From: Oculina patagonica | Taxonomy: Eukaryota | Assembly (NCBI RefSeq): GCF_052425735.1 | Contig: NC_135759.1 | Location: forward strand, 10,230,001 to 10,294,000 | Direction: 5' to 3' | DNA length: 64,000 nt | Shown: piece after piece, positions 1-64,000 of the stretch | Numbering within the stretch: position 1 is the first letter of the stretch | How the letters are laid out: every line of letters starts with the position of its first letter | Program-made: the position numbers and the translations under genes | Notes under the pieces: model-generated | The model's input: the letters and a program-made list of their open reading frames with translations, nothing else | Databases searched by the model: none | Told to the model about the DNA's origin: nothing

Positions 1-266
1 TTCATTTTCCATGGATTTTGTCCCCATTTTTTTAATCAATTACTCATAAATAACCTCACTATCTCTCGAACTCGGTTGCCTCGAGCTCCCATTATGTTCA
101 ACAGTTGGCAATTTCCCTAATCTGATTTTTTTCCAAATTTAGCCCCCGGTAACTCAAACTGTGATAGTTAACCGAACCCGTACTAGAGACTACGCAAACT
201 TCCCACGAATATATTTAGAACATTTTAATAACATGGTTTTTATGGGTTTTTTATTCTTTATTGCAG

Positions 267-286
267 CTGCTGGGAAAGATCTAAAG
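267..286 (+). CDS. 20-nt micro-exon of the transcobalamin-beta/DUF4430-like gene (x-A-G-K-D-L-K)
   Basis: Strong acceptor ttttttattctttattgcag| at 266 and donor aag|gtaaat at 287. Phase 1 in and phase 0 out, so it joins in frame to the exon at 6056. Confidence 0.7.
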
Positions 287-487
287 GTAAATAGTCTAGG
301 CCACGAACTATTTAATCACATTTGGGATCTACACATTGTAAACTTCCGGACCCTCCCTTTTTCAGAAGAATCTTACCTTAGAGCGAGAAAATATTAAACA
401 GCCTGTAGCGCAATACCATACAATTCATTCAGTCTATTTTGGAAAATTTGCAAATTTGAAAATGCCAGTAGATTGATTAGTTACTTA

Positions 488-658
488 CAGCAAGGCGCCC
501 AAAAGAGTGACCACTTGTAATTTATTCACATTCTTTCGTGCTGATTTAATCCAATCAAAAGCCGTGGATAGCTCTTGCAGTTGACTTCTGATTGGATTAA
601 ATCTGCACGAAAGAATGTGAATAATTTAAAAGTGGTCACTTTTTTGGGCGCCTTGCTG
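488..658. mobile_element. Palindromic MITE with TA target duplication (Tc1/mariner-type signature)
   Basis: cagcaaggcgcccaaaa...ttttgggcgccttgctg, self-complementary over most of its length; TA at 486-487 and 659-660. Confidence 0.85.
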
Positions 659-1407
659 TAAGAGCAATTCTTTCATTTAGTCAAGCAAAATGGGAAAAGA
701 AAATTTTTGACCCCACTCAAACTTTGCATGCAGTTAGATATTCAGGGGGGTGTACAAAAATAGCCTTCTTTAAGGTTGTAAACCTTTTTGTTGTCATGGC
801 AACAGCCACTGTTTGTTGGAGACTCCAAATCTGATTTTTTGCTTAGAAAATGCTACGAAATGTGCAAAATTTGAAGTGTTGATCCTAAAGCCCATTAAAA
901 CACTAGTGCTCAAGACTTGTAAGAAATAAAGAACCATCATTCTAGTTAACATTGATGTATAGGACGTTTAATTAAATTAAATTTTTAGCGACTTAATAGT
1001 CAATCAAGTAGGTACGTTTTCGGCCATTTGAGTTGATTGGTAAAACTTGCTAGACGTTTCCTTCAATTTTTCCAAAAGTACACCAGTCCCAGACCAGAGA
1101 CTAGACAGGCAGTTTACATGGATGTCATAGTTTTTAAAACTGTAAAGATCTCTGCGGGGCGGATTATCTTATTCAAAAGAAAAGTTAGTGAAAGAGCCGC
1201 ACAAAAATGGGTATTTGTGTATTTCGGCGATACCAACAGTCTGTCTATTCGCCAACAAAGTTTCTTTCAACACTAAATACGCTATCAGACCAAAAGAATA
1301 ATATATCTGTTGTGACACTGCTTGATCAAAAAGAGTCGTATTTGGCCTCTTTTTTTAAGCAATATTATCAAAGTAAGCTTACCTCGAACACCTTTTCTAG
1401 TGCGCCA

Positions 1408-1450
1408 CTTGTTGTTGTTGTTGTTGTTGTTGTTGTTATTGTTGTTGTTA
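1408..1450. repeat. (GTT)n microsatellite in the left arm of the palindrome
   Basis: About 13 GTT units with one interruption; the mirror site in the right arm (~5003-5017) has only about 4 AAC units. Confidence 0.9.
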
Positions 1451-4407
1451 TGATGGAGAAGGTTCATTCCTCGAGCATTTATATTCATCACAAATTCAGG
1501 TGCCAGTAGCTTTGCTGAACTGGCTGTCTCTACACCATCACTGATTGTAAACCAGCTAATTTCAGTATATTCACACAAACCAGACAAACGATAGCAGGCT
1601 CAGCAACTTCTCTAAGATACACTCGAGTCAGCGAGCCACGATAAGCAACCGTCCGGTTTCCGCCATAATTTTCGCTGTTTTTTCCGATAAGTTGACATCA
1701 CTCGCTCTCGAAGAAGGCAAATGCTCTTAAACCACTGGTTCACCGAAGAATCGCCAATACTTAAGGTGTTATACCCATCAATTACTCCGAATATGAAGTC
1801 AGATTGTCAGATGGTGAGAGATCGTGAGATCGTACAGAGTATTATTGGTCAGCGGTTTTGACTGAAAATGATAACTATATTATAATTTCCAAAACAATGT
1901 GTCCTATGGCTTTCTCCTGTACAAAGGTTTTCAATGACCGTACTGGATCCTTTTCATGCCTTCTTCAGAGTACTTATATTTTAAGGAAGTTTGGAAATTA
2001 ACAATTTCACACCTTGCACGAGAAATAATGTGTTTTATATCTCAGTAGAACCATTCTTGTGTTAAACCCTTTTGGCCAGAAAGGGAGGGGACATATAGCG
2101 GTGAACTACTGATTCTTTTACTTTCTCAGAAATTTATCTTTGGAAAAAAAAAAACCGTTTTGTACATGACTTGAAGTTTTCGTGGTAACTATATTTTGAT
2201 TGACATTGTTGGCCAAATTTTCTTTTTCGCTTTCCAAGATCACTTTGACATTTATTTAATAATGGATTTTGATGAGCTTTCGGGAATTCAAATCTTCTGA
2301 CCAAAGCCGACTTGAAGAATTTTGACGCAAATGTGACCGTCTTGTCAGGCCACTGTTAAATACGAACCGCTTAAAATCAAGCATTTTTGTAAACACTGTC
2401 AAGTTTCATTACCATAGTGTTCTTACATTTTGATATAACAAATGCAAACACTTTATACTTTCCATGGTGAGGTAAGCAGATAAGTCAAGAGCAATTTTGG
2501 CTTGCATTACAGTCTTCAAGTGGGAGCTTTGCAGTTGCAGCTGTTAACCTGAGAGAAATGACACATTTTGCATAAGGCTCATTTCGTCTTCCTTCACTTC
2601 TGCGACTTCACATTCCGACTCTGAAAGCTGATTTCGTTTTGCCGCAAAGCGAGAAAAGTAAGATGTAATAATTTGCTGAGGGGTTAAGAATTCCTCCAAA
2701 GAAAACAGCCTCTGATTGTTTGTATCTCTAACTTTTCTCATTTCTTTTGCTATACGGCTACTTTCTTTCCTGAATTCTCCCCTTGTAAAAACTTGCCTTC
2801 AAGAAAAATTTTCTACTTTTCGCTAAATCTGACTGGCTTTGATTTAAGAAGCATTGTGGGCTAGAAAAGAGAAATTTGAGTTTACTTCGCATTTTTTTTT
2901 CAATGTTTATCATGACTACAAACCAGAATACGTCTTTGTCCGATTATGTTGTTTTTTGACGGCTTTTATTTCGATTTTATTGGCGGTTGTTGTCCGGAGT
3001 ATTTCTTCATCATTCGCCGAGTCAGTTTAAACACGTTTTGTTTTAATTTTTGCGCCAGAAAACTACATTGCTTTCTAGATAGTAAAGTTTTAATGAAAAT
3101 GTTGGACATTCTTTGCTTTTTAGAGAAATCTCAACTATCGCTCATCTGAATTCAAAGCTGTGAAATGAAATGGTTCCAATTCTGGCGTCTCGCAAAAGTA
3201 GCGATAGCGGGGCCGTACGCTTTTCTAGTGGGGCCGTACGGCTTTTTCCGGCCCTGCTAGAGGGAGGCGTACGGCCCTCATACGGGACTTTTTTTCATAT
3301 GGTTTTCCAAGGAAATTGCGCGCGAGTCCGTACGGGTCATATGATAATTTGGCTTTCTGCTAAACGCTGCGCGTACCTCAACTTTGCCCTGTCTTGCAGG
3401 GTAACTTTTTCCAATGCCATTACATGAGCCCCATATTCACAGTGTTTCTCCATGGCAGAGTAACGCACAAACCACTTTCTGTACCCTTCTTCAGGGCAGA
3501 AGAATTAAAATCTTCTGAGTAAAAACCTCAGCCGGGCGAAAAGCAGACAACTTTTCTTGAAGGCAAGTTTTTACAAGGGGAGAATTCCGGAAAGAAAGTA
3601 TCTGGAGAAGCCGTAGCAAAAGACTTCTTAACCCCTCAGCAAATTATTACATCTTACATTTCTCGCTTTGCGGCAAAACGAAATCAGCTTTCAGAGTCGG
3701 AATGTGAAGTCGCAGAAGTTGAGCGTGCCTTACAAGACGCTAGACAAGAAATCATTACTTCTCTAGAGAAAGCTTGTCATCATGCATCCCGTTGTTCAGA
3801 GAGACCTGCGATTATGCGAGATGTCAGACGATCAATTGTCTTCGCTATACGCTTAGCAACGCTGAAAGCGATCTGAAAGGAGTTTGACTTGAAAGCTTCA
3901 GGAAGACGAAATGAGCCTTATGCAAAATGTGTCATTTCTCTCAGGTTAACAGCTGCAACTGCAAAGCTTCTGCCTACCTCACCATGGAAAGTATAAAGTG
4001 TTTGCATTTGTTATATCAAAATGTAAGAACACTATGGTAATAAACTTGACAGTGTTTACAAAAATGCTTGATTTTAAGCGGTTCGTATTTAACAGTGGCC
4101 TGACAAGACGGTCACATTAGCGTCAAAATTCTTCAAGTCGGCTTTGGTCAGAAGATTTGAATTCCCGAAAGCTCATCAAAATCCATGAATAAATAAATGT
4201 CAAAGTGATCTTGGAAAGCGAAAAAGAAAATTTGGCCAACAATGTCAATCAAAATATAGTTACCACGAAAACTTCAAGTCATGTACAAAACCGTTTTTTT
4301 TCCAAAGATAAATTTCTGAGAAAGTAAAAGAATCAGTTGTTCACCGCTATATGTCCCCTCCCTTTCTGGCCAAGAGGGTTTTTAAATCCTTTTGGTTTAA
4401 AAAGAGA

Positions 4408-4462
4408 AGAATGGTTCTACAAGAATGGTTCTACAAGAATGGTTCTACAAGAATGGTTCTAC
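4408..4462. repeat. 14-bp tandem repeat (aagaatggttctac) x ~4
   Basis: Seen directly; a single copy at the mirror position ~2045-2058. Confidence 0.9.
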
Positions 4463-6055
4463 TGAGATATAAAACACATTATTTCTCTTGCAAGGTGTGA
4501 AATTGTTAATTTCCAAACTTCCTTAAAATATAAGTACTCTGAAGAAGGCATAGAATTAAACATTTTCAATGAAAAGGATCTAGAACGGTCATTGTAAACC
4601 TTTGTACAGGAGAAAGCCATAGGACACATTGTTTTGGAAATTATAATATAGTTATCATTTTCAGTCAAAACCGCTGACCAATAATACTCTGTACGATCTC
4701 GCGATCTCTCACCATCTGACAATCTGACTTTCATATTCGGAGAAATTGATTGGTATAACACCTTAAGTATTGGCGATTCTTTCGGTGAACCAGTGGTTTA
4801 TAGCGGAAACCGGACGGTTGCTAATCGTGGCTCGCTGTAAGTTATCTTAGAGACGTTGCTGAGCCTGCTATCGTTTGTGTGAATATACTGAAATTAGCTG
4901 GTTTACAATCAGTGATGGTGTAGAGATAGCCAGTTCAGCAAAGCTACTGGCACCTGAATTTGTGATGAATATAAATGCTCGAGGAATGAACCTTTTCCAT
5001 CATAACAACAACAACAAGTGGCGCACTAGAAAAGGTGTTCGAGGTAAGCTTACTTTGATAATATTGCTTAAAAAAAGAGGCCAAATACGACTCTTTTTGA
5101 TCAAGCAGTGTCACAACAGATATTATTCTTTTGGTCTGATAGCGTTTTTAGTGTTGAAAGAAACTTTGTTGGCGAATAGACAGACTGTTACACAAATACC
5201 CATTTTTGAGGCTCGTTCGCTAACCGTTCTTGTGAATAAATTAATTCCCCCCGCAGAGATCGTTACAGTTTTAAAAACTAAGACATTCATGTAAACTGCC
5301 TGTCTATTCTCTTGTCTGGGACTTGTGTACTTTTGGAAACATTGGAGGAAACGTCTAGCAAGTTTTACCAATCAACTCAAATGGCCGAAAACGTACCTAC
5401 TTAATTGACTATTAAGTCGCTAAAAATTTAATTTAATTAAACGTCCTATACATCAATGTTAACTAGAATGATGGTTCTTTATTTCTTACAAGTCTTGAGC
5501 ACTAGTGTTTTAATGGGCTTTAGGATCAACACTTCAAATTTTGCACATTTCGTAGCATTTTCTAAGCAAAAAATCAGATTTGGAGTCTCCAACAAACAGT
5601 GGCTGTTGCCATGACAACAAAAATGTTGCAACCTTAAAGAAAGCCATTTTTGTACATCCCCCCTGAATATCTAACTGCATGCAAAGTTTGAGTGGGGGTC
5701 AAAAATTTAAATTTCCCACTATGCTTGACTCAATTAAAGAATTGCTCTTAAAAAGGATATGAATGTGGTTTTTGCTACATCAGAACAAAAAAATCTCATG
5801 CCTATATTGAGAATGAGTTTGATGAGTTTGTTCCTTCCTAGACTAGTTTTGTTTTTATTTTTTTGCGGGGGGGGGGGGAGGGGTGGGGGAAGCGGGCTTT
5901 TTAAGTCTATTTGCACTAAGACTTAAACGCATTCTCGAGCAACGATTTTTCGGACAATCAAAGCTGTACTTGGGTGTTGATGTCCGCATTTTTAATCTCT
6001 GGAAGTAAAGTCGATATAAATAACCTTTATGATGTCCTTTGCTGTCGTTCTTTAG

Positions 6056-6394
6056 ATCCGCGTCTGTGTTGAGCTTGTGTTCAATGCAACAAAGTACACC
6101 AGCGGCCGGAGTCCTCCTTTGCCTGCATGTGTCAAGGTACGCAATGGTACTAATGCACACGACATCTTGAAAATGGCCGCCACACAAGACTCCTGCTTCA
6201 ACTTCACCGCAGTCATGACGATGTGGGGACACAGCGTGTATTCCATTTGCGGGCTTGATCGAAGACCTGCTGACAAGGTCTACTGGATGATTTACATCGA
6301 CGGCAAATCGGCGCGCACTGGAATTGATTATCTGAGGCCTGGTGACGGATCCACTTTGGTGTTTGTCTACAAGCAGCTGTTTTGGCGAAAATGA
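6056..6394 (+). CDS. Terminal exon of a small protein with a transcobalamin/intrinsic-factor C-terminal beta domain (DUF4430-like), putative cobalamin binder
   Basis: Acceptor gctgtcgttctttag|ATC. Translation IRVCVELVFNA...WGHSVYSICGL...YWMIYIDGKSARTGIDYLRPGDGSTLVFVY...* matches the G-x-V-x-SI-x-G...YW...G...GI...P-x-DG...F-x-Y pattern of this domain. AATAAA at 6650-6655. Confidence 0.8.
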   Translation: MRVCVELVFNATKYTSGRSPPLPACVKVRNGTNAHDILKMAATQDSCFNFTAVMTMWGHSVYSICGLDRRPADKVYWMIYIDGKSARTGIDYLRPGDGSTLVFVYKQLFWRK

Positions 6395-7051
6395 AAGCTG
6401 CATTTAGTAGCTTCAGTTTTTTGATGGTTTTCATCAAAACTGTTCGGTTGCTTGAAAGCGACAGGAAGCACAGGACAAAAATAGAAAGAAATGTTTTGTC
6501 CATGTTATAGCGTTTTCGTCTTTTTTATAACCGAGATATTGTGAAAATAGTTTTGTAAAAACTACACAATGTAGAATGCTGCCGCCATATTGTGAATATT
6601 AGTGTCCTTCTTTGGGTCGCTAATTTGGTGGCCATAATATTGGACAGGAAATAAAGTAGATACTACTATCGATAGAATTCGGTTTCACTTCGTAGCCTAA
6701 AGCTAAATAGTACCCCTGTCACATTCCTACAGTAAAAAGTCCATCTTTTTTATGTTACCCTAGGCTGCGTGCAACCGTTTCATATTTCCTCACGCAGGCA
6801 AGGAACGTCTTCGAAATTAAACGAAACGGCGTCGCTAATCGTGTTCCAGCATCTCCTGAATGTGCATTTGATTTACCGAGGCAGTCTTAAGCAAACACTC
6901 AGAGCGCGCGCATGTATCCCCAATGTTTTCAAGTTTTGTCACACGGGAAGCATTGCTTCCAGCGTCAATTTTTGTTTCCAAGAAGCAAAATTGGCTTCTG
7001 CTACACATGGAAACATGGTAAATCGAGGAAACATTTATAGAACCCCGTTTT

Positions 7052-7457
7052 GGGGGCACTGTCACACGGATTTTAATGCTTTTTGGTAAAAAATACTAAA
7101 ATTGGCAAATAGGTCTTCTCGTACATGAAAGGCACCTAGTACATCAAGATGAAAATATACAATAAATTGTTGTTGAAGGAAGAAGGGAGCCATTTTTATT
7201 TTATGTGTTTTTCCAGTCCACAAGGACAAAACTTGAAAAAATCAGCCTGATATTTTCAAGTTGAGATCTAAAGTTTCTGATGGCAACACAATAACATTGT
7301 TTGTCAGTTCAGTACACTTGTATGGTAATTTTTAACACTTGTATGGTAATTTTTAACACTTGTATGGTAATTTTTAACAAAATTGGACCACTATTTGTAG
7401 TTTCCATATGTCTTTATGCTCTTGAGGTTTTGAAGTGAAACTGGTGACAGTGTCCCT
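7052..7457. mobile_element. TTAA-type (Kolobok-like) MITE, left end damaged, with an internal 21-bp x3 tandem repeat (7314-7376)
   Basis: TIR ggggcactgtcac / gtgacagtgtccct followed by TTAA (7458-7461). Confidence 0.65.
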
Positions 7458-7697
7458 TTAAACATAACATTTTTATTGTCAAGCAGCTATTTCTTCCAAA
7501 CTCCGTCGTTTACAATTATTTTTGCCATAATACATTGTTAAATTGGATAATCTGCGGCTTAGATCGTCGTTGCAGCTTGTTGACTAGGCCAGCTTCTTGT
7601 AGACAATGCAGTTGCTGAAATTATAAGGAATATTATTCCACTTGTCATTGATAGGAAAATTGGATACGTTATCAGCGATCTTCCTCCACTTGGCTTA

Positions 7698-7848
7698 TTG
7701 CTGGCTTGCAACTGACGTCACGGCGGCCATGTTGGGGGATAGGAACAAAGCGTTTCCCTCCACTGGGAAATGTTCATGCAAATGTTGCGAAAATTTATTT
7801 TATTGTTTTGACCCCCAACATGGCCGCTTTGTGGTTGCAAGCCAGCAA
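7698..7848. mobile_element. Short palindromic MITE with TA TSD, inserted in the lectin exon
   Basis: ttgctggcttgcaac...ggcggccatgttgg / ccaacatggccgc...gttgcaagccagcaa; TA at 7696-7697 and 7849-7850. Confidence 0.85.
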
Positions 7849-7895
7849 TAGGCGGCATTGTCATTCGGTTCACCAGGACCCCAATACGTATAGAC

Positions 7896-8210
7896 AGCAG
7901 GAGGGATTGCGGGGGGCCCGGAAGAGCGGAGGGAAAAAAATGGCGCGGAAGATAAACTGTGACTGAGCGAAAAAGAGATTCAAAAAAGTGGTGGGGGGCA
8001 AGAGAGGCGGGAGGAAAAGGAAAAAGTGGAAGGAGCCCACACGAGGATAAACAAAGGAGGAGAGGACGGACAGGGACGAGCAGACCAGCGGAGAGGGAGG
8101 AGCGAAGAAGGCAAAGGAGGGGAAGGGAAGAGAGCGAGGACGAGGGGCAGAGGGGGGGGGGGAGAAGACACGGAGGCACGAGAGCGCCGACGGCGCAAAG
8201 CCCTCCTGCT
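7896..8210. mobile_element. Purine-rich MITE with 9-bp TSD (Mutator-like signature), inserted in the lectin exon
   Basis: TIR agcaggagggattgcg / cgcaaagccctcctgct; perfect TSD cgtatagac at 7887-7895 and 8211-8219. Confidence 0.85.
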
Positions 8211-8644
8211 CGTATAGACTGGAACCGAGTTATCACACCAGAACCAGTCCGCTGCGCTTGAATCCCAGGTCATGAAGCTTGCTGTCTCACGAGACTCAGG
8301 ACAAACTCGTTTTCTTCAAAAAAGAAAATTAAAAACCCAATTGAGATCGACAAGTTTTGCCGAACCATCGAAGTATGAAATTGTATGCCAATAGTTTGAC
8401 GACGCCGCAGGAAACAAATGAATCGCGGTTGAACTTTTAGGTTAATGCTCACAGATTTGAGCAACTATCCAAATCGGAATAAAAGTTAGTTTTTTCATTG
8501 ACTTTCAATTTACCATTTTTCTGTTTATTTAATCTGTTTAACAGTGCTTCGTGGCTACGGAAACTTTATCGTGAAATCATAACAACTTAGCTCACGGGTA
8601 GCAGCATTGCTCACACTAAGTGTACTGAATTCTTGTGTTATTTT

Positions 8645-8815
8645 ATAGAACAAATAGATTCCATTTTGCCGTGGATCTGTTCAGTTATAGATCACAGAAG
8701 ACGTCAAAATGTGGTATGAACATCAGTGACTCACTAGCCTAGCGGTTCGTGGGCCACTTTTCTGTTCATACCACATTTTGACGTCATCTGTGATCATCTG
8801 TGATCTATGAAACAG
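8645..8815. mobile_element. Palindromic MITE-like repeat
   Basis: Inverted arms atagatcacagaagacgtcaaaatgtggtatgaac / gttcataccacattttgacgtcatctgtgatc. Confidence 0.7.
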
Positions 8816-9067
8816 AAGACAACAAACTTTCGAAGAACTCACGATAAGATGAATTTGAAAATCTGCTTGTCAATAAAATTGGAGGCAAGAAATTTGTTCA
8901 ATTAATTTTACAATTTTCCTAGTAGTGCTTTATTCTAACCAGTTAATGTTTAATTGTATGCATATATCTTTGGAGGAAAGTTCTTCTGAACAATTACATA
9001 AGTAAGCGGCCGATATTTTCTTATTTCCTAAATTGTCAAGTCCACGTTTGGGTTGTGCGAAACTCCT

Positions 9068-9258
9068 GAGCCCCTCCCAGTGGTTTCAGGGAACAAGGGA
9101 ACATGCATGGACATAAAATAATTGGGAACAAGGGAACAAAATCTCTGTTTCTGATATTTTAGGGAACAGGGATCACAAAAATTGACAAAACTTAAGGGAA
9201 CAAAGGAACACAAGGAAAGTTTTTGGGGAGCAGGGATCCCCCACCCTGGGATGGCCTC
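9068..9258. mobile_element. Small TIR element with internal gggaacaa repeats
   Basis: Termini gagcccctcccag / ctgggatggcctc; flanking direct repeat actcct at 9062-9067 and 9259-9264. Confidence 0.7.
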
Positions 9259-9760
9259 ACTCCTCTCCGTCAATGTCTGTGGGTGTGGCTTTGATCGACA
9301 TTATTACAACTAATTTAAGTGATTAGTTGACCAGTCCACTTCAGTTTTTTTTCGTTTTTTGTTCCCTTAGCATATTTAAAGTAATTTTGTATGAGAGAAG
9401 GTTTAAACCTTCAAACACTGAGGAGCATTCGCCATCTTTTTCCGGTGTCTTACAGAATCCTTTGCAGTAATACCACTTTAATTGTAAAATGAAAGGGATA
9501 ACCACAGACGTTTCCATTGATGACTGATTATTTTTGGCCTTTTGGCAAAATCAACATATCGTCTTTCGTCTGCCTCGGGTGGGAAATAGCCGTGGAAACG
9601 AAATCCCATGGGCAAATTCTCGTGTAAAAGTGCGAAAGAAATTTCTCGTAAGTATAACGGCGTTTTGCGTTTGCACTTACTGGATCTCACTTCAAAGAGA
9701 GAAACTGCGCCCCAGGATATGCCTCTGTTTGGTAGATAACCAGTGACTTGCATATTTCAG

Positions 9761-12700
9761 GTGCTTGAAGCGGTAACTCCACAGACCCACGTGATCTTTT
9801 TGTGCTCCCCGAACAACCCAACAGGGAATACCCTGGCCACAGATAGCATCATTGCACTTCTTGAACGATTCCATGGAATAGTGGTTGTTGACGAAGCCTA
9901 CGTTGACTTCAGTAGTTCAGCCAGTCTATGTTACCTTCTGGACAGATATCCACGATTGATAATTCTACAGACTTTCTCAAAAGCATTTGGCCTGGCTGGA
10001 GTAAGGTAGGATTATTTTCCGATTGCACAAACAGTATATACTATTTTGTCTGCAAGTTGACGTCTACAAATTTAGCACTGGCGCATACGATGGCTTTTTT
10101 ATTATTTTTTTTTTTGGTTACTACTTTCCTTGAGGTGCAGTTTAAAAGGAATAATTATAAACAAAAAATGCTTATTCATTCTGTTTCAGATTCGGATTTC
10201 CGTAATCTCTTACTAATGGTGCTTCTGCTGGAAAAATTGGATGTAATATAGCCAACACTCAATAATTGCTTAAATTGGAAATTCACTGCTACGATCATTT
10301 ATCACTTTCATATACATCCGCAGTTCATATATGAATCATTTCATATACATTACATCATTCACTCCTCTCTCGGGAAAATATGAACTCACACTTGACCTCG
10401 CTCCCAATGTGTGGCTTCAATAGCTCAGTTGGTAGAGCATCGCACCGGTATCGCGGAGGTCACGGGTTCGTATCCCGTTGAAGCCCTGAATTTTTTTCAG
10501 GCTTCTTTTTCTAATTGATTAAATTGGAAATTCACTGCTACGATCATTTATCACTTTTATATACATCCGCAGTTCATATATGAATCATTTCATATACATT
10601 ACATCACTCTCTCAAGTGTTATGTATCTTTTCAATCGAAACTAAAACTACGGAGAAAACGGAGAAATAAAATCGTAAAAATCTACGATAATTAAGATCAG
10701 TTTTCCAAATAATCGTCACGGTTTTCATTTCCTTTGTTTTAACTTGATGAATTATTGACAAGTTTGAAAATAAGAATTATAAAATTGAAGGCGACGTTCA
10801 CTCAGTAGTGTCAGTAGTCAGGTCCTTTTGTTCCCATGACCCGCGTTTTTTACTAATATTAACATTTTGATGGGAACTGATTACATGCTGATCCTTCGTC
10901 AACGAAGTCCTCATCTGCATATGAGCACAGCCTAAAGAAACAGATGTCTTTTATTGGGCACTCATTCAATTCTTCGCAGGAGAGGCAAGGGAAAAATTCC
11001 ACTAAGTTCTCATGACGTTGAAGTGCCTCTGCTTGTCATACGGTTTCGCTTTTTCTGCGTGCACACAACAATTTCAGACGCCTCTTTCGCAAAATGTTCT
11101 CTCAGGCTAGTCAACACACAAATTCTCTTCTGTTGTCTTAATAATTTCTTATAGTATTAATAAGGAGAATTTGATCAAATATTACATTGTTTTTCCTGCA
11201 GGTTTGGAATGGCGATTGCTCACGAAGATATTATAGCAATATTCAACAAGGTGAAGTTTCCTTACAACGTCAGCAAGCTAACAGCAGCTGTCGCTCACAA
11301 GGCGCTGGATAATGTACACCTCATGGAGGCTAACGTGAAGTGCATTGTTGAACAGAAACAAAGAATTGTCGAGGAACTGAAGAAACTTCCAACAGTGAGA
11401 AAGGTAATGATATTCTGATTTATAAATCCTTATACTACCTAAAGTTAAGAAAAAAAATATAAATTTCATTCTACACAATATTTGAACCACCATATGACAG
11501 TATCGCACAAGAACTTTCATTTAAATAGTTACACATCAAGGTCTCAACCAGAGACGTAGAATTAGAAGTCTAAATTAGAACCACCTTGGACAGCGTAATA
11601 AAAAAGTAACTCATGAATCGAAAGCACTGCTCAATAACTTTCATTTGAATGTTCACACACTCGGGTTTTATCCACAGACTTAAAAGAAGGAGCCACATTG
11701 TACAGCATAATAAACAGTAACTCATAAATGTACAGCTCAAAAGCTTTAATTTGAATGGACACACACTAAGGTTTCTTCCGCAGACTGGAAAGTTATAACC
11801 ACCCTGTACACTGGCGTAATAAACACCACATGAAAGTACTGCTCGATAGTTTTTGTTCTAACGGGAACCTACAAGGGTTTCATCCACTGACTTCAAAGAA
11901 AATTAACTTCTGGGATACAAACAAAATGAGCACAGTTTAATTTACAAATATTTCAAATGTTTGTCCTTGTGTAAAGCGCTTAGCAAAAAAATTGCATTCA
12001 AATTTCGACGGATTTTGTTCTTGTTTCTGGAAATGTTTGTGTTCTTAGGCAAGACACGTTACTCACTCACCGTGCTTCTCTCCACCTCCAGGGCCTGTTC
12101 ATGGGGCAGAATGCATGTACATCATTAAATATTCATTATCAGCGAAGCGGCAAATTTGAATGCTAGAGCGCTCACAATAAGAGAAGAAAGCGTCAAAATT
12201 GGCCCAGTAGCGTTGATTAAACTTGGTTTTCTGGCTTCAAGAAGTAAAAATCTACCAACAAAACAAAAAGAAAGAAAGAATAGGCGCTGAGTTCATTGTT
12301 TAGTTTACCGCCCTTGCATGATCAAATTGATCAAATGAGTATTGTCGCGCATTCATAGCAACCAATGAAAACAGCTATTTCTTAGCGTCTATGAATATTA
12401 ACAAGCGTCATGACAGACCTATACACTTTCTTCAACAGTAAGTAAATGTCCCGAGAACAATAGGCATTCTACGCTATGTGTTGAAAGCACGACTAAACCA
12501 GCCCAGGATTAGCATGAATTTTTATTTCAATTGTGTAACTTTTCAGTGAGGTTTTTCCCTTTTAAATTTTTGTCCTTAAGTTTTGAATTTGACGATTGTC
12601 AAACTTCACAAAGCATAACTTTGACCTGTAAACAGTTTTTATACAAGAAAGCTTTGATTTAGTATTAATCCTGGATTAGCACTGATCAGCTTTCGAACAA

Positions 12701-13164
12701 CCTGAACAAGACAAGTTTTAATGGGTACAGCGAACTGTTGCGGGAACCAAAAAAAAAATGCAGAGCGTAGACTTACCTTGCGATTATCTTCATCCTATCT
12801 AGAGGGTGAAACAAACTTCCTTGACACTTCGTGCAAAATTTAACAGTGTAAAGCACTAGGAACAGTGAGCCATATTAAGCAGCAGATTTTAAATTCAGAT
12901 TTGTTAAATTATTTGGTTCTTCTGTTATCTTAGATTTTCCCGTCTGACAGCAACTACATTCTAGTAAGGATAGACCACGCCCAAGAAATCTACAAGAAAA
13001 TGGCTTCAGAGAAAGGAGTTGTGATTCGTTACCAAGGAGGAAAAATCCGCTGTGAAGATTGTGTCCGAATAACCGTTGGTACACCGGAACAAAATGATAT
13101 TCTCTTAAAAACCCTCAAGAATACTATAGATGAAGTCAGACAGACAAGCAATGGCTCTGTTTAG
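9761..13164 (+). CDS. HIS5: Histidinol-phosphate aminotransferase (HisC/His5, PLP-dependent class I/II aminotransferase), C-terminal 225 aa; exons 9761-10005, 11202-11403, 12934-13164
   Basis: Motifs FLCSPNNPTGN, VVVDEAYVDF, LQTFSKAFGLAGVRFG (PLP lysine), PYNVS, PSDSNYILV and CVRITVGTPEQN. Canonical GT-AG introns with consistent phases (2, 0) and no internal stops. N-terminal exons not found. Confidence 0.9.
10263..10606 (+). mobile_element. tRNA-derived repeat: tRNA-like core (10413-10486) flanked by ~95-bp direct repeats (10263-10357, 10512-10606)
   Basis: Core ggcttcaatagctcagttggtagagc...ggttcgtatcccgttgaagcc has A/B boxes and a GGT anticodon in an imperfect stem. The two flanks are near-identical, period 249 bp. 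Confidence 0.75.
11490..11895. repeat. Degenerate ~110-125-bp tandem repeat (ctttcatttgaatg..cacac...agac...aaccacc.tgtacagc.taataaa), ~4 copies, in a HIS5 intron
   Basis: Motif recurs at ~11513, 11637, 11744 and 11850. Confidence 0.6.
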
Positions 13165-13661
13165 AGCATTCTGACGGCGGCCATATTTGGTGTCCAATAT
13201 GGCCGCCATGACGTCATATGACACTTTTGAACCTTACGTTGGGTAGAATTCCTTTCTCGCGTAAAATTTATTTAAATGCGTGCTAATACGGCTCTTTTAT
13301 TTAAGATGGTTTAAAATTGTCTCTGCAGTAGACCGAAGATGTCTGTAAACTGATACAAAATAGCTACGAGCAGTATCAATGCGATTTAGCATATTTTTTG
13401 TTGGTAATGGTGAAATTCTGTCAGCATTTACAAGCTAAAAGCAAGACTTACGTGGTATAAAAAAATGTAATGGTGTTATGCTTGTAGATTATTATATTTA
13501 GACTAACGGTTTAATTTATGAAAATGTAAAAAAAAAAGCTCAAGATAGAGGTAAAAGTAATTTTATTTATACGCGCAGGAGCCCATCAACTGGAGCCTTC
13601 ATCTCCCATACTAACCCTTGGAGTCAACCCTTTCCCGTATTAATTTATTTTTGTGTGGACT

Positions 13662-13982
13662 TTAAAGTCTACACATTGTTGTCATGCAGTTTTTTCCGAT
13701 TGGGGGGTCACTTTCCGTGATAACTCGGGTTAGTTCTTTCGGAAGTTTTCGACAGTGATCGGAGAATCCGAAGTTTCGGTGAGATGGGCAGCCAAGGCAG
13801 TAAACCCAGAAATTCGATCAGTGTCGAGTAAGTCGCACTTTATTCTTGAATCTAGAAGCCTTTTTGACACAGCTTTCGAAGAACGTGTGGTGGCTGGAAA
13901 ATATACATCAAGGAACAACTTCAAAGGCAGCGGTGGCGTAGATGAAAAGTGAAATAACAATCACGACGGCTGAAATCTTCAT
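13662..13982 (-). other. 106-codon secreted Cys-rich ORF with two in-frame TGA codons (pseudogene or recoded gene)
   Basis: MKISAVVIVISLFIYATAA-FEVVP*CIFSSHHTFFESCVKKASRFKNKVRLTRH*SNFWVYCLGCPSHRNFGFSDHCRKLPKELTRVITESDPPIGKNCMTTMCRL-TAA. Classic signal peptide, 7 Cys, no frameshift; AATAAA on the minus strand at 13644-13649 and 13562-13567. Confidence 0.6.
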
Positions 13983-15964
13983 ATCTAATGAGCTGAACAA
14001 CTGCGGTCATAGGTCACGTTTCTTGTTTTTCACACTTTTGACTCACTTTCCACAGTTTTTGTTTCTCTGTGCGGCTTGAGCATTTTTGATTCGCATATTA
14101 AAACGAATCAAATGTCTGGTTATTTATTTATTTCAGCTTTGCCAAACACAATGAATGCACAACGAGTTGTATCAAAACAAGTTCGCTGATCATGTTGTTT
14201 TACTAGTCTTGGACTCCGGGATATAATTCACCAGCTCCATTTCTCTCAAGTAGTATATTTAACAAAAGACCGATGTCGAATTCAGAACTGAACTAAAACA
14301 TTGTCATGAAAAGAATAAAAATAACATCGAACCGTAGAATATGCATATATCCAAACCGTGCGACAAAATAATTGAATTATCGGTTCAAATAACGTCCATC
14401 GCCGCCTCTCAAAACACCGACTTCAAGTGAATATTTCGTAAACAGAAAAATATATTTCTCCGCCTTTCTACGCAAGCTACTAAGAAATTATTTGTGAAAG
14501 CTTATTGAAAAGTTCTTATTCCAAAAAGGTTAAAAAAGAACTCATTGAAAGAAAATAAGTTTTTTGATGAGTTGTTTACACAAGCTTACACAAAAAGTAA
14601 GGGTTGTGTAAACAAGCGATGCGAGACAGTTCACGTGCTCCACGCAACATTTCTTTTTTTAATGAAAATAGTATCCTATCTTGCTAGCGGTAAGGAAAGG
14701 CTTTTGGTCTAATAACTGCTGTTCTTGTAGGATTCTAGGTTTTTATTTGCATGAAAAAAGGCATTTGTCGTGAACGACGTGACAAAAGGGTCACACCACG
14801 CTCCTTCACATTGCGTGACATCCCAAGCGGCAATGGTAACGTTTGTTTCTTGAAGCGTAGTACATAAGACAAGTAATAGTACACTTTGTTCTTCCAACAG
14901 TCTTGTAAATAATAAATTGATTGACAAGTTCTTTGTTTTTTCGCCTTGTATCTCGAATTACTCGATTCAAAACTTGAAGTTGTTGACTGCTACAGTAACT
15001 CATTGATTAATTCATAATCTCAACTTTTATTGAAATGAAAGTCCACACATGTTCGCATAGCGGACTCACTTTTACTGTTATTAGAACTTATCTCCCGGGG
15101 TCTCTCGCGGGAGATTTCGCATCTCTGTCAATCATTTGTTGCATTCCGCTGTGGCTACGCAAGCTGTGATATGTAAAACAATGGCGAAATAAATACCTCT
15201 TATTAATCGAGTTCGAGGTCCGTACTGTAAAATACGGACCGAGTTTTTTCCCGTCTGTTTATGGCCCAAGCGCGAAGCGCGCGGGCCGTAAATCTCTCAC
15301 TCTGAACATTTGAGCTGAGGAAAACTCTCTTCTAACCCTTGCCGTTCTCTCTCGGTGATACTTCGTCCACGTGTGGCAACCTATTTTAAACTTAGGCTTG
15401 GCAGCAGAGACCAGATTGCAAGTAAGCAGAAGTCATATTACAAGTAAAACTGAGTCACGACACCTGTTTTACTAACTCCATTTTATTGCATAATATCTGT
15501 AAGTCATATGTACACAATAGCATACAAGCTTTTGTTTTTTACACACTCAATGTACGGCTATTTAACAAACGGGCCTATTGCTACTGAAAGGTAACTTGTT
15601 TGAAAAGTACTATATCAAAAATAACAGAATTCCCGTTTGTCACAAAAGACAGATTAAAAGAATTATTTTCTTTTTAAGTTGTATCGATGCCACCCCATTA
15701 AAAGAAACAGTCATTCTGGTTCGACTGTAGACTATTACCATCATAAAGTAAACCCAAATGTTGAAATCTAACGACTAAAACTTAACATTTTCCACTATTG
15801 GTTGATAAATAAACCACACGTTTTCAAACTTCCTGCCGACTCAGAACATCATTTTCTTTAGGAAGTGGATAATCTTGTGATCCATTTTTTGAAACAAACT
15901 TGAGTTAAATTAGCTGAAACAAAAACCAAATCACGCATTTTTTCGGTCAACCCACATTTATTTA

Positions 15965-16137
15965 AGTCTCTTTCGCTGCTGTTACATGACGTATCAAATA
16001 ACGCACTTGAAGGATTTTCGTGCGCTTGAGTGGAACACGGTCGGCTGAAAGAAACGGGCGGACTGACGCCTTGCCCACAAAAGCGCGGGAAAACCTCTAG
16101 TTCCCAGGGCAGCCTAAGAACGGCCGCGAAAGAGACT
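15965..16137. mobile_element. MITE remnant downstream of the Kazal gene stop codon
   Basis: Inverted termini agtctctttcgc / gcgaaagagact. Confidence 0.55.
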
Positions 16138-16543
16138 GTACTAATTTCTAATATATATAAAAAATGAAATCAACTCCTACTACCACGCTGCTTATTACAA
16201 AGTTCAAAGAACAATCCATTCTGTTCATAATTGTTCATTGCCTCAATTCGAATTATATAGGCTGGAACGACCGTAAAGAATCTCCTCCGACCACAGTGCT
16301 TTGCGTGACCATGAACTACAAGACCACCATTTTCGGGTTAACTGAAAATCAGAATGCAAGTACAGCGCTGTAGCTTTTATTATCATTTGAAATATTAATA
16401 GCTCTGGGTTCAACGAGCAGCACTTCTACGCTTCTACACATCATCGTGTTTGAACTGCTGTGTAATTGAAAGACGCACACAGAGCACTGTGTTTGAAGGA
16501 GATTATTTTAAATGAGTTCAACTTGTGGCCATTTTTACTTCTT

Positions 16544-19500
16544 TTAATCCTGCCTGTCCTTCTTTCCCTTGCGATCAAACCTGCCTTTTCTGCTCTTCTT
16601 TCCTTTGCTTCCTTTCCTTTCTTTTTTCCCTTTCTTTCCATTCTTTCGTTTCTTACACTCGTCTCTGTATTTAAGCTTAATTGGCCTGTGCTTGTTTCTC
16701 CTGGCGTGACACATGGCGACCCGCAAGCGGCATATGTTCGGGTACGTTTTCCCGTCCGACCCGCACACGGGTTTGTCCACCACTTTGCAGTCCTCCCACC
16801 TAGGGCAAGGTTTTGGCGTGGAGGGTACACCACACGGTCCGTTATATTGCAAGCGAAGTGAGCCCCTATCTTTCTTGGGCAGTGCGCACTTTGCAGCGGC
16901 AAGATGGCAGCCGTTTGTGTATGTCTTATTATCCGAGCCGCATACGGGTCGATCGTTTGGTGGACAGGTCTTTGGACAAGGTTTGAAAGACTTCTTGGAG
17001 GTCTTGCTTCCACATGCACCTAAAGGAAATCGCATAAAAAATGTAAAGAATTAATCACTTATCCAAACCCTTAAAAGCTTATACAATAACAAAAGCTAAA
17101 GTGGTGTGCTACTTTTTTTTACAGAATTCTTGACTGCCTTGAAAGACTGACTCTTCATAAGCCAAGGCCCTCGAGATCACCGCATTTTTTGCGAGAATCA
17201 AGCTTATAAATTCACTACTAGGAAGTAAGAAAGGGCATACACGAGATATAGTTAGGACGCATTTCCTGTCAAACGGAGATAATCTTAAAGGGGCATTCTC
17301 ACGGATTTTACCATATTTTTGAACAGCAAAAATTTATATTTGTGTCGCAGGAAACCTAACAATAATAGTCCATTTTTATTGAAAATTGCTATATCAGAGC
17401 ACTAAAACTGTTAACAAGCGTCTTTAGACTTCAAAACAGTCGTTTTTTCTCTTAAGTCGTTGGAAAAAGCGCCAATCGAATGCGTTTTTTCTTCTCTTAA
17501 GTCGTTGGAAAAAGCGCTACTCGAAGACGCGAAGCGCCGATCGTTTTCGCGTCTCTCCTCAGTCTCACTCACAGTTTTTGATTTTTTCCAGTCCTCTCGC
17601 TCTCGTTCGAAGACCGAGCGCGTTCGCAAAAGATACGACTGTTTTGCAGTCTAAAGCGTCTTTGGCTGCGGATGGCTCAGATGGAAACGGATTGCAACTT
17701 GAAAAAGTTAGGCTAACGTTTAAGTTGTTTCCGGCGGCATCAAAAAATCGATATCTAGGCCATAGGTTGACTTTCCATCCGCAAATTAAGGTTATATCTT
17801 CCTTTAAATGCTAACAGATTATGTTTTTTGGAGATTTAAGTTGTCCATCACCAAAGACAAAACAGTTTAATCCACACATTTCCGGGACATAGCTCCTTTA
17901 ACAAAGCCGCGACAGATAGTTGAAAACAAAAACTTTCGATGAACAACTTTTGTTAGCGTGCTTGTTTGAGAATCCCAGAGCCTTCGAAAAATTATTTTGG
18001 CAAACATTGGTCTTGACCCGGAAATAGTGGTGTACTAGGTTCTTCTCGAACTATTTCTGTTTGTGTTGATGCTAAAAAGTATTTTATTACGCAAACTTTG
18101 CATTAGATTTTATTTTTCGACACCACAATGTTTGCTTGTTAAGCAGATGTGCAATAAGCATGTATGGAATACCAGAATTAATCGTGCGAGGCCATACGGT
18201 AGATATTAATAATAATATCAAATTTATCTGCCCTCAGTAACATATAAACAAAATATTCTCACGTAGCAACCCTATAACTCAGTTTCAGAGTGGATGGTAC
18301 ATTTGTATAAAATGAATTTTTAAAAGAACCTACCGATAGGTTCGAAAGCCGCTTGGGCTTAAGCCAACATCACGCATGCGAAGTTTACACTTAGTACGCA
18401 TAAGTCAACCACGTACCATAAACGACTGCCAGTCAGGTCACCTTTTTTAACGGTTTGGATAAGCTTGTGCTGAATTCAGTTATGCAAATTAATTTGGCAG
18501 TGAAATTAACTGCTGCACAAGTATAAATTACTAAAATGTAAAACTAATCTTTCTTTGAGATGGGAGGTGGGGGGGGGGGGGGGGGGGTGAATCGCCACAA
18601 TACACTACGCTTGCAATTCCCCCTCCCAAAAATTCCCTTGAGGCTGTGTAGAAAATAGAGCACTCGGAAAACCTATTAATGAGATTTAATGAGATAGATC
18701 GTTAAATTGATGATTATTACATTCATTTGTGATCTTATTGAAGGTTCGCGAGACCCACTCACGATCACGTAGCCACGAGTAACGGATCACGCAATAACAT
18801 TCCGTGTGGACTGAAGTACAACGATTTCTTTTTAATGCAGGCCAGTAATGTAATCCTTCAATACAAAGTTTTGATAAAAAATTTCACTTGATAGAATTTC
18901 TGAGTTGTTCAAACGTTTTCACGGGCAAGTTACCACTTGATGGAAAAATGTCGGATAGCGTGTCGTCTAGAAGTTTTGATATCTCGGAATCACAGGAAGG
19001 AATAATAAAACTGAATTTTCAGTCGTTGAACTGTCGTTTATCTTTTATCGCATTAGGTCTCTTATATACTATCACTATAATTGCTCATCAAAGTTCAGTC
19101 GACACTGAAAAACTTAAGAGGAAACAGACAAGAGGCAAAAGTCAGGCGAGCAAAGATAGAAGGTTGGCGAAGCTATTGATTGAGACTTGGTCAAAAGTTA
19201 ACGAAGAGAGTTTCTTAACAGGGTCTGTCTCTAAAATTTTACCACTGAATAAAAAAAAATATCGACAGAAACTTTTTAACCCAAACCAAAACTTGACAAC
19301 GTGATTAACATACATTTGTATTATCAAAATTTTCCCATCCTCGCCATCTTAAGTCATCCTCCTTTTCTAATGGGCTTCTATCCTTTTTCGGGTCCTGTTC
19401 TTCAAAATCATAAGTTTATTATTGGCTTTCTTATGACACCTTTAACGTCTTACTTGTTGCTGCAAGATAGGGAGATGTGGAGTGCGATGTTGCTAAAAAT

Positions 19501-22500
19501 ATTAATTACCAAAACAGACGACCTGAACCACAAGAACGTCCAAACCCGATCAGTGCGTTTAACCTTCGGCACGACGCGAACGTGGGTGGAAGATTCAAAT
19601 CATGTTTCACGGTTTAATAGCACCTTCCGTTCATAGTTAATCAAGCTATTTTGGTCCAAACTTAACTGAATTTTGAAAGACATTTTATAGATAAAAAGAC
19701 CTTCTAAACATGCTGACTTCGATCAATGGAGTATTCCACATGTCAATGATACCAGGCGCGTCGAAAGCGCGGGAAAACGTGCTAGGCCAACATCTCCTGA
19801 CTGGTTTAAAAAACCAGTGTGTTTGCTCTGATTGGCTGCAAGACTTTGCACTGTATCCGAAAACTGCCCTTAAACAAAGTTGTTTCTTCATTCACGAGTT
19901 TCCTAGAGCCGATAAATGATTTTGTCAGTCAAACAGTATTAGACTGTGCTAAAACAGCAGGGAAGTTGTCTGCGAGTGTTTGCAAGTGAAAGCCGGGTCA
20001 CAATTAATTAAAACCACAGACTTTTATAGTTTGCACTAGTTTCTGTTGCTAATTGCTTCTACCTTCATAAAATTAGTTAGAACTAGAAAACACGAGTTCT
20101 TAATTCGCATATTCTAACGATTTAAGACAATAGCCTTGTCGGTGTCATGACTTGCGCAAATTTCTGAGAATGGCAATAAAGTGTCTTTCTTGTCTTTTTC
20201 CCATCTAAAAACGTCCTGAGTATACTCATTTGAATGTCATTTGAATGGAAGGGCTCCCTAAATGTAGTAATGTACTTTGCCTTCCAAGCCGTTTTATATT
20301 GCAATTATATTCCTAAAAAGTCAAAAAAGGCATTTGATAGTTCAAGAACACGAAATTGCCATAGACATGAAGTCTTTCGCTTTATTACTCATCTTACCTT
20401 AAATATTTGCCTTTCGTATTTTCCTATTAAATATTATAGGTCTTGAGAATTAAGAGCTACTTAAAAAAATTGTCTCAGTTGTAAAGAAAGTTGTTTTAAC
20501 AACTGAGATGAGGCGTACTTCAGTTAAAATAAGTTACGAGGAGGGTGGAGGTGAGGTGATGATTACTAGGAAAAGTGCGTGATGTACCCTAGGCATGGTA
20601 ACTTCACGAAGGACCCTACACCTGAAGGTATTTAGCATTTCCGGAGAAAATTTTTCCCTTTTCCTTATTTGGCATATATAATTTTTACTATTTTTACGAG
20701 TTAATTCTTAACAGACTACACGCTTTCGAGATTAGTAGATGAGGCGCACGGGACGCTAAGCAGTTAACTTTCTTCGGCTGCAGTTCTCTTATCGGATTTC
20801 ACCAATTGTTAGAGTGTATTTTCGTAAAGCCAAGATAAATAACTCTCCCGCATTGAGTAAACAGGGTTTGGATATAGATCGCATTTAATTTGGTGGTAAT
20901 AGTGCACCGTTTCCGAAATTCAAACATTCCGATAAGCTAAACTTGGCTCGCTTCTTCCAAACAAAAAAACCTTATCATGACACATGTTTCTTAAGTTACA
21001 TAACTCGAGGTTTTGGCTGTGTTTGATTGTTTGTTTTTGCGGGCGTTTTACCCTCTTCAGACCAACCAACAGACAAAGGCGGCTCTAATCAAGCGAAGAA
21101 AGTTTGAAGCAACATTAAATAACCTTTTAAAAATTCTGACCTTTGCATATGGTCGGCATTGTCTAAAAAGTTATCAGTTAAATTCACCGTTTAAATGCTA
21201 GATAAATTTGTATAAACTATTGGATGGCTTAACTATTGACAGACCGAACTTCATTCATCTTAGTCAAAAGAAAAAGATTAGAACTTCTACAAGGTTATCG
21301 CAACTAGCGAATACATTTCGCAATAAAAAAAAAGCCTTAAGTCTGACAAGATATATGTTTTCAAACTTCGCTTTTTGTAGAATTGTTACTGGTTGATTTC
21401 TTAGCTTACCTCTCTTCTTGATCGTCAACTTCTTGTTTTGCTCTTTTGCTTGACATTTTGCAACGACAAATAGACAAGTGTTCCTGTAAGTTTTCTTATC
21501 ACTGGCACATATTGGGTCTTCTCGGTTGTCGCATTGTCTTGCAACGGGGCAATTTTCTGGCTTCTTCGTCTTCGGGTTTCCGCACTCTCCCTTGTGCAGT
21601 ACAGTTAAATTGGCATTGTTTTGTTTCGCCTGACACCTTGCAACGCGAAAGAAGCAAAACGACGGGTAGGTTTTGTTGTCGCTTCCACACACAGCGTGTT
21701 TCAAAAGTTTACCAACTTGAACGCAATCAGCTAACCCTGCAGAACACTTTGCTTTCTCTTTGATACTTTTCGCTGTTTCGTTCCGACACGGCCCTTGAGC
21801 TTCTATCTTTAAAACACGACCAGTTTTATTCGCCTCGCACTTGGCATTGTTGAAGAGGCACACGTTATTGTAGGTTTTTCCATCGCTCGCACACACGGGC
21901 TTGAGTTTTCTGTTACAAGGTCTGGTGCAAGTTTTGCCCTTACTCTTCGTTCTCCCTTTCTTCGCTTCGGTAACTGCAACGTGCAAAAAGTACGTTTTAT
22001 GATTTTTAAAAAATTTAATCCCACACAAAAACAAACTCATAAAATAGAAAACGGCAAACAAAGTTCACAACCTTTGATAGAAAAAAAAAATCATTTCGTT
22101 TTCTCAGATTTTCAGGATTAAAGTGGCATACTCAATGACTATTCATTATGTCTAGTCGATTATCCGTGAGAATTCATTTTCCAACCCCTTTTTTTAATAT
22201 TCTGATTTTTAATATCCATTTTGCGCTTAGTCAATATTCGTGGTGGTAACAATTAAAGATACATGTATCCTTCAGAGTGCTCCAAGAACCTTCCAAAACC
22301 CTATCATTTAAATGATCCTTCCGTTTTCATTTAGCCTTTTTAGTAATGAACATTTTGTTTTAATTTTCCTTTCCACTGATCTTCAAAAACTACATTTTTT
22401 TCTGAATTAGATGTTTTAGACATTTTGCTGATTCAAAGATAAATTCACCCATTCCATTTATAGCCAAAACAGAGTCAAGAATCTCCGAACGTGTAATCTC

Positions 22501-23831
22501 ATTGTTTGGTTTAATTTCACAGCCACGTTCCATATTTCTGTTTCTCGTATGACTCGAACAAGCGCTATAATGGAGATAATCTCAGCAATTTTATCCAATT
22601 AATTTAAATACCTTTTGAAAAGAGGTAAAATCCGAAGACCGACACGCAATTTGGTCATCATAAAGCACCTCAAAGGACGAAGCAATTACTTTAAACTTTT
22701 CCTTCAAAAATATGCAAAATGAGAGCAAATAAACTAAGTACACACGAATTTTCTCATGCGTATTGCTTTAAGATAGCTAAAAATATATCTTGCATGTTTT
22801 CCCTCACAAACACGGTATTTCAACACATTGCGGAAATGCTGAAACTGCGAACATTTCTCACTAATAAGGCGGCGTGCGATCTTGTAATTCTTTTAAAGAG
22901 AGCTCTGTTTTTGTTATTACAAAAAGAGATTATTCCGTAAAAGCTGTTGTTAATTTCCCGCTAAGAAATAATGACATTCTGGTTACGATTGACTTTCAGG
23001 AAACAGCTCAACGAAGATTTCTTGGTGCGGCGATCAGACCGTTCATGGCATGATGAAAATTCGAGCCCAGATTTGACCCTCGCGTTCACTGAGAAAAGAT
23101 ACCGCCCTATGATACCTATCTCGTAAATCCATTCAATGACTTAATTGTTACGTCTGGCTTATTTAGCAGAGATGACAAATCGCTTGGAATTGGGAAAGGA
23201 TACATATATGTCTATGTATAAATGCCTGAATCAAAAAATTTCCGCGACAAAAAGCCGCAATTTCCGAACAGATAGAAAAGCGTTTACACTTCAAATTACG
23301 TATGTACAAGCGAAGAATCCATGCCCCAAGATACGACGGGTGTTTTTGTTGGCTTTGAGCCTTGAAGAGGCTCGGATTCCCAAAAACAACGGCTTATAAA
23401 ATCATCTATAATACCCCAAGCAAGCACGTGTCACAGATTCCCTCTTGTAATGTAAAGCGACTTTGGTAATTATAGGGGATGAGCTGGGTAACATGTCATT
23501 AATAGGTCTAAAGGAACGCGCTAGAACACTATTTGAAATAATTGGAAGCGTGCTGGACACTAAAAGCTTCACCGCGCGCGCGACGGGGTGGAAACTTTAC
23601 TAAACTGTACCACAGAATACAGGGTGAAAAAATGTTCCGAACTGAAATTAAAGACCAGCTATTCGTTATCGCTCTATGATACAAGGTTACAGTACCACTT
23701 TATCGGGGAATGAATCTCAAACGCCGAATTCTTCGAGAATTGAATCGATGTTGCCATTCCTCATTGAAAGAAAGGGATCTCTTACCTGATAACAAAATCA
23801 GGACACCAACCAAGAGAATTGCTCTCCTCAT
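16544..23831 (-). CDS. Secreted five-Kazal-domain protein (serine protease inhibitor/agrin-follistatin-like), 361 aa; exons 23831-23786, 21973-21410, 17019-16544
   Basis: Signal peptide MRRAILLVGVLILLSVTEA; five (P/A)(V/I)C(G/A)SDxKTYxxxC...C...GxC-type domains; both introns phase 1 GT-AG; 46+564+476=1086 nt open; Lys/Arg-rich tail. Confidence 0.9.
17289..17897. mobile_element. TTAA-flanked (Kolobok-like) non-autonomous element in Kazal intron 2
   Basis: TTAA-AGGGGC...GCTCCT-TTAA (TSDs 17285-17288 and 17898-17901). Confidence 0.7.
17425..17653. mobile_element. MITE nested in the Kolobok-like element
   Basis: TIR tagacttcaaaacagtcg / cgactgttttgcagtcta; 9-bp TSD aagcgtctt at 17416-17424 and 17654-17662. 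Confidence 0.85.
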
Positions 23832-23955
23832 GTTGATGAACTTTGTGATTGTCTGTTGTAAAAACCGAGCGACCGAATCAAAACGCTGACAGAAAACCTC
23901 CGAGACGTGTCCTGCGCCGCGTACAGAATCGAAATGATCCTCGAATGTCACCCGC

Positions 23956-23967
23956 CTGGTTATTTAT
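23956..23967 (-). promoter_or_regulatory. Candidate TATA-like core promoter (ATAAATAACCAG) of the Kazal gene
   Basis: Lies ~125 bp upstream of the ATG; the same 12-mer lies ~134 bp upstream of the TGA-containing ORF. Confidence 0.4.
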
Positions 23968-26900
23968 CCAATCAAAAACGCGACCCCACCACCCTTAGGT
24001 GACCGTCTGTTACTCCATTCCATTCATTGCGATGTTATTAATTTAAACTTGGAGTGTTTTTTCTTGTGATAAGATCAACAAGGATCATACATGCGATGTA
24101 ATTATAAGGCGCTTTCCGCGATTTTCGTGAAGACAATTCCTTCTTACCCCCGGACCTGAATAGCCCTCCCATTTCGAGCGCTGTGGAATGTCATTGCAGA
24201 TTTTTGCGCCCTCTTAGGAAAGGTTTCAGGCTCTTCAAGAAAGCAACAAGTTTGTAAATCACCCCTTTGTGTCGCCATATGTAAAACAGGAGGTATTCGG
24301 AGCATGTTTGCGGAGGAAGGAGTATGTCAATCATCGCCCAATCGAGTGGCGCGAGGCTCCGGGCGGGAACATGAAAAAGGCCATTTGTCTGTCGCTAATG
24401 GTGTTAAAACCGAGTAAACAACCGGAACTTTAAATCACCGCACACATGTCATGTAAAAGACTTCTGGGTGATCAAAAATAACTTTTGCGTGTCTGTATCT
24501 TTGCCGGGGCTTAGATTTCTAACTGATTATGCAATTTTTTTCTTCTGAAATGATAGCATAGATTGCGACGTTGTGCTTTTGAGTGGTCAGTTTACTTTAG
24601 CACAGGTGAACTGCAAGAATGGCTAGTACAATATAGGCATACAAAAGAGAAGAGGGATCTTTTCCTGGACGACAGTGACTCACTCTTCGTCTTAACCCTA
24701 AGGATGCACTATTTTAAAATTTTTTGAATATTTTTTTTCAGTGGTCGATATCTTTGCACAATATTCGACATATTTTATGTCAGAGATGTGATCTCGCTTT
24801 GAGAAGATTACAAATTGACAACAAACAGCAGTTTATAGAATCGATATAAAAACTATAACTTTATTTAAGAAAGTCACTTTTGTGATCGCTTTTACAATCG
24901 AGAAAGTAACAAGGTTTTCTTCCTCTACTCAGTTCCAAAAAAGTAGTAATTTTTTGTATTTTATTTTTATTCTCTTCAGGAATCTTTTATAATTTAGTTC
25001 ACTTGCCCAAACTTTGATAAGGACGTACTCGACTCACTTTTTAAGTGTTCAGCCACTTTATTATAAAATTACCTAAAAATAATTCCAATCAACTATTTCT
25101 TAGCTTCAAGATGACGTTTTAATTGCATGCTCTCAACAAATATCTAAATGTTAATAAATAAAGATAATTGCCCATGACTACAAAGTAAATTTCAGCTGTT
25201 AAAGGTTTATTGATCCTTGACAAATTCCCCTGAAAATCTCATACATGCTCTCACGATTCGTGTGGTTGTAAGTTAAATGAGTTATAAGGTTACGCCTTGA
25301 TTCGTAATTTTGTTTAGTTTTCTTTCAAAATCTTTATAATTGTGCGGTTATGTGGTACGACACACCTTAAACATGTCGCCGGTGGTTACGCCGTTAAGTC
25401 CATAGGATATGGCACAAAAAATCATAATAAAAAGAAGGTGGGTGTTTTGTTGGTCAAGCTAAGGGCGCTACAGTGCGTTAATTGCATCCCTTGCTTCAAA
25501 CTTCTTAATGACTTTCTAAAAGTCGTTCGCTTCTCGTTTCCGGTTTGTAAGCAAGTCTATAGCGACCCTTGCGTTTTGAAATTACAGTTTTTTATTTTGG
25601 GACCGTATAAAAACGTTAAGTATTAGTATTTGAGTGCCAGTTTTCCCATTACATACTTACTTGCCTTATTTGTAACCAAGATCGAAACCAAGACACTCAC
25701 TTACGGGTTTATTTACATATGCATTTATGTTCTTTTTCTTGCTTAATTCCTTCTTTTTGGGTTATCAACTTAATCCCTCACTGGTTAAATTGCAACGTTA
25801 CACCACTCGTTTTTATTGCTAACAAAAGCGGAATCATGGTTGTATGGTTAAGATCAGAAAAAAACTGCCGCCAGAACATTTTTTCTGCGTAAATCAAGTT
25901 ACAACCCTATTAAACTTTGCCCTTCCGTTATTTCAGGATCTCTAGGATATTACATCTAGTGATACATTTAAATAGTTTTGTTCCTTTTTTCGCCTCCTCA
26001 TTGTACAAAGTACTTGAATGGTAAGATTAGTTACGTTTGGCTATTTGGTTGCTGGAGCCTTCAAATGCGGTTTCAAGAACGTTTTTCCTGTTTGTTTGTT
26101 TGTGTGGGAAACTGAAGGGGTAGCAGTATAAACTAAAATCTTTTCCTTCTTCCCTTGTTGTCCCCACATCCTTCTGTGGGCAACATTAAAGGAAATAGGT
26201 TGTGCAAATGATCAATCCATTTTTCTCAATCACGGAAAAAATAATGTTTTGGGTATCTTTTGACAGAAGATGAAAAATATAGGTTTCGTTTTTTTCAAAA
26301 AACGCTGAAAGGACATCGAATGCAAAAGGCATAGGTTTTATAGTAGTCTGTGTTGTAGTAGAGAGCGCTGAAACTTTGCAATCTGAGAAGACTACCGAGT
26401 ACACTACTGCGACAGTCAACGTGAAAATCTCAATGTCTACATTTATCAAGATGTGTTAAAAACAAAAGTCAAATGAATATTTTTTGGTAACAAACACATG
26501 CCAGCCACTGTCCCACAATTAGTAGATGAAAAATGGTTGTCGTTATTCTTGTTCTTGTTGTACTGATGAGGGTCTTGGTTGCGTGCTTCGCAAGTGCTAC
26601 GAAAATCACATGAATTTAACCCCATTAAGTCTAAACTATAAAAGACAAGAGCCCAAAGACCGCAAGCTTGCTCAGCGGAGACGTCCAACTGAGCTTAATT
26701 GAGCGGCTTTCCGCAAGCAACGGTATGTCCTGATTAACAAAGTTTCGACTTTTGCCGGCTAAAACTTGCTGGCTTTTCTAATATATATAGCATTCCATTT
26801 TGCGGTGTTTTCCCTTCCATCAAATCTCATCTTAAAATAATGACAGACTTTTTCTTCTTTTTTTTTTTCAAATAAGCTTCCAAGGTTATTACGCCGGTTA

Positions 26901-29900
26901 AAATTCCGGTAATTTCGCTATTTCCTTTCCGGGTTTCTTTGTGACCCCCAACCCTTTCTGCCATTTTAAGACCACGTTTACCATTAATGGACCATTGCAT
27001 TACCAACGTACAACAGTAGACATTTCAAGGGAGAGTTTTCCACCAAAATAACCAGCCTTTGCGTGACCTTTGTAAAACCGCCTAAATTGAAACACAAACA
27101 TGAAATGGGAGGCAGATCGTAGCATGTACTATTAGACAGCATTTAATAGCTGGACTATCACACCACTTTGATGGGGTCATTGGTTCGAGTAGCGTTCATC
27201 GCTCAGATTTTTGGAGACTTCCATTCCAACTGCTAACTTGTCATTAAAAACTGAGAAGCCTAATTTCAATAGCATAGCGTTGTTCATTCATTTCCTAGAG
27301 ATATCGTAATATTTTGGTAAGAAGGTTATATAGTTCTATTCAACTATTCAGTTACCTTTTCGGCGTAATATGAAGAGATTCTATTACGAGGCTACTTTAA
27401 AAAACGGTCCAACAATGACTTCTGTGGTTTCTTAAATTGTTTAATAAGTTATTTTAATTACAGATAAGTGAGTATATATAGACACGACTATTCAGGCACA
27501 GACAGAAAAAATCGTGGATTAAAACTGGGAGTTAATTTAATTAATTAATCAAATTTGATTAAGCCGTTTGTCACTAATCTCACAAATGTGATACAGGACT
27601 TTAATTACATTACAAAAGGCGTAAGCTGAGAACTTCAACACCAGTTAATCTACCGTTAACAAGATTGGATGATTTTACATCGATACTGTGGCGAACGAAC
27701 GTTTTCAACTTTTCGTGAGACACCGCAAAACAGCTAAATTTAAACTAAAAACCTATTTTGGATAATAATTTGTAATTTTCACAACAACAAAGACCTGATT
27801 ATTTTTCTTTTTCAGTTTGAATGGAAAAAGACATGTACAACTACTAGCTTTACAGAGGAACGCTATCCCTTAAGTTGCCAGTTTAGAGGAAAAGTCTGTA
27901 CAACGCACATAGTACAAGTCAATATGTTCGTCTTGATTCGCCGACGAAAGCAGATCAGAAGTATATAGGATCACTAACACAGCATAATCTTCTTGAAGAT
28001 TTGCGAAAAGTTATGCCTTTATTAAACCTCTCTTAGGTAACCTTAACAAATATCAATGGGCTAAAACTGACTTGAACAGTTGAGAATTATACGATTTTGA
28101 CTCAGTGAAATCCAGATGGAACTGAATTGCTATGTAGAGATGTGCGTACCATAGTCGACTGTCGAACGGTCTTCAGGGGTCTTAACTTGTTTTACCTGCA
28201 CCAGTAGAATTAAAAATAACCTGTTTGTTCGGTATTATAAGCTCAAACTGCGGCTTTGTAGCCACAGCCCCGGCTTGTAAGAATATCAACTATAATTTCC
28301 TTGCACTGATACGAGATTTACATTCTAATTAACCGTGAGAGGATCTTTGATGTCTTACATCCAATTAACAGTATAATTACAAGCGTTGAGAATAAAGTAA
28401 AGTGTATGTACACCTCATTACAATAACTTTGTCTTGTAAAAAAGAAAACTGAAAAAAACAAAAAAAAGGAATTATTGCAGAATTACTATGAGAAGGAAAA
28501 TTCACTGGTAAAAAATGGTATAAAAATTCAGTTTGCTTGCCTAATTAATTTCTATTTGTCTTTTTTAAATTCCTTTTTTCTATTAGGTGTACCATTAAAT
28601 TAGTAAAATTGGCAAAACGAACAGAAGAGAAGCTGGACGTTAACACAGCTAACTCTACAGTCCGCCATCTTAAATATCGTGCTCCGTCCAACGCCTGACG
28701 TCATATCCAAGATGGCGGCACCACAAAAAAAAAATAATAGTAATAAAGTTAACGAGCTAACCAGTTACAAAGTTTGTAATGCTATGACTAGGTTGTAAAA
28801 AGAAACAGAAAATAAGATACAAACAAGAAATAAAAAAGAAAGAAAGGAAAAAACACAGAAAAACAAACACTACCATTTAGTCATAGAATCGAAATTTGTA
28901 AGACATGTTTGATAGGAGCGAAGAGAAAATTAAAACACTAAGGCAACATTAGGCATAACTTCCAACCGCAGTTATTTCACTTTTCCATATTCGCGGAAAA
29001 AACCCGAAGGTTCCACGAAAGTTTACGAAATTATGTTAGTGAGAAAAATGGGCTGCACAATTCAACGTTGATAATACAAAGCGACAACTTTATGTGATCT
29101 TTTGTTATCAGTGAAAAACAGCATTAAGCTTTCGGTTATGTCACATTTATTGAGAATTTGCTCAAGTGGTAGTTTAAAGTGGGGTTATTCATAAATACTT
29201 TGAATACCTAAAGAGAAAATTCAGCTTTGCACCAAACAAGCAAATTCAGACAACTAAAAAGGGAAAAAGCATGTTACAGACATGGATTGTAGCGTTTATC
29301 TCTCAAGTTAGTTCAGTTCTTGCAATATTTTTATTGAAAAAACTGTGCCGGGAAATTCTTTTTGCTTCGAGGCAAATCTTTAACCCTGATCAATCGTATT
29401 TTCAGTCATCTGTTTGAAACTTGCGCTTTTCATTACAACACAGTCCCCTTAGTCTTGCATCGATCACCGTATAAATAATTATAAAGGGGAAATAAAACTT
29501 TTATTATGGTGGGCAATCACTGATAAGCATTGCAAAATCCGTCGACAGTGCGTTCTCTTTTGATCTTTCTAATCCGTTAATGACTTGCGCTATGAAAACA
29601 AATGTTACTTTCTCGCATCTGTAGTTTTTGTTATTCAAACAAAATGTGTTTTGCTTGTGGAAACTTGCATTGTTTCTAACTTGGGGTCATTGTAACTATG
29701 TTGTATATTTCACCCAGCCAAAAGGATTAAGGCTTGCAAGCACGCTATTGTTTTAGGGACACGAAAAAAAGTTGGGTAAACTTGAATGCTAAGCAGATTA
29801 AGGAATGTTATAATGGAGATTAGTGGTTGACAGGCAGATAAACGCCCACACTGATTGACTTGCTGCGATTCGACTGAAGGGAGAATAGCTTCTGAGAGGG

Positions 29901-31853
29901 CGATCGTCCAGTGAAGATAAAATAATTCAAAAGCCGGATGTTTAGAAACAACGTTTTTATCACGAAAGGAAACTGTGTTTAGTGCATACCAAAGGCTATA
30001 ATTTTATCACAGTTTTTTTTCTTTATCTAAAGGAGAGCCTGAGAACATGTCTCGATTAGAAATATAGTGGTTTAAATCATCATAGAATTTCTTCCATGTA
30101 TTAGCTTCAAAGGCAATAATCCAATAAAAATAACATAAGGTTATCTCATAGTATACAACTGATACCAGTCAAAAAATCGCTAATTAAAGTCACCAAGTTC
30201 TATCATCGGTATCTCGTAAGCCACACACGGTGATATAATGGATTTACAGAAGTCTCTCGAAATGCATTTGATATATCTAAGCAGGAAGCGCAAAGTTTTC
30301 TTATGGAAGCCGCAATTGCGATGGCTTTGTTTGTTTTGTGGCTTGCGGGTGCTTTGTCTTAATATCATCTCTACAAAAGTAACAAACAGAATGTTGTGTT
30401 TTCTTTTCAACTGTAAAACTTAACAGGGACAACGCTAAACAAGTTAAGCTAAGCTTACATAGCACGAATCGATTACGATTACATTAACCCTGTTCCCCAC
30501 CCCTGCATTTTTGTGAGAATGTCCTGCACAAATAGCCAGTACCGATATACGCCTGGGAGCGAACTCGCCCAGCACTCGAACTCGACCACTCTACCCAACT
30601 CCATTGAACACGCTAACCAGCGAGTCCACCGCGGTAATATCTGTCACTAATAAGAAGGACGGATAATTAAACTCTCGCTTAATGAAGAGAAATATTAGGT
30701 GGCTTTCAATTTCTAAAGAGATATAAACTGACATATGTTCACATCGAGCTTGGTTAATCGCATGCTTAAACCTTTAGATCATTTCCAAAGAATAAATTTT
30801 GTATTTTGAGATGAATAAAATCATGTAAAATGGACATTCAACTATTTATTCGTACAATAAAAACGCCAAATAATGATCGGCGCTTAATAACCAACAAACG
30901 CACGCTGCATGCATAGCACGAGCATCACGCAAACAAGAAACGAGATTCTGCACGTATCATATGAGTAGCATCTAAGGCCCGTTCCAAACGCCGCTCCACT
31001 CATGTGCCGAACCTAACTGGTGAATAAAGTACGGCAGAAGAGCGGCGTTTGAATCAGTTTGGTCCGGCACTTTTAATTAGGTTCGGCAAACAACGTTAAG
31101 TTCGACAGGGTCTGCCGCACTATGCGACATTGGAGCGGCGGCTGATTCTTACGGCGTTCTTGTCATGTGCCGAACCTAATGCATGAATTACTGTAATGTA
31201 TTTTCGATATAACAGCGCTCATGATTGGTCTAAAGTGGAGTGGCGTGACTAGGTCTGACCAGTCATGCATGAAGCACGACGGCACAAAATTCCGGGAAAA
31301 TTACTTCGCTCACCGGGCTCGCATTTTGTTTATCTTTTTTAATATGTTTCAGCTCAAGAGAAGCGGAACTTCGTGGGAAAATTGTTTTGGTGGTAATTCC
31401 TTTTTGCTGTTTCCCCACTTTGTGAGATCAAATTTGTAGATTAGCATTTACAAACTAATTCTCGAGAGAAAACCAGTTAAAATAATATAAATCTCGCGGA
31501 ATGAATTTGCTTTTCCGGAAATATTATTATTATAGCAAAACTTGCGTAATAGTTTGCTGATTTCGACTGCAAAAACCTTTTATCATCCTCAACGCAGACG
31601 TTCAGTCAATATTATTATTGTTAACGGCTTGTTTCCGCGAATTAAGAGGGTCCTGCTCTTAGAATCGCCTGTACATATGCAAGATAAATAAAATCGATTT
31701 TCTCAAACTTTGTCAGGATAAAGGCTTTTACTAACTTGTTTCAAAAATGTATCTTTGAGATTGTTTCGATTTTTATTTTTTTCGTCGAGACGACTCTTCG
31801 GATTTGGCCGCTCGAAGCGCCAAATTCGGCTCTAAAATACCACTTTTTTCGAA

Positions 31854-32242
31854 CATAGTGTTATATACCGGGGTAAAATCCCGATCGAGCGATCGCGGCG
31901 ACGACACCCGGGTCAAACCCCGAGAGAGAAGTGGAGAAACCAAGCGACGCCCCGCCCGGCAAGCACCGCGAGCGTTCGAGAAAGTCCGCCACCGAGCCAG
32001 GACCACGTCAGCCCGACCAGAGACCCAACGCTAAGGCCGTGCGACAGAGAGTGCCCCGAGGGACACAAATGAGTGACAGAGGAACGCTTTTTCGAGAGTT
32101 GCGCTGGCGGGCGCTGGCTGCGCCACCACTGCCTCGTGTGGCGGTGGTCGCGCGCGGTGTAGTTTCTCTGAGCGCCCAGGGGGTCGGATGTACGGCGTAC
32201 GAGGAGAGCCGCAGTGGAGGACCCCGGGGTCTAGACACTATG
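31854..32242. mobile_element. GC-rich MITE inserted in the left Sola3 TIR
   Basis: Termini CATAGTG...CACTATG with ~20-bp imperfect TIR; TSD tttttcgaa (31845-31853, 32243-32251); the empty site is visible in the right TIR at ~36280-36297. Confidence 0.85.
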
Positions 32243-33198
32243 TTTTTCGAAGGCGAGCATAAAAAATATGATCCGTAGCAGCAAAGGCTGGTACATAGTA
32301 TTAAAATATCATCTTTCAACAGTTATTTAACGCTCTCAGATCTGAATAAAATTTAAATCTGAATTTTTATCAAATTTTCAAAATTATACGCTTCGGCCAT
32401 GTTGCATAACGCTTAAATTTAGGTAAACTTCGTGAGCCAAAAAGTCAATCTGGTACATGGATTAGGCTGTCAAAACTATTTTTCTGAATAAAGGTATCAC
32501 TTCATCTTCGATTTTATCCGAAAACTAGATTAGGTAAATAAAACGGAAAAAATCGAGAGCGGCTTGAAAACATGACACTTGAGCTAATTACTTGACATTT
32601 TGACCTTTCATGTTGCGATTGTTATCGCACAGATTGATCTAGAAAGTTCGACTTTGGGTCTTATTCCCCGTAAAATAGTATTTTTAGTCTCCCAAATAGC
32701 CGAGAGAATTCATTTATTATGTTTCAGAGTCAAAATCAAGCCTCAAATGAGAATCTTTAGCACAAGTTTATTTTGAATTACCTCGCCGTTTGGCGACATC
32801 GGACAATGCACGCAATGAAAATATCATTTTATAAATCACAACCGATAAAAATCTTTCGTAAAACTCGAAGAATGGATAGTACACTAATTAAATAACATGT
32901 TTTCTTACCTCAACCGAGCGTATTTTGACGAGAAATGGTAGCACGGTTGCTGCCTTTGCTTGTACAAAGCGTTCGTTTGCAAGTTGCATATTTTCTTGTC
33001 ACCCGGATGTGTGACAGCGGTTCGCTACTTCCTGGTATCAAATTTCCCGATATTGCGGTACACGTGTTTGTGGGAACAAACGATATTGCCCTTGGAAAAC
33101 TGCTGTTGTTGTCTTGTTTTTAAAATTAACTTCCAACTGTGTTGTGCACACTTTGAAAAGCTGGGAAACTAGTAGAATTGTGCTTTAATTCACGATCA

Positions 33199-34507
33199 AT
33201 GGCTTCATGTGGTTTTGCCACACTTGTTGGAGGAGCGTGCGGATCCAGTGCCACTAATCCGGCTAATGTTAACTGTGTCGTTGTGGGAAGTTGCAAGAAA
33301 AGTATCTAAGGCCACCTGGGTGAGTCTGCCTTTTGGTCGAGCGTCGAGGGTGAGGGTACTATGTCGAGGGTAGAAAATTTTTCAAATGTTATCAAATTTT
33401 ACTTCTGAAGAAATAAACCATAACAAATTTAAAGCATCAGTATCACCGAAAAAAAATGAACCGTTTAAAAGGTACTGACTGTATTTTGTACACTGACATT
33501 TCTCTTTAACGTTTAGGCGCTCAGATAAGTGGAGAGACAGGTGGGAAAGTTAGTGAATAGCACGTGCTGGGCATCGCAACTCGTTTTTTAAAAAACTTGA
33601 ATCGTTCGAAAAAGCTAAAAAAGGTTTCATTTAGAACCCACAGAAGGCATTATTTTACCTCATACGAATAATCCCATAGCAAAACAGTCAGTGCATCTAA
33701 AAGACACCGAGAAATATAATCCGACAGGCGCAGAGTATAGAACAGTCGAGGCAATGGCTTGTTTTTACTGTCACGCCACGAAAAGTAAAACCAAAACCAT
33801 TGAGTCAAAAAATCGAGAATTTGCCGGAAATGCTGTAAAAAATTTCTTGATCATCTACTTGTCGAGCGAGTCTCAGGTCAGTACAGTATTCCGTACTTGA
33901 GTTATCCGTGAAAATGTTTCACACAAATTCAGGATGAGCAATTTTTTAAACATACGTAACAGCTTTCTGGCTGCCATCTTGATGTCGGATGGCGTGAAAA
34001 CTCTTAAATAAATGAATGGATGAATGTTGTTTTCAGTGGACTGGCTTAGGGAGAAAGACAGGAGACATCCTCGTGGGCTTTTACAAAGTAGTCCCCCTCT
34101 CCTGTACTTCAAAGATCAATGGCACTTCTCAGCCGAAAACCTTCTACAAGATATATTCTTAAGGCGTCTCATAATCACAAATAAAAGAAAAACAATTCAG
34201 GACTTTGCGATTTTTGTTAAATTTTTTCACAGGTACACGAGAATATATACACTTACTACCATTTTTATTTTTAGTTAATAATAAATTTATAAGTAATTAG
34301 CAAAAATATTTATATTAAAAATATAATAAAATTATTTTTAATGGAAAATATGCCCTCGACCCTACCCTCGACTTAATACCCTCACCCTCGACAATTTACT
34401 CTCGACCCTCGACCCTCGACCGAAAGGCAAACTCCACCTGGGTACCTACCGTGTTATTGGAGACTCTCTATTAGATTGTGAGGCGAAACTCGTACTCTCT
34501 CGAGCAG
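33199..34507 (+). pseudogene. Disrupted first exon of a Sola3-type transposase
   Basis: MASCGFATLVGGACGSSATNPANVNCVVVGSCKKSI*GHLG|TYRVIGDSLLDCEAKLVLSRA then gtaag donor. One stop codon; split by the 33322-34434 insertion. Confidence 0.6.
33322..34434. mobile_element. Mutator-like non-autonomous element with 9-bp TSD
   Basis: TIR gagtctgccttttggtcgag / ctcgaccgaaaggcaaactc with subterminal gtcgaggg/ccctcgac repeats; perfect TSD cacctgggt at 33313-33321 and 34435-34443. Confidence 0.85.
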
Positions 34508-37500
34508 GTAAGCAGCTTAGTATATGTTTTGTATTTTTGTTTGTGTGATCGTTGACTTTATTTGCGTATTCCAATTATGAACAGCTTAGTTTTAAAAAGA
34601 AGATGCATTTAATATCGGGCCTTGTCTAGTTAAGGTCGCTATGCACAATCTGATTACAAAATCCCGGTACTGTGTCGCACATTCTGCATGATCGTCACGC
34701 AAAAAAAAAAAACAAAAAAAAACAATCAACCCTGTTCCCAAGGGAGGAAAAAGAGAGAGGCACTGGAAACGAGGCTGGTAAAAATTCAGAAAATCTTTAC
34801 GCATTTGGTGTTTTACAGTTGTCTGTACTGCGAAGAACGGGGCTATGAAGTTTTTGAATGCGCATTTAGAAAACGAGCGTTTTCCAAATGCGCACCCAAA
34901 AACTACGTAGGTTACTATAAACTACGTTGTCTGGTTTGTCACTCTGGTCGTAGCGGGATCTCATTAACACTAAATTTCCTGCCTGTTTATCTCGTATCCA
35001 GAAATGACAGAAATTTTTTAAAACATCCTGCGAAGCGGGTCTGTTGGGTGGGGGTGTGACCTTGAATGGAAACTTCGGTTAAAAAGCTGTAGTATATCAA
35101 TATTTTCTCGCAGGGGTGTTTGATATCGTCACCTTAAACTGACTATCGGCGGTATTTTTCCTACAGTTTGTTAGGTATCTATTTGCCCAAGATGCGAATT
35201 AATTTATTGAAGGCAAAGATAACACAATCGTGTCAGGTGGAAAGAAAAAAGGAAAACTAAACTAAGGATGATTATCATTATAAATATTATCCTGTGTCGC
35301 ACCTATTTAGAGTAAAGAACTGGGGACAAGAAAAGTGACCGAAAGCAAAGAGTTTTTTCATTGTTAAAGCAAAATTTCCACTATAACTTGCTTTATAGTC
35401 TTTAAATTTAGTTTTTTCTTTTTTTGAGTAGTTTTTCTTTACACATTGTACAAAACCCGTCCCCCTCCTCCCCAGTCTTCAAGGGCTGCGTGGGTACCCT
35501 CTGTCTGTGGTTAATATGTAACTTGAGAACATTCGCCGACAGTTTATGGATTTGTAGAATGGACGCATTTACGTTACCACTTCTCGTCAAAATAGGCTCG
35601 ATAAAGGTAGGAAAATGTGTAATTAATTTAGTTTACTATCTATTCTTCGATTTTTAAGGAAGATTTATCTCGGTGGTGATTTATAAACTGATATTTTCAT
35701 TGCGTGCATTTTCGGACCTCGCCATACTAAACCGCCAGATGTAATTTGCAGAATTTGTAACTCAAAATAAACGTGCTAAGAATGTTCATTTGAGGCTTAT
35801 TTTTACTGTAAAATATAATAAATGATTTCGCTCGGTTATTTGGGAGACTAAAAATACTATTTGACGGGGAATAAGACCCAAAGTCGAACTTTCTAGATCA
35901 ATATGTGCGATAACAGTCGCAACATGAAAGGTCAAAATGTCAAGTAATTAGCTCAAGTGTCATGTTTTCAAGCCGCTCTCGATTTTTTCCGTTTTATTTA
36001 CCTAATCTAGTTTTCGGATAAAATCGAAGATGAAGTGATACCTTTATTCAGAAAAATAGTTTTGACAGCCTAATCCATGTACCAGATTGACTTTTTGGCT
36101 CACGAAGTTTACCTTAATTTAAGCGTGTTGCAACTTGGCCGAAGCGTATAATTTTGAAAATTTGATAAAAATTCAGATTTAAATTTTATTCAGATCTGAG
36201 AGCGTTAAATAACTGTTGAAAGATGATATTTTAATACTATGTACCAGCCTTTGCTGCTACGGATCATATTTTTTTATGCTCGCCTTCGAAAAAAGTAGTA
36301 TTTTAAAGCCGAATTTGGCGCTTCGAGCGGCCAAATCCGAAGAGTCGTCTCGACGAAAAAAATAAAAATCGAAACAACCTCAGAGATACATTTTTGAAAC
36401 AAGTTAGTAAAAGCCTTTATCCTGACAAAGTTTGAGAAAATCGATTTTATTTATCTTGCATATGTACAGGCGATCCTAAGAGCAGGACCCTCTTAAGTTC
36501 GACACAAATACGCCGTTTGAATCAGCTGTCGTTCCAAAGTCGCTCCAAGGTCGAACCTTACTGAGTTTCGGCACATGAGCAGAGTGGCGTTTGGAACGGG
36601 CCTAAAAGGGTTACATTAAGGCTAGTTTACTGTCTTTACTTGCGTATAAACTGGCGGCGATTTCAACTTCATAGAGATAGCTTGAAAGCGAATTTGAAAA
36701 GCGAAGCGATAGTGTCACTTTTATGGCAGTTACAAGCAAATTACACTTTTTTTACAAATCGGTGGTAATTCTTCGCAGGTATTCAAAGGATCAACTTTGT
36801 TAAGTTTGACGTTTCGTTTGTTACTTATTTAGATGAAGAAACTCATTTCGAACTCATAGTCAAACAAACGTGAAAGGGACGGAAATCATTCAAAGGCGCA
36901 GTGCCACACCAAAAACACGTTTTCATCACCATGTCCAGTATACATGTAGATGAGGAAATCTTTTACTACGAGGAAGTGATAACGCGAAAATGCTTGTTTA
37001 TTTCATTAAATTTGCCGCATTACGATCGTACAGAAGTGTTCTTGTTGTATTGTAGTGTGGTCACGAAAAGTTGTTGCGTTTCTGATGGCAGATGACTAAA
37101 AGAAGAAAATTGTATTCTCAGGGACTTCAGTTATGGGGGAAATTTTAAACTGTTCTGTTTCTCAAGAGCAAACTCAAATGTTCTGAGCAGCATGAACAAG
37201 AAAAAGGCAAAAAGAACAAAAAAAGCAGGATGGCGATGAAAGTGGCTAGCCTCTAAACTAATTAAGACATATAAAAACAAAATTTTTTACAAAAGATGAA
37301 AACGCTTAACACAACAGCTTTGTTTCGTATCACGTAAAACCGCAGGTCAATCAAATCACACGTGTATAAATAAAAAGACAGCTTGGAAGCGACCGAAACG
37401 TAAGGCACATGCCACTCCCTTAAAACCGTGTTCTCAATTACGACGCAGAAAAAACAATAAACGTTTCAGATTATTAACTTGTGTTTGTTGGAAACAAAGA

Positions 37501-38276
37501 TTGCATAGTATAAACTAATAATCGCATGGGGATCAATCTAAACTAACATAGTGTAAAATGCCTTTGTTAAAAAAAGCACTGTTGCAATGGATATGAAAAC
37601 GGCTCAGGGCTATCGGTTATGTCACTTTTTAGTTTGTGATAATCGCAAAGTGCACATTTGAACGCAAGGAAAAAATTGGGCTGATTGAAAAACACTTTTA
37701 CTCAAAAACACAGCTTTACCCCGCGCGGAAAAAATCAGGAATACATCTACAGACAAACTACCATGTGGCAAGCATCTATTTATTGTGTTCGTCTAGTGGG
37801 AAGTTCATCTTTCCCAAATCTACAAAGTCAAGACACGTGTGCAGAAATTTCCCGTAAAGTGCTTCATTCCGTCTCTGCTGCATTTCCATTCACATGTTCA
37901 AATTTCCTGGCCGTGCATCTTAAGTAAAATATGGCTTGCGCTATGAAAACAAATGTTACTTTCTTTAATTTACAGTAATTACTATAAAACTCAAAAAAAT
38001 TCGGGGTCATAGTACATATGTTACTAAGTAAACATTCCACCCAACTTTAAAAGGGATTACAGCTTGCAAACAAGCTACCATCTTGGGAAGATATAAACTG
38101 AAAAGGGTTAGGCTAGGCTTATTACATAAGGCGTAAAAAGACAGACATTTGTGGTTTACAGGAAGTTAAACGCCCACGACCTATAGCTAACTACCATTCG
38201 ACCGAAGGATGAACCGTTTCTGACTGAAGTTGTCTTTATTGTAGACACGTTTCTTGTTTTGAGGAAGACGACCGTT

Positions 38277-39306
38277 TGTTACGCCACAAAATGTAATAAC
38301 TGACACAAAATGAAATAGTAACGCAAAATGTAATAACTTTTGCCACAAAATGTAATAGTAACGCAAAATGTAATAACCGACGCAAAAGAACGCGAACGCA
38401 AAATGTAACAACTTTTAACGCAAAATGTAATACATAAAAGTAACGCAAAATGTAATAGCGCAAAATGTAATAATGTTTCTGTTGGTATATATTTGTTCGA
38501 AATATAAGGAATTACATGTGGGTAAGGGACAGAACATCTGTCTTTTTTTTAACTAGCGGACGCCACGAGCTTTTCCAAAAGGCTACTTTGATTTTTCCAG
38601 GGGAAAAAGGGGTGAATAGGTGAACTCTCGTTAAATTCCTGTAGAAAAGTATTTTTTCATACAAAAAAGCCCTCCAAATAACACATGCCTTTCTTTATTT
38701 TGAAATTAAGGTACAAAAACTACGATTTGTAATGGTATATATGCTAACTTTATATGGCAACAATGAAATTCATTCAATTCTTTATCCGTTATATTATCAC
38801 GCTAATTAACGTACTAACAAACAAGCGACTTTGTCCAATTTAGTGTCTTGCAATATTACGCTAGAAGCGAGTCAGCTCCTTTTTAAATAAAAATCGGTAA
38901 AAGAATTCTATTAAATTGATGAGAATCTTATTTCAAACGAAATCTAACTGCAACTCTGAGAAAGGAAAAATGTAACTTGAAAATTTAAACTGAAACTTTA
39001 AACTATTTCAGGGCTCTTTTAATTGCGGGTTCTCCAGTAAATTAAGATTTATTAAGATTTTGCTATCAATTGTGCCTTGATATTGAAACTCTTGCCTAGA
39101 GCAAGTCTCTGATGGGTGCCTATTATGATCTTAATAAATAAAAAATAATAATTAAAAAATAAATAAATGAATGTTTCGAACAAACATATACCAACCAAAA
39201 CACTATTACATTTTGCGCTATTACATTTTGCGTTACTTTTATGTATTACATTTTGCGTTAAAAGTTGTTACATTTTGTGTCAGTTATTACATTTTGTGGC
39301 GTAACA
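38277..39306. mobile_element. TGT...ACA non-autonomous element (Ginger-like ends) with subterminal cgcaaaatgtaa repeats
   Basis: TIR tgttacgccacaaaatgtaataac / gttattacattttgtggcgtaaca; 5-bp TSD ccgtt; empty site gacgaccgttctac at ~61636-61650. Confidence 0.85.
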
Positions 39307-41097
39307 CCGTTCTACAATGTCAATTATTTCCAGCCTTGTATACATGCTTTTATGTCCCTTGTCACTTCTAGTCCATCCTAATCATGCCATAAAACGGATA
39401 CCTCTAAATACTGACATCAATGACTCAATGATTTCCTTTTACGCACGATTTGTCTGGATAGTTGTAACAAAAAAGTAGGAAATGCTAAAACATGATGCCT
39501 TTTATATGATCCATTGAATCAAAATTTACTAATAACTCAGTGAAATAATATATTTTACCAATTGAAAAAACATTTGTTATAGTGGTGTGCGAAAGACGTT
39601 TTTCTCAGAGGTGAAGGGAACAGAGGATATGCCTACGGCTTCGGTTTTACCTGAACAACTCTTAAAAGAATATCAAAACAGCTATAGTTTGTTTGTTTAA
39701 TTTTTCAGTGCTTCACACCCGCGGTTTCCGTAAGAAGACTTACGGTTTACATGTCATATGAAACGGATATATCTCGAGAGACTCTTGTAAATCCATTGCA
39801 TCATAGTGGGTGGCTTACAGAATATCCGTGATGAATCTTGGTGCATTAGTGGTTTTTGGTCGGTATCAAATGTATTCCATGAAGAAAAACGCCAAGATTG
39901 TTTCTGTTTATCGCCTTGTCCGCCAAGACAGGGCCAATGCAGCAAGAGAGTCTATGATTTAATATGCTTTAACTGTACGTCTTTCAAGTAGCTAATGGGC
40001 TCTTTAAAATACTACATGTACTCTTTGTAAAGTCTGTTTGGTATACATTTATAGAACCTTTTCGTGATTTGTACGCACAATTTCGAAACATCCGGCTTTC
40101 GAATTATTTTATGGCGAGGTTCTCTGCTGAATGACTGCCCTCTTAGAAATGATTCAACCCTCGCTCGAATTGTGGCAAGCCATTATGGGGGCGTTAATCT
40201 GCTTAGCTTTAGACTTAGCCCCCATTTTTTTTCGTCTTATTGCTTTCCGGCTTTAATTTCTGAAATAACAAAGCTGCTATAACTCCATGTTTTAAACTTG
40301 CTTTATGTTTTCTCAAGCGAAACACAGTTTGTTTCGAAAATATCTTGAGTGATACTGCAAATGAGAAAAAAAAATTGCATTTATAGCGCAAGCCAATAAC
40401 GGATTAAATAGATAAAAAAAAACCGTAATGTTGACGCACCTCACGATGTTTACAAACGAGAAAGCGACAAGGTTTTCTTGCTCTACTTAGTTCCAAAAAG
40501 TATTTTTTCCTATTTTATTTTTATTCTCTTCGGGAATCTTTTATAATTTAGTTCATTTGTCTCAAACTTCGATAAGAACGTACTCGACTTACTTTTTAAG
40601 TGTTCAACCACTTAATTTTTAAATAACCTAAAAATAATTCCAATCAACTATTCCTTAGCTTCAAGATGACGTTTTAATTGCATGCTCTCAACAAATATCT
40701 AAATGAATAAATTAAGATAATTGCCCATGACTACAAAGTATCTTTCATCTGTCAAAGATTCATTAAGCCATTGACAAATTCCCCTAAAAATCTCATACAT
40801 GCTCTCACGATTCGTGTGGTTGTTAGTAATAATAATAATTAATAATAATTAATAATGATTAGGTAACTATGTTATGTAGTTACGCCTTGATTCGTAATTT
40901 TTGTTTTGTTTTTCTTTCGAAAGCTTTATAATTATGCGGTTATGTGGTGAGCCATTTCGATATGACACACCTTAAACGTGTCGCCGGTGGTTACGCTGTA
41001 CTTAGTGTTCATAGGATATGCCACTTTAAAACTTATAATGAAAAAACGTGGGTATTTTGTCATTCAAGCTAAGCGCGCAACTGTTCGTAATTTTTCT

Positions 41098-41391
41098 TAA
41101 AGGCGCGTTTACACGACAGGAAAATTTAGGTACGGACTCGTATGTTTACACGGGACCGGTCCCGAACGGATCCGGTCCGATTTTCGGATCGGATAGGACT
41201 TCCGTTTACACGGGACCGTTCTGGAACCGGTCCGGAACGGATCCAAAACTGGACCTGCTATTTTGCAGGTCCAGTTATGGATCCGTTTCGGACCGGTTCC
41301 AGAACGGTCCCGTGTAAACACCTGGATCGGTTCCAAATGGCTCCATGTAAACAGGTCCGGTTCGGTTCGGAACGGTTCCGGACCGGTTTCG
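41098..41391. mobile_element. Truncated GC-rich MITE with gtttacacgggacc/ggatcc repeats (Harbinger-like end ggcgcgtttacacg)
   Basis: Internally palindromic; absent from copies 1 and 3 of the array; right terminus missing. Confidence 0.65.
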
Positions 41392-42761
41392 TCATTCTAC
41401 GTTGTATCGGTCTTTGCTTTTAAATTCCTCATCTTACTGCGAAGTTGTTAGCTAACCTTGTGAGTTGAAATTACAGCTTTTGTTTTTGAAAAGTATAAAT
41501 TCGTTGATTATAAGTATCTGAGTCCCAGTTTTGCTATCACTTGACTTATTTGTAACTAAAGCACTCACTTACTGATTTATTTGCATACGTATTAAAGGTT
41601 TTTACTTGCTTAATTTCTTCAGTGTTGCTTATCAACTCAATCCTTCACTGGTTAAATTGCAAAGCTTCGCCATTCGTTATCTTACTCAGCATCTTAGTTT
41701 TTGTTGCTTATAAAAGCGGAATCATGCTGTATGATTAAGTTAGATCAGAAAAAGCTGATGTCAGAAAACTTTTTTTCTGCGTAAATCAAGTTACAACCCT
41801 ATTAAATGTTGCCCTTTAGTTATTTGACCGGCTCTAGGATAATCTAGTGATTTATTTTTGTTTCAGTTTGCGGGGACGTATTGTTTCATCTAAATATGAG
41901 GAAGTTTTGTTCCTTTTTTCGCCTCCTAGCTCATTTTATTGTATTGGTAAGATTAGTTAGGTTTGGTTATACGGTTGCTGAAGCCTTCATATGCGGTTTC
42001 AAGAACGTTTTTCCTGTTTATTTGTGTGGGAAACTGAAGCGGGAGCAGGATAAACAAAAATTTTTTTTTCCTTTTTCCCTTGTTGTCATGTCCCCACATC
42101 CTTCTTTTTACAACCTAGTCATAGGCAATCCAAAAAAGGATAATGTCACACCAGACAAGCAAATTCAGACAACTAGAAAGGGAAAAAGTATGTTACGGAC
42201 ATGGATTGTAGCGTTTATTCAACAACACAGTACGTTTATCTCTCAAGAAAGTTCCGTTCTTGAAGTATTAAAAAAAAACCTGTGCGAAATTCCTTTTGCT
42301 TCAAGACAAGTCTGATCTTTAACCCTGATCAATCGTATTTTCAGTCATCTGTTTTAAACTTTCGCTTTTCATTACAACACAGTCCTCTCTCCGTCTAACA
42401 TCAATCACTTTCAGAATATTAATAAAAGAGAAATAAAACTTTCGTTATGGTGGGTAGTTCCTAATAAACATTGCGAAATCCGTCGAAAGTGCGTTCTCTT
42501 TTGATCTTTTTAATCCGTTAATGACTTGCGCTATGAAAACAAATGTTACTTTCTCGCATCTGTAGTTTTTGTTTTTCAAACAAAATGTGTTTTGCTTGTG
42601 GCAAATTACATCGTTTCTAACTTGGGGTAACTATGTTGCTAAGTGTATCTTCACCCAGCTAAAGAAATCAAGGCTTGCAAGTACGCTATTTTCTTAAGAA
42701 CACGAAAAAACGTTTGGGTAAACTTGAACGCCAAGCAGATTAAGAAGTGTTACAATAGAGA

Positions 42762-43037
42762 TTAGTGGTTGACAGGCAGATTCGACTGAAGGGGGAATCG
42801 CTTCTGAGAGGGCGATCATCTAGTGAAGTTAAAATAATTCAAAAGCCGGATGTTTAGTGGTTGACAGGCAGATTCGACTGAAGGGGGAATCGCTTCTGAG
42901 AGGGCGATCATCTAGTGAAGTTAAAATAATTCAAAAGCCGGATGTTTAGTGGTTGACAGGCAGATTCGACTGAAGGGGGAATCGCTTCTGAGAGGGCGAT
43001 CGTCTAGTGAAGTTAAAATAATTCAAAGGCCGGATGC
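42762..43037 (+). repeat. 92-bp tandem triplication
   Basis: ttagtggttgacaggcagattcgactgaag... at 42762, 42854 and 42946; single copy in the other array units; TTAG microhomology at the junctions. Confidence 0.9.
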
Positions 43038-44361
43038 TTAGAAACAACGTTTTCGTCACGGAAGGAAACTGTGTCAGTTTAGTGTATACCAAAGGCTATA
43101 ATTCTATAAGCTGTAACAATAACATAAAGTTATGTCATAGTATACAACTGATACCGGCAAAAAAACGCTTCTTAAAGGTACCAAGTTCTGTCATCGCCAT
43201 TCTGTAAGCCACACACGCATTTGATATATCTAAGCAGGAGGCGCAAACTCTCTAATGGAAACCGCTATTGCTATGCCTATTTGCCCTGGTCAGACCCTGT
43301 TTGTTTTGTGGGCGCTTTGTTTTACCTTGTCTACAAAAGTAACACAACAAAGGCTGTTTCTGTTTTCTTTTCAACTGTAAAACTTAACAAGGACAAAGTT
43401 AAAAAGGTTAAAGTCTGTCTGCTAAGTTTACATAGCACGAATCAAAGACCACAACGCAGCGACCTCGCCCAGCACTCGAACTCGACCACTCTACCCAACT
43501 CCATTGAACACGCTAACCAGTGAGTCCACTGCGGCTGCTATGAATTTTAAAAGTTTGTTTTCAATATTGTGGAAAGCTGTTAAATAAATACAGTACGTTG
43601 GGTCCATTTTCAAGGGAAAACTCTTAAGCACAAATATAGGGTATCAAAGACAGAGACGAGTAAACGCTGGAGTCATGAATTGTTTACTTCTGAGCTCCGG
43701 CGAAAACAACTTCCTTTCTGTAGCCAGATATCACAAGCCGCAATTTTTTCAAAGCTAGTGACGGTAACTGTCATTAAAAAGATGACCAAATTAAAATCTC
43801 GCTCAAAAAAGGGAAGCTTAGTATTAAGTGACTTTCAATTTCTTAATAGAAATAAACTTGAATGGCATATGTTCACATCAAGCTTGGTTTATCGCATGCT
43901 TATTTCTTCATTATTAAAAAAAGTGAATTCTGTATTTTGAAATGAATAATGTGGAAAATCAACTATAAATTCTTAGAAAAGCGAAATAATACTCGGTGCC
44001 TTCAATTAACAAAGTGTGCATAGCATGCACGAGCATGCATCACGATCACGCAAACAGGAAACGCGATTTTAATTGCACGTAGCATTTAAAAAGTATGTGT
44101 TACTTTATGGACTAATAAAATAACCAGACAAAAGAAATTTCCCGAAAATTAAAAGAGATAGCTCAGAAGCGCATTAGGAAAGCGAAGCAGTATTGTCATT
44201 ATTTGTTTTCCAAATCGGTGGCAATTCTTCGCAATGACAGACTCTATAAAGTTTGACGTTTCCTGTATTTGGTTCGTTTGTTACCTTTACAAAAGGCGAC
44301 GTCGCTAAGCAAAATAGCTTTGTTTCGTGGGACTTATAACCACGGAACTATTAAACTATGG

Positions 44362-45153
44362 TATTGGTCGCACTTGGAAAAGTTTTGCCAGAATTTGTTT
44401 ACTTTGCGGTGAAAATCTGTCATCAGGGCGCTTTGCGTAGTGCGACCCTAGGTTTTCCAGTTGGCAAAAACTTTGCAAATCGGCAAAAACATCAAAGAGG
44501 CCGAAGTGCTTGGGTTGGGCAGGCAGATTTTCGAAAACTAGAGCTAAACAATACGAATCACAGCGGTAACTGTCAACGCTTGTCAGTGAAACATAACTGA
44601 AACACGATCGATATGAACAAGCGCGGTAATATTTAGTCCGCGCTCTTTATGAAGGGACTTGCTTGTTATTATAATTATTCGCAATTTCAAGGGTTTTTTC
44701 GGCAATAGCGTCGAATACCCACAATATATATTTTTTTGTATTCCAGCCGAGCACTTCACGGGCGAGTTCTCTACAAGGAAACACTGCAAGCGACCGCTAT
44801 GCAGTCTTGGCAGGCAGTTAAAACCGTCATTTCATTCGTTTGCCCACGTGCAAAAAAAAAAAAGAAAAAAAACAAACAAACTGGTGCTGGTTCCGTTAAG
44901 CTGAATAATAAGGAGGAGAATCACCGTATTTATGATCACTGCTTCACCGTTCCTTTCGCTTCACCTGATTGCGATATGTCTACTAAAATCATCAGGTAGA
45001 CATGTGTTATTTTTTCTAACTTCTATGACAGTTGCCTCTCACAAGTGCGACCCTGCTTAGTTTGACTAAAAGTTTTCCTTTCCGGTTTTGGTTTCAAAAT
45101 TTTGCGGTTTTTTAGCCGGCAAAGATGAAAACTTTTCCTAAGTGCGACCCATA
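44362..45153. mobile_element. TIR element with TAT(T/G)GG ends (IS3EU-like termini) in array copy 2
   Basis: tattggtcgcacttggaaaagtttt / aaaacttttcctaagtgcgacccata, with internal gtgcgaccc repeats. Flanks join to match 49096-49200. TSD imperfect (ctatg). Confidence 0.6.
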
Positions 45154-48100
45154 CCTATGTATATAAATTAAATGACAGAATTTGAAAACCACCCAAACGT
45201 AACACAGATGAAAGTTTATACCAACATGACACACCCTTAAAACCGCAGTGATCTCAATTACGACGCAGGAAAATAATAAACGAAGAAAGAGTTGCATTAA
45301 CAAATGTAGTATTAACAAATAATCGCTTAAGGATCAATGTAGTAAAATACCTTTGTTTGTAAGAAGTATAGAAATGGATTTGAAAACAGCTTAGAGTTAT
45401 CGATTATATTATTTTTGAGTTTGTCTAAGTGCTCATCACAAAGTACGCATTTGAACGAAAGACAAATTGGGCTGATTTATAAACACTTTGAATTGTTTCA
45501 CAAAAAAAGCTGTTATAGAACGGACAGAAACCAGCATTTCTCAAACATATGTCATTGTGTTCCTCTAGCAGCATCTTTCAAAACCCTACAAAGTCAAGAT
45601 ACTTGTACAGAATTGATTGTATTTCCCGTTGAGTGGTTCCTCTGTTGTATTCCATTCACATGTTCAATTTCCTGACCGTGCTAATAACCCATTTCTCTAA
45701 TCACATCTGAAGCCTAATAGGTAGTCAAGCTAACACGGGGCAAATTTTTCTATCAAGAAGAATACGATAAGACGACGATGGTTTGTTCTCTTTTGATCTT
45801 ATAATCTGTTAATGGCTTGCGCTATAAAAGCAAATGTTACTTTCTCGAATTTAAAGTAATTACCATGATATTTAAAGCAAATGTGTTACGCTTGCGGAAA
45901 CTTGAATTGTTTTTACATAAGTTGATGTTACTTAGTAAATACCCCACCCAACTTTAAAAGGGGTTTCAGGTTGCAAAAAGGCTATCATCTTGGGAAGACA
46001 TGAACTCAAAAGGGTTAGGCTAGGCCTATTAAAAGGCATGATAAGACAGAAATTAGTTAATTAGAGATTAACGCCCGCGGCCTCTAGCTCCATTCGACCG
46101 AATGATGAATCGTTTCTGACAGGGTAATCGTGCTCAGAGAGTGTCTTTATTATAGACACCTTTCTTGTTTTTCAAAGGATGACGAGTGTTTCACAATGTA
46201 AACTATTTCCAGTCCTGTATGCCATGTTGTCTTTTCTAGTCCATCCTACTCGTGCCATAAAATGGATACAGTACATAATTTTATACCGACACTTAAATAA
46301 TATCAATGATAATCCTTTTACGCACGATTTGTCCGTATAGTTATAACAAAAAGTGGGAAATTGTATTACGCGATGTCCTTTATGATCGCTATAATCAAAA
46401 TTCCCAATATAACTCAGCAAAATAATTTATTTTTTCCAAGGTGGCTTTTGGCTTCATAAAACATGCTAAAAGACTCCATCATACTGTTTAATGTTAGGGT
46501 TCTAATGTTCCAAACATCGAACTAAAGCTCATTTGATCTCTTGATAAGCTCCCGGATTGGATGCAAAAGACAAGCAAACAATTGGTTGCTCCGGGCCTGA
46601 ATTTGTCTTTAGAACATGTTTTTTTTTAATAAATAGATTATTATTGTGGTGTGTGAAAAACGTTCTTTTAAAGGTGAAGACAACATTGGATATGCTCGTG
46701 GATTTGGATTTCAGTTTTTAAACTGCGTTTTTTTTTAAAAAATTCAACGCAATTATAGTTTACAATTAATTATAGTTTGAAGTTGACCTTTACCCTTTAC
46801 CTATTTGTTCACTGCTTCACACCCGTGGTTTCCGCTAGAAGAGTTACGGTTCCTGCTTAAGCATATCAAATGAACCAATTCCTTATAAACAAAACGGATA
46901 TATCTCAAGAGACTCTTGTGAACCCATTACGTCACAGTCTGTGGCTTACAGAATACGCGTGATAGATGTTAGTGCATTAGTTAGTGGTTTTTGTTTGTTC
47001 ATCAGATGTATTCTATGAAGAAAACGTCTTTACTATTTTTTTGTCGCCTTGGCCGCCAATACAGCAAGGGATTCTATGAGGTATACTAAAACTTTACGTC
47101 ATTCAAGTAACTACAGTAAAGTGCTTTTTACAGCTTAAATGACTGCATTTGCTCTTTGTAAAGACTCTATGGTATGCATTTATAGAACAATTTGGCTATT
47201 TACACGCACAATTTCTAAACATCCGTCTTTCGAATTATTTAATGGTGAAGTTCTCTGCTGAATGACCGCCCTCTCAGAAATGATTTAACCTTCGCTCGAG
47301 TTGTGGCAAGCCAGTATGGGGGCGTTAATCTTCATATCATGCGTTAATCGGCTTAGCTTTAGACTTGGCCCTCATTTTTTTCGTCTTATTGCTTTCCGGC
47401 TTTAATTTCTGAAGTAACAGAGCTGCTATAACCCCATGTTTTAAATTTGCTTTATGTTTTCGCAAGCGAACCACAGTTTGTTTCGACAATATCTTGAGTG
47501 AAACCGCAAATGAGAAAAGAATAATATTTGTATATATAGCGCAAGCCAATAACGGATTTAAAAGATAAAACAAGAACGTAATGTTTATTAGTTAATGCAA
47601 GACTTGGTTCATCTCGGGTGAATCACAAACGGTTTACTGATTAAGTTAAGTTATATGTTCTCATCGAGCACGGTTTATCACACGTATTTTTTAATTATTA
47701 ATGAAAATGACGAACCTTTAGAGTTTTTTAAATGAATTTTGTATTTTGGAATGCTCGTGTAATGAACGAGAATTGCGCAAACAGGAAAAGAGATTCTGCA
47801 CGTAGCATTTGAAACGTATGAGTTACTTTACGGTCTAATAAAATAACCAGACAAAAGAAAGTTCCCGATACTTCAAAGAGATAGCTTGGAAGATGATTTG
47901 GAAAGCGAAGCTGTACTGTATTTTTTTTTTTCAAATCGGTGGTAATTCTTCGCAGGTACTCAAATGATAGACTCTGTAAAGTTTGACGTTTCCTGTGTTT
48001 GTTTAGCTTGTTACCTTTTTCAGAAAAAAGTAGCTTAGCAAATATGATATTTCTATCGATCTCAGAGCAAAGCAAACTTGAATTTAAACTAAGTGTCTGA

Positions 48101-48173
48101 AATTAAAGGCGACGAATTAAAGAAGCTTCGTCACGAAGAACTCCTCTTGAAAATACTGACAAGTTTTTTCAAG

Positions 48174-60517: not shown

Positions 60518-63500
60518 TGATGGCAGATGACTAAAAGAAGAAAATTGTATTCTCAGGGACTTCAGTTATGGGGGAAATTTTAAACTGTTCTGTTTCTCAA
60601 GAGCAAACCCAAATGTTCTGAGCAGCATGAACAAGAAAAAGGCAAAAAGAACAATGGATGGCGATGAAAGTGGCTAGCCTCTAAACTAATTAAGACATAT
60701 AAAAACAAAAATTTTTACAAAAGATGAAAACGCTTAACACAACAGCTTTGTTTCGTATCACGTAAAACCGCAGGTCAATCAAATCACACGTGTATAAATA
60801 AAAAGACAACTTGGAAGCGACCGAAACGTAAGGCACATGCCACTCCCTTAAAACCGTGTTCTCAATTACGACGCAGAAAAAACAATAAACGTTTCAGATT
60901 ATGAACTTGTGTTTGTGGGAAACAAAGGTTGTATAGTATAAACTAATAATCGCATGAGGATCAATCCAAACTACCATAGTGCAAAATGCCTTTGTTAAAA
61001 AAAGCATTGTTGCAATGGATATGAAAACGGCTTAGAACTATCGGTTATGTCACTTTTTAGTTTGTGATAATTGCAAAGTGCACATTTGAACGCAAGAAAA
61101 CTACCATGTGGCAAGCATTTATTTATTTTGTTCGTCTAGTGGGAAGTTCATCTTTCCAAACTCTACAAAGTCAAGACACTTGTGCAGAAATTTCCCTTGA
61201 AGTGGTTCATTCCACCTCTGCTGTATTTCCATTTCACATGTTCAAATTTCCTGGCTGTGCTAAAAACACATTTCTCTAATCACATCTTAAGTGAAATATG
61301 GCTTGCGCTATGAAAACAAATGTTACTTTCTCGAATATACAGTAATTACTATAACATTCCAAAAAAAATATGGGGTCATAGTACCTATGTTACTGAGTAA
61401 ATAACCCACTCAACTTTAAAAGGGATTACAGCTTGCAAACAAGCTACCATCTTGGGAAGATATAAACTGAAAAGGGTTAGGCTAGGCTTATTACATAAGG
61501 CGTAAAAAAACAGACATTTGTGGTTTACAGGAAGTTAAACGCCCACGGCCTGTAGCTAACTACCATTCGACCGAAGGATGAACCGTTTCTGACTGAAGTT
61601 GTCTTTATTGTAGACACGTTTCTTGTTTTGAGGAAGACGACCGTTCTACAATGTCAATTATTTCCAGCCTTGTATACATGCTTTTATGCCCCTTGTCTCT
61701 TCTAGTCCATCCTAATCATGCCATAAAATGGATACCTCTAAATACTGACACCAATGACTCAATGATTTCCTTTTACGCACGATTTGTCTGGATAGCTGTA
61801 ACAAAAAAGTAGGAAATGCTAAAACATGATGTCCTTTTATATGATCCATTGAATCAAAATTTACTAATAACTCAGTGAAATAATATATTTTACCAATTGA
61901 AAAAAACATTTGTTATAGTGGTGTGCGAAAGACGTTTTTCTCAGAGGTGAAGGGAACAGAGGATATGCCTACGGCTTCAGTTTTAACTGAACAACTCTTA
62001 AAAGAATATCAAAACAACTATAGTTTGTTTGTTTAATTTTTCAGTGCTTCACACCCGCGGTTTCCGTAAGAAGACTTACGGTTTACATGTCATATGAAAC
62101 GGATATATCTCGAGAGACTCTTGTAAATCCATTGCATCATAGTGGGTGGCTTACAGAATATCCGTGATGAATCTTGGTGCATTAGTGGTTTTTGGTCGGT
62201 ATCAAATGTATTCCATGAAGAAAAACGCCAAGATTGTTTCTGTTTATCGCCTTGTCCGCCAAGACAGGGCCAATGCACCAAGAGAGTCTATGACAGTTTA
62301 TGATTTAATATGCTTTAACTGTACGTCTTTCAAGTAGCTAATGGGCTCTTTAAAATACTACATGTACTCTTTGTAAAGTCTGTTTGGTATACATTTATAG
62401 AACCTTTTCGTGATTTGTACGCAAAATTTCGAAACATCCGGCTTTCGAACTATTTTATGGCGAAGTTCTCTGCTGAATGATTGTCCTCTTAGAAATGATT
62501 CAACCTTTGCTCGAGTTGTGGCAAGTCATTATGGGGGCGTTAATTTCCATATCATGCGTTAATCTGCTTAGCTTTAGACTTAGCCCCCATTTTTTTTCGT
62601 CTTATTGCTTTCCGGCTTTAATTTCTGAAATAACAAAGCTGCTATAACTCCATGTTTTAAACTTGCTTTATGTTTTCTCAAGCGAAACACAGTTTGTTTC
62701 GAAAATATCTTGAGTGATACTGCAAATGAGAACAAAACAATTGCATTTATAGCGCAAGCCAATAACGGATTAAATAGATAAAAAAACGTAATGTTGACGC
62801 ACCTAACGATGTTTACAAACGAGAAAGCGACAAGGTTTTCTTGCTCTACTTAGTTCCAAAAAGTTTTTTTTTCCTATTTTATTTTTATTCTCTTCGGGAA
62901 TCTTTTAAAATTGGGTTCATTTGTCCCAAACTTTGATAAGAACGTACTCGACTCACTTTTTAAGTGTTCAACCACTTAATTATTAAATAACCTAAAAATA
63001 ATTCCAATCAACTATTCCTTAGCTTCAAGATGACGTTTTAATTGCATGCTCTCAACAAATTTCTAAATGAATAAATTTAGATAATTGCTCATGACTACAA
63101 AGTATCTTTCATCTGTCAAAGATTCATTAAGCCATTGACAAATTCCCCTAAAAATCTCATACATGCTCTCACGATTCGTGTGGTTGTTAGTAATAATAAT
63201 AATTAATAATAATTAATAATTTGGTAACTAAGTTATGTAGTTACGCCTTGATTCGTAATTTTTGTTCGTTTTTCTTTCGAAAGCTTTATAATTATGCGGT
63301 TATGCGGTGAGTCATTTCGATATGACACACCTTAAACGTGTCGCCGGTGGTTGCGCCGTACTTAGTGTTCATAGGAAATGCCCTTAAACTTAATGAAAAG
63401 ACGTGGGTGTTTTGTCATTCAAGGTAAGCGCGCAACGGTTCGTAAATTGCATCTCTTCCACGAAATTTAGGTACGGACTCGTATGTTTCCGGGCGCGGCG

Positions 63501-64000
63501 TGGGGGAAGTCATTCTACGTTGTATCGGTCTTTGCTTTTAAATTCCTCATCTTACTGCGAAGTTGTTAGCGAACCTTGTGAGTTGAAATTACAGCTTTTG
63601 TTTTTGAAAAGTATAAATTCGTTGATTATAAGTATTTGAGTCCCAGTTTTGCTATCACTTGACTTATTTGTAACTAAAACACTCACTTACTTATTTATTT
63701 GCATACGTATTGAAGGTTTTTACTTGCTTAATTTCTTCAGTGTTGCTTATCAACTCAATCCTTCACTGGTTAAATTGCAAAGTTTCGCCACTCGTGATCT
63801 TACTCAGCATCTTAGTTTTTGTTGCTTATGAAAGCGGTATCATGGCTGTATGGTTAAGTTAGATCAGAAAAAGCTGATGTCAGAACACTTTTTTTCTGCG
63901 TAAATCAAGTTACAACCCTATTAAACTTTGCCCTTTAGTTATTTGACCGGCTCTAGGATAATCTAGTGATTTATTTTTGTTTTAGTTTGCGGGGACGTAT

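What the first reader, a model, noticed from the sequence alone, without database searches (positions are those of the whole stretch)
662..5747. 5-kb intronic palindrome made of two transposase 3' ends joined head to head
Seen: ~2.1-kb inverted arms, each containing the transposase C-terminus pointing outward, so the element has two right ends and no left end. It is nonetheless bounded by a TTAA duplication, which suggests it moved as a unit. It fills ~88% of the 287-6055 intron. Inference: the pre-mRNA would fold into a ~2-kb dsRNA hairpin, a potential source of endo-siRNA and ADAR editing, and would bring the splice sites close together.
Basis: partly seen in the sequence, partly recalled or inferred. 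Interest (0 to 1): 0.7.

Follow-up and report, generated by a model that had tools for sequence, protein, structure and literature searches.

The report
Fold-back remnant of a coral transposon
A dead, palindromic leftover of a cut-and-paste transposon sits in an intron of a coral vitamin-B12-carrier-like gene; the structure is real, but it is a known kind of transposon debris, and its proposed double-stranded-RNA effects could not be tested.

Summary
Window 662-5747 is a 5,086-bp element with inverted arms at 662-2823 and 3536-5747. They are 97.1% identical over 1,939 aligned bases and differ by 25 indels. Each arm carries the broken last ~170 codons of a transposase, pointing outward.

A 10-kb relative on contig C5 shows the origin. 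Both arms copy the end next to the transposase gene's 3' end, and they meet at one junction unique in the genome (about 3536, 2-nt microhomology).

The TTAA duplication is real. The left copy reads GTAA only because a 171-bp MITE later inserted into it. A paralogue and a related coral read straight across the empty site.

The family is not piggyBac. Its enzyme has a compact integrase-like DDD core with no Pfam match. Targets are 4 bp (TTAA in 7 of 11 elements) and normal terminal repeats are 0.56-1.24 kb. Motifs resemble published Sola2 transposases, by eye only.

The likely origin is template switching during gap repair, as proposed for the mosquito MITE Goblin. "Moved as a unit" is unproven. 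This is a new member of a known kind, of modest interest.

The parts
267..286 (+). 20-nt micro-exon of the host transcobalamin-like gene (reads AGKDLK after completing a split codon)
   Evidence: It keeps the frame between the upstream exon (L027 9766-9949) and the last exon. The exon and both splice sites are conserved in two tandem paralogues.
287..6055 (+). Host intron (5,769 nt) holding the MITE and the palindrome; about 0.5 kb without them
   Evidence: GT at 287 and AG at 6054-6055. Homologous introns are about 0.4-0.75 kb in paralogues and about 0.57 kb in a related coral contig.
486..660 (.). 171-bp MITE (body 488-658) with its TA duplication, inserted into the left TTAA of the palindrome
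   Evidence: 78-nt inverted arms. At least 903 candidate loci, with full-length copies at 95% identity. Removing it restores ...ACT-TTAA-GAGC.
662..5747 (.). The palindromic non-autonomous element, termini 5'-GAGCAATTC...GAATTGCTC-3'
   Evidence: The whole stretch is absent from the paralogue and from related-coral sites.
662..2823 (.). Left arm. Homology to the C5 copy continues to 2845 (C5a 2012-4335).
2480..2845 (-). Left-arm remnant of the last transposase exon (residues about 154-322, with a 177-nt deletion and several stops)
   Evidence: tblastn and translation.
2863..3350 (.). Nested copy of an abundant dispersed repeat, truncated on one side relative to other copies; present only in the longer (left) arm
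   Evidence: 176 candidate loci, with the scored ones at 85-93% identity. Other copies extend further upstream.
3346..3498 (-). Spacer: further piece of the same exon (residues 78-128), present once
   Evidence: tblastn. BLAST places window 3345-3537 on C5a 4410-4598.
3535..3537 (.). Head-to-head junction. C5a plus-strand position about 4598 is joined to minus-strand position about 4313, with 2-nt GC microhomology and no filler.
   Evidence: Sequence comparison. No other locus in the genome spans it.
3536..5747 (.). Right arm (inverted copy of the same end)
   Evidence: At sites where the two ends of the C5 copy differ, both window arms carry the same state.
3538..3978 (+). Right-arm remnant of the last transposase exon (one in-frame stop, 51-nt in-frame deletion)
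   Evidence: tblastn and translation.
5748..5751 (.). Right TTAA target-site duplication. The left copy is T485 + TA + A661, split by the MITE.
   Evidence: Relatives have a single TTAT at the site.
6056..6394 (+). Last exon of the host gene (DUF4430, transcobalamin-like C-terminal domain)
   Evidence: Pfam PF14478, E = 1.7e-6. Coral homologues align from the first residue.

Best explanation
Window 662-5747 is a non-autonomous fold-back (extended terminal repeat) derivative of a long-TIR DNA transposon that prefers TTAA targets. The family's transposase is a compact integrase-like DDD enzyme, most like the Sola2 group.

Formation (inferred). Its parent resembled the 10-kb copy at C5:24354411-24364405. 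During repair of a double-strand break, most likely gap repair after excision, a growing strand switched template through the long, near-identical terminal repeats. It then copied the gene-3' end a second time in inverted orientation. The two nascent ends were joined at a 2-nt microhomology. This removed the 5' three quarters of the transposase gene and left 2.2-kb arms around a 285-nt spacer.

Later history (shown). The element lies at a TTAA in a roughly 0.5-kb intron of a transcobalamin-like gene. Afterwards it accumulated about 3% arm divergence, 25 indels, a nested repeat and a MITE in its target duplication.

Consequences (inferred). It encodes nothing. If the host gene is transcribed, the intron is predicted to fold into a long imperfect hairpin that is removed with the intron. 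Any siRNA or ADAR consequence is untested.
For: Structure:
- Inverted arms.
- Collinearity of both arms and the spacer with one end of the C5 copy.
- A unique junction with GC microhomology.
- Both arms share the same state at sites that tell the C5 copy's two ends apart, and both are left-type beyond 570 nt.

Insertion:
- TSD restored after removing the MITE.
- Contiguous empty site in paralogue 1 and in a related coral contig.

Family:
- At least 40 scored ends in the genome.
- TIRs of 560 bp in the C5 copy and 1.23-1.24 kb at 94-97% in five other elements.
- 4-bp TSDs in 11 elements: TTAA x7, TTAC, TTAG, GTAA, TAAA.

Enzyme:
- The C5 gene is collinear with intact 1,049- and 1,058-aa relatives.
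- At least 135 loci in the genome.
- AlphaFold model with pLDDT 80, with retroviral integrase cores as the best fold matches.
- D68 and D151 are invariant and D192 nearly invariant.
- Motifs match Sola2_PPa-1 by eye.

Mechanism precedent:
- Goblin, derived from Ozma, is explained by a template switch between TIRs during SDSA followed by microhomology joining (PMC3814204).

RNA hairpin:
- MFE -3769.5 kcal/mol, 1,883 arm-to-arm pairs, longest helix 220 bp.
Against: - The formation mechanism is inferred from a single junction. Two nucleotides of microhomology is weak, and the true parent is about 6% diverged from the C5 copy, so the breakpoints are approximate.
- Mismatches between the arms are unevenly spread (18 in 1062-1262 and 11 in 662-862, against 1-6 per 200 nt elsewhere). 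A single duplication followed by uniform decay does not predict this.
- The Sola2 assignment rests on motif comparison by eye, not on a scored alignment.
- There is no RNA or long-read evidence of any kind.
Confidence: 0.8

Rival explanations
1. Mu killer-like silencer. The palindrome is transcribed inside the host pre-mRNA. Its hairpin is diced into small RNAs that silence the remaining autonomous copy on C5. It would then be a functional (or at least effective) trans-silencing locus rather than inert debris.
For: - It is an inverted duplication of part of an autonomous element, including about 0.5 kb of transposase coding sequence plus 1.8 kb of 3' flank and TIR, like Muk (PMC1563492).
- It lies in the sense-transcribed intron of an apparently intact gene.
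- Long perfect helices are predicted.
- Only one full-length copy of this subfamily remains.
Against: - No expression or small-RNA data could be obtained.
- The arms are about 6% diverged from the C5 copy.
- Introns are short-lived in the nucleus.
- A single remaining old copy (its own TIRs are 95% identical) is equally expected from ordinary decay.
Confidence: 0.1
2. Two independent insertions of the same family in opposite orientation (one into or beside the other), followed by deletion of the inner parts.
For: The family is moderately abundant, and nested insertions are common in this region.
Against: - There is only one pair of TTAA duplications, at the outer ends.
- There is no element terminus or TTAA at the junction.
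- The two arms are each other's closest relatives (97%, against about 94% to the C5 copy) and share states at diagnostic sites.
Confidence: 0.05
3. Fold-back assembly artefact (chimeric long read).
For: Palindromes with a short unique centre are a known artefact form. No reads could be laid.
Against: - 57 substitutions and 25 indels between the arms.
- A nested repeat in one arm only.
- A MITE in the TSD.
- Precise TSD and empty site.
Confidence: 0.02
4. Ordinary family member: the family's normal terminal repeats already include the coding tail.
For: Family TIRs are unusually long, 0.56-1.24 kb.
Against: - In the C5 copy the TIR ends 560 nt in, and the stop codon lies 1,814 nt from the end.
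- No other genomic locus has the inner arm sequence at both ends.
- In a distant relative with TIRs of at least 731 bp, the ORF ends 1.27 kb inside the repeat.
Confidence: 0.03

Closest known systems
Goblin MITE derived from the Tc1/mariner element Ozma in Aedes aegypti (PMC3814204)
   Same: The sequence on both sides of one internal junction derives from the same subterminal region of the parent, with unequal lengths and in inverted orientation. The junction shows microhomology. The published explanation is a template switch between the terminal repeats during gap repair, followed by end joining.
   Different: Goblin is miniature and multi-copy. The coral element has 2.2-kb arms that reach into the transposase exon, occurs once, and belongs to a different superfamily whose repeats are already long.
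Mu killer (Muk) of maize, an inverted duplication of a partial MuDR (Slotkin et al. 2005, as described in PMC1563492)
   Same: It is a natural rearranged copy of an autonomous transposon, with parts that include transposase coding sequence joined as an inverted repeat able to give a long hairpin RNA.
   Different: Muk covers the 5' end of mudrA and is shown to make dsRNA and small RNAs and to silence MuDR. Here the 3' end is duplicated and no RNA evidence exists.
Galileo / Foldback-like elements with extended terminal repeats (P superfamily, Drosophila; PMC3573991)
   Same: TIR length is highly variable (18-1,250 bp), with non-autonomous copies made almost only of TIRs and copies with 'extended' TIRs that recruited inner sequence.
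   Different: The superfamily and TSD differ. The arms here (2.2 kb) exceed the lengths reported there and include a coding remnant.
Sola2 transposons (Bao et al. 2009; DFa/PPa elements in PMC3627910)
   Same: 4-bp AT-rich target duplications and a large (about 900-1,050 aa) transposase. By eye, the same motif order is seen: N-terminal TQILS...F..AN.H..G.G, then D-F-(A/K), D-N-A, and GK(G/S)xCD. Sola TIRs are reported up to 1,124 bp (PMC10741241).
   Different: The published amoebozoan Sola2 TSDs are AWWT-type, and their TIRs are 12-22 bp. Here the target is TTAA-preferring and TIRs are 0.56-1.24 kb. No scored alignment was possible.
piggyBac and Kolobok (the TTAA-specific superfamilies; PMC9587614, PMC13565253)
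   Same: Preferred TTAA target. The termini GA...TC fit Kolobok's RR...YY rule.
   Different: 4 of 11 TSDs are not TTAA. There is no piggyBac Pfam domain and no C/DxxH signature. The catalytic core is compact, with about 41 residues between the second and third acidic residues.

Membership tests
Fold-back / extended-TIR non-autonomous derivative of a cut-and-paste transposon | Both arms derive from the same end of an autonomous relative and make up most of the element | tested here: met
   Arms plus spacer are collinear with C5a 2012-4598. The arms share states at diagnostic sites. Arms make up about 85% of the element.
Fold-back / extended-TIR non-autonomous derivative of a cut-and-paste transposon | Family termini and a target-site duplication retained; no intact coding capacity | tested here: met
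   GAGC...GCTC termini and TTAA TSD. Coding remnants carry stops and deletions. No match to exons A or B.
Sola2 group of the Sola superfamily | 4-bp target-site duplication | tested here: met
   11 elements have perfect 4-bp duplications.
Sola2 group of the Sola superfamily | DDD catalytic triad on an RNase H-like fold | tested here: met
   Model pLDDT 80, with integrase cores as best matches. D68 lies on strand 1, D151 after strand 4 and D192 at the start of a helix; they are invariant or nearly so in 22 sequences. Catalysis itself was not assayed.
Sola2 group of the Sola superfamily | Significant sequence similarity to reference Sola2 transposases | tested here: inconclusive
   Only motif agreement by eye with Sola2_PPa-1 and Sola2_DFa-2 printed in a supplement. 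Those sequences have no reference usable in the tools, so no scored alignment was run. Pfam has no model.
piggyBac | piggyBac transposase domain (Pfam DDE_Tnp_1_7), strict TTAA target, CCC...GGG termini | tested here: not met
   No Pfam hit on the exons or on the 1,049- and 1,058-aa relatives. 4 of 11 TSDs are not TTAA, and the termini are GAGC...GCTC. The CCC...GGG rule is from my own knowledge.
Kolobok | [quoted passage not shown] | tested here: not met
   The termini GA...TC fit. The TSD is not strictly TTAA. Between D151 and D192 the alignment shows GCYH and DFSDP but no C/DxxH.
GingerRoot / Ginger (integrase-related DNA transposons) | 6-bp TSD (GingerRoot) or TG...CA termini with Gypsy-integrase motifs (Ginger) | tested here: not met
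   TSD is 4 bp, termini are GAGC, and there is no rve hit in Pfam.
Mu killer-like hairpin silencer | Inverted duplication of part of an autonomous element, including transposase coding sequence | tested here: met
Mu killer-like hairpin silencer | Transcribed hairpin, derived small RNAs, and silencing of the autonomous element | not testable with these tools
Only a thermodynamic prediction is available.

The most novel reading that the evidence does not exclude
The palindrome is a coral counterpart of maize Mu killer. Transcription of the host gene would turn the intron into a roughly 2-kb hairpin covering the transposase 3' coding region, its 3' flank and the terminal repeats. Small RNAs made from it would then keep the last full-length copy of this Sola2-like subfamily (C5:24354411-24364405) silent. 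That would be a naturally arisen trans-silencing locus in a cnidarian.
Probability: 0.1. Interest if true: 0.7.

Novelty: new member of a known kind. Interest (0 to 1): 0.3.

Why it matters
The locus is a clean, datable example of how long terminal repeats grow and how fold-back non-autonomous elements are born. The parent-like copy, the junction, the target duplication and an empty site are all available in one genome.

It also documents a large, Pfam-less DDD transposase family in a coral. That family has at least 135 loci, many with intact ~1,000-aa reading frames, prefers TTAA targets, and has terminal repeats up to 1.24 kb.

If the intron hairpin were shown to yield small RNAs or heavy A-to-I editing, the locus would be a natural test case for transposon-derived dsRNA in cnidarians. 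As it stands, that is only a prediction.

Tried and rejected
- Independent assembly: the look-up of encoding contigs with a 139-aa ORF of the right arm found nothing.
- Classification by databases: Pfam gave no family for the catalytic exon, 22 homologues or two full-length relatives. A profile search against PDB sequences found nothing. The protein atlas gave only unnamed eukaryotic clusters and a weak DUF7869 hint. The word search returned 1,292 unnamed hits.
- Literature: Bao et al. 2009 is not held. The Sola2 alignment supplement was unreadable machine text.
- Step left out: a scored alignment to the Sola2 sequences printed was not run, because they have no reference.
- Families rejected: piggyBac, Kolobok and GingerRoot/Ginger (see the membership tests).
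- Structures rejected: an assembly artefact, two nested insertions, and normal TIRs that include the coding tail.
- Host gene: it was examined exon by exon only.
- Earlier notes of the scan contained nothing on this family.
Full report

Yes. The repeat finder reports 20 collinear inverted blocks, 20-506 nt long and 84-100% complementary, pairing 659-2823 with 3536-5750. BLAST confirms them.

A global alignment of 662-2823 with the reverse complement of 3536-5747 gives these figures:
- 1,939 aligned positions.
- 57 mismatches, or 97.06% identity.
- 25 indels. The largest are 177 nt extra on the right (3720-3899), 62, 51, 44 and 27 nt extra on the left, and a 14-nt unit repeated four times at 4407-4462.

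This is far beyond chance. It is also too imperfect for a fold-back read artefact.

**2. What the arms are.**

The left arm finds at least 40 scored places in the window's own genome. The closest is C5:24354411-24364405, a 9,995-bp element with these features:
- 560-bp terminal inverted repeats (TIRs), 95% identical.
- A perfect TTAC duplication.
- Minus-strand open frames of 341, 290 and 322 aa.
- These frames, plus a small exon, are collinear with residues about 100-1,047 of intact single-ORF relatives of 1,049 and 1,058 aa elsewhere in the genome.

The window's left arm is collinear with the first 2.3 kb of that element, the end beyond the transposase stop codon. The spacer at 3345-3537 continues the same strand to element position about 2,590. 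The right arm is the same 2.3 kb inverted.

tblastn puts residues 154-322 of the last exon on the minus strand of the left arm. It puts residues 78-128 on the minus strand of the spacer and residues 162-312 on the plus strand of the right arm.

Both remnants are dead.

At positions where the two ends of the C5 copy differ, the window arms almost always share one state. Beyond 570 nt both are of the gene-3' type (56 of 64 sites). The arms are closer to each other (97%) than to the C5 copy (about 94%).

**3. The centre and the junction.**

The "unique" centre is mostly a nested copy (about 2863-3350) of a dispersed repeat with 176 candidate loci. It is truncated relative to other copies.

The real head-to-head junction is at about 3536. 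There the plus strand of the parent (position about 4598 in my C5a numbering, which is loci L013+L019 joined) meets its minus strand (about 4313). The overlap is 2 nt (GC), with no filler. No other locus in the assembly spans this junction. Before the nested insertion the element had 2.3-kb arms and a 285-nt spacer.

**4. Insertion site.**

Eleven family members show perfect 4-bp duplications next to 5'-GAGC termini: TTAA seven times, and TTAC, TTAG, GTAA and TAAA once each.

In the window the right flank is TTAA (5748-5751). The left flank reads GTAA. A 171-bp MITE (488-658) with a TA duplication lies inside it. That MITE belongs to a family with at least 903 candidate loci at about 95% identity. 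Removing it restores ...GTTACT-TTAA-GAGC.

I rebuilt the empty site from window 260-485, the TTAA and 5752-6075. It aligns continuously with tandem paralogue 1 and with a related coral contig (L038). Both read ...ATTACTTAT(G)AAAG(G/T)ATA... across the point of insertion. Their introns are about 0.4-0.75 kb.

So the roughly 5.26 kb at 486-5751 (MITE, palindrome and one copy of each duplicated target) is an insertion into a once short intron.

**5. Host gene.**

- An upstream exon matches Cobalamin_bind (PF01122; L027 8080-8742).
- A second exon lies at L027 9766-9949.
- A 20-nt micro-exon (267-286) restores the frame. It is conserved with both splice sites in two paralogues.
- The last exon (6056-6394) carries DUF4430. 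Coral homologues align from exactly its first residue.

The intron 287-6055 is therefore well supported by sequence but not by RNA. The element fills 88% of it.

**6. Which transposon family?**

It is not piggyBac. There is no Pfam domain on any exon, on 22 homologues or on the full-length relatives.

An AlphaFold model of the 290-aa catalytic exon has pLDDT 80.3 and pTM 0.76. Its best structural matches are retroviral integrase catalytic cores. D68 and D151 are invariant and D192 nearly invariant. They sit on strand 1, after strand 4 and at the start of a helix. This is a compact D-83-D-41-D core without an insertion domain.

Comparison with the candidate families:
- **Kolobok** requires a strict TTAA target and a C/DxxH signature (PMC9587614). 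Neither is met, although the termini GA...TC fit.
- **GingerRoot** has 6-bp duplications.
- **Sola** elements have 4-bp duplications, DDD enzymes and TIRs of 11-1,124 bp (PMC10741241). Sola2 has AT-rich 4-bp targets (PMC3627910).

The printed Sola2_PPa-1 and Sola2_DFa-2 proteins show, by eye, the same motifs in the same order:
- TQILS...F..AN.H..G.G in the N-terminal part.
- CDFKEN against QDFAMKF.
- CDNARHF against QDNAGCYH.
- HGKSECD against SGKGSCD.

I therefore call the family Sola2-like. No scored alignment was possible, because those sequences have no reference in the tools, and that step was left out.

**7. Long repeats are normal here.**

Five elements of a sister subfamily (4.1-12.4 kb, about 80% identical to the C5 copy) have 1.23-1.24-kb TIRs at 94-97% identity. 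Their two arms both carry sequence that in the C5 copy is found only at the gene-3' end (positions about 585-1,247). So elements with two ends of that type have transposed repeatedly. None of the five encodes the transposase, and one holds a nested non-LTR retrotransposon.

A distant relative with an intact 1,058-aa frame has TIRs of at least 731 bp at 99%. The window element is the extreme of a family tendency. A quarter to a half of each arm is ordinary TIR.

**8. How it most likely arose (inferred).**

The anatomy is one end copied twice with unequal lengths, inverted, and joined at a short microhomology. This is what Yang et al. described for the mosquito MITE Goblin. They explained it by a switch of the nascent strand from one TIR to the other during synthesis-dependent gap repair, followed by end joining (PMC3814204).

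Long TIRs make such a switch easy. Extended-TIR copies are also described for Galileo (PMC3573991).

Whether this happened before the element reached this intron or in place afterwards cannot be told. The duplication and empty site are expected either way, and the junction is single-copy. The uneven spread of arm mismatches is unexplained.

**9. RNA consequences (predicted only).**

Folding the 5,769-nt intron gives -3769.5 kcal/mol. It has 1,883 arm-to-arm pairs, 19 helices of 30 bp or more (1,441 bp in total) and a longest helix of 220 bp.

The hairpin base (661/5748) would leave about 680 nt between the splice sites. The adjacent MITE would also fold.

The closest functional precedent is maize Mu killer, an inverted partial MuDR whose hairpin transcript silences MuDR (PMC1563492).

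**10. Verdict.**

- The structural interpretation is supported, with corrections on the junction, the nested repeat, the MITE in the TSD, the family assignment and the long normal TIRs.
- "Moved as a unit" and the dsRNA effects remain open.
- This is a new member of a known kind.

The organism is a stony coral according to another agent's unchecked note. Cnidarian names among the hits are consistent with that.

Noticed in passing
window 486-660: A 171-bp TA-flanked MITE with 78-nt inverted arms belongs to a very abundant, young family: at least 903 candidate loci, with full-length copies about 95% identical.
   Followed up: partly
window 2863-3350: Copy of a dispersed repeat of roughly 0.5 kb or more (176 candidate loci at 85-93% identity). 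It contains several GGCCGTACG-like motifs. Other copies share further sequence upstream, so this one is truncated. Its class was not determined.
   Followed up: partly
window 267-286 and L027 8080-9949: The host transcobalamin-like gene uses a 20-nt micro-exon in the linker between its Cobalamin_bind and DUF4430 parts. The micro-exon and its splice sites are conserved in two paralogues.
   Followed up: partly
G000:C2:10214034-10236400 and C3:21185956-21188607: Three transcobalamin-like genes lie in a cluster on C2. Two are on the opposite strand, and their last exons are 94-96% identical to the window gene. A fourth, more distant copy lies on C3.
   Followed up: no
L035 (G000:C11:21399000-21408000) 1105-9001: A distant relative of the same transposase family has an uninterrupted 1,058-aa frame and terminal repeats of at least 731 bp at 99% identity. 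It looks like a recently active element. The repeat runs to the end of the fetched stretch, so its full length is unknown.
   Followed up: partly
L015 (G000:C6:5788200-5797500) 4463-7135: An 890-aa endonuclease and reverse-transcriptase frame (non-LTR retrotransposon) is nested inside a 7.2-kb non-autonomous member of the 1.24-kb-TIR subfamily. The same structure occurs on contig C1078, probably a haplotig.
   Followed up: no
window 1411-1450 vs 5005-5016; window 4407-4462: Tandem repeats have changed length between the arms. A GTT microsatellite is 27 nt longer in the left arm. A 14-nt unit is present four times in the right arm and once in the left.
   Followed up: no
window 7297-7379: A 21-nt unit is repeated about four times downstream of the host gene.
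   Followed up: no
G000 genome-wide: The Pfam-less DDD transposase has at least 135 scored loci (355 candidates), many with open frames of 650-1,130 aa. It is a large, apparently live and so far unnamed family in this coral. A member with short (30-nt) TIRs next to TTAA also exists (L036).
   Followed up: partly

What the first reader, a model, noticed from the sequence alone, without database searches (positions are those of the whole stretch)
9761..13164. Spliced histidine-biosynthesis gene in an animal genome
Seen: HisC/His5 motifs split by spliceosomal introns that contain host-type repeats, which argues against bacterial contamination. Known: histidine is essential for nearly all animals, and a fungal-like de novo pathway has been reported in robust-clade stony corals. 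If the host lies outside that clade, this extends the known distribution or records a pathway relic.
Basis: partly seen in the sequence, partly recalled or inferred. Interest (0 to 1): 0.7.

Follow-up and report, generated by a model that had tools for sequence, protein, structure and literature searches.

The report
Coral histidinol-phosphate aminotransferase gene, last exons
The stretch holds the last three exons of an intact, expressed histidine-biosynthesis gene (HisC/HIS5) of the stony coral Oculina patagonica, which belongs to the robust-coral clade where this pathway was described in 2018, so the gene is real but expected.

Summary
Window 9761-13164 (+) holds exons 4-6 of a six-exon HisC gene, with GT..AG introns. 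Exons 1-3 lie 28.6-31.4 kb upstream, outside the window.

The spliced product is identical to the 364-aa NCBI protein 'histidinol-phosphate aminotransferase-like [Oculina patagonica]'. It scores 363.7 bits on the hisC equivalog TIGR01141 (cut-off 276.55) and keeps the PLP lysine and the substrate-binding residues. It is the only HisC-grade hit in the genome. Spliced transcript contigs occur in four runs from four studies. dN/dS against a related coral is 0.13.

Exon-level hits for the other six pathway genes (HIS1, 4, 6, 7, 3, 2) are in the same genome. HIS1 is supported only weakly.

Oculina is a robust coral (Vacatina), so the find falls inside the distribution reported by Ying et al. 2018. 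It does not extend that distribution and it is not a relic.

Two additions:
- The gene clusters with sponge, Syssomonas and Capsaspora HisC, and four of its five introns sit at positions shared with them. This argues for vertical holozoan descent.
- Intron 3 (28,568 bp) hosts three cobalamin-binding-protein gene copies.

The scan also noted HIS1 elsewhere in this genome (s1-294127).

The parts
1..9760 (+). 3' part of intron 3 of the HisC gene. The whole intron is 28,568 bp, from C2:10211193 to window 9760, phase 0, GT..AG.
   Evidence: An exact spliced mapping of P0161 onto C2:10200001-10294000 places exon 3 at C2:10211118-10211192 and exon 4 at window 9761. The acceptor reads ..tttcag|GTG. 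A transcript contig of a related coral joins exon 3 directly to exon 4.
9761..10005 (+). Exon 4 (245 nt; residues 140-220 plus two bases of the Arg221 codon). It carries SPNNPTG (Asn158), DEAY (Asp183, Tyr186) and TFSKAFGLAG with the PLP lysine Lys213.
   Evidence: TIGR01141 positions 137-217, 104.8 bits. Exact mapping. Alignment to E. coli HisC 1FG3. Covered by spliced contigs in 4 runs.
10006..11201 (+). Intron 4 (1,196 bp, GT..AG, phase 2, splits the Arg221 codon).
   Evidence: The joint 10003>11200 (cut +2), GT..AG, is seen in one contig in each of 4 runs from 4 studies. The same position and phase occur in the Sycon, Corticium and Capsaspora genes.
10263..10613 (.). Satellite-type host repeat inside intron 4: two 102-nt direct repeats 249 bp apart, flanking a tRNA-Thr(GGU)-like module at 10413-10486.
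   Evidence: ARAGORN. Direct repeats at 96% identity. At least 178 genomic copies at 90-97% identity, often in roughly 251-bp tandem arrays on many contigs.
11202..11403 (+). Exon 5 (202 nt; last base of Arg221 through Lys288).
   Evidence: TIGR01141 positions 220-284, 49.7 bits. Exact mapping. Spliced contigs.
11404..12933 (+). Intron 5 (1,530 bp, GT..AG, phase 0).
   Evidence: The joint 11401>12932 (cut +2), GT..AG, is seen in 4 runs. The position is shared with Sycon and Corticium.
12934..13164 (+). Exon 6 coding part (residues 289-364 plus stop TAG 13162-13164). It carries Arg320 and Arg333, which align with the substrate-phosphate arginines of E. coli HisC.
   Evidence: TIGR01141 positions 285-348, 55.1 bits. 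Exact mapping. Alignment to 1FG3.
13165..13652 (+). 3' untranslated region, as far as the transcript contigs run (they end at 13562 or 13652).
   Evidence: Contig pieces X1 record 1 (to 13562) and X4 record 15 (to 13652) continue from exon 6 without a break (table 8).

Best explanation
Window 9761-13164 is the 3' part (exons 4-6 of 6) of the single-copy nuclear gene for histidinol-phosphate aminotransferase (HisC, yeast HIS5, KEGG K00817) of the robust stony coral Oculina patagonica.

The 364-residue product is a fold-type I, PLP-dependent aminotransferase. By homology, it moves the amino group of glutamate onto imidazole-acetol phosphate to give L-histidinol phosphate. This is step 7 of de novo histidine synthesis. 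The cofactor is held on Lys213.

The gene is transcribed and spliced, evolves under purifying selection, and sits in a genome that also carries loci matching the other six pathway genes. It is an old holozoan gene inherited vertically and kept in robust corals (and in at least two sponges), not a recent bacterial acquisition.

Shown: gene structure, family membership by score, conserved residues, spliced transcripts, species, and co-occurrence of the pathway loci. Inferred: enzyme activity and a working pathway.
For: Structure and identity:
- The exact six-exon model, with all introns GT..AG, translates to P0161 'histidinol-phosphate aminotransferase-like [Oculina patagonica]'. The contig length on record for P0161, 46,518,285, equals that of the window's contig C2.

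Family membership:
- P0161 scores 363.7 bits on the TIGR01141 hisC equivalog (cut-off 276.55) over profile positions 1-348. The next different function, CobD, scores 188 bits.
- The best solved relatives are HisC 7SZP and E. coli 1FG3, at 231 and 229 bits.
- Y22, Y55, N158, D183, Y186, T210, S212, K213, R221, R320 and R333 align with E. coli Y20, Y55, N157, D184, Y187, T211, S213, K214, R222, R322 and R335. The roles of those E. coli residues come from my knowledge of the 1FG3/1GEW structures.
- This is the only HisC-grade locus in the genome. The other hits are generic class-I aminotransferases scoring at most 88 bits on hisC.

Expression and selection:
- Intron-free joints 10005>11202 and 11403>12934 occur in 4 runs from 4 studies. 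Exon depth is 30-136, against about 0-3 in the non-repeat parts of the introns.
- A 2.2-kb contig of a related coral aligns to the region as spliced exons 1-6.
- dN/dS is 0.13 over 364 codons.

Rest of the pathway in the same genome:
- HIS4.
- Intronless IGPD, identical to an annotated O. patagonica protein.
- Fused GATase-cyclase HIS7.
- hisA_euk HIS6.
- PHP-type HIS2.
- HisG plus HisG_C exons for HIS1.

Host clade:
- Oculinidae, suborder Vacatina.

Descent:
- Corals plus sponges form a clade at 96/85, Syssomonas (Colp12) joins at 92/87 and Capsaspora at 80/82.
- Oculina introns 1, 3, 4 and 5 share position and phase with the Sycon, Corticium or Capsaspora genes.

Prior report: Ying et al. 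2018, PMC6214176.
Against: - No enzyme activity or histidine labelling has been measured for this or any coral HisC. Ying et al. themselves say they could not show the pathway to be functional.
- HisC-type enzymes also transaminate aromatic keto acids (preprint 10.1101/2024.03.19.585368), so another physiological role is possible.
- HIS1, the committed step, was detected only as weak single-exon hits: 24.3 bits on HisG, just under the cut-off, and 29.4 bits on HisG_C.
- The runs laid on the window are labelled RNA only by guess, and they are contigs rather than reads.
- The exon 3 to exon 4 junction across the 28.6-kb intron is seen directly only in a related coral's contig. For Oculina it is inferred from a contig with the expected 443 nt upstream of exon 4.
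Confidence: 0.9

Rival explanations
1. The gene is intact and expressed, but its main job in the coral is not histidine synthesis. It would serve as a broad-specificity aminotransferase (for example aromatic amino acids), and the pathway as a whole would not run.
For: HisP aminotransferases of Arabidopsis and E. coli produced five amino acids, preferring Trp, Tyr and Phe, in a multi-substrate assay. Pathway function in corals has never been shown directly. HIS1 was seen only weakly here.
Against: The residues that align with the substrate-phosphate arginines and tyrosines of E. coli HisC are all kept. Loci matching the other six genes co-occur in the genome, among them IGPD and the PRA-CH/histidinol-dehydrogenase gene, which have no known role outside histidine synthesis. 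Complex corals and anemones lost the set together according to PMC6214176, which fits a single shared function.
Confidence: 0.06
2. The locus is a decaying relic: a pseudogene split by a 28.6-kb insertion of other genes and transposons between exons 3 and 4.
For: Intron 3 is unusually long. It holds three cobalamin-binding-protein gene copies and a 5-kb palindrome. The two halves of the gene lie 28.6 kb apart.
Against: The 364-codon frame is open and all splice sites are canonical. dN/dS is 0.13. The catalytic residues are kept. A 1,545-nt spliced contig carries 443 nt upstream of exon 4, the length expected for exons 1-3 plus a short leader. The same exon 3 to exon 4 junction occurs in a related coral's transcript. 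An intron at this very position and phase exists in Sycon and Capsaspora, so it is an old intron that grew, not an insertion into an exon.
Confidence: 0.02
3. The gene entered corals by a fairly recent horizontal transfer from Bacteroidota/Balneolota-like bacteria and then acquired introns. This reading is suggested by the best Swiss-Prot hits to Flavobacterium and Cytophaga in Ying et al.
For: The nearest named bacterial proteins are Balneolales, Rhodohalobacter and Bacteroidetes HisC at 52-55% identity. The whole eukaryotic group sits inside a 100/98 clade with them. The Swiss-Prot best hits in PMC6214176 Table 3 are Flavobacterium johnsoniae and Cytophaga hutchinsonii.
Against: Equally similar proteins (52-56% identity) come from sponges, Capsaspora, Syssomonas (Colp12) and stramenopiles. 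Corals group with sponges and then with unicellular holozoans, in the order of the species tree. Four of the five coral introns coincide in position and phase with introns of those genes. Taking roughly 7 occupied sites among about 1,080 possible ones, my estimate of the chance is about 1e-8. Any bacterial link would therefore date to before the Holozoa.
Confidence: 0.02
4. The sequence is bacterial, dinoflagellate-symbiont or other contamination in the assembly.
For: None was found. Contamination has misled cnidarian studies before (Nematostella, per PMC6214176).
Against: The gene spans 34.8 kb of a 46.5-Mb contig with no N. It has spliceosomal introns, one carrying a satellite found on many contigs of the genome. 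It has animal neighbours: Sec8/EXOC4 head to head, and cobalamin-binding genes nested in intron 3.
Confidence: 0.003

Closest known systems
Histidinol-phosphate aminotransferase (K00817) of robust corals: Goniastrea aspera gasp1.m3.19230, Fungia sp. ffun1.m4.6504 and the Stylophora pistillata gene (Ying et al. 2018, PMC6214176)
   Same: Same enzyme family, same host clade (Robusta/Vacatina), intron-bearing, part of a seven-gene 'fungal-like' histidine pathway, and nearest bacterial similarity to Bacteroidota-type HisC. The partial Stylophora model XP_022804768.1 (P0001) is 86-89% identical and shares the exon 3/4/5 boundaries.
   Different: Only the species differs. O. patagonica was not in that study. 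The Goniastrea and Fungia sequences themselves could not be fetched here, so orthology to them is inferred through Stylophora and through two unnamed coral transcript clusters (P0160, P0279).
Escherichia coli HisC (PDB 1FG3, 1GEW) and the enterobacterial HisC 7SZP
   Same: Full-length alignment at 229-231 bits. The PLP lysine, the Asp/Tyr/Asn that hold the cofactor ring and the two substrate-phosphate arginines all align.
   Different: A bacterial operon gene without introns. The Balneolota/Bacteroidota and holozoan proteins at 52-56% identity are the nearer relatives of the coral protein.
HisC-like genes of the sponges Sycon ciliatum (P0291) and Corticium candelabrum (P0288) and of Capsaspora owczarzaki (P0354)
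   Same: 53-56% identical. They are intron-bearing genes on chromosome-scale records beside eukaryotic genes. They group with the corals in the tree. They share 3-4 intron positions and phases with the Oculina gene.
   Different: More distant hosts. Whether the sponges hold the rest of the pathway was not testable here. Oculina lacks their phase-2 intron in the N-terminal part and has its own phase-0 intron after Lys114.
Saccharomyces cerevisiae HIS5 and plant HISN6 (Medicago, PDB 8BJ1)
   Same: Same reaction and same fold family. The plant enzyme matches at 179 bits.
   Different: No fungal HIS5 sequence could be obtained, so 'fungal-like' was not tested for this enzyme. No fungal protein appears among the 120 best hits of a search of 5.8 billion sequences. 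The 'fungal-like' label therefore fits the pathway's fused architecture (HIS4, HIS7) better than it fits this enzyme.

Membership tests
HisC, histidinol-phosphate transaminase (NCBIfam TIGR01141 equivalog; Pfam PF00155 class I/II aminotransferases) | The full-length protein scores above the curated equivalog cut-off and above every model of another function. | tested here: met
   363.7 bits against a cut-off of 276.55, over profile positions 1-348 of 349. The best model of another function, CobD threonine-phosphate decarboxylase, scores 188.3 bits, below its own cut-off. Each window exon separately has hisC as its best hit.
HisC, histidinol-phosphate transaminase (NCBIfam TIGR01141 equivalog; Pfam PF00155 class I/II aminotransferases) | The PLP Schiff-base lysine in the S-K-x-F-G-L-A-G motif, and the cofactor-holding Asn, Asp, Tyr, Thr, Ser and Arg. 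| tested here: met
   K213, N158, D183, Y186, T210, S212 and R221 align with E. coli K214, N157, D184, Y187, T211, S213 and R222. The roles of the E. coli residues are from my knowledge of the 1FG3/1GEW papers.
HisC, histidinol-phosphate transaminase (NCBIfam TIGR01141 equivalog; Pfam PF00155 class I/II aminotransferases) | Residues that bind the phosphate and imidazole of the substrate (E. coli Tyr20, Tyr55, Arg322, Arg335). | tested here: met
   Y22, Y55, R320 and R333 align. They are also conserved in the sponge, Capsaspora and Balneolales proteins in the alignment.
HisC, histidinol-phosphate transaminase (NCBIfam TIGR01141 equivalog; Pfam PF00155 class I/II aminotransferases) | Catalyses imidazole-acetol phosphate + glutamate <-> histidinol phosphate + 2-oxoglutarate. 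| not testable with these tools
   This needs a recombinant enzyme assay or complementation of a hisC/his5 mutant.
Robust-coral de novo histidine pathway (Ying et al. 2018) | The host belongs to the robust clade of Scleractinia. | tested here: met
   The product is identical to an NCBI Oculina patagonica protein on a contig of the same length as C2. The species sits in Oculinidae, suborder Vacatina; that Vacatina is the robust clade is from my knowledge. The named best IGPD hits are Desmophyllum, Orbicella and Pocillopora.
Robust-coral de novo histidine pathway (Ying et al. 2018) | All seven genes are present: HIS1, HIS4 (trifunctional), HIS6, HIS7 (fused), HIS3, HIS5 and HIS2. | tested here: inconclusive
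   Six are clear at exon level:
- HIS4, as PRA-CH plus Histidinol_dh exons on one strand of C14
- HIS3
- HIS7, as a GATase plus His_biosynth fusion
- HIS6
- HIS2
- HIS5 (this gene)

HIS1 rests on one HisG exon at 24.3 bits (cut-off 25.5), two HisG_C exons (29.4 and 22.4 bits) 3 kb downstream on the same strand, and visible motifs. Full-length models of the other genes were not built.
Robust-coral de novo histidine pathway (Ying et al. 2018) | Nuclear genes with introns, except the intronless IGPD, scattered over the genome. | tested here: met
   HisC has five introns. IGPD is a single 200-codon ORF. The loci lie on C1, C2, C5, C10 and C14.
Robust-coral de novo histidine pathway (Ying et al. 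2018) | The gene is transcribed. | tested here: met
   Spliced contigs with both window introns removed occur in 4 runs from 4 studies. These are contigs from runs whose RNA label is a guess, but the depth pattern is exon-only.

The most novel reading that the evidence does not exclude
The coral gene is one surviving copy of an ancestral holozoan HisC that calcareous and homoscleromorph sponges also keep. If those sponges hold the rest of the pathway too, histidine synthesis was not lost on the animal stem, as comparative studies state. It would instead have been lost several times later, and robust corals would not be unique among animals in being able to make histidine.
Probability: 0.3. Interest if true: 0.55.

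Novelty: already known. Interest (0 to 1): 0.22.

Why it matters
For the finding as given, little changes. It confirms in one more robust coral, from a chromosome-scale assembly, what Ying et al. 2018 predicted to hold across the Robusta, and the gene already carries the right name in the public annotation. O. patagonica is facultatively symbiotic (my knowledge). That would make it a convenient species for the labelling experiment that has never been done: does symbiont-free coral tissue make its own histidine?

The side result has wider reach. The shared intron positions and the tree tie the coral gene to sponge, Syssomonas and Capsaspora genes. This gives independent support for vertical inheritance. 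It also shows that at least this pathway gene outlived the animal stem lineage in two phyla, which conflicts with statements that the histidine genes were lost entirely from animals (PMC6040629).

Tried and rejected
- **Genomic loci of P0161 and the Stylophora model P0001.** The look-up of encoding contigs had neither on record, so the length of intron 3 and its nested genes could not be compared with another coral.
- **Sponges and the rest of the pathway.** The last homologue search, with the intronless IGPD, was filled by 120 coral orthologues at 86% identity or more and said nothing about sponges. Literature searches for a sponge histidine pathway found nothing relevant.
- **HisG searches.** The Pfam and TIGR models gave only one weak exon each. 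HisG_C and reading the frames by eye helped, but no full HIS1 model was built.
- **AU test.** Holding corals together with the named Balneolota was rejected (p 5e-66). The test is uninformative, because the constraint also tore the named bacteria away from their unnamed near-identical kin. I do not use it.
- **First tree.** The quick tree with very long 'far' rows was replaced by a careful tree without them.
- **Fungal HIS5, choanoflagellate and dinoflagellate HisC.**
- **N-terminal extension.** The upstream in-frame Met in exon 1 would add 28 residues. I rejected it as the likely start because the extension is not conserved in the related coral.
- **Other aminotransferase loci.** C1:38.546 Mb and two loci on C13 were considered as alternative HisC candidates and rejected, at 88 bits or less on hisC.
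- **Structure and complex prediction.** Not run; sequence evidence was sufficient.
Full report
**What is in the stretch.** Window 9761-13164 on the + strand holds three open blocks bounded by canonical splice sites:
- Exon 4 at 9761-10005, with the donor GT at 10006.
- Exon 5 at 11202-11403.
- Exon 6 at 12934-13164, ending in TAG.

Each block, translated alone, has the NCBIfam equivalog TIGR01141 (hisC, histidinol-phosphate transaminase) as its best hit. The three hits tile the profile in order at positions 137-217, 220-284 and 285-348 of 349. Pfam places all three on consecutive parts of Aminotran_1_2. The stretch is, however, only the C-terminal 62% of a protein.

**The whole gene.** A profile search of the window's own assembly found the missing N-terminal part on the same strand of the same contig, about 29.5 kb upstream and outside the window. 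The assembly is G000: 529 Mb in 1,951 contigs, with the window at C2:10230001-10294000. I fetched C2:10200001-10230000 (the 94-kb region has no N) and read the upstream exons.

An exact spliced mapping gives six exons:

| Exon | Place |
|---|---|
| 1 | C2:10208380-10208473 |
| 2 | C2:10210250-10210497 |
| 3 | C2:10211118-10211192 |
| 4 | window 9761-10005 |
| 5 | window 11202-11403 |
| 6 | window 12934-13164 |

All five introns are GT..AG, with phases 1, 0, 0, 2, 0. Intron 3 is 28,568 bp, and the gene spans 34.8 kb.

**Species and annotation.** The spliced translation is identical to P0161, a 364-residue NCBI protein named 'histidinol-phosphate aminotransferase-like [Oculina patagonica]'. The contig length on record for P0161, 46,518,285, is exactly that of C2. 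The intronless IGPD gene of the same assembly is likewise identical to an O. patagonica protein.

NCBI taxonomy puts O. patagonica in Scleractinia, suborder Vacatina, family Oculinidae. Vacatina is the formal name of the robust clade (my knowledge). The named best IGPD hits are Desmophyllum, Orbicella and Pocillopora, all robust corals.

**Is it a HisC?** The full protein scores 363.7 bits on TIGR01141, against a cut-off of 276.55, over the whole profile. The best model of a different function, CobD, reaches 188 bits. The closest solved structures are HisC 7SZP and E. coli HisC 1FG3, at 231 and 229 bits.

In that alignment the coral residues match the E. coli residues as follows:

| Coral | E. 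coli | Role (my knowledge of the E. coli structures) |
|---|---|---|
| K213 | K214 | PLP lysine |
| N158, D183, Y186, T210, S212, R221 | N157, D184, Y187, T211, S213, R222 | cofactor contacts |
| Y22, Y55, R320, R333 | Y20, Y55, R322, R335 | substrate contacts |

The Arg221 codon is the one split by intron 4. The other aminotransferase-like loci in the genome are generic class-I enzymes with at most 88 bits on hisC. This is therefore the only HisC in the assembly.

**Is it alive?** I laid contigs of four runs from four studies on window 9400-13900. Each has one contig that jumps 10005>11202 and 11403>12934 at the predicted GT..AG borders. Depth is on exons and near zero in the non-repeat parts of the introns. 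The RNA label of these runs is a guess, but the exon-only pattern is what cDNA gives.

One 1,545-nt contig has 443 nt upstream of exon 4. That is the length expected for exons 1-3 (417 nt) plus a short leader. Transcripts run to 13562 or 13652, which gives a 3' UTR of about 400-490 nt.

A 2.2-kb Logan contig from a related coral (P0279, 88% identical protein) aligns to the Oculina region as spliced exons 1-6. It also carries the spliced exons of the upstream, head-to-head gene, which is Sec8/EXOC4. dN/dS between the two corals is 0.13 over 364 codons. The gene is intact, expressed and under purifying selection. It is not a relic.

**Is it the host's?** Yes, on several counts:
- It lies on a 46.5-Mb contig and has animal neighbours.
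- The repeat in intron 4 (10263-10613) is 1.4 units of a roughly 250-bp satellite with a tRNA-Thr(GGU)-like module. It occurs at least 178 times at 90-97% identity, often in tandem arrays, on many large contigs of the genome.
- Intron 3 carries three copies of a eukaryotic cobalamin-binding-protein gene and a 5-kb palindrome.

**The rest of the pathway.** Profile searches of the same genome found the following:
- HIS4: PRA-CH and six Histidinol_dh exons in a row on C14.
- HIS3: an intronless 200-codon IGPD on C1.
- HIS7: a fused glutamine amidotransferase-cyclase on C1.
- HIS6: four hisA_euk exons on C10.
- HIS2: a PHP-type histidinol phosphatase on C5.
- HIS1: a HisG exon plus HisG_C exons on one strand of C14.

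The HIS1 evidence is weak on score. I checked that only partly.

**Comparison with what is known.** Ying et al. 2018 (PMC6214176) reported a complete 'fungal-like' histidine pathway in the robust corals Goniastrea, Fungia and Stylophora. [quoted passage not shown] All its genes have introns except IGPD. The K00817 proteins have their best Swiss-Prot hits in Flavobacterium and Cytophaga. The authors argued that the pathway is ancestral rather than laterally acquired, and probably present throughout the Robusta.

The Oculina gene matches this description on every point tested.

**Origin of the gene (added here).** A search with the full-length protein found two more coral clusters (88% and 86% identity). 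After these comes a plateau at 52-56% identity that mixes two groups:
- Balneolota and Bacteroidota HisC.
- Eukaryotic proteins: the sponges Sycon ciliatum and Corticium candelabrum, Capsaspora owczarzaki, an EukProt entry 'Colp12' and several stramenopiles. To my knowledge Colp12 is the holozoan Syssomonas multiformis.

In a careful maximum-likelihood tree of 64 proteins:
- The corals are one clade (100/100).
- Corals plus sponges are a starred clade (96/85).
- Colp12 joins next (92/87), then Capsaspora (80/82).
- All 17 eukaryote rows lie on one side of a weakly supported branch (58/85).
- That branch sits within a 100/98 clade shared with Balneolota-type bacteria.

The sponge and Capsaspora genes are intron-bearing genes on large records beside eukaryotic genes. 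I mapped their introns on a protein alignment. Oculina introns 1, 3, 4 and 5 coincide in column and phase with introns of Sycon, Corticium or Capsaspora. Intron 4 is shared by all four species. Intron 3, the 28.6-kb one, is shared with Sycon and Capsaspora. Only Oculina intron 2 is private.

With roughly 1,080 possible sites and seven occupied ones, four of five coincidences by chance would be of the order of 1e-8 (my estimate). This supports vertical descent from a holozoan ancestor and argues against a recent bacterial transfer into corals.

It also shows that at least two sponges keep an orthologue. Comparative studies have stated that the histidine genes were lost entirely from animals (PMC6040629), and a 2026 paper places the losses at the root of animals (PMC12923814, abstract). 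Whether the sponges have the whole pathway could not be tested here.

**Verdict.** The thing itself is already known: an annotated HisC gene of a robust coral, a member of the pathway published in 2018. Enzyme activity and a working pathway remain inferred for every coral. Interest is low for the finding as posed. The sponge link and the intron evidence are modest additions worth a follow-up.

Noticed in passing
window 1-9760 with L011:4039-7543 (-), L012:1639-5116 (-), L012:8091-8930 (+) and window 6077-6394 (+): Intron 3 of the HisC gene (28,568 bp) hosts three copies of a two-part eukaryotic cobalamin-binding-protein gene (Pfam Cobalamin_bind plus DUF4430, transcobalamin/intrinsic-factor-like). 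Two copies are antisense and one is sense to HisC. The first copy has its N-terminal domain split into two ORFs and may be broken.
   Followed up: partly
window 700-5708: There is a 5-kb palindrome with arms 92-98% complementary. It lies between the Cobalamin_bind exon (L012:8091-8930) and the DUF4430 exon (window 6077-6394) of the sense-strand nested gene.
   Followed up: partly
window 10263-10613; for example G000:C12:10628558-10632671 and C9:4932868-4936863: The intron-4 repeat is a satellite of about 251-bp period that contains a tRNA-Thr(GGU)-like module. It has at least 178 copies at 90-97% identity, many in long tandem arrays. Depth in the transcript-like contigs is very high, in the hundreds to thousands.
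   Followed up: partly
L033:6001-13663 (Sycon ciliatum OZ025892.1) and L034:6001-10212 (Corticium candelabrum OY729833.1): Two sponges have intron-bearing HisC-like genes 53-56% identical to the coral protein. The genes group with the corals and share 3-4 intron positions with the Oculina gene. Published comparisons state that the histidine genes were lost from all animals, or that only robust corals keep the pathway.
   Followed up: partly
L010:5023-8129 (- strand), 73 bp upstream of the start of the exon-1 match: A Sec8/EXOC4 (exocyst) gene lies head to head with HisC. A single contig of a related coral carries the spliced 5' exons of both genes, so the two transcripts overlap or share a very short bidirectional promoter, and the arrangement is conserved.
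   Followed up: partly
window 7711-7828 and 13176-13216: The motif GGCGGCCAT(A/G)TTGG occurs four times as two inverted pairs, where 0.02 matches are expected. Each pair sits beside a TGACGTCA palindrome. One pair begins 12 bp after the HisC stop codon, and the other lies in intron 3 next to a GA-rich tract. It is unexplained; it could be transposon ends or a regulatory element.
   Followed up: no
proteins P0004, P0006, P0298, P0340, P0341, P0359 (554-596 aa): Metagenomic proteins in the same HisC clade are fused to a C-terminal IGPD domain (HisC-HisB). This joins steps 7 and 6 of the pathway in one chain.
   Followed up: no
G000:C1:38546465-38547334 (L002:1174-2487, -) and G000:C13:37572702-37573367 and 37587209-37587835 (L006, L007): There are intronless ORFs of 411-437 codons for class-I aminotransferases. 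One is aspartate-aminotransferase-like. The other two lie about 14.5 kb apart on C13; the one scanned (L006) is MppQ/PdxR-like. None reaches any NCBIfam cut-off and none is HisC.
   Followed up: partly
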